Part shown: positions 1-36,936 of the stretch, one piece after another
How the letters are laid out: the number at the start of each line of letters is the position of its first letter
Numbering within the stretch: position 1 is the first letter of the stretch
NCBI GenBank assembly: GCA_964562615.1
Contig: CAZLUD010000001.1
Location: 1 to 36,936, forward strand
Length of the DNA stretch: 36,936 nt
Source: an uncultured Candidatus Saccharibacteria bacterium
GTDB taxonomy: Bacteria; Patescibacteriota; Minisyncoccia; Phycocordibacterales; UBA12088
Reading direction: 5' to 3'
Notes under the pieces: generated by a model
What the model was told of the DNA's origin: nothing
Database searches by the model: none
Seen by the model: the letters and a program-made list of their open reading frames with translations, nothing else
Program-made: the position numbers and the translations under genes

Positions 1-260
1 CCACCTTTTATGTCTTTGACACGAATGAGCGGGACACCTTCTTCAAGATACTTGTCGGGACTGATGTCAAAAATACCCTTCTTTACATAATCCGTAAGTT
101 CAAGAATGGTCTTACATTTTTTTGAGCCAAGAAACGCTTTGTTCTTCAGATACTTTGCTTGATAGTAATCACTGTCCAAACGAATAGCACCCTCAAGTTT
201 AGTTGCGGGTATGATTGAAACTTCAAGGTTATTTTCTTTTACAATCGTTTGCCAAGACAT
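1..260 (-). CDS. R-M specificity (S) subunit-like protein; only the N-terminal part is present because it runs off the window edge
   Basis: My own translation from the ATG at 258-260 gives MSWQTIVKENNLEVSIIPATKLEGAIRLDSDYYQAKYLKNKAFLGSKKCKTILELTDYVKKGIFDISPDKYLEEGVPLIRVKDIKGG, open to nt 1. The start lies 2 nt after the stop of the upstream methylase. RLDSDYYQ and GVPLIRVKDI resemble HsdS-type target-recognition domain N-termini. Confidence 0.5.
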   Translation of the reverse strand, partial: MSWQTIVKENNLEVSIIPATKLEGAIRLDSDYYQAKYLKNKAFLGSKKCKTILELTDYVKKGIFDISPDKYLEEGVPLIRVKDIKG

Positions 261-262
261 AG

Positions 263-2188
263 TTATTTCAAGAAGCTTAGACCTTGTTCTTTACCCCAAG
301 CGATAAACGCCTCTACGATTTCATCAAGGTCGCTTAGGTACTTTGGATTGCCGTCTGCGTCTTTTACGATTACCCCTTCTTTATCTTTCTCAAAAATGTA
401 ATCGCCACTGTTGTTTTTGAACGATTGCTTTTGAGTAGCAAAGAAAATCGGATAATCGGCTACCTTTGGACTACCACTTTTATCAAGCTCTTCTTCGGTC
501 CACTTCTGTAAGAAGATGATTGATGTCTTTGTACCTGTGTGTGGCTTGAACGAGTTTCCGTGAAGCCCTACGACCGCAAGGATGCGTGCCTTCTGCATTA
601 TGTGTTTACGAACATACTCTTGGCTTGTGTTGTTGAAGATACCTTGAGGCAACACAACCGCTAAGCGACCGCCTGCCTTTACGAAATCAAGATTACGTTC
701 AATGAAGAGCAAGTGTCGCTCAACTTTGTTTTGAAGTTTTCCTTTAGCATTTTTCCCGAGCACATACTGAGCCAAGAGATGCTTCTCTTTGATTTCGCCT
801 GCGAAAGGCGGGTTGGCAAGAAGGATGTCAAAGCCGAGGTGTTGAAGCGTATTTTGATTGTGTCGGTTTGTTTCAAAGTCATCAAACTCACGGACCAGTT
901 TGAGGTCGGCAAGTTCGCTCTTGAAGCGGTCGGACCATTCTCGTGTATCAAGCGATGATGACTTGAAGATATGGCTCTTACCATCGCCTGCGATGAGCAT
1001 AATGGCACGGCTGATTTTGGTTGATTTCTCGTCAAAATCTATGCCCCAAAGATACCTGCTTGCATATTCTTTGCGTGCTTCGGCGGTAGGAAGCTTTTTC
1101 CAAACGTATTGCATAGCGTGGACCAAGAACCCTGCACTACCGCACGCTGTATCTATCACATACTCTTTCTTTTGCGGATTGAGCATCTGCACACACATAT
1201 CAATCACGACACGAGGTGTGAAGTATTGACCCTTCTTACCTTTAGCAACATCAGGAAGTAGGTACTCAAACGCTTCGTCAATGATGCGTAGGTTCGCACC
1301 AAACAAGCGGACATCCTGAAGCTCGCCAACACACACTGAAAGATGCTCAGGGCTGAGTTTTATCTTGTCGGTACGCTCAAACACATCGGACCACTCTGCT
1401 TTTGCTTCTTCAAAGAGTTCATCAATGATGCGTTTTGTTTCTTCGGGTTTTCCTGTCGGGCTCTTTCTGAAATGTAGTTCTTCGTTCGGTCGGCTCAATG
1501 CTTCTTTTTCATCGTAGAGCTTGGCGTAGATAAGCTTGAAGATTTCATCAAAGCTATCATTTCCTGAGTTTGCAAGCACAAGCTCTTCCAGTGTCTTGAT
1601 TGTTTCCTTGAGGTCATCTTCTCGCAGGTCCTTCAAGGTCTTTCGTTTTGCGAGCACATCAGCCACATCTTCATCTGAAGCAGGGATGTCGTCCAATGTG
1701 TCATCAAAATCCTTTGGATACGGACGGTAAAGGATGAGGCGTGTTTTGCCGTTTACCGCAACGCCTACGGGAGCACCTTCAGCATTGAGATATGACTTCA
1801 ACTGTTGCACGTCGTTCTCTTCATTCGGAGCTTTTACCTCAATGATGATTTTCGGGGTAATGCCGTCTGGTCGGTACACAACAATGTCTGCACGCTTCAC
1901 TTCACGTCCAAAGTTGACGTGTTTTTCAAGTTCAATGAGGTCTTTAGGGTATTTGTAGTGCTTTGTGAGCTTTACAAGATAGAGCTGTCGGACGATTTCT
2001 TCGGGAGCACCTTTCCCAGTTTTAGCATCGTAGACCTTCTTTTCTTCATCCAGTTTTGAAATCGCTTTGATGTAGAACTTTCCCTCATCTTTCTCGTAGA
2101 TGTCTATCTTAGACAAGTCATCAAACATCAAAAGGTCCTGCTCAGGATTTTTGAAGATTTTATTTAGGATTTGTTGTGTTGTGTTCAT
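263..2188 (-). CDS. Fused PD-(D/E)xK (HSDR_N-like) nuclease domain plus gamma-class N6-adenine DNA methyltransferase; BcgI-A-like / type IIB or type I-like R-M enzyme
   Basis: 641-aa ORF. The N-terminal block KRADIVVYRPDGITPKIIIEVKAPNE gives D-x15-E-V-K. The methyltransferase motif I is VIDTACGSAGFL and motif IV is LANPPFAG (NPPF). A separate S-like gene follows directly. Confidence 0.8.
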   Translation of the reverse strand: MNTTQQILNKIFKNPEQDLLMFDDLSKIDIYEKDEGKFYIKAISKLDEEKKVYDAKTGKGAPEEIVRQLYLVKLTKHYKYPKDLIELEKHVNFGREVKRADIVVYRPDGITPKIIIEVKAPNEENDVQQLKSYLNAEGAPVGVAVNGKTRLILYRPYPKDFDDTLDDIPASDEDVADVLAKRKTLKDLREDDLKETIKTLEELVLANSGNDSFDEIFKLIYAKLYDEKEALSRPNEELHFRKSPTGKPEETKRIIDELFEEAKAEWSDVFERTDKIKLSPEHLSVCVGELQDVRLFGANLRIIDEAFEYLLPDVAKGKKGQYFTPRVVIDMCVQMLNPQKKEYVIDTACGSAGFLVHAMQYVWKKLPTAEARKEYASRYLWGIDFDEKSTKISRAIMLIAGDGKSHIFKSSSLDTREWSDRFKSELADLKLVREFDDFETNRHNQNTLQHLGFDILLANPPFAGEIKEKHLLAQYVLGKNAKGKLQNKVERHLLFIERNLDFVKAGGRLAVVLPQGIFNNTSQEYVRKHIMQKARILAVVGLHGNSFKPHTGTKTSIIFLQKWTEEELDKSGSPKVADYPIFFATQKQSFKNNSGDYIFEKDKEGVIVKDADGNPKYLSDLDEIVEAFIAWGKEQGLSFLK

Positions 2189-2194
2189 AATGTT

Positions 2195-2407
2195 TTATTT
2201 CGTGCTTGTCCTCTTCAAAAATGCCTCAAACTCTACCTTGCCTATCCGATACTCTTTGCCGATTTTGTGTGCCTTCAACTTCTTAGCTTCAATGTAGCGG
2301 TAAATGGTCATAATGTTCAGACCAAGTTTATCCGCTAAATCTTTTGCCGTGTAAAAATCTTTTTCTTTCATAGTGTTTTGATAATCCCTAATGCCTCTAA
2401 CGTCCAT
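2195..2407 (-). CDS. Small helix-turn-helix DNA-binding protein (excisionase/MerR-like HTH_17 type); possible R-M controller or excisionase
   Basis: YTAKDLADKLGLNIMTIYRYIEAKKLKAHKIGKEYRIGKVEFEAFL matches the excisionase-family HTH pattern. The gene ends 6 nt before the methylase start. The true start may be the internal Met (MKEKDFY, nt 2371). Confidence 0.7.
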   Translation of the reverse strand: MDVRGIRDYQNTMKEKDFYTAKDLADKLGLNIMTIYRYIEAKKLKAHKIGKEYRIGKVEFEAFLKRTSTK

Positions 2408-2440
2408 AAAGTATACTTTACTTTTCTTTACAGGGCAATC

Positions 2441-3556
2441 TTATGCCTTTGTGGATAACCGATACGGTACAAAGTCATCAAGTGCGTCCTTTATCTGTTT
2501 GACCCAGCCGTGATAGGTCTTGCCTGAAATGTCATCAAGGAACTTCAAGTCCTCAGCTATCCGATACCAAGTACGAGGCGTTGAGTATCGCTCAATCACG
2601 CTTCGTGTATCTCTAATGCCTTCCTTACTGAGGACCCTGAGCCCTACAAGATAGAGTGCGTGTTTCGGCTTGATGTCTGGCTTGTTCTTGAAGATAGTGT
2701 CCAACGTTTTCTTTGGATTACTTTCTACGTCAAACAAGAACAGGTTTTTGCTCGTGATAAGTTCGTCCCAGTAGTTCAACAGAACTTTCTGACATAGGTC
2801 TTTTTTGAACACGTCTTTGAAAGTCGGGTCCGTGGCAAAGCCAAGTGCCTTGAGCGTAGCGTTCATCTTTACCTTCTTTGCGAGCCGAGCTTCAATACGC
2901 AACACTTCCTTCTTTTCCTTTTTTGTGAGCGTTTCAAAGAGCGACATCTGCACTGAGTTTTGGTCCTTATCCATAGCTCGCTTGTCTGGTTTTTTGAGGT
3001 CTTGCACTTTGTCGTATACAACGAGTGAGTGCGAGTTCGTGTAGAACTGAAGCGAGTGTCCGCTATTCCTGAAGCTGTCCCTATTGAGGTCCATTTTCTT
3101 GCTGACATCAATCTTGTGCAGTTCGGTAATCACAAAGCTTGAGGTATAGCCCTTTGCAAGCTCAATGTTTTTAGCAGGATGAAAAGCAGACACCTTCGCA
3201 TTTCGTAGGTCCTCTTTGGAAACAGCAACGCTCATTTCAAGCATCGCTTCGTGAAGAGCTGATATGACTTTCTCAAAATCCTTTTCCTCAACCTCTTCAA
3301 CGTTGTTTCCGTAGAGCATTTTTGCGACTGAAAACTCTATCTTGAGCGGTATTTCACTACCGTTTCGTGTCATCCTTTTCATCAGGGTTAGGCGTGGCTT
3401 GTAAGTGCCTTCCTTCTTGTCGGATGCAGTAGGGTTGTTCACGCATTTTACGAGATAGTTTCCAGCCATTTTGAGGATGTTTGCATTCGGCGTAAATGCT
3501 TCGGGGCGCAACCTATACGACCCTCTCGGTATGGTTAGTATTACTGTGTCCAACAT
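2441..3556 (-). CDS. Replication initiation protein, phage/plasmid gene II/X (Rep_trans / Phage_CRI-like) family
   Basis: The start was moved to MLDTVILTIP, a typical N-terminus for this family. Other family-like blocks are IEFSVAKMLYGNNVEEV, VSAFHPAKNIEL and GHSLQFYTNSHSLVVYDKVQDL. The assignment is by pattern memory only. Confidence 0.5.
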   Translation of the reverse strand: MLDTVILTIPRGSYRLRPEAFTPNANILKMAGNYLVKCVNNPTASDKKEGTYKPRLTLMKRMTRNGSEIPLKIEFSVAKMLYGNNVEEVEEKDFEKVISALHEAMLEMSVAVSKEDLRNAKVSAFHPAKNIELAKGYTSSFVITELHKIDVSKKMDLNRDSFRNSGHSLQFYTNSHSLVVYDKVQDLKKPDKRAMDKDQNSVQMSLFETLTKKEKKEVLRIEARLAKKVKMNATLKALGFATDPTFKDVFKKDLCQKVLLNYWDELITSKNLFLFDVESNPKKTLDTIFKNKPDIKPKHALYLVGLRVLSKEGIRDTRSVIERYSTPRTWYRIAEDLKFLDDISGKTYHGWVKQIKDALDDFVPYRLSTKA

Positions 3557-3839
3557 AGTCATTACTTTTTTCATTCTGATAAGACAAAATCTCGTCGGCT
3601 TTTGCGATAATCGCTTCCTCAATCTGAAGAGCGACCTTTCTGTTTATCGGATGAAAAACATTGAAGTTTTTACCGCTCAAGCTCTTTGTGGGATAGGTAA
3701 TCCGATACCCATTTCCATTGAGTTTTGTATGTATACCGATTGAGCCAAGATACAAGCTGTTTTCTACGACAATGCTTGCCATAGCGACGAGCCCGTTATT
3801 CGGCTTGATTGGTACGATTTGTATTTCCGTTATGTGCAT
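3513..3839 (-). CDS. spoVG: SpoVG family protein
   Basis: MHITEIQIVPIKPNNGLVAMASIVVENSLYLGSIGIHTKLNGNGYRITYPTK...FHPINRKVALQIEEAI aligns by eye with SpoVG (MEVTDVRLRRV..GRM.AIASITLD..FVVHDIRVI.G..G.FVAMPS.....HPIN). Confidence 0.75.
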   Translation of the reverse strand: MHITEIQIVPIKPNNGLVAMASIVVENSLYLGSIGIHTKLNGNGYRITYPTKSLSGKNFNVFHPINRKVALQIEEAIIAKADEILSYQNEKSNDYVGHSNTNHTERVV

Positions 3840-3975
3840 ATACGTTCGGATTTACTCTTCTATCAACCTTGAGAAGCAAAGCGAAAAAACCGAGTAGGTT
3901 GTTTCGTTCTGTTTCGCTGAGTTCTTTCAACGACCAGTCCGTTTTCTTTTCTTTTTTCTCTTCTTTTGCGGACAT
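3796..3975 (-). CDS. Small hypothetical protein (about 59 aa, Lys/Glu-rich N-terminus)
   Basis: The start was moved to MSAKEEKKEKK (ATG at 3973-3975). The longer ORF-track N-terminus is encoded by a terminator hairpin. No family recognised. Confidence 0.3.
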   Translation of the reverse strand: MSAKEEKKEKKTDWSLKELSETERNNLLGFFALLLKVDRRVNPNVYAHNGNTNRTNQAE

Positions 3976-4005
3976 AAAAAACCTGTAAGGTTGTGCCTTC
4001 AGGTT
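3975..4005 (-). terminator. Rho-independent terminator after the 391-aa gene
   Basis: Read on the minus strand: AACCTGAAGG-CACAA-CCTTACAGGTT followed by TTTTT. That is a 10-bp stem with one bulge, at plus-strand coordinates 3980-4005, with the A-run at 3976-3980. Confidence 0.55.
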
Positions 4006-4041
4006 ATTCCGCAAGGGGTTTGCAAAAGTTTGTAAACTTTT

Positions 4042-5217
4042 CTATGTCTTCAAGTATTTCTTATTGATAGCAACTGACTTGGTAGAAACATCAAGAAAAT
4101 CCTTGATTTTTGTGTCCTGTGCGATGATACCGTTTACCTTTTTTCCTGCCTGATAGACCTTGTTTTTTGACAGTTCTTCAATCTCTTCAAAAGAGTAGTT
4201 CCAGTCCTCAAGCACTTCATCGTTAGCCCATACCTTGTGCGTATCCTTGAATAGGGTCCGCATCAGCTTGTGTGGGTCGCTTTCTTCTTTAGTTGAGATG
4301 AGTACTGGCACGCCCATAAAGTGCAAGGTCCTCGTGCTGTCATCAAAGCGTAGTTCGCTCGTGTCATCGGTATCGTTTGCTATCAGTTCCTTCGTGATAA
4401 ATGCGTGGACCCGTTGAGCGTAGCTTCTGAAATCCTTGACCTTGAACATCACGACATCGTTATCTGATTTTTCGCCTTTCCGTATCTTTTCCATTTCCAC
4501 ATAAACACCTACAAAGTTGAGCCAATCCCAATGAAAAGCGTTCTCTTTTTGAGTTTCTGCTTGCACTTCGGCTTTCAGCTCTTCGGGCTCAAAAACAAGC
4601 CGTTCTACAAAGGGTAAATGTTCCCAAGCACCCCACGGCTCAACCTGTTCTTTGCGTTCAAGTTTTCGCTCTTCTTCATCTATGACCTCGTAGGTAGGCG
4701 AAAAGGTAAAGTTGCCGTAAATGTTATGGTTTTTCTTCTTGTTATCTACAAAGGGCTCCACCTCTTTTTCGTGTCCGCTTGCCTTCAGGTGTCGGGCAAC
4801 ATCAAACAGGTCGCTATCAAAGGCATAAAGCGGATTTGATGACAAAATCCGTCCTTGCATACGGTCGTGAACTTCTTGGACCGCTCGGATAACGGGCTGA
4901 TACTTTTCAGTGATTTCTTGCGTTTGCTTGATAATCGGCTCGTATTGCTTGATGACTTTTTCAGCGATAGGGATGAGTTTGTTTGCCGATTGAGTAAGTT
5001 CCTTCATCGCTTTCGTGTTCATCAGCTCGTAGGTCTTTCGTGCCATTTCCCGCTGAGTTTCAAGTGCCTGTATGAAGGGCTTAGTTTGTGTCATTTCTCG
5101 GACCGTTTTTGTGTATTCGGCAAGACCACGAAAAAAGTCCCAACTATCTTGTAGGTTGATGAAGCTGTTGTACTGTTGCTCTACGATTTTGAGAGCTTTT
5201 TCATTACTTCCTTTCAT
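4042..5217 (-). CDS. Hypothetical protein (391 aa)
   Basis: Long uninterrupted ORF with non-repetitive composition. It is helix-rich at the N-terminus. No family recognised by eye. Confidence 0.6.
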   Translation of the reverse strand: MKGSNEKALKIVEQQYNSFINLQDSWDFFRGLAEYTKTVREMTQTKPFIQALETQREMARKTYELMNTKAMKELTQSANKLIPIAEKVIKQYEPIIKQTQEITEKYQPVIRAVQEVHDRMQGRILSSNPLYAFDSDLFDVARHLKASGHEKEVEPFVDNKKKNHNIYGNFTFSPTYEVIDEEERKLERKEQVEPWGAWEHLPFVERLVFEPEELKAEVQAETQKENAFHWDWLNFVGVYVEMEKIRKGEKSDNDVVMFKVKDFRSYAQRVHAFITKELIANDTDDTSELRFDDSTRTLHFMGVPVLISTKEESDPHKLMRTLFKDTHKVWANDEVLEDWNYSFEEIEELSKNKVYQAGKKVNGIIAQDTKIKDFLDVSTKSVAINKKYLKT

Positions 5218-5221
5218 ACAT

Positions 5222-5286
5222 CTTTCACGATACTTTACTATAGTTTACATCTTTACTTATGAACATCAAACTTTATTTTTCTTTAC
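5222..5286. promoter_or_regulatory. Phased CTTTAC-like hexamer array in a divergent intergenic region (operator or iteron candidate)
   Basis: CTTTCA 5222, CTTTAC 5233, GTTTAC 5243, CTTTAC 5251, CTTTAT 5271, CTTTAC 5281, giving spacings of 11, 10, 8, 20 and 10 nt. The related sequence TACTTTACTTTTCTTTAC occurs at 2414-2431, upstream of the HTH gene. Confidence 0.3.
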
Positions 5287-5310
5287 AAATAAAGTAATAT
5301 GTAAGTAACT

Positions 5311-5796
5311 ATGACTGCTCGGACAAAAACACTAAAAGTGCTTGATGTTGGCAAGTATTTCATACACCTTGCTAATCAAGACAAAAAGCCGATTACCAAC
5401 AAAAAACTGCAAAAGCTTGTTTATTACTCACAAGCTTGGTCTTTGGTGCTGAATGATAAAAAGCTTTTCAGTGAGCCGATAGAGGCGTGGGTTCACGGAC
5501 CCGCTGTTCGTAGCTTGTATGTTCAATACAAAAACTTTGGCTTCAATCCAATAACGGAAGATGTTGATGCAAGTACTATCTCGCTTTCTGCCGATAACAA
5601 GAAGCTTCTTGATGAGGTGTGGAAAGTTTACGGCAAACTTGATGCGGGTTATTTGGAAATGCTCACTCACTCAGAACAGCCGTGGCAAGAAGCAAGAAAC
5701 GGACTACAAAGCTACTCAAACTCAAACAATGAGATAACGCCAAAAGCTATGAAGAGTTTTTATTCTGCAAAGCTTGAAAAAGCCCAGAAGAAGTAA
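5311..5796 (+). CDS. Panacea (DUF4065 / SocA-GepA-like) domain protein, antitoxin-like
   Basis: KKLQKLVYYSQAWSLVLNDKKLFSEPIEAWVHGPAVRSLYVQYKNFG is the hallmark DUF4065 block. Confidence 0.75.
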   Translation: MTARTKTLKVLDVGKYFIHLANQDKKPITNKKLQKLVYYSQAWSLVLNDKKLFSEPIEAWVHGPAVRSLYVQYKNFGFNPITEDVDASTISLSADNKKLLDEVWKVYGKLDAGYLEMLTHSEQPWQEARNGLQSYSNSNNEITPKAMKSFYSAKLEKAQKK

Positions 5797-5804
5797 AAAC
5801 TCCA

Positions 5805-6248
5805 ATGGTAGACATTCCTAAACAGGTTGCTAAGACCGCTGATGATGATAGTGAACTACCGCAAACTGTTGCGGAAATACCTCAGGATGTAGAAGCCCCT
5901 GAGGCAAATCCTTATGTCATATCTTTTGCCAAATACAACGAAAAAATGTGTGAACTCACACAACTCAATAACAATAAAGCGAAGCGAGCAATAGAAACCC
6001 TAAAAACTATCGGAACGAAGGTCCGTTCAACTGCTGATTATCAAAGACATTCTGTGGACCGTATTCCTGTAAGGTGCGAGGGAGAATACAAAAAACTCTT
6101 CAAGGGCTTAGAGGACGACATTGAACTAAAGGAAATCAAACTGCAACAAAGTGCAAGGGTGTTCTATTTTGACATTGAGCCCGAAAGGACTTTTTACGTC
6201 GTGGCTATTACTGACAATCATCTTGAAACTGACAAGGTTAGACGGTAG
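5805..6248 (+). CDS. Hypothetical protein; candidate toxin partner of the Panacea protein (RelE/ParE-like C-terminal pattern)
   Basis: It starts 8 nt after the Panacea gene stop. It has an acidic, probably disordered N-terminus. The C-terminal ARVFYFDIEPERTFYVVAITDNH resembles the terminal beta-strands of RelE/ParE/Gp49-type toxins, but weakly. Confidence 0.4.
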   Translation: MVDIPKQVAKTADDDSELPQTVAEIPQDVEAPEANPYVISFAKYNEKMCELTQLNNNKAKRAIETLKTIGTKVRSTADYQRHSVDRIPVRCEGEYKKLFKGLEDDIELKEIKLQQSARVFYFDIEPERTFYVVAITDNHLETDKVRR

Positions 6249-6690
6249 TGGTTTCAAGACCAAGCATTGAAATAAGACATGAAAACTCAAGTTCTTGCTT
6301 TATGCTGTTCCAATCAACGGTTCTCAACTCGGACAGTAGAGGGAGCCCTATAAGTTGGTTAGAGGTTGCGAGTATCCTGTCAAAGGGATAATGCATTGAA
6401 AACGTTAGGTTTTTTCCTTCTAACTGACAGTTCTGAAGTAGATAGTTCAGAAATGCTCTTTTTTCAGCAGGTTCAGAACTATTCTCAAAAATCGTTCTTG
6501 CCCTACGAGCTACAGAAATCACTGTGGCAACGGTAGTCTGGTAATCGTGATCTGCTTTTGAATGTTCAGACATTTCAATTCCTAGGACTTGTATTTGGTC
6601 CTGATACTCTTGATGCTTTTTGTCATACTTGTCCTTAGTAATCCACCGACGATCACTTTTTTCTTTTGTGGAGTATGATTCTTGCTCATT
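6238..6690 (-). pseudogene. C-terminal remnant of a serine recombinase (no catalytic domain, no start codon)
   Basis: The frame is open from 6690 with no ATG until 6573. The translation is NEQESYSTKEKSDRRWITKDKYDKKHQEYQDQIQVLGIEMSEHSK...SSEPAEKRAFLNYLLQNCQLEGKNLTFSMHYPFDRI, which resembles the coiled-coil/C-terminal region of large serine recombinases. Confidence 0.45.
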
Positions 6691-7434
6691 CTATTTAATC
6701 AAATCCCAATTATTCAAGAAGTAGCTCATATCGTGTCCACCGCCAAGGAATATTTTTCCCTCACGAATCTTTATGGTTAGCGCATATCCAGTTTGATTGT
6801 TCACTGCATATACAGCACCTTCTTTTATCTTTCGTTCAACTTCACTTGAGGGTAGGATAACGAATTTATTCTCTTTTTGGCGTAGTACTAAAATGTAGAA
6901 AATATTTCCCTGATTGTGACGTTCGAATGAGACTTTACGTATGTGGAAATTGTACACATCAAATTTGTTGGAGTTCGAGGTTTTAACCTGAATACCAAAA
7001 AATTTATTATCCTTGATCGCTGAAATATCCACTCCAACATCCACGCTCATTATACTTGCGTTGTATCCACGAAAAAGAAGCTCGCTAGTCACCAAATGTT
7101 CACCACCTTTACCTGTGTATCCACCCTCAACAATTATTTTTTCATCTTCTACTTTCTCTTTTTCAACAATTTTATTGATTGCTTTCTCAGTTGGTTTTAT
7201 GACCACCTTCTGATCATTGAGTGTAAAAGTACCTTTTGATGTTTGCACGAAATCAGATGCCTTACCCTTATTCTTGATATCCATATACATCTGAGCGCCC
7301 ATGGTTGCCTCGGGGACCGCACTTTCAGTTACAAGTAAGCCACCTTCTAGGGCTAGTCTTGTGATCTCAGAAACATGCAGGGGTTTACCTGCTTTCTTGA
7401 GGACCTGTATTGCTGATGATTTGAAGGTGTTCAT
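6691..7434 (-). CDS. HARE-HTH domain fused to a PD-(D/E)xK-type endonuclease domain
   Basis: The N-terminus AIQVLKKAGKPLHVSEITRLALEGGLL...VPEATMGAQMYMDIK...FVQTSKGTFTLND matches the HARE-HTH pattern. The C-terminus GGEHLVTSELLFRGYNASIMSVDVGVDISAIKDNKFFGIQVKTS gives an E...D...QVK nuclease pattern. The start lies 3 nt after the hsdR stop. Confidence 0.65.
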   Translation of the reverse strand: MNTFKSSAIQVLKKAGKPLHVSEITRLALEGGLLVTESAVPEATMGAQMYMDIKNKGKASDFVQTSKGTFTLNDQKVVIKPTEKAINKIVEKEKVEDEKIIVEGGYTGKGGEHLVTSELLFRGYNASIMSVDVGVDISAIKDNKFFGIQVKTSNSNKFDVYNFHIRKVSFERHNQGNIFYILVLRQKENKFVILPSSEVERKIKEGAVYAVNNQTGYALTIKIREGKIFLGGGHDMSYFLNNWDLIK

Positions 7435-7437
7435 AGA

Positions 7438-10407
7438 TTATTTTTTCATTTTCTTAACCACAAACTCGAACACACGTTCTTGTACAAACTTCTTAAGCTC
7501 TGGACTTTGGTCAAGTTTTTGATAAAGGCTAAAGTGCTTATCAAGCACACTCACGAGCTCATCCTGGAAGAGCTGATCGAATTTCAACTTAGCGGCATCT
7601 TTGCTGTTGTTCATCACTGAACCCTGAAGGACCTCACTTTCAAGTAATCGCTTACTCAAGTCATTAAGAATCACTCGATCGCCATCATTGAAGCTTGTAC
7701 CGTATCGTTCATTTACTTCTTTGATAATTCGAGACAAAGCATCCTTCTCTTCTTCAGAAGGTGTCTTACCGTCTCCACCGCCCATAGGCTCAATAAGGCC
7801 TTCTGCATTTTCTAATTGAACATGCATTTCACCTTTCTTTTCCACTCGGTATGTTTCCATGTCTATTGCCTGAAGGACCTCATACGGTAGTGGGTTTTCA
7901 CGCTTAGGAAGCTTTCTGATCAGATACTTCAAGAATATAAATAACTTTTCCAACTGAGGATCTTCGAAGGTCACAATCTGTGAGATGAATGCGTACTTCT
8001 TGAGATAATCAAATACCGTAGACTTGAAACTTTCCATTTCTTCTTCAGTAAGATTTTCTTCGTTGATTCGAGAAACCACGCTATCAATGATGTAGTTTGG
8101 CTTGTCAGGAGTTGCCTTTGAATACAGCTCATCGATGAATCCGTTCACTTCAAAATCAGTGAAGAACTTAAAGCCACGCACATCTCGCTCGAGATCGTGC
8201 AGGATGTTTGGATCTGTCGCTTCCGAGAGGACTGTAGTTGTGTAGTAAGGCTGGAAAGCATCCTTGATATCATCAGTCAGGTTTACGAAATCAAGAACAA
8301 AGGTTTCTTCTTTATTATATGTAGTTCGATTGAGACGAGATAGAGTCTGGACCGCACCAACGCCACCAAGTTTCTTATCTACGTACATTACCGATAGAAG
8401 TGGCTGGTCAAATCCAGTCTGGAACTTCTCAGCTACGATCAGGAACTTGTAGTCATCATTTTTGAATTCTTCAGCAGTCCGACTCTCAGGAACCTTGTTC
8501 ATCTGACCTTCTGTATATTCAAGCTTGGTGTCGACATCCTTTACTGTTCCAGAGAAAGCCACCAACGCTTTGTGAGCATATCCCTTTTCTTTGAGATATT
8601 TATCAAACGCAAGTTTGTACCTTACGGCATGGAGTCGCGACTTGGTTACCACCATAGCTTTTGCCTTGCCGTTAATAAGCGATGCAATCTTTTCTTCAAA
8701 GTGTTCAACCATGATCGCTACCTTCTTGTCGATAGCATGTTCATGTCGCTCAACGTATCCAACCATAAGTCGCTGAGCCTTCTTCTTGTCGAATTCCGGA
8801 TCGTCTTCAACCTTCTTCAAGAGTCCGAAGTAAGTTTCGTATGTCGTGTAGTTCTTGAGCACATCGAGAATAAACTTCTCTTCAATAGCTTGCTTCATTG
8901 AATAGAGGGAGAAGGGGCCAAATTTACCTGTTACCGCATCTTCAGTACCGAAGAGCTCAAGAGTCTTCTGTTTTGGAGTAGCTGTAAAGGCAAAGAATGA
9001 AAGATTTGGAGATGCTACTTTTCTCGCCTTCATGCGTTCAACAATCTGATCCTCAATCGTTTTAAATGCCTTCTCTTCATCTTGGCTTTCTTTTTCTGCC
9101 TCATCGAGGGTGAGAACCTGTCGCAAATCGGCCGCCGATTCACCTGATTGTGATGAATGTGCCTCATCAATAATCACTGCAAATTTTCTACCTTCAACTT
9201 TTTCTATAGCATCCACAATAACTGGAAACTTCTGCAAGGTTGTGGTGATGATCTTTACTCCAGCTTCAAGTGACTCCTTGAGCTCTTTACCACCATTCTC
9301 GACATGCTTAACAAGACCAGTTACCTGGCTAAAGCTTTTAACGGTATCTGAAAGTTGTCTATCAAGAACTCGTCGATCAGTTACAACTATCACACCATCA
9401 AACACATTCTTTCCTTCAGTGTCGTGAAGTTCAGCTAATCTGTGTGCGGTCCAAGCAATAGTATTACTCTTTCCGGACCCAGCACTGTGTTGGATCAAAT
9501 AGTTTTTACCTGCGCCTTGAACTTTGGTATCTTCGACGATTCTTTTCACTGTCTCGAGCTGGTGATATCGAGGAAAGATAACTTTCTCTTCCTTTCGCTT
9601 TTTACCATTCTTGTCTTCCTTTTCTTCGGTTACATCCTGTATGAAGTTACCGATCAAATCAAAGATACTATCCTTGGACCAGATCTCTTCCCAGAGATAA
9701 TGGGTTTTATATTTTCCTTTTGGTGCTTCAGGATTGCCAGACGATCCATTATTACCCTTGTTGAATGGTAGGAAGTAAGTGGTAAGTCCTGAAAGTCGAG
9801 TAGTCATGTATGCTTGCTCAGTGTCGACAGCAAAATGTGTGAGGCATCTCTTGAACCCGAGCAACTTTTCTTTCTGGTCACGATCTGTTCTGTATTGAGA
9901 GATTGCGTTGATGACATTCTGTCCGGTGAATTGATTCTTGAGTTCAGCGGTAAATAGGGGGAGACCGTTTACAAAGATCACTGTATCGATGGAGTTCTCA
10001 TTCTTCGCACTATATTTGACCTGGCGCATTACGCTCAGAATATTCCCTGCGTAGTCGGCAAGTGTCTCAGGATTTCTATCGTTTTCTGGTTTGAAATATG
10101 CAAGCTGGATAGTTACACCTCTATCCTTTATACCTTCCCGTAAAACACTAAGAAGACCACGAGAAAGAAGCTCTTCATCAAGTCTAGCCAAGAACCTTTC
10201 GGCCACATTGTCGCCATACTGTTCGACAAGCTTATCCCAGTTATCCTTTTGGGTAGTTTGAATAAACTCGAGAACCAACTCTGTATCCATACAAAGCTCT
10301 TTGTTGTATGAAGAAGTTGATCGAGTGCGGTATCCATGAAGACCCTTGAGTTCTTGCTCAATAAATTCTTCAAATCCTGATTCTTTTGTGTTTGTTTTTG
10401 TTGTCAT
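7438..10407 (-). CDS. hsdR: Type I restriction enzyme R subunit
   Basis: 989 aa. The N-terminal nuclease motif is DTVIFVNGLPLFTAELK, the Walker A motif is HSAGSGKSNT, and the DEAH box is VIIDEAHSSQSG. Helicase C-terminal blocks are also present. Confidence 0.9.
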   Translation of the reverse strand: MTTKTNTKESGFEEFIEQELKGLHGYRTRSTSSYNKELCMDTELVLEFIQTTQKDNWDKLVEQYGDNVAERFLARLDEELLSRGLLSVLREGIKDRGVTIQLAYFKPENDRNPETLADYAGNILSVMRQVKYSAKNENSIDTVIFVNGLPLFTAELKNQFTGQNVINAISQYRTDRDQKEKLLGFKRCLTHFAVDTEQAYMTTRLSGLTTYFLPFNKGNNGSSGNPEAPKGKYKTHYLWEEIWSKDSIFDLIGNFIQDVTEEKEDKNGKKRKEEKVIFPRYHQLETVKRIVEDTKVQGAGKNYLIQHSAGSGKSNTIAWTAHRLAELHDTEGKNVFDGVIVVTDRRVLDRQLSDTVKSFSQVTGLVKHVENGGKELKESLEAGVKIITTTLQKFPVIVDAIEKVEGRKFAVIIDEAHSSQSGESAADLRQVLTLDEAEKESQDEEKAFKTIEDQIVERMKARKVASPNLSFFAFTATPKQKTLELFGTEDAVTGKFGPFSLYSMKQAIEEKFILDVLKNYTTYETYFGLLKKVEDDPEFDKKKAQRLMVGYVERHEHAIDKKVAIMVEHFEEKIASLINGKAKAMVVTKSRLHAVRYKLAFDKYLKEKGYAHKALVAFSGTVKDVDTKLEYTEGQMNKVPESRTAEEFKNDDYKFLIVAEKFQTGFDQPLLSVMYVDKKLGGVGAVQTLSRLNRTTYNKEETFVLDFVNLTDDIKDAFQPYYTTTVLSEATDPNILHDLERDVRGFKFFTDFEVNGFIDELYSKATPDKPNYIIDSVVSRINEENLTEEEMESFKSTVFDYLKKYAFISQIVTFEDPQLEKLFIFLKYLIRKLPKRENPLPYEVLQAIDMETYRVEKKGEMHVQLENAEGLIEPMGGGDGKTPSEEEKDALSRIIKEVNERYGTSFNDGDRVILNDLSKRLLESEVLQGSVMNNSKDAAKLKFDQLFQDELVSVLDKHFSLYQKLDQSPELKKFVQERVFEFVVKKMKK

Positions 10408-10408
10408 A

Positions 10409-11650
10409 TTATTCGCTGTAAATGTTATATATCAAGTGGTGTATCTTTATTGTCTTGCCAGAGTCCTCAGGGAGAGTGTGATCGGATACAAAGTGGTTAC
10501 TGCTCAACTGTTTGAATCCTGATTTGTATTGCGCGTGTTTTTGAATGATGTCTGGTATTTGAGTTAGTATCTTTGAAAAATCCCTATTCTTTGAAAACAT
10601 AATCACGACGCCATAGTTTTGTCTCCAGGTAACATATCCCATTAATTGATCTATAGTATCTAGATATATTTTTTCTCCACCCCAATTTTTACATTCAAAA
10701 ATCAAAATTTCTCCCTTCTCGATCTTGAGATGTATATCTGTTTTACCTTTTTTAACAAAAGTCTCTCCCGTAGCATTGCCTTCAAAAATACCATTTAGCG
10801 CAGAAAGGATCACATCACGAAGTTGCTCTTCTCCTAATTGTTTATAAGCACCAGGAGTCCTCTCAAATGTTCTGCATTGATTATCGACGAATCCTAAGAT
10901 ATCTTTCAAAATCGATTCCTCAAGCGTATACTCTTCTGGTAATTTCGGGGTTGGTTTTACAATATGAACAAACTTTTTTACGTCAACATGGATTTTTGTA
11001 GCTGAAGGACTAGGCTTCTGTTTCAACGGTATTTTTATCTTCTGAGTTAGCGTATTTAACTTTTCCTTGTCGCTTGCTAATTTTTCTTTTCTTTTAGCAA
11101 TCCCATCTTTTATTGTTTTCAAGAGAAGAGCGTTTCCGGATTCAATACTAGAGTTCTTTTGATTCAGACTCTCAATAAGTCTTTGGGATTTTGTGTTGAT
11201 CTCGTTTGCAATACTGTCTTCGCTAGAGTGGCCACCATACCACTTAACGTCAAAAGAAAATGAGATCTCGTTTGGACCATAGACGACTCTTTTATCAAAA
11301 CCATCCATATGGTGCACAGGACCAGATAACTTCTTTAGCCAATCCAAATTAGGGTTGCTTTGTATCGGAATAGAAACTACAGCTGACTCATATTCAAAAT
11401 CGAGGTCACCTTCGTGGCGGTAAAATTCGTCACGTTGATGAGCGGGCACTCGTCGAACTTCTTTCTTCATTTCATACGACAAGTCCGCTGAATCGAATGC
11501 TAGTGGGACCAGAGCATATTTTTGACAATAGAAATTCGCAAGATCATCTATTTCTGATCCTAAAATTTGCTCATCAGACTCCCGCAAGATGTCTTGATTG
11601 AACATCTCGATAGCTTTTCTATAATAATCGTCAAAAGTTGGTCCAAACAT
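10409..11650 (-). CDS. Uncharacterised 413-aa protein with a C-terminal PD-(D/E)xK nuclease-like motif, embedded between hsdS and hsdR
   Basis: The gaps are 4 nt to hsdS and 1 nt to hsdR. The motif D305-x13-E319-C-K321 lies in TDIHLKIEKGEILIFECK (nt 10688-10738), preceded by the helix GEEQLRDVILSALNG. The N-terminal ~200 aa are unrecognised, and a Lys-rich linker lies in the middle. Confidence 0.5.
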   Translation of the reverse strand: MFGPTFDDYYRKAIEMFNQDILRESDEQILGSEIDDLANFYCQKYALVPLAFDSADLSYEMKKEVRRVPAHQRDEFYRHEGDLDFEYESAVVSIPIQSNPNLDWLKKLSGPVHHMDGFDKRVVYGPNEISFSFDVKWYGGHSSEDSIANEINTKSQRLIESLNQKNSSIESGNALLLKTIKDGIAKRKEKLASDKEKLNTLTQKIKIPLKQKPSPSATKIHVDVKKFVHIVKPTPKLPEEYTLEESILKDILGFVDNQCRTFERTPGAYKQLGEEQLRDVILSALNGIFEGNATGETFVKKGKTDIHLKIEKGEILIFECKNWGGEKIYLDTIDQLMGYVTWRQNYGVVIMFSKNRDFSKILTQIPDIIQKHAQYKSGFKQLSSNHFVSDHTLPEDSGKTIKIHHLIYNIYSE

Positions 11651-11654
11651 ATAT

Positions 11655-12887
11655 TTATACTTTAATTTTTCCTGTTACCACACTGGAAATAAGTGAGGAC
11701 TTGAACTCCTGTAAAAATTCAATTGATCTATTAATATCAGAAATCAGTTTTTCAAAAACTTCCATTTTTTCGTCCAATGATTTAACAATTTTTATTTGCT
11801 CTTCTATTGGTGGGTAGGAAATCATTTGATTCCCAATAAATTGCCAATTTGCTCGAGGCATCTTTGTCCCATAGGTGGAATCATTAATCGCTTTTATAAA
11901 ATCTTTACTTAACAATTTATAAAATAAATACTTTGGAATAACCTTGCCCTTTTTGGGTACAAGAGTCAGGAATTCACCGCTACAAACACCATCAAAATCC
12001 ACAGACAAAACCTTTGCTAAATATGGTCTTAATTTCCCAAAAAGCACATCTCCTTTGTAAAATATATTTACCGAGCTTTCAGGTTCAGACTTCTCTTTAG
12101 AATCAACAATTTTACCAGTGAGGCTTTCTACATTCTCAAGGCCTATGTATTTCAGATTTGCAGGGGCAATATCTAATTTTATTTTCCTTTCTGGCGCTAT
12201 ATATTTTAATTTTTCGGTACTTCCAAGAACATTTGTAACTGATTCGTTAATAGTTTCAGATTTCTTCTCTTTTAGAAGCTCGATCAACTTTTGTTTCTTC
12301 TCAATGATTTGATCGATTGAAAATGTTTTTTCATCAAGAAAAGCTACTATTGCTTTCTGTTGATTAAGGGGAGGTATAGGAACCGGTTCTATCTTTAGGA
12401 GATCTGAATTTATGGATTCTCTCAATTCCATTATTCCTTTACCAAGTCTCCCTAAGGTTTTTTGCCACGATTTATTTCTAAATAAATAATGGTAATAATC
12501 AGCAAATATTTCTTTATTTCTCGGATAGTAAATAATATATACAGAACTTGTAACACCAAGCTCTTTTGACTGTCCTACAGAACCAATTACAAGATTCATG
12601 CTATTTAGGACAATGTCTCCAGCGTGAACTATCTTATAGTTCTCAGGTCGATCAGAACTCTTATTACCAACATCACCCTTATCCGCATATCTAATTACAC
12701 CAACATCTTTCATTACAGAAAGTATATTGTCGGTTACGAGTTTTTTGTTTTTTTCTACCCTTTCAACTAATACAGACCGAAGTGGCCCAACTTGCCAATC
12801 TTTCGGAACTTTTCCAAACCACTCAACACCTGAATCTTTGTATTCAGGATATTTCTCATATTTCTTTGTAAGTTTGAGTGTTTGCAT
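11655..12887 (-). CDS. hsdS: Type I R-M specificity subunit
   Basis: 410 aa with two TRD-like halves separated by conserved helical spacers (LNQQKAIVAFLDEKTFSIDQIIEKKQKLIELLKEKK and EEQIKIVKSLDEKMEVFEKLISDINRSIEFLQEFKSSLISSVVTGKIKV). It sits between hsdM and hsdR. Confidence 0.85.
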   Translation of the reverse strand: MQTLKLTKKYEKYPEYKDSGVEWFGKVPKDWQVGPLRSVLVERVEKNKKLVTDNILSVMKDVGVIRYADKGDVGNKSSDRPENYKIVHAGDIVLNSMNLVIGSVGQSKELGVTSSVYIIYYPRNKEIFADYYHYLFRNKSWQKTLGRLGKGIMELRESINSDLLKIEPVPIPPLNQQKAIVAFLDEKTFSIDQIIEKKQKLIELLKEKKSETINESVTNVLGSTEKLKYIAPERKIKLDIAPANLKYIGLENVESLTGKIVDSKEKSEPESSVNIFYKGDVLFGKLRPYLAKVLSVDFDGVCSGEFLTLVPKKGKVIPKYLFYKLLSKDFIKAINDSTYGTKMPRANWQFIGNQMISYPPIEEQIKIVKSLDEKMEVFEKLISDINRSIEFLQEFKSSLISSVVTGKIKV

Positions 12888-12891
12888 ATAA

Positions 12892-14874
12892 TTAGAGTTG
12901 CTTTAGGAGAGTGAGTAATTCATTCTCGACCTTTTCTATGTCAGTCTCTATTTCCTCAAGACTTCGTGGGGCCTCGTACTTGTAGAAGTGCCGAGTGAAT
13001 GGAATCTCGTAGCCCACGATACCAACCTTGCCATCTTTGTGATCTCGGACGGATTCATTGATCCAAGCATCAGACACGTATGGCTTCACCTCTTTATCAA
13101 AATATTCCTTGATATCCATCTCATATGGAACATTCTCAAAATCACGCAAAGACGTGTCTGCCTCTGGATCGCCATTCTTATCAAGTACGATGTCGGCTTC
13201 AGGATCGCTTTCACTAAAGGTAGAGATAATCTTTTTGTAGAGTGCGGCCGTAAGCTTACCGGATACATACTGCCCAACCCTTTTATCGAAAGCTTCTTCG
13301 AATACCTTCTTGCTCATATATATCTGATTCTCGAAAGATTCTATGAGTGTCTTTACGCCAGCTTTAATAGCGCTTGGATCAAGAGTCGCTGTAATCTCTT
13401 TTATTTTCTCTGGAGTGAAATCAAGCTTGAGACGCAGAGGGCGCTCAATGGTGATCTGTCTGTATGCAAAGTCTGTTGTCTTGAAAATCTTTGAGTGTTC
13501 ATTTTCCTCAAATTTCTCGTACAAATCCAAGATTTGTTTTTTGTGTTCAGTGTCAATCTCATGTCGTTTGCTACCAAGGCTCTTGCGAGTCTTCTTGAAG
13601 AGGGCGCGAGCATCGACAAGCTGAACCTTACCTTTTCTTTCTTTTGACTTTCTGTTGGTAACAAACCAAAGGTATGTATTGATACCTGTGTTATAGAAAA
13701 GCTGATCAGGCAATGCGACGATTGTTTCGAGTAGATCCTTTTCAAGAATCCATCTTCGAATCTCACTTTCTCCGCTACCGGCATCGCCAGTAAATAGTGG
13801 GGACCCGTTGTGAACAATCGCTATACGTGAGCCACCATCTTTCTCAGGCTTCATCTTTGAAATGAGGTGTTGCAAGAACAAAAGCTGACCATCTGATATA
13901 CGAGGAGTCCCTGCACCAAAACGTCCTGCGTATCCACGTGTTGCTTCGCGCTCTACAGCATCTTTATCTTTCTTCCAATCAACTCCGTAGGGTGGATTAC
14001 TTAATCCGTAGTCAAATACTTCTGCAAAGAATTGATCGTTGGCGAGTGTACTTGCTTTTGAATGGTCTTTTTCACCACCTCGAATGAGGTCTGGATTATC
14101 ACCCTTGATAAGCATGTCTGACTTGGCCATAGCGTAAGTCACCGAGTTAAGTTCTTGACCGTAAAGGAAAATATCAGCTTCTTTGTTTATGTTTTCTAGA
14201 ATGTAATCCTTGGCAACAGAAAGCATGCCGCCAGTACCGCAGGCAGGGTCATAAATCTTTTTGATAACATGAGGTTTCTTGAGATCCTTCTTGTCAGGCG
14301 AGAAAAGCATCTCAGTCATGAGCCCAATCACATCTCTTGGCGTATAGTGCTCTCCGGCAGTTTCGTTGGACATTTCAGAAAACTTTCGGAGAAGTTCTTC
14401 GAAGATGTGTCCCATCTGATAGTTGTCTACTTTGGAAGGATGTAGATCCACCTTGTTTAATTCCTGGATCACGTAGAATAAGAGATCACCACCTTCGAGT
14501 CGCTCAAGTTGTTTACTGAAATCAAACTTCTCAAAAATGTCTTGGATATTCTTGCTGTAGCCATTGATGTATTGTTTGAAGTTCTTTGCAAGATGCTTTG
14601 GCTCTCCAAGAATAGTTTTGAAATTGTAATCAGAGATATTGTAAAAGGCTGTACCTGAAGTCTTCTTGAGGATGGGGTCAAGGTCATTCACTTTGCCTTT
14701 GTACTCATTGTATTTCTCGAGGACTGAAGCTTTGGTATCGGCAAGAATAGAGTCGAGACGCTTCAAAACCACCAAGGGCAATATCACGTCTTGGTATTCG
14801 TGTTGTTTCCAGCCGCCACGCAAGATGTCGGCTATACTCCAGATCATTGATGTTTTTTGGTTGAAATTTTCCAT
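12892..14874 (-). CDS. hsdM: Type I R-M N6-adenine DNA methyltransferase subunit
   Basis: The HsdM N-terminal pattern is IWSIADILRG. Motif I is IYDPACGTGGML and motif IV is LSNPPYG. Confidence 0.9.
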   Translation of the reverse strand: MENFNQKTSMIWSIADILRGGWKQHEYQDVILPLVVLKRLDSILADTKASVLEKYNEYKGKVNDLDPILKKTSGTAFYNISDYNFKTILGEPKHLAKNFKQYINGYSKNIQDIFEKFDFSKQLERLEGGDLLFYVIQELNKVDLHPSKVDNYQMGHIFEELLRKFSEMSNETAGEHYTPRDVIGLMTEMLFSPDKKDLKKPHVIKKIYDPACGTGGMLSVAKDYILENINKEADIFLYGQELNSVTYAMAKSDMLIKGDNPDLIRGGEKDHSKASTLANDQFFAEVFDYGLSNPPYGVDWKKDKDAVEREATRGYAGRFGAGTPRISDGQLLFLQHLISKMKPEKDGGSRIAIVHNGSPLFTGDAGSGESEIRRWILEKDLLETIVALPDQLFYNTGINTYLWFVTNRKSKERKGKVQLVDARALFKKTRKSLGSKRHEIDTEHKKQILDLYEKFEENEHSKIFKTTDFAYRQITIERPLRLKLDFTPEKIKEITATLDPSAIKAGVKTLIESFENQIYMSKKVFEEAFDKRVGQYVSGKLTAALYKKIISTFSESDPEADIVLDKNGDPEADTSLRDFENVPYEMDIKEYFDKEVKPYVSDAWINESVRDHKDGKVGIVGYEIPFTRHFYKYEAPRSLEEIETDIEKVENELLTLLKQL

Positions 14875-14882
14875 GGTGTTTA

Positions 14883-16019
14883 TTATTTATTAAAGAGATT
14901 AATGTATTCGGTAAGGTAGAAGATTCGATCCTTCTTGAGTCCGGTCTTCTCTGAGAACAAACCGAGCTTAACGAAATCTTTTGTTATTGCTGACGCTGTC
15001 GGGAATGTTACTGAGAGCATTGACTCGATGTCTCGAATCGTTACAACCGGCTGTGAGAACAGACAACGCAAAAGTTCTTTACCGAGTTTTTGGCGTTTGA
15101 TACCCATGCCTTTTTCGATTGTCGTCTCGTACTTCTTTCGGAGGTCGATAATCTTCTCGAGTGTCTGTCTTGAATTCTTTGCAGTCTCAAGCACACCGGT
15201 AAGGAAGAATCTCAACCAGTGTTCGATGTCGTTTGTTTCGCGAACACGTGAAAGACCATCGTAATATTGCGGACGATGCTTTTCAAAGAAATCTGAAATG
15301 TAGAGAGTTGGTTTCTGTAGAATACCGAGGCTTACCAAGTGAAGTGTGATAAGTAGTCGGCCAATACGTCCGTTACCATCGAGGAATGGATGGATGGTTT
15401 CAAATTGGTAGTGAGAAATAGCTATCTTTACAAGGTCTGGAATATCCAGCTCTTTGTTATGCCAAAATCTTTCAAGGTCACTCAAAAGCTCACCAACTTC
15501 TTCGTGGTGGGGTGGAATAAATACCGCATCCTTGAGAGTTGCGCCACCAATCCAATTCTGACTTCGGCGAACTTCTCCTGGAAGTTTTGTGTATCCACGA
15601 ACGCTTGAAAGCAAAACTTTGTGCGTATCTCTTGCAAGTCGCATTGATAGCGGCAACTTTTCAAGCTCTGCTATTGAGTAGTTGATCGCTTTGACGTAGT
15701 TTTGAACTTCTTCCCAGTCATTTCTTTTTTCTGGATCAATTTCGAGCTCAGGGAGAAGTGCCTCATCGAGTTTTGTCTGCGTACCCTCAATCTTACTTGA
15801 TGTGGTAGCTTCTTTTGCGATGTGCATTTTTATGAAAAAATCCACGTCAGGGACCAACTTTGAAAAAGCATTGAGCTCGCCTAGATATCTCATGGCATCA
15901 GCAAGAAGGACATCAATGCGCTTGTCTGTCCATTCAAAACTCTTATTAACCAAAGACGGCTGAAAGCTCTTGTAGCCCTCGTGTTGCTTATGGGTTCCTG
16001 ACTTGTATTCTTCTGTCAT
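14883..16019 (-). CDS. fic: Fic family protein (class II, N-terminal inhibitory helix) with a C-terminal wHTH-like tail
   Basis: The Fic core is [14 protein letters not shown]. The inhibitory motif (S/T)xxxE(G/N) is present as TSSKIEGT upstream of the core. Confidence 0.9.
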
Positions 16020-16075
16020 GCGTGCATCCTATCATTTTAATTTAAAGAATGCAAATTTAAAGTTTAAGGCTTAAT

Positions 16076-16102
16076 CTTTAATTTAGATTTATTAAATTAA
16101 AG
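16076..16102. promoter_or_regulatory. 10-bp perfect inverted repeat (CTTTAATTTA-n7-TAAATTAAAG) upstream of fic; operator candidate
   Basis: Read directly from the sequence. Two direct AATTTAAAG copies also occur at 16039-16047 and 16054-16062. The context is AT-rich, so a chance occurrence is plausible. Confidence 0.25.
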
Positions 16103-16193
16103 ATAGAAAACAGGCACAAAATGCCATAATTTGTTGATAAATAAGGCTTTTATAGGTCTTGGAAGAGACTAAATGAGAGTTAAGATATAGCTA

Positions 16194-16598
16194 ATGACTA
16201 GCAAAAACACTAAAAATCTTGTTTTGATCGGCATTTCATTAGGCGCAACAAAAACAAATGCGCTCGACAGGCGCCTAAAGATCATCAACAAAAGCGACCA
16301 CTCAATTTGTGCGGTGCATATCACCCACAGAGACAGAGATGACTGGGGGCAAAACCTACTCGAGAACAGCACCGGTAGGTGCATATCTCCTGGGCAAAAC
16401 ACAATTGTTAATCCTGGTTACCAGGACGGGTACTGCATGATGCATGTGGCACTCGTACTAACAAGAAACAACCGGTTGGTCGAATTTATCGAACCAAGGC
16501 TGATAAACATATGCGCTGCCGTAACGTATACATTGTTACAGCAGAGTATCCCCACCAACGAAGACGAGGAAGGAGGTGAAGGAAACTACAATCTATAA
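16194..16598 (+). CDS. Questionable hypothetical protein (134 aa); the region could instead be a noncoding transcript
   Basis: This is the only ORF of size in an otherwise empty 0.8-kb stretch. A strong terminator follows 21 nt downstream. No recognisable family or clear RBS. Confidence 0.3.
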   Translation: MTSKNTKNLVLIGISLGATKTNALDRRLKIINKSDHSICAVHITHRDRDDWGQNLLENSTGRCISPGQNTIVNPGYQDGYCMMHVALVLTRNNRLVEFIEPRLINICAAVTYTLLQQSIPTNEDEEGGEGNYNL

Positions 16599-16619
16599 TT
16601 TGCTTGCAAACTCAAGCAC

Positions 16620-16652
16620 CCCACGCACATCACTTGTGCGTGGGTCTTTGTT
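16620..16652 (+). terminator. Rho-independent terminator
   Basis: CCCACGCACA-TCACT-TGTGCGTGGG forms a 10-bp perfect stem, followed by TCTTTGTT. Confidence 0.65.
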
Positions 16653-16785
16653 ATAAAAAATAAGCAGTGCTGCGTTCAACAACGGTTTAGATTTCCTAAG
16701 TATCTCAACTGATGGGAGCTTATCCGGTGATCTATGTACCCTACCGTTACAGGCCTTCAATTTCAAATGAGAGCTCAGGTTAATT

Positions 16786-16794
16786 TGTTATAAT
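16786..16794 (+). promoter_or_regulatory. Extended -10 promoter element (TGtTATAAT) implying a leaderless or near-leaderless VOC mRNA
   Basis: TG at 16786-16787, then T, then TATAAT at 16789-16794. The ATG of the VOC gene is at 16802. Confidence 0.3.
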
Positions 16795-16801
16795 AAACTA
16801 C

Positions 16802-17215
16802 ATGAAAAAAATATACGTAAATTTGCCAGTAGCCAACTTAGAAAAGTCTACCGCTTTTTATGAAGCATTAGGTTTTGTGAAGAATTCTGATTTTTCAAAT
16901 ACTGATGCCAGTTCCGTAGTGTGGAGCGATACTATTGTATTTATGTTATTGAAGCACGACTTCTATCAGAAATTTTTGCAAGGTAAAACAATTGCTAATA
17001 CAGCAACCAGTTCTAGCACATTGTTAGCGTTAGAAATGTCTTCCAGAGAAGACGTGGATACATTTGCACGTGTTGCCAAAGAAAATGGAGGAGAATTTTT
17101 TGAAGCAGAACCTAACAAAGGACTAGATTTTATGTATGGCTTAGAAGTTTCTGACCCAGATGGAAACACTCTTGAACCATTTTTTATGGATGAATCAAAG
17201 ATACCAACTACCTAA
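16802..17215 (+). CDS. VOC (glyoxalase/bleomycin-resistance/dioxygenase) superfamily protein
   Basis: The N-terminus MKKIYVNLPVANLEKSTAFYEALGF and the C-terminus GLEVSDPDGNTLEPF are typical VOC beta-alpha-beta-beta-beta modules. Confidence 0.75.
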   Translation: MKKIYVNLPVANLEKSTAFYEALGFVKNSDFSNTDASSVVWSDTIVFMLLKHDFYQKFLQGKTIANTATSSSTLLALEMSSREDVDTFARVAKENGGEFFEAEPNKGLDFMYGLEVSDPDGNTLEPFFMDESKIPTT

Positions 17216-17308
17216 TGCAATTAGTGTAACTATCTTCAACATTCTACCCTTCTTTGTATCATATACGAGTTTGTAGTCCTGAGCTTGTATAATACGCGCA
17301 GCAAACAG

Positions 17309-17357
17309 ACAAAAGCAGCACGTTATAAAAAATTTGCTTTATATAAATGTAACTCAG
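17309..17357 (+). repeat. 49-bp direct repeat, copy 1
   Basis: ACAAAAGCAGCACGTTATAAAAAATTTGCTTTATATAAATGTAACTCAG is identical to 20756-20804. Confidence 0.9.
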
Positions 17358-17392
17358 AACTTTATACTTACTATTAAATTGTTGCAATTAAA

Positions 17393-18091
17393 ATGGCAGA
17401 GAAAGCACCTATAGTTGCTATAAGCATTAGAGATTCAATTATAGAAAAACTTGAGGCGAACTTAAGTGCTATTTTGCTTTATGGAAGTAGCAAAAAAGGC
17501 AACGATTATTGTGATATAGACATTTTAGTGATACTAAAGAAAAACAATTTTGCTCTAAACGATTTAGAAAAACTTAAAAGTACTGCTAATGAGTTTAGTA
17601 AACTGACTTTAGATCTACAATTTATCTATGAAAGTGAGATAAAATCACCTAATTTATTTTCACTAGATGCTCATGGTGCTTTTTTTACTAGAATCCTTAA
17701 AAGAGCTACTGTCTTGCATGGATCTAATCCATTTCTTGATTTTGAACCAACAAGGAGGCAGCTGTTAGTAAGCTTAGCAACAAGAATCCAGCGCTATCTT
17801 TTTCATGCTAGGCAAGAATATATTCTCGGTGGTCGACACAATAAAGACAAAAACCCTCAATACCATAAAAAACATTTAACTAGAGCAATGTTTGATCTTC
17901 TTTTGATGAATAAAGAGTGGTTAGAAGATATTGAGGTAAAAAAGCTAATTGAAGAAAGGTATCCCGAGATTTTTAGTAAAGAGGACTGGGAAACTTTGGT
18001 ACTTGAGACAGACAATGTTGAAGACTATGTTTTGCTGTACGAAAAGGTATACGACTTAGCACTTAAGGAAGCATACAAGGAAATCCTTTAA
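17393..18091 (+). CDS. Nucleotidyltransferase (Pol-beta superfamily) domain protein with a helical C-terminal domain
   Basis: LLYGSSKKGNDYCDIDILVIL matches the G[SG]-x9-13-DxD nucleotidyltransferase signature. Confidence 0.7.
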   Translation: MAEKAPIVAISIRDSIIEKLEANLSAILLYGSSKKGNDYCDIDILVILKKNNFALNDLEKLKSTANEFSKLTLDLQFIYESEIKSPNLFSLDAHGAFFTRILKRATVLHGSNPFLDFEPTRRQLLVSLATRIQRYLFHARQEYILGGRHNKDKNPQYHKKHLTRAMFDLLLMNKEWLEDIEVKKLIEERYPEIFSKEDWETLVLETDNVEDYVLLYEKVYDLALKEAYKEIL

Positions 18092-18095
18092 TACT

Positions 18096-18767
18096 ATGAA
18101 AAAAACAAATAAAGGCTTTGGTACAAATTTCCATAGGGTATACAAAGAAGATGCTGAGCTATACCATGCTTTCAGTGGAGCAGAGGTTTTTTCACCTGAA
18201 TTGGAGAAGAAAATAAATGATTTACTGATTGGAAAAACTTTATTGGATGTGGCATGTGGCACGTGTCATAAGACAAATGCATATTCGAAATACTTTGAAA
18301 AAGTATTTGCCTTAGATTTTTCTCATTTACTTCTAGATTCTGCAAGAAATAGATATTCTAACAACAAAAAACTAAATTTTATTTGGTCATCAGCAGCAAA
18401 AATACCTCTTCTCGATGAAAGTGTTGATACAATCCTGGTAACCTGGGGATCTTTTCCCCTAACCAAAGGCATTATGGAAATGCAGCGTGTTTTGAAAAAA
18501 GGTGGCCGCATAATCAGAATAGGAGCATGCAAGGAAGATGAATTTACTACCTTATTTCCTTTATTTAGTTCTAAACGGATTACTACAATAAACAATACTT
18601 TTGAAAAGTTTGGTTTTATGGTGGAACAACAAAAAGTAGCTATTGAATTTAAATCAATAAAGGAAGCTAGGGATATCCTGTCTAGGATAACCGGTGTAAG
18701 TGAAAAAAGAATCAATCAAAGTAAATTTGAGCATGCCGTTGCCTTGTGTTACTATACGAAAAAATGA
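18096..18767 (+). CDS. Class I SAM-dependent methyltransferase
   Basis: Motif I is LLDVACGTCHKT. LDESVDTILV and LKKGGRIIRI are typical post-I/II blocks. Confidence 0.8.
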   Translation: MKKTNKGFGTNFHRVYKEDAELYHAFSGAEVFSPELEKKINDLLIGKTLLDVACGTCHKTNAYSKYFEKVFALDFSHLLLDSARNRYSNNKKLNFIWSSAAKIPLLDESVDTILVTWGSFPLTKGIMEMQRVLKKGGRIIRIGACKEDEFTTLFPLFSSKRITTINNTFEKFGFMVEQQKVAIEFKSIKEARDILSRITGVSEKRINQSKFEHAVALCYYTKK

Positions 18768-19549
18768 TTACCTATAAGGTCAAATATAAAAAATATATTG
18801 TTAATATGTATGTCCCTGAGCACAAATCAGGGAAAGCAGTTTTGCTATTACCCGGACTGCCTGCATCAACAAATATTGAAAAACTTCTAAATACCTTACT
18901 CGCTACTGGGGCAGTTATATATTTACCCAACTACTCTGGAACCTTTGACAGCGGAGGAACATTCGGTGTAAAAAGTTCAATTAAAGATGTAACGGAACTC
19001 TATCAACTTAGTACAAAAACAAAGGTGAAAGAATTGTATTTCGGAAAAGAAATTCAGATTGGAAAAATTAAAGAGGTTATTTTGATTGGCATGAGTTTCG
19101 GTTCGATCATAGCGCTACTTGGTCACAGAAACAAGTTTAGCAAATTGATTTTGCTTTCTAGCGCCCTACTGTTTAGGCCAAGTGATTTCCCCAGCAAAGA
19201 ATTAGGTACTGAATTTGCTAATCAAATGAAAAATTTGCTTTCACTGCTAAAGAACGCCTTCCCTTTTTCATACCGCACTGGCAAAACCTCAGACCTAAAG
19301 GATTTTTTGCTTGGCAGATCTTTGCTGTCTCAAAAGAAGTCCATATTCGAGGCGTTCATGAAAATAAAATCTCCTACCCTTGTTTTGCATGGCAGTAACG
19401 ACACATCCATACCGAGTGGCGTTATAAAATCCATTGAGAATGAGATTGGTAATTCAGAAATTTCCTGGGTATACAGTGACTCTGGTCACAACACAAGCTC
19501 TTACAACGAAAGTGCAATGGATGCAATAACTGACTTTATTATAAGCTAG
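18764..19549 (+). CDS. Alpha/beta hydrolase
   Basis: The nucleophile elbow is GMSFGS, with later GSNDTSIP (Asp) and DSGHN (His). An ATGA start/stop overlap with the methyltransferase occurs at 18764-18767. The ORF track has an alternative GTG start at 18746. Confidence 0.7.
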   Translation: MITYKVKYKKYIVNMYVPEHKSGKAVLLLPGLPASTNIEKLLNTLLATGAVIYLPNYSGTFDSGGTFGVKSSIKDVTELYQLSTKTKVKELYFGKEIQIGKIKEVILIGMSFGSIIALLGHRNKFSKLILLSSALLFRPSDFPSKELGTEFANQMKNLLSLLKNAFPFSYRTGKTSDLKDFLLGRSLLSQKKSIFEAFMKIKSPTLVLHGSNDTSIPSGVIKSIENEIGNSEISWVYSDSGHNTSSYNESAMDAITDFIIS

Positions 19550-19598
19550 AAAGGTGTTATTGTGCCATTCAGTTCACTGAAATCACCAGCAAGAGGAG

Positions 19599-20684
19599 GT
19601 GGTGGTGTTTCTTTCCCTACCCGTTTCTGTCAAAAACTCCCATCCACTAGGATATTGGCTAACCCCAATCTTGGTTGATGCTTTTTCAAAGCAAACAGGT
19701 GAAGGAGGTCTTTTCTGCTACGGAAAGCTGGGTCTGCGTACACCCTCCGTCGAGGATGAGATTGTGTTCCACGACAACTTGAATTTCCTCAACATCACAG
19801 TTGAAAGAACCGCTGACAGCGTTCTCGTCCATGATCTATACACTCTAGCGTTGCAGGCCTGCAATTCCGATCATGTTGTCAGTCGTACGCAAGAAAGCTT
19901 TGTTTGTCCATGCGGAATACTAAGCATCCCTATTGCTATAATCGAGTATACGAAGGATAAGGCTTTCAAGCGTGTCAACAACGCTATTGCTTGTAAAGCT
20001 TGCAACCAAGAAGCAAAAAAGGCCTGGGTAACTGGTTTGTACTACTTGATCAAAAAAGAAACAGCCGCTAAGCAGATTAGCCTGTTCCCTGGTTTGTATA
20101 GTAAGGAAGTAGCAGGACTCGTAAGGCAAATATATGACCAGGGCATTCCAGTTTCTAGAGCAAGACCAACAGGTTTTACTTTTGAAAAGTGGAATCTTGA
20201 CATCGAGTTCCTCTGGTCGCTTCTGCCTCTGACTGTTCGAAATGTAACCAACAAGAGAATTAGGCTTGTAGTTACCAACCAAGTACTCCGACAAGCAGTA
20301 ACGGCGTATCTTTTAGCCTCTGAACTGGATCCAGGGTTTCAAGCTGACCTAGTGATTTGTCCTATCATTGCTCACCCTGGCAAGATTGAAAAATGGAACT
20401 TGAATCGACTGAGATCACTTGGTTATGATGGGTACCTCCTTCGATACATCCTACTCTCTTCTTTAGGATGGAATCAGAAGGAAACTAACCTGAATGATTT
20501 AGCATCCTCAGTTGAGCATCGCAGGTTCAATTTACTGAAGCAGTTGGTGGCATCAACCGGAAGTACAGCCTACGAAATACAAGAAACGATGAGGAATCTT
20601 AACCAGCAGAACCTAGTCAGTGGACTATGTAATGTGTTCAACTCTGAGCGATTCGAATATAAAACGCTCAATGGTCTGTTTTAA
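19599..20684 (+). CDS. Hypothetical protein resembling a degenerate class I aminoacyl-tRNA synthetase catalytic core
   Basis: SLPVSVKNSHPLGYWLTPILVDAFSK aligns by eye with the MetRS-type [26 protein letters not shown], so HIGH becomes HPLGY. Cys pairs occur at CPCG and CKAC. A strong SD (AGAGGAGG) sits before three in-frame GTGs at 19599-19607. Confidence 0.35.
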   Translation: MVVFLSLPVSVKNSHPLGYWLTPILVDAFSKQTGEGGLFCYGKLGLRTPSVEDEIVFHDNLNFLNITVERTADSVLVHDLYTLALQACNSDHVVSRTQESFVCPCGILSIPIAIIEYTKDKAFKRVNNAIACKACNQEAKKAWVTGLYYLIKKETAAKQISLFPGLYSKEVAGLVRQIYDQGIPVSRARPTGFTFEKWNLDIEFLWSLLPLTVRNVTNKRIRLVVTNQVLRQAVTAYLLASELDPGFQADLVICPIIAHPGKIEKWNLNRLRSLGYDGYLLRYILLSSLGWNQKETNLNDLASSVEHRRFNLLKQLVASTGSTAYEIQETMRNLNQQNLVSGLCNVFNSERFEYKTLNGLF

Positions 20685-20686
20685 GC

Positions 20687-20717
20687 AACCGCCCTTCTAC
20701 TGGGCGGTTCTTTTTTT
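20687..20717 (+). terminator. Rho-independent terminator
   Basis: AACCGCCC-TTCTACT-GGGCGGTT followed by CTTTTTTT, directly after the stop at 20684. Confidence 0.7.
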
Positions 20718-20755
20718 GTAAAATTGGTTCTAGTGACTACAACGTTCAAAGCACA

Positions 20756-20804
20756 ACAAAAGCAGCACGTTATAAAAAATTTGCTTTATATAAATGTAAC
20801 TCAG
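20756..20804 (+). repeat. 49-bp direct repeat, copy 2
   Basis: Identical to 17309-17357. Confidence 0.9.
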
Positions 20805-20863
20805 GATCTTGTACCATCTCTGAAAATCATTGCTTATTTAGCCAATCACTCTAAGATGAGGTA

Positions 20864-21724
20864 GTGAATAAACAATATGTGCTTATGGGGACTAGTGTAG
20901 GTGTTGCTCTCTTCATTGTCTGGCTCATATATCTTGTGTTATGGAATCCTGGGTGGTTATGGAAAATAACAAGCCTCCCTGCATCGATACTACAAATAGT
21001 TAAAGGGCCAGAACAAGTAGCTCCTGCTGAAGAATCGCACTTTCATTACATAGAAATTATTGGCGGGTGCGGTCCGTATTACAACACGGGAGAATGTGTG
21101 AATATGCGTTCAGGTCCTGGTCTTGAACACTCTATTGTGGGGCGACTGCGCACTGGGGTAACCCTCAAGGTTGAACCAGAGACTATCAAAAGCGCAGACA
21201 AGAGAGAGTGGTACAAAATAATTTTTGATGGTGACATACGCTATCCAGAACGCGTGACTGGCGGATGGTATATTGCCGCAGACGCAACTTCAGTCATGCC
21301 ACTTAAAAATATTGGAGATGAATTTTCCGCCACAACCACACCAGTTACAAATAAGCGTATTGTCGTAGACCTTTCAACACAAATGTTATACGCCTACGAT
21401 AGTGATGTGCTTTTTATGGAGGAAATGATATCAACTGGACTTGAGTTTACTCCTACCCCATCTGGTACTTTTTCTGTATTTAAAAAGACGCCAAGCAGAT
21501 ATATGCAAGGACCTCTCCCAGGCGTAAGCGACCAATACTATGACCTTCCTGGGGTGCCGTGGAATCTTTACTTTACCGAAGGAGGCGCAGTAATACACGG
21601 TGCCTACTGGCATGATCACTTTGGTGAAGAATGGTCACATGGGTGCGTCAATTTGCCGTACAAAAGAGCAAAGGAGTTATATCTATGGGCTGATGTAGAT
21701 ACTGAAGTTATCGTGAAGCGGTAG
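20864..21724 (+). CDS. L,D-transpeptidase (YkuD domain) with an N-terminal TM anchor and an SH3b-like domain
   Basis: The catalytic block is HGAYWHDHFGEEWSHGCVNLP. The N-terminal hydrophobic helix is VGVALFIVWLIYLVLW. A GTG start is preceded by GAGG. Confidence 0.85.
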   Translation: MNKQYVLMGTSVGVALFIVWLIYLVLWNPGWLWKITSLPASILQIVKGPEQVAPAEESHFHYIEIIGGCGPYYNTGECVNMRSGPGLEHSIVGRLRTGVTLKVEPETIKSADKREWYKIIFDGDIRYPERVTGGWYIAADATSVMPLKNIGDEFSATTTPVTNKRIVVDLSTQMLYAYDSDVLFMEEMISTGLEFTPTPSGTFSVFKKTPSRYMQGPLPGVSDQYYDLPGVPWNLYFTEGGAVIHGAYWHDHFGEEWSHGCVNLPYKRAKELYLWADVDTEVIVKR

Positions 21725-21765
21725 TAACCGCTTGCTATATTGCAAGCATATGGAACAATGTCGCG

Positions 21766-22422
21766 GTGTTCACACTTATTGTTGCATTGTTAGCGCTCAC
21801 TACCACAACTCCGTATGCTACTGCAAAAGTAATTCCTATTAATGAGACAAAAAAAGCTTCTGTAGTTGCTGAGGAAAAGATACCTATCGTGCCATTTTAT
21901 TCACAGTTTAAAGATATCACTTCTCAATCTTGGAAAAAGGTTGGTTGCGGTATAACTGACGTAGCTATGGTTATTGATTACTATACCGATGCGGTACCGG
22001 TAGATACCTTGTTGCAACAAGGTATTAATGCAGGCGCATATCTAAGCAACGCTGGCTGGACGTACAAAGGACTAATACACGTTGCAAAAAAGTACGGGCT
22101 AGAAGGCACAAGTTATGACTTTGGAAGATTGAGTTCAAAAATAGCATTTGAGAAATTTACTACCCACCTTAAGGATGGGCCTGTTATAGCGTCAGTACAT
22201 TATAAGTTTGACCCAAAGAGCACTATTCCCCACCTGGTGGTAATTACTGGTATGAAAGGCGACACGCTTTACTACAATGACCCCGCAGCAAAAGAAGGTA
22301 ATAAGCAAATTTCTACTGCTGATTTTCTTGCCGCGTGGAAGAAGCGCTATATTGTAATCCGACCTATTGAAGGCAAGATTACTGCACTACCAATCACCCT
22401 GTCAGCAGCACGTACTGTATAA
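21766..22422 (+). CDS. Secreted C39-like (papain-fold) peptidase domain protein
   Basis: The signal peptide is MFTLIVALLALTTTTPYATA. PFYSQFKDITSQSWKKVGCGITDVAMVIDYY matches the Peptidase_C39_2 catalytic Cys region, and a later HLVVITG supplies the His. Confidence 0.7.
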   Translation: MFTLIVALLALTTTTPYATAKVIPINETKKASVVAEEKIPIVPFYSQFKDITSQSWKKVGCGITDVAMVIDYYTDAVPVDTLLQQGINAGAYLSNAGWTYKGLIHVAKKYGLEGTSYDFGRLSSKIAFEKFTTHLKDGPVIASVHYKFDPKSTIPHLVVITGMKGDTLYYNDPAAKEGNKQISTADFLAAWKKRYIVIRPIEGKITALPITLSAARTV

Positions 22423-22559
22423 ATATACTGACAGCATCCTGCATTGCTAGATGTGTACGAAGCATGCTTGCCAACAGACTAAGACACAACAGTGCTATAC
22501 GTGACCTGCTTTTTTGGTAACCAACAATATTGTGTGAGGTCTTGTATACATGAGTCTGA

Positions 22560-23500
22560 CGTAATCTAATCAATACCTTGGAAACACCTGGTGAATAATT
22601 GTGTTGGTGTTTTGAGTCCAATACCTAGATGAAGTCGACGCTCGTTATAATACGGGAGATACTTTTTAAGTGCTCGATTGAATGCACGGGGCGTCCTCAC
22701 CTCATGATCAAGACACTCTTCTTGCAGAGTTCTATTCACCCGCTCAATGTGTGCGTTGTCGTTTGGCTTTCCAATACGAGTATACCGGTGACTCTTTTGT
22801 ATCTGGGACACAAACCATTTGCCAAACTCGGGTCCATGGTCTGACTGAAGCATATTGAACCGAAATGGTGCCAGCTTCTCTGCTTCACGAACAAATCGGA
22901 TACTTGTCGCAGAGTTCATCTTTTGATACGCCTTTGCATAGATCCAACGTGAATACACGTCGATGAGCACGAAGGTATACATACGCACCTTCTCACTTTG
23001 CATAGTGTGAATGGTGTCTATTTGTACCAAATCACCTGCTTTTAGAGGAAGTGGTCGATCCACATGAGGGTGATATCGCTTCCAAGGACTTCGCTTCTTC
23101 GTGAGATGCATGCGATCGAGCGTACGCTTCACTGATGAGAGGGAGACGGATATCCCTTCGTTTATTAGTTCTCGGTGTACCACCTCAGCACAGCGTTTGC
23201 TGAGGAGTCTTGTATGGAATATCTTCCATACAAGCGCGTCACTCAGTTGGTGAGGGTGATGCTTGGGACGACTTGATCTCGTTGGTATAGGATGAAGGCC
23301 AATCTTGACTGCGCGCTTCCTCCACTTTGAGATAGTGCCAGGAGATACTCCGTATCTCCTGGCTGCAGTACGGACACCGTGTTTATCTGCAAACAGTACT
23401 GCGTCGCGTCGTACCTTAGGTGCTTGAGGGTTATTGGTATAGGCCATATGGAAACAGTGTATTAAATGTGTGGGTGTTTCCAAGGTATTGAACCATTACG
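22560..23500 (-). mobile_element. IS481-family insertion sequence (941 bp), intact, with a 6-bp target-site duplication
   Basis: The imperfect terminal inverted repeats are CGTAATCTAATCAATACCTTGGAAACACC (22560-22588) and CGTAATGGTTCAATACCTTGGAAACACC (reverse complement of 23473-23500), with the inner 19 bp perfect. They are flanked by GTCTGA at 22554-22559 and 23501-23506. Confidence 0.85.
22566..23447 (-). CDS. IS481-family DDE transposase (HTH plus rve integrase core)
   Basis: The start is taken at MAYTNNPQAPK. The DDE blocks are VQIDTIH, LQSDHGPEF and NAHIERVNRTLQEE. The stop codon lies inside the left IR. Confidence 0.85.
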   Translation of the reverse strand: MAYTNNPQAPKVRRDAVLFADKHGVRTAARRYGVSPGTISKWRKRAVKIGLHPIPTRSSRPKHHPHQLSDALVWKIFHTRLLSKRCAEVVHRELINEGISVSLSSVKRTLDRMHLTKKRSPWKRYHPHVDRPLPLKAGDLVQIDTIHTMQSEKVRMYTFVLIDVYSRWIYAKAYQKMNSATSIRFVREAEKLAPFRFNMLQSDHGPEFGKWFVSQIQKSHRYTRIGKPNDNAHIERVNRTLQEECLDHEVRTPRAFNRALKKYLPYYNERRLHLGIGLKTPTQLFTRCFQGID

Positions 23501-23620
23501 GTCTGATTGACAAAATAAGTAAAGCCTGTTACTGTAGGGGGTGACAAGAGGTACCTGGAGGTAGGACAAGGTCAAGTCTATACACGGTGCGCTATTGTGT
23601 TATTAATTCTTGTTCTACAC

Positions 23621-23818
23621 ATGGAAAAAGGACAAATCGTCAAGCTCATGGACAAAGGCTTCGGCTTTATCCGTCGAGATGGACATGATAAGGATCTTTT
23701 CTTCCACGCGAACGATGTACCAAACGGGTTCAACGAATTGCGTGAAGGAGATTCAGTTACCTTTGAGGTAGTTGAGGGTCCTAAGGGTCTTGCTGCGGTA
23801 AACGTTCAAAAGGCGTAA
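23621..23818 (+). CDS. Cold-shock domain protein (CspA family)
   Basis: The RNP1-like motif is KGFGFI and the RNP2-like motif is DLFFH. The protein is 65 aa from the ATG at 23621. Confidence 0.9.
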   Translation: MEKGQIVKLMDKGFGFIRRDGHDKDLFFHANDVPNGFNELREGDSVTFEVVEGPKGLAAVNVQKA

Positions 23819-23834
23819 TCCTAGCAGGATAGGT

Positions 23835-23863
23835 AAAAGGCCGGCATTATATGCCGGCCTTTT
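23835..23863 (+). terminator. Rho-independent (bidirectional-looking) terminator
   Basis: AAAA-GGCCGGCAT-TAT-ATGCCGGCC-TTTT. Confidence 0.75.
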
Positions 23864-24103
23864 ACTATTCCCCGCTCACCGGGTTACCTATACCTCATAC
23901 TCTTGATGAGGCAGTACGTAACCTCAATGAACACAGACACTCGTAACAATCTTTTGTACATCCATTGTTTTATTTTTCGTACTTTTCTGTAAAAGAATAG
24001 ACGGGTTGATGATTCTAAATCTAAGAACGACATCACACCCCTCCTTCGTGCAGATTCTCACCATACCCATAGTACCATTTTACTGCACCGCATATGTACC
24101 CCA

Positions 24104-24766
24104 TCACCAGGCAATTGGCTTTTCACCTATTGAACGCAAGTACTCATTAGTACTCGTGAAGTGTTTAGAGTCAAAGAATCCTTGGTGAGCAGAAAACGGT
24201 GATGGATGCGCTGCTTCTAACACCAAATGCTTTGTCCTATCTATATGCGCACCCTTTTCTTTTGCATAATTTCCCCATAACAGAAACACAAGATTGCTAC
24301 GCTTTGATGATAGTGAAGCAATTACCGCATCGGTGAATAGCTCCCATCCTTTGTGTTGATGTGATGCAGGGCTCCCTGCGCGCACTGTAAGTACTGAGTT
24401 AAGTAACAACACGCCCTGAGAGGCAAGATGGGCAAGCGAGCTGTCTCCTACACTTGCTGACCCAGTGTCAGCTTCTATCTCTTTCAAAATATTTTTAAGT
24501 GAAGGAGGGTGGGGTACCCCATTAGTGACGGCAAAGCAAAGCCCGTTAGCCTGATTAGCGCCATGGTATGGATCTTGCCCTACTATAACTACTCGCACCT
24601 TGGTAAAAGGTACCGCCGCAAAAGCAGCAAAAATATTTTCTGGTAGAGGATACACCGCAGCACGCATATACTCATCCTGCACAAATGCCATGAGCGCAAT
24701 GAAATATTCTTTTGAAAACTCTTCTTGTAGTACCTCCTTCCAGCTTTGCTCTATCTGTACCAGCAT
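24104..24766 (-). CDS. ung: Uracil-DNA glycosylase (family 1)
   Basis: The motifs GQDPYHGANQANGLCF and HPSPFSA are present. Confidence 0.9.
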   Translation of the reverse strand: MLVQIEQSWKEVLQEEFSKEYFIALMAFVQDEYMRAAVYPLPENIFAAFAAVPFTKVRVVIVGQDPYHGANQANGLCFAVTNGVPHPPSLKNILKEIEADTGSASVGDSSLAHLASQGVLLLNSVLTVRAGSPASHQHKGWELFTDAVIASLSSKRSNLVFLLWGNYAKEKGAHIDRTKHLVLEAAHPSPFSAHQGFFDSKHFTSTNEYLRSIGEKPIAW

Positions 24767-24770
24767 AGTC

Positions 24771-25193
24771 CTATACGGTGACTGCTTTCTTTTTTAGACA
24801 TTCTGCACACCTGCAACCAAAGGGCATAGTATCTTTGTCATTAAGATACTCTTCTCCATAGTCAAACGTCAGCTCCTCTCCTGCGCTAATATTCTTAATC
24901 GCATAAATGAGCACTCTTCCCTTTTTAATTTGAGCTTCGCAATTTGGTTTGCAAGAGTGGTTAATGTACCGCGCGGTATTCTTTCTGTCCTTGCCGTCTA
25001 CTGTCCACCTGCTGTTAATGGTAAACAAGTATTTACCGCCGCGCCTATTTGCCTCTTCTTCGGTTATTTTCTCTCCGGTGTATTCAATGACATAGGTTCC
25101 TTTTTTAAGTGGGACCGATGTGTATAACCCAATACCACCAAGTGCTGATCGCTTTTTAATGAGTAGTTTTGAAAATGGTTCGCTGATGGACAT
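24771..25193 (-). CDS. SET domain protein (putative protein-lysine methyltransferase)
   Basis: RYINHSCKPNCEA, ELTFDYG and a post-SET Cys cluster GCRCAECLKK are present. Confidence 0.85.
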   Translation of the reverse strand: MSISEPFSKLLIKKRSALGGIGLYTSVPLKKGTYVIEYTGEKITEEEANRRGGKYLFTINSRWTVDGKDRKNTARYINHSCKPNCEAQIKKGRVLIYAIKNISAGEELTFDYGEEYLNDKDTMPFGCRCAECLKKKAVTV

Positions 25194-25216
25194 GTTCCGA
25201 AGCGTACCATGTACTG

Positions 25217-26569
25217 TTACTCATTCACAAGGGGAAAGGACACCACGATATGTGACCCCACCCCTTCGATAGACTCCACAGAGATTGTCCCACCCATCTT
25301 CTCTACAAGCTGTTTTGTTATCCATAGCCCAAGGCCCGTCCCAACCTCACGCTGCACCTCAGAAGAATCTGCACGATAAAATTTTTCAAAAAGCCTACGC
25401 TGAGCTTCTGCAGACATACCAATACCTGTATCACTCACCCGTAGGTACAGTCGGTTATTATTGCTATATACTCTTGCTACTATTTCTCCTTTTTTAGTGT
25501 ATTTAACGGCATTGCCAATGATATTTACCATTACTTGCTTGAGTCGCACTGGATCAGCCACAATAGTCGCCTGATGCTCAAATAATGTCTTAAGTACCAG
25601 TCCCTTTTCCTTAGCTTTAAACATGAGTGATGACACCACCTCTTCCATGATACTTTTTGGATCAATAGTCGTTGGGGTAAAAGAAAGCCTGCCTTGCTCA
25701 AGGCGTGTGACATCAAGTATGTCAGAAATAAGCTGATCCAATTCTTCAGCGCTGGTATTAATTCTTTCTAAAAATTGTTTACCATCGACAGTTCGCACTT
25801 CATCTTTTTGTTCGAGTAATTCAACATACCCCCTGATTGCAGTAAGGGGGGTGCGAAGCTCATGACTAGTCATAGAAATAAAATCGTCTTTAAGTTGATC
25901 CAGCTCTTTCAACTTTTTGTACAGTACCGTGTAATCAATAATACGTGCGTGCTTGAAAAATAACCCCATAAGAAAGAGTAGTACCACGCCAAGCATGATA
26001 GACGCGTCACGAATGCTTTTTGCTATTTGTAGATCTGCCTCTGAAAGTGATTGTCTAGTCACAATAACTCCTTGGACCTCACCGTCTTTTACAATTGCGC
26101 GGGCAGTTCTAAAGTACCGCTCGCTTCCTTCATACTCTTGTGTGGTATATGAATTACCAGGGTCATTTGACGCTAGGCCCAGCACAATGCCATACCCCTC
26201 ATGAGGCAAATACTCTTCTTCTTTATTAAGAGAGACAATGGTGTACCACGTCTGCGGAGCAACTTCTTCGAGAATAGAAAACTCTACAATGGTTTGATTT
26301 TGTGAAGCAATAGTTTTCATGTGCTCTCTGAGCACATCTGGTGATGATAGTAACTCCCCAGCAAGTGGCGCAAAGGCATCCTGCATAGCGCCCACTCGAA
26401 CATTAATAAGTCTATCTTGCGCGTCGGTTGCGATAGAAATAAATCGCTCTGCAAGAAATAAATATGAACACAATATAGCTACCGCAACTAAAAGCGTTAA
26501 AAATAATTGTGGGTGTTCAGTAAATTGTCGTACACCCTCTCTCAGTGTGCGTATAAGTGAGTGTGGCAT
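25217..26569 (-). CDS. Sensor histidine kinase
   Basis: The H-box is SHELRTPLTAIRGY, the N-box is IIGNAVKYT, G1 is VSDTGIGM and G2 is GTGLGLW. There are two TM segments. The start was moved to MPHSLIR to avoid overlap with the upstream gene. Confidence 0.85.
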   Translation of the reverse strand: MPHSLIRTLREGVRQFTEHPQLFLTLLVAVAILCSYLFLAERFISIATDAQDRLINVRVGAMQDAFAPLAGELLSSPDVLREHMKTIASQNQTIVEFSILEEVAPQTWYTIVSLNKEEEYLPHEGYGIVLGLASNDPGNSYTTQEYEGSERYFRTARAIVKDGEVQGVIVTRQSLSEADLQIAKSIRDASIMLGVVLLFLMGLFFKHARIIDYTVLYKKLKELDQLKDDFISMTSHELRTPLTAIRGYVELLEQKDEVRTVDGKQFLERINTSAEELDQLISDILDVTRLEQGRLSFTPTTIDPKSIMEEVVSSLMFKAKEKGLVLKTLFEHQATIVADPVRLKQVMVNIIGNAVKYTKKGEIVARVYSNNNRLYLRVSDTGIGMSAEAQRRLFEKFYRADSSEVQREVGTGLGLWITKQLVEKMGGTISVESIEGVGSHIVVSFPLVNE

Positions 26570-26579
26570 ATTGTAATCA

Positions 26580-28505
26580 CTACGCGATATCAGGTACTTC
26601 ACGTCGCTTCATCGTGAACATTCGATACATTCCCATAAAGAGCACTACCACAAAGCCAAACAGCACGAGGAGTAGCACTCCAACCGCAAGGAGGTTTTGT
26701 TTTATGATACTTAGTGGATCTGTAGGAACAATCTCAGGTCGTAGGAGCGGCGCAAATTCTACCGCCTCAGCCGTCTTTACAAACGGCACCGCAGGGCTCT
26801 TTGCAATAATTCTTCCTGCACTATTGACGGACGCAACATATAACTCATGATTGCCATCCTCAAGCTCAACATCAAGAGCGTAGTGCCATACACCCTCATC
26901 ATCTGCTTTTACCGTAACGACAATTGGCGTTGAGAATATATACAATGTTACAAAACTATTCGGCAATCCTCTGCCAGAAAATGAAAGCACTTCGAGTGAT
27001 TGTGGTGTTTCTATTACCTCATCGAGAGGCTCCTCAGGCGAGGTTGTGGCGGTTTGTGATAATGTAGTACTTGCTACCTCATCACGTACACCTATCGGTA
27101 AACGCTTGAGGGTTATAGCGGTAACTTCAAATAGGTTATCACTCGATTCCCGAACATCTTTTGGGGACTCAACTGGTATGAGTACCGCATCATCAGTAAG
27201 TGGATCAAATCCAAGTAAGATTCTCTCTCCGTCAGTAAGGCTTGACCCAGAGGTGTGCGCATTCCACGGATCAGTGAAATAGATATTAGATTCGTCATAG
27301 TCTGAGACTCCATCACTATCAGTGTCTTTGTATAGATTGAGTCCGTCTCGGGTTTTTAATTTTTCACGCTCTTCTATAAGACGAGCATTACCCTCCTCTA
27401 TGATGGTGGTTATTTCCCTACTTCCTGTTGATAAATCAACGCTCTCTCCTGTTTCGTTTTGAATAAGTAGCTCGATTTCATCAATCGAAGACTGAAGCAC
27501 TGATTGAAGTGCGTACAATGAATCTTCCTCTCTGACTCCCCTCTCTATTCCATCTGCAACAGTGGTGCGTATTGCTTCTTTGCGCGCTTCAAGCTCTGCC
27601 TTTAATGAGGCAATCTTTTTTTGTCGAGCGTCACCATCAAATGGTTGCACTTCTGGATTCTCTATTTGCACTCCTGTGTACTCGGTAAATGATAGTTGGG
27701 TAAGTGCTTCATCAACATCTTTTGTTAATGAGTCTACCACTCTATCACCCACCTCAGCTGCTTCTTTGGTAAGCACATGCAGCGCTGATCCAAGTTCAGT
27801 CAATTGTGTTTTTTGTTTTTGCTTTTCAGTTACCGTGGCGTCGGTAGTACCATAGGTATCTATCTGATTTTGCTCAAAACGCTTCTGATGTTCTGCGCGC
27901 AATTGAGCCTGTCTTTCTGCGCGCGCTTTTTCCTCTTCACTTAAATCTTTAGCTTGCTCCTGTGTAGAATCGCTAGATTGTGTTTTAGAAACCGCACTCT
28001 CAACTGGGCGCTTTGCAGAGGCTGGCTGTGTACGGGTTGTAGCAGTGGTGTTGTTGGTAGTCGTTACGGTTTGCTTTTGAGCTGATGGCTCTTTTGTAAC
28101 CTGTGTAGGGATGGTAGCCGCGCTTCCTGCGGTTGCAGTAGGGATATTCATGGTGGCGGTAGTCGGGGTAACTGTTTTTGTACTTTCTACTGAACCAGGT
28201 ACTCCGGTAGTTGATGATTGTGGTGGTGTGGTGCCAGTAGTTGGCATGACACCACTTTGCGTAGGTATGGTGGTAGTGGTTGGTGCAGGAGCAGTATACG
28301 TAGTGGTAGGGACAGTACCCCCTGTTACTCCTGGGATATTCATCATCATTGAATTAATTTCGTCGTCGGTGATACCAGTAGGCAAATCTGGTATTTCAAA
28401 AAGAAGATCATCATTCCCCGCCGGAACAATTGCCCCTTGCGTGTCACCTTTTATTGCGCGAGTGATTTGAGCTGTGTCTCCCTTAGGTAAGGTTGCGACT
28501 CCCAT
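26580..28505 (-). CDS. Cell-surface protein with a Thr/Pro-rich region, coiled coil, TSP3-type Ca-binding repeat, Ig-like domain and C-terminal TM anchor
   Basis: DTDSDGVSDYDESN is a TSP type 3-like repeat. SFVTLYIFSTPIVVTVKADDEGVWHYALDVELEDGNHELYVASVNSAGR has a bacterial Ig-like pattern. The C-terminal helix is LLAVGVLLLVLFGFVVVLFMGMY. The true start is uncertain (see findings). Confidence 0.6.
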   Translation of the reverse strand: MGVATLPKGDTAQITRAIKGDTQGAIVPAGNDDLLFEIPDLPTGITDDEINSMMMNIPGVTGGTVPTTTYTAPAPTTTTIPTQSGVMPTTGTTPPQSSTTGVPGSVESTKTVTPTTATMNIPTATAGSAATIPTQVTKEPSAQKQTVTTTNNTTATTRTQPASAKRPVESAVSKTQSSDSTQEQAKDLSEEEKARAERQAQLRAEHQKRFEQNQIDTYGTTDATVTEKQKQKTQLTELGSALHVLTKEAAEVGDRVVDSLTKDVDEALTQLSFTEYTGVQIENPEVQPFDGDARQKKIASLKAELEARKEAIRTTVADGIERGVREEDSLYALQSVLQSSIDEIELLIQNETGESVDLSTGSREITTIIEEGNARLIEEREKLKTRDGLNLYKDTDSDGVSDYDESNIYFTDPWNAHTSGSSLTDGERILLGFDPLTDDAVLIPVESPKDVRESSDNLFEVTAITLKRLPIGVRDEVASTTLSQTATTSPEEPLDEVIETPQSLEVLSFSGRGLPNSFVTLYIFSTPIVVTVKADDEGVWHYALDVELEDGNHELYVASVNSAGRIIAKSPAVPFVKTAEAVEFAPLLRPEIVPTDPLSIIKQNLLAVGVLLLVLFGFVVVLFMGMYRMFTMKRREVPDIA

Positions 28506-28705
28506 TCCTACAAGAATTGAAAAGACGCCAAGTGCGGCGACATATAATGGCGCCTTTTGAGCAGCAGCACTTGTCTGGTTGTGAGGTTCCTTTTTTATAG
28601 TAGTAATTGATTACTGCTACGTATACGAGCGCTGCGCATGCAGGCGTACAGTGCTTTAAGTGTACCACGGGCGTGTCAGCACAAAAGTAGCATATCCACT
28701 TTTTG

Positions 28706-29965
28706 TCATGACACCTCTCCGAGGTACGGCATTGCAAGACCTTGCGCATCAGCAATCGCCATCTTGGTGAGCGACCTATGGTGTGTGGAGGGCGCTGCTT
28801 GTAGCGCCATACTTGCCCCAAGGAGGATGGTTCCTGATCCATACATACTATTCATGCCATCTACTGACGTGTATACCTGTTGCCACTTTTTGGTAGAAAC
28901 TTCTTCACCAAAGAGGGTGCTCAAAATTGGGTACGGCGAAAGACCGTACAATGATACGCCTGTTTGGGTATACATTACTGAGGGTACAAGTATTTCTCTT
29001 TTTCTTTTTGCAAGCGCGATTATAAATGCATCTGGATTTGATGATGATGGTGAGATTTGTACATCTATAGATTTACGCATGCGTCTATGATCACGAACAT
29101 GGAAACTCGCCCTTGAGGCAAACAATCCCATGTGTCGGAGTCGTTTAGTAGCGCGTTCAAGGTTTGTTACGAGGTGAGCGTATACTACGTCAAGGTTTTG
29201 TTGCGCTCGAAAACTTTTAAAAGACTGTGTTGATGACGGCATGCTAGTTTGCTCATGTACCGCTGATACTATTTCTCCTCGTAGCTCATGCCAAAGCGAG
29301 CGTTCGTGTTTATGAGGTACATGTTCTGCTACCCATTCGTGACTCTTTTCTTTAAAGGCGAGTGCTGTCATCACCCCCAAACCCTTAAGTTTCTGAGAGA
29401 GTGCGGGGCCAATTCCCCACACCTCTTCAATACCTTTCTCATCAAGAAATGAGGTGATAGAGGACCTTTCAATAACGGTAAAACCTGCCGGCTTATTCCA
29501 CTTTGATGCAATTTTTGCAAGAGTCTTAGTTGGTGCCAATCCCACAGAAAACGTGATGCCTAATTCCTCCTGCAACGTACGTGAGAGTGTCCTAGCAAGT
29601 GATATCGCCTCATCGAGCGACGAGACATCATGTAGTACATCAGCAAAACATTCGTCTACACTATAACGCTCTACCACCGACGCAAAACGTTTAGTGATAC
29701 GAGCCATGCGCGCAGAAAACATGCTATATGCCCTATAATTACCTGACAAAATAACGCAGCTCGAGCACATTCTTTTTACTTGAAATATTGGAAGACCACG
29801 TACTATTCCTAAGCGCTTTGCATTGATATTAAGTGCCGTCACCATACCTCGCTCCTGCCCTACTACTACCGGCTTTCCTATGAGGCGGTGATCCATAGCC
29901 TCTTCACATGACGCAAAAAATGCATCAGCATCTAAATGGATAATATGCGGAAAATAAATGGACAT
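28706..29965 (-). CDS. Y-family DNA polymerase (DinB/UmuC-like)
   Basis: The start was moved to MSIYFPHIIHLDADAFFASCEE (catalytic DxD region). Other blocks are GKPVVVG and VERYSVDECFADV. Confidence 0.85.
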   Translation of the reverse strand: MSIYFPHIIHLDADAFFASCEEAMDHRLIGKPVVVGQERGMVTALNINAKRLGIVRGLPIFQVKRMCSSCVILSGNYRAYSMFSARMARITKRFASVVERYSVDECFADVLHDVSSLDEAISLARTLSRTLQEELGITFSVGLAPTKTLAKIASKWNKPAGFTVIERSSITSFLDEKGIEEVWGIGPALSQKLKGLGVMTALAFKEKSHEWVAEHVPHKHERSLWHELRGEIVSAVHEQTSMPSSTQSFKSFRAQQNLDVVYAHLVTNLERATKRLRHMGLFASRASFHVRDHRRMRKSIDVQISPSSSNPDAFIIALAKRKREILVPSVMYTQTGVSLYGLSPYPILSTLFGEEVSTKKWQQVYTSVDGMNSMYGSGTILLGASMALQAAPSTHHRSLTKMAIADAQGLAMPYLGEVS

Positions 29966-30237
29966 ACGAGATAGAAAAGGTACTATTATAGTGACTTCAG
30001 CTGTAATAACCTGACTTAGTAGGAATGCTGGAGCCATGACTCCCAACGACCCCCGAGGTGCCCCCATCTCCTCTTCGTGGGGGTCGTTTTTTTATCTTAG
30101 AGATACGGCTCTTGCGTATACCTCTTGAGGAGCATGGTCATAATTCCACTCTCGCCACCATCGCGCTTGATTGGTAGCACAAAATGAGGAAAGAAGCGCT
30201 TTTGCCTGTGGGACTTTTTTTGATTTCATACTTATTG

Positions 30238-30477
30238 TTATCTGTATTTACGTATAACCCCCACCACTACTGCCACCACTCGTAAACTCTCTTTTGGATA
30301 CAAGTCGGGATATTTTTCATTGGCTGGTTCAAGATACTGTGCTCCTGTTTTATCTTTCCGAAGATATTTAATAGTCCACTCACCATCAAGTTCGGCAATA
30401 ACGATTGATCCTTCTTTTGCTTTTTCTCTTCGTTCTACAATTACCAAATCTCCTTCCATGATTCCGGCGTCCTTCAT
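30238..30477 (-). CDS. S24 (LexA/UmuD-type) peptidase domain, N-terminally truncated; possibly a pseudogene or a UmuD-prime-like stub
   Basis: MKDAGIMEGDLVIVERRE...DGEWTIKYL matches the S24 core. The catalytic Ser (VKGDSM) lies immediately upstream of the only ATG. The frame is open only 15 codons further, to the TAA at 30523-30525, with no ATG, GTG or TTG. Confidence 0.6.
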   Translation of the reverse strand: MKDAGIMEGDLVIVERREKAKEGSIVIAELDGEWTIKYLRKDKTGAQYLEPANEKYPDLYPKESLRVVAVVVGVIRKYR

Positions 30478-30581
30478 GGAGTCTCCTTTTACTGTAAGTA
30501 CGTATATCGCTCTGTGTATGTTTTATTATACATCAGATAGCGTATACTTTTGTGGTTGGAAAGTGGAAAGCTGTGGATAAC

Positions 30582-30607
30582 AAAAGTCTCCCAAATGGGA
30601 GACTTTT
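30582..30607 (-). terminator. Rho-independent terminator of the atp operon (bidirectional shape)
   Basis: Read on the minus strand: AAAAGTCTCCC-ATTT-GGGAGACTTTT then GTT, 25 nt after the atpC stop. Confidence 0.7.
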
Positions 30608-30632
30608 GTGGCAATCATCTACAAAATTATTT

Positions 30633-30875
30633 TTACAACAACACGGACAGTTTTTGTCCAGTTACTTCAAGAATACCTGATGTGGTTACGTCAAAAAATG
30701 TTGTTGTTGAGTCATCTTTTTGATGTATGGTAATTCTTCCATCTTTTGTTACCGAGCATAGCGGCATGTGATGCTCTAGAATGGTAAGTTCACCCTCTTT
30801 GGTGGGTACCGTCACCGAAAGTGCTTCACCACTAAAGAGTACTTTGTCAACTTTCGCTATGTGCACATTAAGCAT
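30633..30875 (-). CDS. atpC: F-type ATP synthase epsilon subunit (beta-sandwich only, 80 aa)
   Basis: It occupies the position after atpD. The N-terminal pattern LNVHIAKVDKVLFSGEALSVTVPTKEGELTILEHHMPL matches epsilon. Confidence 0.8.
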   Translation of the reverse strand: MLNVHIAKVDKVLFSGEALSVTVPTKEGELTILEHHMPLCSVTKDGRITIHQKDDSTTTFFDVTTSGILEVTGQKLSVLL

Positions 30876-30895
30876 GAGAGGAATGTGTTTACCTA

Positions 30896-33195
<2,300 letters not shown>

Positions 33196-33205
33196 GAGAC
33201 ATTCA

Positions 33206-34759
33206 TTACGCTGTTTGTCCGTCTTTGAATTTTACAAAGGCATCTTTGAGTGTTGCGAGTGACTCATCTGAGAGGTCTTTGCTATCACGCACATCGGTGA
33301 TCACCTTTTCGTGGTGTGCCTTTATGTGGGTAATAAGCGCCTCTGCAACTTTGCTTACGTCATGCACTGCCACACTATCAAACACTCCCTCAGCCGCCGC
33401 AAACAAAAGTATTACTTGTTCATAAAATGGTACTGGCTTTTGTCGAGGTTGCTTGAGTAGCTCAACCAATCGCTCACCTTTGTCGAGGCGCTTTTTGGTG
33501 TCGGCATCAAGGTCTGAGGCAAACTGCGAGAACGCTTCAAGCTCTCTAAATTGCGCAAGTTCGATACGAGTCTTTCCGGCAACCTTTTTCATTGCTTTGG
33601 TCTGCGCGCTTGATCCCACACGTGACACCGAGAGCCCTACGTTAATCGCTGGGCGAATACCCTTGTTAAATATATCAGTCTCAAGATATATCTGTCCGTC
33701 AGTAATAGAAATAACGTTGGTAGGGATGTATGCCGATACGTCACCTTCTTGTGTTTCGATAATTGGTAGCGCCGTGAGTGACCCTCCGCCCTTCTCCTTA
33801 GAAAGTTTTGCAGAGCGCTCAAGGAGTCGTGAGTGAAGGTAAAAGATATCTCCTGGGTATGCCTCTCTACCTGGTGGGCGTCGCAGAAGGAGTGACACTT
33901 GTCGATACGCAACGGCGTGCTTTGAGAGGTCATCATAAATCACAAGCACGTCTCTTCCCTTCTCCATAAAGTATTCACCAATTGATGCAGCAGCGTATGG
34001 CGCCAAAAATTGTAGGGTAGCAGATGCTGATGCGGGTGCATCAACAACAATGGTGTACTCCATTGCGCCCGCGTCTTTGAGTACCTGCACAATACGTGCG
34101 GTTTTTGATTCTTTTTGACCTATTGAGGTGTATATACAAATCGGACGAGTTTCTTTTGGTTCGTTCTTTTGGTTGAGGATGGTATCAATAGCGATAACCG
34201 TCTTTCCGGTATATCTATCGCCAATGATTAGCTCTCGTTGTCCTCTACCAATTGGAATCATGGCATCAATAGCCTTGATACCAGTATGGAGTGGTGTCTT
34301 TACACTCTCTCTGTCCATCACGCCATAGCTTGGACGCTCAATTTGGTACAACTCGGTATTAAGAAGTGGACCCTGTCCATCAACTGGTGTGCCAAGCGCA
34401 TCAACCACTCTACCAACAAGCGAGTCGCCAACAGGAAGAGAAAGCACCTTACCTGTTGCGCGCACCTGCATACCTTCGGTGATCATTGAAGCATTTCCAA
34501 GAATTGCCGCCTTTACTGTCTCTACCTCAAGGTTCATCACAAGACCAATTACATCTGTGTGCGTATCTATCGCCTTTTCAAGAGTTTTGCCCTTGCTGGT
34601 ATCAAACACGAGCATCTCGGACATGAGCGCCTTTGGGAGACCTTCGATTTCGCACACACCATCACCTACTGATATAACCGTTCCTACCTGCTCAGGTGAT
34701 GCTGAGTGTTCAAATCCTTCTATCTGCTTTTTGAGTCTTTCTATTACTGCTTGTTGCAT
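33206..34759 (-). CDS. atpA: F-type ATP synthase alpha subunit
   Basis: The Walker A motif is [50 protein letters not shown] is conserved. Confidence 0.95.
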
Positions 34760-34764
34760 AGGCG

Positions 34765-35163
34765 TTATGCGGTGAGTGATGAATAAAGTGAAAGTAACGT
34801 GCGCTTTGCTGAATGATCAACGACTACTCCGTTATAAAATACGGTGAACCCGCTAATAAGCGTTGGATCAATCACTACCTTTTGTGGTGCATGAGTTGCG
34901 GAACATTCAGCAAGTACCCGAGCGATGGCATCTGCATGTGTAGACAATTCTTTTTGATTTGCGAGTGTGATATGCGCTGTGATTGCTCGCTCCTTTTTAT
35001 CAAGCGCACGGTGTATCGCGCGGCGCACCTTTGCCATAAATGGCGCTCCCTCCTTTTTCTCTACAAGATCAGTGAGTGAAGCAAGGCGAGTTATCGCAAC
35101 ATCGGCAGTAGCAGCGGCTACTGATTGAAGAAATGCGTGTGCGTATAGATCTGCCTTTTTCAT
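34765..35163 (-). CDS. atpH: F-type ATP synthase delta (OSCP) subunit, short form (132 aa)
   Basis: It lies between atpF and atpA. The C-terminus [28 protein letters not shown] matches the OSCP C-terminal block. Confidence 0.7.
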
Positions 35164-35167
35164 AGTG

Positions 35168-35611
35168 CTATTGTTTGGTTATTGCCTTCTCTACCCCAAG
35201 TACGACAAGTTTAGCTATTTCGTGTTCTGCTTGTTGGAGTGATTTTCGCTTTTCTTCTGCTGCTTTTTGCTCTGCCTCTTTAAGAAGCGCGTCGTGACGC
35301 TTCTGTGCGGCAGCAACAATATCTAACGCTTCTTTCTCAGCGAGCTTCTTTCCATTTTGGATAGCAGCTTCTGCATCTTTTGTTGCTTTTGTGAGTATGC
35401 TCTTTCCCTCATCTGAGGCCTGCATGAGCGTCTTCTCGGCTGTCTCGGCATCTTTGACACCTTTCTCTATTTTCTTTTGCCGCTCATCAAGAAGGCTAAG
35501 GAGTGGTGTGTAGAGAAAGTACCAAAGCACACCAAGTAATAGACCAAAGTTAAATACTTGCACAATAAGCATGCTCCAATCGACTCCGAAAATTGAAAAA
35601 ATTGATGACAT
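35168..35611 (-). CDS. atpF: F-type ATP synthase b subunit
   Basis: A single N-terminal TM segment is followed by a long charged helix (EAEQKAAEEKRKSLQQAEHEIAK). The position in the operon fits. Confidence 0.8.
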   Translation of the reverse strand: MSSIFSIFGVDWSMLIVQVFNFGLLLGVLWYFLYTPLLSLLDERQKKIEKGVKDAETAEKTLMQASDEGKSILTKATKDAEAAIQNGKKLAEKEALDIVAAAQKRHDALLKEAEQKAAEEKRKSLQQAEHEIAKLVVLGVEKAITKQ

Positions 35612-35632
35612 GATTATGTGTGATACTCACGA

Positions 35633-35956
<324 letters not shown>

Positions 35957-36721
35957 CTAGTGCGGTTCAGTGATTGCTATCTTGATAAAGAACAAGGTGA
36001 GCAGTGCAAAGATTGCCGCCTGAATAAAGCCCACAAACACCTCAAACAGCATAAGTGGTACCGGCACAATAAATGGCACAAAAAACATCACCACCAAGAT
36101 AAGCACCTTACCCGCAAAGATGTTACCAAAAAGCCTAAAGCTAAATGATATCAGTCGTGCCACTTCGCTAATGAGTTCTATGATACCCACGACAAAGCCC
36201 ATGAACGAGCTAAAATTAACAAATTTTCCGGCGTATTTCAAGAATCCTATAGATGCAACACCTGCTACTTCTATTACCACAAACGCAATAAGCCCAAGCG
36301 CAATGGTGACATTAAGGTCGGTTGCCGCAGGATAAAAGAGGGGTACCAAATGCTCGTGACCTACCTCACCCTTGAGGACGCCTATTGAACCAACACCCGG
36401 AAATAGCCCGAGGAGATTTGCTGTCAAAATAAAAAGGAAAATGGTAAGCAAGATTGGTAGGAATTTTCTTGCGAGCGCTTTGCTCTCTAGTGTCTCTGCC
36501 ACATAGTCGTATACCCCGCCGACAAGTGCCTCTGTAGCAACCTGCACCTTCCCTGGTATCATGGCAAACCGCCCGCGCATGATAATTGCAAATGTGCACA
36601 AAATGGCAATCGCAAGCCAACTCATAATAAGCGTGGAGGTGATGGTAAATCCCCACACATCAAACAGGTGGTATGGCGAAAGGGTGATGTGAATTGCCTC
36701 TTTTTCCATAGATGACGCCAT
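35957..36721 (-). CDS. atpB: F-type ATP synthase a subunit
   Basis: The start was moved to MASSMEKE (ATG at 36719-36721) because the longer ORF overlaps a tRNA. The conserved Arg block is SFSFRLFGNIFAG. Confidence 0.85.
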   Translation of the reverse strand: MASSMEKEAIHITLSPYHLFDVWGFTITSTLIMSWLAIAILCTFAIIMRGRFAMIPGKVQVATEALVGGVYDYVAETLESKALARKFLPILLTIFLFILTANLLGLFPGVGSIGVLKGEVGHEHLVPLFYPAATDLNVTIALGLIAFVVIEVAGVASIGFLKYAGKFVNFSSFMGFVVGIIELISEVARLISFSFRLFGNIFAGKVLILVVMFFVPFIVPVPLMLFEVFVGFIQAAIFALLTLFFIKIAITEPH

Positions 36722-36818
36722 TATAACAGAAATACCAAAAAAGGTAAGTATTAAATGACGGTTCAGCACTGTGCATAGAAAAAATATAAATATGGTATAT
36801 ACTCCGAGAACATAAATT

Positions 36819-36889
36819 CGGGATGTAGTATAGTGGTAGTACGCATCCATGGGGTGGATGTAGTCCGAGTTCGATTCTCGGCATCCCGA
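36819..36889 (+). tRNA. tRNA-Pro (anticodon GGG), no encoded CCA
   Basis: Hand-folded cloverleaf. The acceptor stem is CGGGATG/CATCCCG. The D arm is GTAT-AGTGGTA-GTAC. The anticodon arm is CATCC-ATGGGGT-GGATG. The variable loop is TAGT. The T arm is CCGAG-TTCGATT-CTCGG. The discriminator is A. Confidence 0.85.
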
Positions 36890-36936
36890 CAACCACTAAA
36901 ATATGAAGACAACAATAGTTTTATTTTACAAATACG

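Follow-up and report, generated by a model that had tools for sequence, protein, structure and literature searches.

A type I restriction–modification operon with three additional defence-type genes in a CPR bacterium, and a HARE-HTH nuclease gene that recurs behind restriction–modification operons of several types

Introduction

Does a type I restriction–modification (R-M) operon that carries three extra genes encode one composite defence machine, or does it serve as a carrier for genes that were acquired and may act separately? This question is raised by a six-gene locus found in a stretch of DNA of 36,936 nucleotides (hereafter the window) from an uncultured Candidatus Saccharibacteria bacterium, a member of the CPR bacteria, which rarely encode CRISPR-Cas (PMC6509639). 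A first-pass annotation had read the locus as a composite defence module that couples back-up effectors to the R-M complex. The analysis reported here favours the second answer as the probable one. The type I operon would be a chassis on which three single-gene modules, each acquired separately and exchangeable independently of the others, share one promoter upstream of fic and stop-start coupling, and together provide layered immunity.

Organization of the six-gene locus

The six ORFs lie on the minus strand between positions 6691 and 16019, in the order (5' to 3') fic, hsdM, hsdS, ORF413, hsdR and HARE-HTH nuclease gene, and the ORF list of the window confirms the annotated spacers of 8, 4, 4, 1 and 3 nt. 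The features of the region, in the direction of reading, are:

16020-16193, minus strand: candidate operon promoter region, AT-rich, 174 nt, upstream of fic, with TTTAAA-16-TAAAAT at 16061-16034 and AGGA
14883-16019, minus strand: fic, first gene, 378 aa, predicted class II auto-inhibited Fic AMPylase of the SoFic type (Fic_N and Fic domains; PADLOC SoFic)
12892-14874, minus strand: hsdM, 660 aa, type I methyltransferase subunit (HsdM_N and N6_Mtase domains; PADLOC MTase_I)
11655-12887, minus strand: hsdS, 410 aa, specificity subunit with two target-recognition domains (Methylase_S in two stretches; PADLOC Specificity_I)
10409-11650, minus strand: ORF413, 413 aa, PDC-S54 family, in the hsdS-hsdR slot (PADLOC PDC-S54 match; PD-(D/E)xK fold)
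7438-10407, minus strand: hsdR, 989 aa, restriction/translocase subunit (HSDR_N, ResIII/SWI2_SNF2 and T1R_D3-like domains)
6691-7434, minus strand: HARE-HTH nuclease gene, 247 aa, last gene of the coupled block (Pfam HARE-HTH, 1e-16)
6238-6573, minus strand: orf111, 111 aa, possible seventh co-transcribed gene with its own AGGA ribosome-binding site and no domain match

All five internal junctions read TAA-N(1-8)-ATG and carry no Shine-Dalgarno-like motif, AGGA being present upstream only at fic and at orf111, the next gene 3' of the six. Junctions of this kind fit translational coupling within the six genes, which, judging from spacing and junction sequences, look like a single co-transcribed, translationally coupled unit, in line with the first-pass annotation. 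Tight spacing is normal in this genome, with gaps of 10 nt or less in 12 of the 24 other same-strand gene pairs of the window, and five tight gaps in succession are therefore just mildly unusual.

The signals around the block are less clear-cut. The candidate promoter upstream of fic is a 9/12 match, a further promoter-like site (10/12) lies just upstream of hsdR, within the six-gene block, and such sites are not commoner in the region than in shuffled sequences. The block had been described as free of internal terminators; a simple terminator scan found none that was convincing, but it did list a few weak minus-strand candidates inside genes, with 3 G-C pairs each. No terminator is evident 3' of the HARE-HTH nuclease gene (z = 0.15; no hairpin in the 117-nt spacer) and orf111 follows in the same orientation after these 117 nt, so that transcription may run on into orf111. 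A homologue of orf111 is found directly 3' of the HARE gene in another locus (L120).

The GC content of hsdS, ORF413 and the HARE gene is 0.33-0.38, compared with 0.42 for fic, hsdM and hsdR, and the lowest value in the operon is that of hsdS (0.33). The window around the operon is a defence island, containing a type IIG enzyme with an S subunit and a Panacea-domain antitoxin pair. The window gene at 3-260, considered as a possible second HARE copy behind the type IIG enzyme, was rejected as such, being an HsdS-like N-terminus.

The type I core and its SoFic-type first gene

Pfam, NCBIfam, PADLOC and structure searches agree that the product identities assigned at first pass were essentially right, and family matches place all three extra products among defence-type enzymes. 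In HsdM, Pfam identifies HsdM_N (6e-24) and N6_Mtase (2e-61), and the protein matches PADLOC MTase_I over its full length (PDLC03029, 2e-264). HsdS is likewise a full-length match to PADLOC Specificity_I (5e-79), with Methylase_S recognised by Pfam in two stretches, and its homology to the related locus L003 is confined to the N-terminal half, as expected since target-recognition domains exchange. For HsdR, the NCBIfam model TIGR00348 gives 1.5e-63 and 215 bits, which is under the subfamily cut-off of 284.55 bits. By domain content, hsdM-hsdS-hsdR is thus a complete type I R-M operon.

The Fic protein contains Fic_N (7e-25) and Fic (2e-16) domains, and is matched from residue 15 to 377, that is over its full length, by the PADLOC SoFic model (3e-116), and by SoFic chains in the PDB (about 1e-36), while its score against the NCBIfam SoFic equivalog (178 bits) is below the cut-off of 550. 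The catalytic loop HxFx(D/E)GNGRxxR is intact, and the inhibitory helix motif (S/T)xxxE(G/N) is present as S-SKI-E-G. Of four sampled plasmid records with SoFic-like homologues, three have the gene on its own and the fourth has it within a type I locus. In CPR loci, fic immediately precedes hsdM in no fewer than three distinct type I families (that of the window and those of L090 and L087), and this repeated pairing hints at more than chance co-residence. A literature search for a published Fic-hsdM neighbourhood returned nothing usable.

ORF413, a PDC-S54 protein in the hsdS-hsdR slot

ORF413 has no match in Pfam or NCBIfam, and is assigned to the candidate family PDC-S54 by PADLOC (1.9e-83), residues 6-411 aligning with positions 13-407 of the 410-position profile. 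It comprises an N-terminal alpha/beta domain (1-140), a helix of about 60 residues (143-203), a disordered linker (211-239) and a C-terminal domain (244-412), which in the AlphaFold model (pLDDT 86) has a PD-(D/E)xK fold and in the family alignment retains the invariant core E295...D304...E318-C-K320. Foldseek returned no match at E <= 1e-3, the best being the type II restriction enzymes OkrAI/BamHI (E = 7e-3), and left the N-terminal domain without assignment; the family profile against PDB sequences gave noise only. The prediction for ORF413 is a sensor domain that the long helix connects to a PD-(D/E)xK nuclease.

The genomic context of ORF413 relatives was obtained by unbiased clustering of neighbours and Pfam annotation of the cluster representatives, which replaced a single-sequence phmmer search liable to miss divergent hsd genes. 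The commonest neighbours are hsdS and hsdM (9 of 80 loci each) and hsdR (7 of 80), and in total about 9 of the 80 loci (about 11%) have the relative beside hsd genes. In the remainder (about 90%) it is solo, either behind Xre/ImmA-type regulators or beside integrases or recombinases. A Fic-ORF413 pair without hsd genes is present in Mucilaginibacter (L019 and L020). Between hsdS and hsdR, PDC-S54 members are found in the window and in L002, L003, L036, L050 and L091. Two of the accessory families are not mainly phage-borne, having 14 and 9 mostly distant matches in IMG/VR. We found no paper mentioning PDC-S54.

A HARE-HTH nuclease linked to R-M operons of all types

The last gene of the block encodes a protein with a winged-helix HARE-HTH domain (residues 1-72), a disordered K/E-rich linker (79-107) and a minimal PD-(D/E)xK nuclease domain (108-246), with the invariant residues E111, D131, D135 and Q148-x-K150. 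In Pfam the nuclease half reaches Hjc, PDDEXK_5, DUF4365 and Cap4_nuclease below threshold (Hjc with 16.3 bits, under the gathering cut-off of 21.1); there is no Mrr_cat match in the family and a weak Mrr_cat_2 match in 3 of 46 members. The sequence profile of the family had no match in the PDB, and Foldseek with the model (pLDDT 78) retrieved Hjc resolvases (3e-4, TM about 0.56 on the target), the SPARDA DREN domain and I-Ssp6803I.

The neighbourhood survey suggested at first pass, which asked for linkage of the accessory genes to hsd genes, revealed strong and conserved linkage for the HARE-HTH nuclease only, and this linkage is to all R-M types rather than to type I specifically. In 71 of 72 non-redundant loci the gene has the same orientation as the gene upstream, and in 56 of the 72 the gap is 10 nt or less. 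The upstream proteins (n = 142) were annotated with Pfam via cluster representatives and singletons. In 43 of 52 loci a co-oriented amino-methyltransferase gene is located no more than 8 kb upstream, and in none of 25 is there one downstream; the upstream systems are of type I, II-like, III and IIG, no C5-cytosine methyltransferase occurs among the annotated upstream genes, and in about 5 of the 52 loci no R-M system is recognisable there. The downstream neighbours are not conserved (128 proteins falling into 101 clusters). Distant members of the family were seen in context on short contigs only, and one full-length homologue lies in a phage contig (L170), between primase and terminase and without an R-M system. 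The near absence of the nuclease gene outside R-M or defence operons argues for a module that is functionally tied to R-M and less than fully autonomous.

This gene is also exchanged between operons with precise boundaries. In 12 of 15 pairs tested, the only DNA homology that reaches the gene spans the ORF alone, with both flanks unrelated where the contigs extend; its edges fall 0-7 nt before the ATG (one of them inside the called ORF) and 0-3 nt past the stop codon (+27 and +40 in two cases). The HARE genes of L116 and L117 share 99.87% nucleotide identity behind a type I and a type III system, respectively, and those of L085 (IIG) and L103 (III) are 96.8% identical. More than one upstream R-M type is found in 7 of the 12 multi-member clusters at 90% or more amino-acid identity. 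We also considered the gene as the fixed chromosomal flank of an insertion hotspot, which was rejected as the downstream neighbours vary and the flanks differ between near-identical copies. The preprint on CPR methyltransferases makes no mention of a HARE-HTH nuclease. We tentatively propose that the HARE-HTH plus Hjc-like nuclease may be an unrecognised dedicated R-M companion in CPR/Patescibacteria, a conserved single-gene cassette coupled 3' of amino-methyltransferase operons of any type (I, II, III, IIG) and exchanged with ORF-precise boundaries.

What such a companion would do can be read in two ways. It is possible, though short of probable, that the nuclease is a true R-M accessory, generic rather than specific to type I, which either finishes DNA already cut or reads the adenine/cytosine modification state through its winged helix and cuts DNA in the 'wrong' state. 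The orientation and spacing statistics, the confinement of amino-methyltransferases to the upstream side, the range of R-M types found there with no C5-cytosine methyltransferase among the annotated genes, and the invariant catalytic residues all point in this direction, as does the literature, in which a role in reading modified DNA has been proposed for HARE-HTH and its fusion to endonucleases in N6-adenine R-M systems noted (PMC4738411, PMC11037411). However, the protein is 60-100% identical across operons of differing specificity and for this reason cannot be a cognate sequence-specific enzyme; m6A-dependent cutting would be self-destructive beside Dam-like methyltransferases; and modification-dependent enzymes should stand alone rather than adjoin a methyltransferase, by the criterion of PMC11037411. 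The phage-contig homologue and the few loci with no recognisable upstream R-M system also speak against this reading.

The other reading, which we regard as rather unlikely, is that the gene is a selfish or recombination-promoting module, comparable with a free-standing homing endonuclease, or a patch of homology, which spreads among R-M operons or helps their exchange and is no defence effector. Homology restricted to the ORF, near-identical copies behind different R-M types and the clusters with mixed upstream types would all be accounted for. The architecture of a DNA-binding winged helix, a flexible linker and a small nuclease resembles that of free-standing homing endonucleases, I-Ssp6803I and PDDEXK_5 are among the Foldseek and sub-threshold Pfam matches, and the phage copy sits between conserved modules. 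Yet no conserved target or junction sequence was found on either side of the gene, just TAA-N(1-10)-ATG in A/T-rich DNA, and the junction alignments showed neither repeats nor an att-like element. ORF-precise edges are not specific to the HARE gene, since they also occur at ORF413 and hsdR in these compact genomes, and homing would fail to account for a location that is exclusively 3' of methyltransferase operons.

Module swapping among related loci

The relatives of the window differ from it by whole genes. L091 has the order Fic-M-S-ORF413-RhuM-R-HARE. L095 carries the same Fic-M and R-HARE (78-81% nucleotide identity), with the genes 146+365+RhuM where ORF413 stands in the window, and L002 and L003 have Fic-M-(other genes)-S-ORF413-R and lack the HARE gene, their DNA homology with the window ending at most 3 nt from the hsdR stop codon. 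The comparative data show modular cargo rather than one fixed machine.

A fixed composite of the R-M system and back-up effectors is not supported, the linkage test giving a mixed answer: the HARE gene is strongly linked to R-M of all types, but ORF413 is hsd-linked in just about 9 of 80 loci, three of the four SoFic-like records are stand-alone and cargo is swapped in relatives. A rival explanation is an integrated guard system, in which one or more accessory proteins bind HsdMSR and are released or activated once a phage anti-restriction protein disables it, as PrrC does with EcoprrI. A back-up logic of this kind is discussed by Payne et al. 2024 (bioRxiv 10.1101/2024.01.29.577857), ORF413 occupies the hsdS-hsdR slot as does DarTG2 in EPEC, PrrC is likewise embedded in EcoprrI, hsd genes are the most frequent neighbours of ORF413, and the apparent translational coupling at all junctions would favour a fixed stoichiometry. 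We nevertheless consider such a guard improbable. PrrC is hardly ever found other than embedded in type I R-M (Payne et al. 2024), whereas most ORF413 relatives are not hsd-linked; the otherwise near-identical L095 has unrelated genes in place of ORF413; SoFic is described as working alone; and searches of Pfam, NCBIfam and PADLOC gave no ABC-ATPase, anticodon-nuclease or PrrC/RloC match in any of the three extra proteins. A merely incidental adjacency of unrelated neighbours, packed tight by genome compactness, agrees with the short gaps in half of the other same-strand pairs, but is very hard to credit given that all three extras belong to defence-associated families or recur beside R-M in many unrelated contigs, and that the window is itself a defence island.

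Discussion

In the chassis model that we favour, a single promoter 5' of fic would serve all six genes, with stop-start coupling in translation. The R-M complex would methylate self DNA and cut unmodified incoming DNA, and the Fic protein and ORF413 would each form an autonomous, probably suicidal second line of defence. The HARE-HTH nuclease would cut DNA independently of the recognition sequence of the upstream system, its synthesis being tied to the amino-methyltransferase operon. Layered immunity with shared expression would be the most likely mode of action.

The unexpected result is the HARE-HTH nuclease that trails R-M operons of every type in CPR, which is a more interesting lead than the operon itself. 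If it is a functional partner, this nuclease would constitute a 'fourth component' of R-M immunity that is generic and does not depend on specificity, and it might clear post-restriction DNA or read the methylation state; alternatively, it might drive the exchange of R-M cassettes. A conserved nuclease so placed behind every R-M type would suggest that restriction, or the spread of R-M genes, includes a step not yet recognised, across a very large part of bacterial diversity. In addition, the candidate family PDC-S54 is now placed in CPR bacteria, and the window together with L091, L095, L002 and L003 constitutes a natural comparison series, with single modules present, swapped or absent, which might serve to tell embedded genes that work autonomously from those that rely on the host system.

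Comparison with known systems

SoFic is described as a single-protein defence system acting by abortive infection (PMC12249575), and shares with the Fic protein of the window the Fic_N, Fic and C-terminal domains, the catalytic loop and the inhibitory motif. The described SoFic has a small downstream anti-Sofic gene, whereas the window fic has none and is followed by hsdM after 8 nt; unlike the single-gene SoFic, it heads an R-M operon.

Archaeal Hjc resolvases, SPARDA DREN and I-Ssp6803I, which gave the best, though modest, structural matches to the nuclease half of the last gene product, have a similar E...D...(E/Q)xK spacing, but all of them lack a HARE-HTH domain and an association with R-M. 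The Mrr/winged-helix type IV enzymes (PMC11037411) also combine a winged-helix DNA-binding domain with a small PD-(D/E)xK nuclease. The D131...Q148-x-K150 pattern of the HARE-HTH nuclease may correspond to a D...QxK catalytic variant, although Mrr_cat is not matched and the best fold matches are Hjc and DREN; in contrast to the stand-alone state expected for these modification-dependent enzymes, the HARE-HTH nuclease is almost always beside methyltransferases.

The architecture of the locus had been annotated as undescribed, a claim that does not hold, as defence genes embedded in type I R-M are already documented (PrrC, DarTG2 and the cases of Payne et al. 2024). The classic example of such a back-up effector is PrrC in EcoprrI, which like ORF413 lies inside a type I operon. 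PrrC is composed of an ABC-ATPase and an anticodon nuclease, whereas ORF413 has neither domain and is mostly found solo. The RRDM island of EPEC, with seven ORFs (RptR-HsdM-HsdS-DarT-DarG-HsdR), resembles the window in having an extra first gene, a defence module (DarTG2) in the hsdS-hsdR slot, and several ORFs behind one promoter, at which the product of the first gene, RptR, represses (PMC12255303). The authors called the hsdS-hsdR site a likely recombination hotspot. In EPEC the first gene encodes a small repressor, the cargo is a toxin-antitoxin pair and there is no trailing nuclease, whereas in the window a Fic enzyme comes first.

By 'guilt-by-embedding', Payne et al. 2024 reported that 96.7% of embedded genes share the orientation of the host system, described 145 PDCs as candidate families and added PDC families, PDC-S54 among them, to PADLOC. 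The terms 'PDC-S54', 'SoFic' and 'HARE' are absent from the supplementary text searched. As in these cases, an extra gene of the window is nested in, and co-oriented with, hsdMSR, ORF413 being a full-length PDC-S54 match. The six-gene locus is thus a further example of the rule already described, that defence genes dock in type I R-M operons, above all in the hsdS-hsdR gap; it differs from the earlier cases in having three extras in one operon, one nested and two strictly flanking, Fic on the 5' side and the HARE-HTH nuclease on the 3' side.

Organization of the six-gene block

The six genes lie on the minus strand, as the first-pass annotation had described, and the ORF coordinates confirm spacers of exactly 8, 4, 4, 1, and 3 nt, in order.

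ORF calls of the block, in 5' to 3' order
14883-16019, minus, fic (Fic AMPylase), first gene
12892-14874, minus, hsdM
11655-12887, minus, hsdS
10409-11650, minus, ORF413 gene
7438-10407, minus, hsdR
6691-7434, minus, HARE-HTH nuclease gene (HARE), last of six

Read directly, all five internal junctions consist of TAA, 1–8 nt and ATG, and none of them contains a Shine-Dalgarno-like motif; among the six genes and orf111, the next co-oriented ORF, AGGA is present only before fic and orf111. A 174-nt AT-rich stretch 5' of fic includes a weak promoter-like site. Gaps of ≤10 nt also separate 12 of the 24 other same-strand gene pairs in the window, and since such spacing is common in this genome it is compatible with an operon, but unremarkable alone. 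No hairpin was found in the 117-nt spacer between HARE and orf111, so the 3' end of the operon transcript is not fixed at HARE. GC values of 0.33–0.38 in hsdS (the lowest, 0.33), ORF413, and HARE fall below the 0.42 of fic, hsdM, and hsdR.

HsdM, HsdS, and HsdR are canonical, and HsdS has two target-recognition domains. The Fic product, in which the catalytic (12-residue) and S-xxx-E-G motifs are both intact, is predicted to be an auto-inhibited AMPylase of class II. Across its full length, it aligns with the PADLOC SoFic model (3e-116) and with the SoFic crystal structures, but it scores under the NCBI equivalog cut-off for SoFic.

Exchange of whole genes among close relatives

Whole genes differ between the close relatives of the operon.

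Gene order in the window and related loci (M, S, R: HsdM, HsdS, HsdR)
Window: Fic-M-S-ORF413-R-HARE
L091: Fic-M-S-ORF413-RhuM-R-HARE
L095: Fic-M-S-146-365-RhuM-R-HARE
L002: Fic-M-394-S-ORF413-R
L003: Fic-M-108-118-S-ORF413-R-158
L036: M-S-ORF413-242-R-140

Between L095 and the window, Fic-HsdM and HsdR-HARE are 78–81% identical, with nothing in common in the slot. DNA homology of the window to L002/L003 ends ≤3 nt from the hsdR stop codon, whereas that to L091/L095/L096 spans hsdR and HARE and ends at the HARE stop codon. Homology to L003 extends throughout fic-hsdM and ORF413-hsdR, and is limited in hsdS (11655-12887 versus 8674-9291 in L003) to the N-terminal half (92.7% nt identity), which reflects the usual target-recognition domain exchange. 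In every close relative of the operon, fic directly adjoins hsdM, and two other type I systems, unrelated to this one, likewise have fic in front (L090, L087); SoFic-like genes on plasmids stand alone in three of four sampled records.

The block had initially been interpreted as a composite defence module. The six-gene unit with its defence-type extras stands, but not a fixed coupling, since the modules swap among relatives. In our view, the block is probably a type I R-M chassis whose three extra modules are autonomous and exchangeable but share its expression; defence would then be layered, and the six products would not form an obligate composite machine.

ORF413 and the PDC-S54 family

ORF413, the 413-aa product in the hsdS-hsdR slot, is a full-length member of the PADLOC candidate PDC-S54 (2e-83), with no match in Pfam or NCBIfam profile searches. 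Family members (~413 aa) come from Bacteroidota, the candidate phyla radiation (CPR), and Proteobacteria, and share an invariant E...D...ExK core. In the structural model, an N-terminal alpha/beta domain is followed by a helix of ~60 residues, then by a disordered linker, and finally by a restriction-endonuclease-like C-terminal domain; structure search gave no significant neighbour in the PDB. The ExK core and the C-terminal domain bear out the earlier assignment to the PD-(D/E)xK type.

Scanning one genome per species yielded 273 relatives, and 80 loci were examined by unbiased clustering of all genes within 6 kb. The hsd genes are the commonest neighbours (hsdS 9, hsdM 9, hsdR 7), but only ~9 of the 80 loci are linked; the linkage is enriched yet facultative. 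The remaining ~90% occur solo, and their surroundings vary; three of these contexts feature Xre/ImmA-type regulators, integrase or serine recombinase, and the data suggest an alternative, regulator-linked context for PDC-S54.

Solo homologues in L198 (5057-7236) and L199 (4873-7251) directly follow Xre-type HTH and Peptidase_M78 (ImmA/IrrE) domains, separate or fused, and in L199 a serine recombinase adjoins. In Mucilaginibacter (L019, L020 8883-11224), a Fic gene lies directly 5' of the ORF413 homologue with hsd genes absent nearby, so the two modules also travel jointly outside R-M operons.

A nuclease trailing R-M operons of all types

In the last product (247 aa), a HARE-HTH winged helix is joined through a disordered K/E linker to a minimal PD-(D/E)xK nuclease, in which E111, D131, D135, and Q148-x-K150 are invariant. 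This domain make-up agrees with its first description, and nuclease activity is predicted. The fold is nearest to Hjc resolvases, the SPARDA DREN domain, and I-Ssp6803I, and all scores against Pfam nuclease families are below threshold. A word-indexed search gave 747 matches; the 120 listed are 61–93% identical (~245 aa), and those carrying names are CPR lineages. An exhaustive search gave 832 representatives (50% clustering, E ≤1e-10).

In a phage contig (L170, 5998-6726), a full-length homologue (51% identity) is flanked by a Prim-Pol/D5 primase-helicase on one side and the large terminase on the other, and eight other viral contigs (L172-L179) have relatives of the nuclease domain alone (~40–42%).

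In 73 non-redundant loci, the upstream gene is co-oriented with HARE in 71 of 72, with a gap of ≤10 nt in 56. A co-oriented DNA methyltransferase (MTase) lies ≤8 kb upstream in 43 of the 52 loci with enough sequence, and downstream in 0 of 25. The genes downstream of HARE are variable (128 proteins in 101 clusters). The upstream operons are type I in M-S-R or R-M-S order, type III Mod-Res, type IIG/ISP-like fusions, or type II-like (N6_N4 MTase, unknown protein, D12 MTase); the proposed linkage to hsdMSR was thus strong for R-M but not confined to type I. Interspersed cargo includes RhuM, DUF2130, AIPR, ThsB-TIR, SMODS+DUF6602, Shedu SduA, SIR2, Schlafen/AlbA_2, and AAA_15/21, and no C5-cytosine MTase was found among the annotated upstream genes.

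Near-identical HARE copies sit behind unrelated R-M systems: nt identity in this gene reaches 99.87% between L116 (type I) and L117 (type III), and 96.8% between L085 (IIG) and L103 (III). The window and L090 are 83.7% identical in HARE and have nothing else in common. In 12 of 15 pairs tested, the sole homology touching HARE starts 0–7 nt before the ATG (in one pair inside the called ORF) and ends 0–3 nt past the stop codon (two pairs: +27, +40), with adjacent flanks lacking homology where contigs extend. Junction alignments revealed no conserved element, just TAA-N(1-10)-ATG in A/T-rich DNA. From these sequences, HARE is seemingly the 3'-terminal gene, with predicted translational coupling, of type I, II, III, and IIG R-M operons across CPR metagenome contigs (window and L081-L169).

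Where the gap is longer (29–81 nt; L113, L114, L116, L126, L129, L133), a conserved 'cactatataat'-type box lies ~15–20 nt before the ATG, a possible promoter of HARE itself that would leave only a very short leader.

The nuclease is thus the exception among the modules, clearly tied to R-M operons of all types, whatever their specificity. It may be a generic nuclease acting after restriction or reading the methylation state, it may be a selfish, homing-endonuclease-like gene, or the gene may serve as a conserved homology patch aiding R-M cassette exchange. By the neighbourhood criterion that modification-dependent enzymes are expected to stand alone, not beside an MTase (PMC11037411), it does not look like such an enzyme, and it cannot be a cognate sequence-specific one.

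Genomic neighbourhood

Features flanking the operon
16620-16644, plus, terminator-like hairpin (10 pairs, 7 G-C), strongest in the region
6238-6573, minus, orf111 (111 aa), no domain match, own AGGA ribosome-binding site, 117 nt past HARE
5311-6248, plus, SocA/Panacea-domain antitoxin (161 aa) and 147-aa partner 8 nt downstream
2441-3622 and 4042-5217, minus, two ORFs (~390 aa each), no Pfam match
3-2188, minus, second R-M system: type IIG-like enzyme and start of HsdS-like subunit

The hairpin ends a divergent 134-aa ORF (16194-16598) and marks the upstream limit of the operon's neighbourhood. Downstream, orf111 may be a seventh operon gene; its homologue in L120 overlaps the HARE stop codon. 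The SocA/Panacea pair runs convergently to the operon, has an 11-nt overlap with orf111, and probably encodes a toxin-antitoxin system; this pair and the two R-M systems together make up a defence island. The type IIG-like enzyme (641 aa) has HSDR_N_2, N6_Mtase, and Eco57I domains, and the HsdS-like specificity subunit starts 2 nt after it and runs off the window edge. The two ~390-aa ORFs, between this system and the antitoxin pair, may be additional defence genes.

Comparison with known systems

Type I R-M, BREX, DISARM, and Hma operons often hold nested genes that, in 96.7% of cases, point the same way as the host system, and this embedding gave 145 untested 'PDC' candidates put into PADLOC (Payne et al. 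2024, bioRxiv 10.1101/2024.01.29.577857). In the seven-ORF island of EPEC, DarTG2 lies between hsdS and hsdR, a site called a likely recombination hotspot, and the promoter is repressed by the product of the first gene (PMC12255303). Because these arrangements are published, and with PrrC in EcoprrI as a further precedent, the general architecture was already described, contrary to the initial claim; two of the three extra genes fall in catalogued families. The value of the operon lies chiefly in a natural module-swap series and an unexplained R-M-trailing nuclease in CPR bacteria.

SoFic has been described as a single-protein abortive-infection defence (PMC12249575), and PrrC is the classic guard case (bioRxiv 10.1101/2024.01.29.577857). 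ORF413 or Fic could possibly be a PrrC-like guard of the R-M complex, but the mostly independent distribution of both disfavours this role and, unlike that of ORF413, the linkage of PrrC to type I R-M is not facultative.

Follow-up and report, generated by a model that had tools for sequence, protein, structure and literature searches.

ORF413 of a Candidatus Saccharibacteria genome, a member of the phage defence candidate family PDC-S54 carried in a type I R-M cassette

The window analyzed here, a stretch of 36,936 nucleotides of DNA from an uncultured Candidatus Saccharibacteria bacterium, contains a type I R-M operon with an additional gene, ORF413, inserted between hsdS and hsdR. Judged by its sequence, ORF413 is an additional member of PDC-S54, a known, uncharacterized candidate family, and not the discovery of a new kind. 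It probably encodes a nuclease. With moderate confidence, we regard ORF413 as an autonomous single-gene candidate anti-phage nuclease carried along by a mobile type I R-M cassette.

The gene is real: it runs on the minus strand from ATG to stop (10409..11650) and encodes a protein of 413 aa. ORF413 lies 4 nt from hsdS and 1 nt from hsdR, and both the ORF coordinates and the domain matches of the two neighbors bear out the description of a gene wedged between them, as given in an earlier note on this DNA. Directly upstream, hsdS (11655..12887, minus strand) encodes the type I specificity subunit (Methylase_S, E 4.6e-19). Directly downstream, hsdR (7438..10407, minus strand) encodes the type I restriction subunit, with HSDR_N, SWI2_SNF2, ResIII, and T1R_D3-like matches (PADLOC REase_I, E 1.5e-42). 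The methyltransferase gene hsdM (12892..14874, minus strand; N6_Mtase, E 2.4e-61; HsdM_N, E 6.1e-24) precedes hsdS, and the first gene of the cassette (14883..16019, minus strand) encodes a SoFic-type Fic protein with Fic_N and Fic domains (PADLOC SoFic, E 3.3e-116). A promoter scan of the operon returned chance level only, and a terminator scan found no convincing internal terminator. When the region was compared with other CPR genomes by blastn, the 8.7-kb SoFic-hsdM-hsdS-ORF413-hsdR cassette (minus strand) was found to be 82-91% identical in a Saccharibacteria MAG (L003) and a Paceibacterota MAG (L004) over exactly 7435..16103. The flanks and the target-recognition regions of hsdS were not common to the window, L003, and L004. 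ORF413 is thus cargo of a cassette that Saccharibacteria and Paceibacterota MAGs have in common.

ORF413 matched the PADLOC HMM of PDC-S54 (model PDLC05036) with E 1.9e-83 and 279 bits, residues 6-411 aligning with positions 13-407 of the 410 in the model. The PDC class brings together uncharacterized genes that lie within BREX, DISARM, or type I R-M systems (guilt-by-embedding), and mobility and housekeeping genes were removed during its curation (Payne, Hughes, Fineran & Jackson 2024, bioRxiv 10.1101/2024.01.29.577857). ORF413, as a lone gene within a type I R-M operon, fits the definition of this class exactly, and we found no feature that sets it apart from the family. Embedding in at least one such system was observed in the window and at L003, L004, L008, L010, L024, L028, and L032. 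In line with a single-gene system, no neighbor family recurred in more than 7 of the 116 neighbors (38 loci). The family is large, with 3,520 representatives (50% identity) at E <= 1e-3 and 1,684 at E <= 1e-30, and its members occur in Bacteroidota, CPR/Patescibacteria, Proteobacteria, Chloroflexota, Planctomycetota, and archaea. Neither Pfam nor NCBIfam has a model for the family, and every named member is called "hypothetical". The searchable literature yielded neither a phage-defence or nuclease experiment on the family nor a paper naming 'PDC-S54'. The protein had earlier been described as unrecognized, which no longer applies to a family that is already catalogued; the suspected association with defence, on the other hand, agrees with its listing by PADLOC as a phage defence candidate. 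Because PDC-S54 is already listed and most relatives lie outside R-M operons, we consider ORF413 interesting, not a new kind of protein.

The protein can be divided into four parts, all encoded on the minus strand. In the AF2 model, an N-terminal alpha/beta domain (aa 1-140, 11231..11650) is predicted with a pLDDT of ~73-94; its helices span residues 6-45, and its strands span residues 58-68, 83-96, and 122-137. It is poorly conserved and is proposed here as a sensor. It is followed by a long single helix (aa ~141-205, 11036..11230), which DSSP assigned to residues 144-204 of the model with pLDDT > 90 and which may be a coiled-coil or oligomerization element; its database matches were coiled-coil noise only. 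Next comes a Lys/Pro-rich linker (aa ~206-244, 10919..11035), predicted to be disordered, with pLDDT < 50 at residues 207-209 and 212-229 of the model. It contains a conserved I-P-L motif at 207-209, in which I207 and L209 reach at least 90% conservation in the family alignment A1. The Lys-rich stretch of the protein corresponds to residues 186-216. The C-terminal part (aa 245-413, 10412..10918) is a putative PD-(D/E)xK nuclease domain with E274, D305, E319-C-K321, and Q335-x3-Y339.

The N-terminal half had no match in Pfam or NCBIfam, nothing beyond coiled-coil noise among PDB sequences, and in PHROGs only weak matches to families of unknown function. The earlier statement that the N-terminal part matches nothing recognized therefore holds for this half. 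Mean pairwise identity was 17% for the N-domain versus 38% for the C-domain, the N-terminal half being about twice as divergent, and in the relatives P0157, P0204, and P0222 the C-domain is joined to unrelated N-termini. Both the conservation pattern and the swapped N-termini support a family layout with a variable N-terminus and a conserved C-terminal D...ExK domain.

D305, E319, and K321 are present at the residue numbers first reported, within residues 304-321 (TDIHLKIEKGEILIFECK); the span of this 18-residue motif had been given as nt 10688-10738 and is corrected here to nt 10688-10741. Conservation was assessed in 118 representatives with 23-64% identity to the window protein. E274, R278, E296, F298, D305, E319, W323, and Q335 were identical in all of them, K321 was kept in 115, and Y339 in 109. 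Modelled on its own, the C-domain reached a pLDDT of 89.6 and a pTM of 0.88. DSSP on this domain model gave the order alpha-beta-beta-beta-alpha-beta, taken as an order of elements only: helix 274-288 (residues 273-287 read GEEQLRDVILSALNG), a short strand 292-293, strands 305-310 and 313-322, helix 326-339, and strand 346-353. D305 opens strand 2, ExK falls within strand 3, and QxxxY is carried by the helix that follows.

No notable match in Pfam, NCBIfam, or PHROGs came from the protein, from either half of it, or from consensus sequences, and PDB sequences searched with three family profiles (hmmsearch) yielded coiled-coil or chance matches only. Across the 118 members, six Pfam families were matched recurrently and weakly by the C-domain: NERD (9 members), pPIWI_RE_REase (8, best E 9.7e-5), Hjc (3), HSDR_N (3), Mrr_cat (2), and NucS_C (2). 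All six are restriction-endonuclease-type nucleases, and all matches were below gathering thresholds. An hhalign comparison of the C-domain with a 121-sequence HSDR_N alignment gave P 0.011 over 49 columns, with D305, E319-x-K321, Q335, and Y339 in register, whereas a two-sequence Cas4-like alignment, with too low an Neff, gave nothing usable. In Foldseek searches, the full-length model showed only weak polymerase beta and glyoxalase-like matches in the PDB, and the C-domain model showed nothing at E <= 1e-3 in the PDB and BFVD. Its best match was DNA polymerase beta (E 5.8e-3, TM 0.28, rmsd 18 A). The PD-(D/E)xK proteins YaeQ, a Vsr-like endonuclease, and Rpb5 appeared only among the weak C-domain matches.

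Since Foldseek provided no significant match, the PD-(D/E)xK assignment rests on three weaker lines, namely motif conservation, the order of secondary-structure elements, and sub-threshold profile matches. The structure search that the earlier note had set as the test of a restriction-endonuclease fold gave no clean pass. We consider a PD-(D/E)xK fold likely. ORF413 has the same ordered motifs (D, ExK, QxxxY) with similar spacing as the N-terminal nuclease of HsdR and the RecB family. However, this similarity is weak, ORF413 has no helicase domain, and its family is separate, with R278, E296, F298, and W323 as extra invariant residues of its own.

The general plan of a variable N-terminal part and a conserved C-terminal D...ExK nuclease is also that of Shedu (SduA, DUF4263) and Mrr, for which a comparison had been suggested. 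At E <= 0.1, PADLOC returned PDC-S54 alone for ORF413 and no SduA match. DUF4263 occurred neither among the Pfam matches of the window protein nor among the 25 families that recurred most in the 118 members, and the best of the two Mrr_cat matches (E 0.0095) was below the gathering score. Membership in Shedu or Mrr was rejected on these grounds. In E. coli K-12, mrr and mcrBC adjoin hsdRMS, and enzymes of the Mrr or MspJI type combine an N-terminal reader with a C-terminal D...ExK nuclease. ORF413, with a variable N-domain ahead of a putative D...ExK nuclease, could be a type IV (modification-dependent) restriction endonuclease, whose N-domain would read modified phage DNA and whose C-domain would cut it, complementing the type I system. 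The basic linker and the weak Mrr_cat and NERD matches in some members point in the same direction. Nevertheless, we consider this unlikely, as the N-domain showed no similarity to DNA-modification readers (winged-helix, SRA, PUA/EVE, and others) in Pfam, PDB sequences, or the Foldseek search with the full-length model, and no member reached the Mrr_cat threshold.

In EcoprrI, prrC sits at the hsdS-hsdR junction, and PrrC, which consists of an ABC-ATPase domain and an RNase domain, cleaves tRNA-Lys. ORF413 is found at this same junction, its spacing of 4 nt and 1 nt from the neighbors suggests that it is co-translated with the Hsd subunits, and the order S-ORF413-R recurs in L003, L004, L032, and L010. 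These features would suit an effector that stays bound to HsdMS or HsdR in a latent state until the type I enzyme is disabled by an anti-restriction factor of a phage; an effector held in check by the R-M complex was the idea of the earlier note. The genomic contexts of the relatives argue against it. Type I R-M linkage was found at only 8-9 of 39 genomic loci, and ~78% of the relatives are not R-M-linked. Relatives from Pedobacter and Mucilaginibacter, with 58-64% identity, have no Hsd genes nearby, and independent, more distant relatives (33-47% identity) sit in several different type I operons (L008, L010, L024, L028, and L032). The gene order is R-ORF413-M-S in L024, and two genes lie between the ORF413 homologue and hsdS in L028. 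In contrast, PrrC is found almost exclusively inside type I R-M systems (Payne et al. 2024, bioRxiv 10.1101/2024.01.29.577857). ORF413 also differs from PrrC in having neither an ABC-ATPase nor an RNase domain; no ATPase or HEPN-type match was found in Pfam and no PrrC match in PADLOC, and membership in PrrC was rejected. Since so few loci are R-M-linked, a near-obligate embedding like that of PrrC is not seen in this family, and PrrC-like dependence on R-M is not a family property. What stands of the guarded-effector proposal is the embedding in a type I hsd operon, but not the logic of being held in check as a family trait, and for ORF413 itself we regard latency through Hsd binding as quite improbable.

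At loci without Hsd genes, relatives were found near serine recombinases/integrases, an AAA_21/AAA_15 ATPase, a STAND-type NTPase, SNF2 helicases, Cas4-like proteins, a retron Ec67-type reverse transcriptase, and toxin-antitoxin genes, and some relatives stand alone. Association with defence was patchy at the non-R-M loci, where several neighbors are housekeeping or unknown genes. At L026, a fragment of ORF413 is fused to a fragment of hsdR. Some of the neighbors, namely large serine recombinases (5 of 116), rve integrases, an ImmA/IrrE-type regulator, and translesion polymerases (UmuDC; DnaE2/ImuB-like), as well as the presence of homologues on 21 plasmids, would also fit a nuclease without a role in defence. 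Such a protein would serve a mobile element or DNA repair/recombination and would be found in R-M operons only because their junctions tolerate insertions. Against this speak the lack of a conserved partner gene, the removal of mobility-associated families in the PDC curation, and the repeated independent embedding in type I operons. Moreover, a scan of IMG/VR revealed no viral contig encoding a relative, and only two phage records carry one. A role outside defence is accordingly rather unlikely.

It is very doubtful that the N-domain is an undescribed sensor fold which, in R-M-embedded copies, monitors the state of the type I enzyme and then unleashes the DNA nuclease, with stand-alone copies sensing other cues through the fast-evolving N-domain. 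Stalled translocation would be one example of such a state, and a block of HsdR or HsdM by DNA mimics of the Ocr/ArdA type another. If true, such a sensor would make ORF413 a DNA-targeting, PrrC-independent 'anti-anti-restriction' back-up. Finally, we rejected as extremely unlikely a C-domain without a restriction-endonuclease fold, such as a polymerase-beta-like nucleotidyltransferase toxin: the top Foldseek matches, although weak, were DNA polymerases beta and lambda, MenT1, and viral 'NT pol-beta-like' proteins, and the spacing G295-x9-D305 loosely resembles the hG[GS]...DxD motif, but the geometry of these matches was poor (TM <= 0.28, rmsd ~18 A, E >= 5.8e-3), the position of the second DxD carboxylate is H or Y in the family, in the domain model the glycine segment and the D strand are not separated by a helix, the almost invariant ExK and QxxxY fit the PD-(D/E)xK pattern, and no nucleotidyltransferase was among the 25 most recurrent Pfam families, compared to six nuclease families of the restriction-endonuclease type.

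The analysis establishes to which family ORF413 belongs, how its domains are laid out and conserved, and in which genomic contexts it occurs. For ORF413 as an autonomous anti-phage nuclease, we infer a nuclease activity, a role in defence, and a sensor role of the N-domain. By analogy, the N-terminal alpha/beta domain would sense an infection cue, and the 60-residue helix may drive oligomerization. The C-terminal domain would be the effector, a Mg2+-dependent PD-(D/E)xK DNA nuclease with motifs of the RecB/HsdR-like type (E, D, ExK, QxxxY). ORF413 would work without Hsd proteins, and its co-location with hsdMSR and SoFic would reflect layered defences being transferred and expressed together rather than physical guarding.

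This locus is of value as a well-defined test case, since PADLOC already contains both the family and the idea. Should PDC-S54 prove to be a working defence, the known repertoire would gain a widespread single-protein system, and the N-terminal domain, which has no detectable relatives, could point to a new mode of infection sensing. The window itself shows cleanly how a type I R-M cassette acts as a vehicle, moving the two additional defence genes SoFic and PDC-S54 between CPR lineages.

The gene for ORF413 (10409-11650, minus strand) runs intact from ATG to stop and encodes 413 aa. Its placement between hsdS and hsdR, as described in the earlier note, was borne out: hsdS (11655-12887, minus) ends 4 nt ahead of the ORF413 start, and hsdR (7438-10407, minus) begins 1 nt past its stop. 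The minus-strand operon reads SoFic, hsdM (12892-14874, minus), hsdS, ORF413, hsdR and a HARE-HTH protein gene. Its first gene, which also heads the cassette described below, encodes a SoFic-type Fic protein (14883-16019, minus; PADLOC SoFic, E 3.3e-116) and is separated from the downstream hsdM by 8 nt; two extra defence-type genes are thus part of the operon. D305, E319 and K321 occupy exactly the positions claimed. The peptides quoted for ORF413 were located at residues 304-321, 273-287 and 186-216, but the 18-residue motif, previously assigned a slightly shorter interval, spans nt 10688-10741.

ORF413 had no match in Pfam or NCBIfam. Against PADLOC-DB v2 it gave a single match, to model PDLC05036 'PDC-S54' (E 1.9e-83), in which residues 6-411 align with positions 13-407 of 410. 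PDC stands for 'phage defence candidate'; these families come from genes located inside BREX, DISARM and type I R-M systems, from which mobility, known-defence and housekeeping families were taken out, and 145 candidates were entered into PADLOC (Payne et al., bioRxiv 10.1101/2024.01.29.577857). The idea behind the earlier note's proposal had thus already been applied systematically, with PDC-S54 among the outcomes. ORF413 is a further member of an already catalogued candidate family. Our literature search found no paper with the name PDC-S54, and the family is absent from the PDCs tested in a cold-seep study (PMC12881386).

A word-index search retrieved 154 ORF413-related proteins, nearly all about 413 aa long. 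The named ones are all 'hypothetical', except for one fragment. An exhaustive profile search widened the family: clustered at 50% identity, it numbered 3,520 representatives with E <= 1e-3, of which 1,684 reached E <= 1e-30. Genome matches came from Saccharibacteria, Paceibacterota, other CPR, Bacteroidota, Proteobacteria, Planctomycetota, Chloroflexota, Verrucomicrobiota and archaea; 21 plasmids and 2 phage records also contained relatives, and IMG/VR yielded none with the patterns applied.

In the AlphaFold2 model of the full-length protein (30-sequence alignment, mean pLDDT 83), four parts were seen: an N-terminal alpha/beta domain (residues 1-140), a single long helix (144-204), a low-confidence Lys/Pro-rich linker (about 206-244) and the C-terminal domain. 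Mean pairwise identity is 17% in the first part, 18% in the long helix and 38% in the C-terminal domain. As the earlier note had stated, the N-terminal half is without recognisable relatives, with no match in Pfam, NCBIfam, PHROGs, PDB sequences or a full-length Foldseek search. The same linker and C-terminal domain follow unrelated N-termini in the relatives P0157 (390 residues), P0204 (217) and P0222 (185), which gave hhalign probabilities of 0.1-19% against the N-domain profile and no Pfam match; in P0218 a thioredoxin domain replaces the usual N-terminal region. This modularity fits a conserved effector with exchangeable sensing or targeting parts. Among the rival readings of ORF413, a type IV modification-dependent enzyme is the strongest, and an unlikely one.

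The segment 7435-16103, from SoFic through hsdR, is common to a Saccharibacteria MAG (L003, 4290-14213) and a Paceibacterota MAG (L004, 4733-14216) at 82-91% nucleotide identity (blastn). By blastn the flanks of the SoFic-hsdM-hsdS-ORF413-hsdR block are unrelated between the three loci, and the target-recognition regions of hsdS, which have been swapped, are not shared either. A shared block with unshared flanks makes ORF413 cargo of an 8.7-kb mobile cassette, and the sequence comparison suggests its recent horizontal transfer among CPR bacteria. Between hsdM and hsdS, L003 encodes an additional DUF2130 protein (7506-8687, E 6.3e-63) whose N-terminus carries a zinc ribbon, a gene absent from the window, so the cassette family takes several inserts.

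Outside this common block lies the last operon gene (6691-7434, minus), which starts 4 nt inside the hsdR end. Its 247-aa product combines an N-terminal HARE-HTH domain (E 1.2e-16) with a C-terminal region matching Hjc, PDDEXK_5 and Cap4_nuclease weakly and phrog_5018 at E 1.1e-8; it resembles a second putative nuclease added to the operon. Further away, a 161-aa SocA/Panacea-domain antitoxin-like gene (E 1.5e-20) is followed after 8 nt by a 147-aa ORF without family; the pair (5311-6248, plus) is probably a PanA-type toxin-antitoxin beside the R-M island. It adjoins a 391-aa ORF (4042-5217, minus) for which Pfam, PADLOC, NCBIfam and PHROGs gave no significant family. The sole tRNA in the window, tRNA-Pro (GGG) at 36819-36890 (plus), is distant from the island.

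The link to R-M loci held in part. Hsd genes were found near the ORF413 relative at 8 of 39 loci (L002, L003, L004, L008, L010, L024, L028 and L032), where the relatives share 33% to 94% identity and the gene orders are S-ORF413-R, S-ORF413-x-R, R-ORF413-M-S and M-S-x-x-ORF413; embedding in type I operons therefore arose more than once. A ninth locus, L026, holds a decayed copy (9989-10831) in which the C-terminal part of the homologue (aa 255-379, 87% identity) is joined straight to an internal hsdR fragment, so the junction was lost by deletion. About 30 loci are without Hsd genes, whereas PrrC is almost exclusively type I-embedded (Payne et al., bioRxiv 10.1101/2024.01.29.577857). Set against this difference, a role for ORF413 as a PrrC-like guard of type I restriction is improbable, slightly more so than a type IV enzyme.

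At the loci without Hsd genes, the neighbours include large serine recombinases, ImmA/IrrE-type regulators, AAA_21/AAA_15 ATPase, STAND-like NTPase, SNF2 helicases, Cas4-like PDDEXK_1 proteins, HerA-like ATPases, translesion polymerases, a retron Ec67-type reverse transcriptase and RelE/HigA toxin-antitoxin genes; the Pedobacter polaris relative (64% identity) adjoins integrase and hypothetical genes. No partner gene is conserved. The pattern is that of an autonomous gene found in defence islands and mobile elements. A mobile-element or repair nuclease with no defence role would share such surroundings, and we rate it as doubtful as the guard. In a Komeilibacteria MAG (L007, 1-459) and a Saccharibacteria MAG (L023, 6314-7060), a Cas4-like PDDEXK_1 protein directly precedes the homologue; upstream of it in L023 are a HerA-like ATPase and a ResIII helicase that also bears a TnsA-like endonuclease domain. 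This arrangement may represent a different host system with the same cargo.

Modelled by itself, the C-terminal domain (residues 245-413) reached pLDDT 89.6 and pTM 0.88. It comprises a helix (274-288, with E274 and R278), a short strand (292-293), strands 305-310 (D305 first) and 313-322 (E319-C-K321), a helix (326-339, Q335 and Y339), a strand (346-353), a helix (358-370) and three more strands (375-409). The modelled elements follow the alpha-beta-beta-beta-alpha-beta order of PD-(D/E)xK nucleases, with catalytic-type residues at the canonical positions. The 118 representatives compared (23-64% identity to ORF413) all have E274, R278, E296, F298, D305, E319, W323 and Q335; K321 is retained in 115 and Y339 in 109. 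RecB-family and HsdR nuclease domains show the same motif pattern, E / D / ExK / QxxxY. In hhalign of the domain profile with a 121-sequence HSDR_N alignment (only P 0.011 over 49 columns), D305, E319-x-K321, Q335 and Y339 fall on HsdR motifs.

When the 118 members were scanned singly, the recurrent non-coiled-coil Pfam matches were all nuclease families of PD-(D/E)xK type, but every one was below the gathering score: NERD (9 members), pPIWI_RE_REase (8, best E 9.7e-5), Hjc and HSDR_N (3 each), Mrr_cat and NucS_C (2 each). One family variant matched PDDEXK_11 (E 1.3e-3), and one source labels a fragment 'Holliday junction resolvase'. The structure search did not return the restriction-endonuclease fold whose signature the earlier note had seen: Foldseek gave no match at E <= 1e-3 in PDB or BFVD, the best being DNA polymerase beta entries (TM <= 0.28, rmsd about 18 Å), nor did the family profiles recover any relative among PDB sequences. 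Overall, the predicted PD-(D/E)xK fold is likely; a non-nuclease fold is very improbable.

The best-supported reading, which we favour with modest confidence, is that ORF413 is a self-contained putative defence nuclease. The variable N-terminal domain would sense a cue, the long helix would oligomerise the protein and the putative PD-(D/E)xK domain would cut DNA, while the R-M operon would supply co-transfer and co-expression. Finding a D...ExK effector within a type I operon would come as no surprise to a specialist; the remaining interest lies in how large the family is, in its having no curated domain model and in its orphan N-terminal domain.
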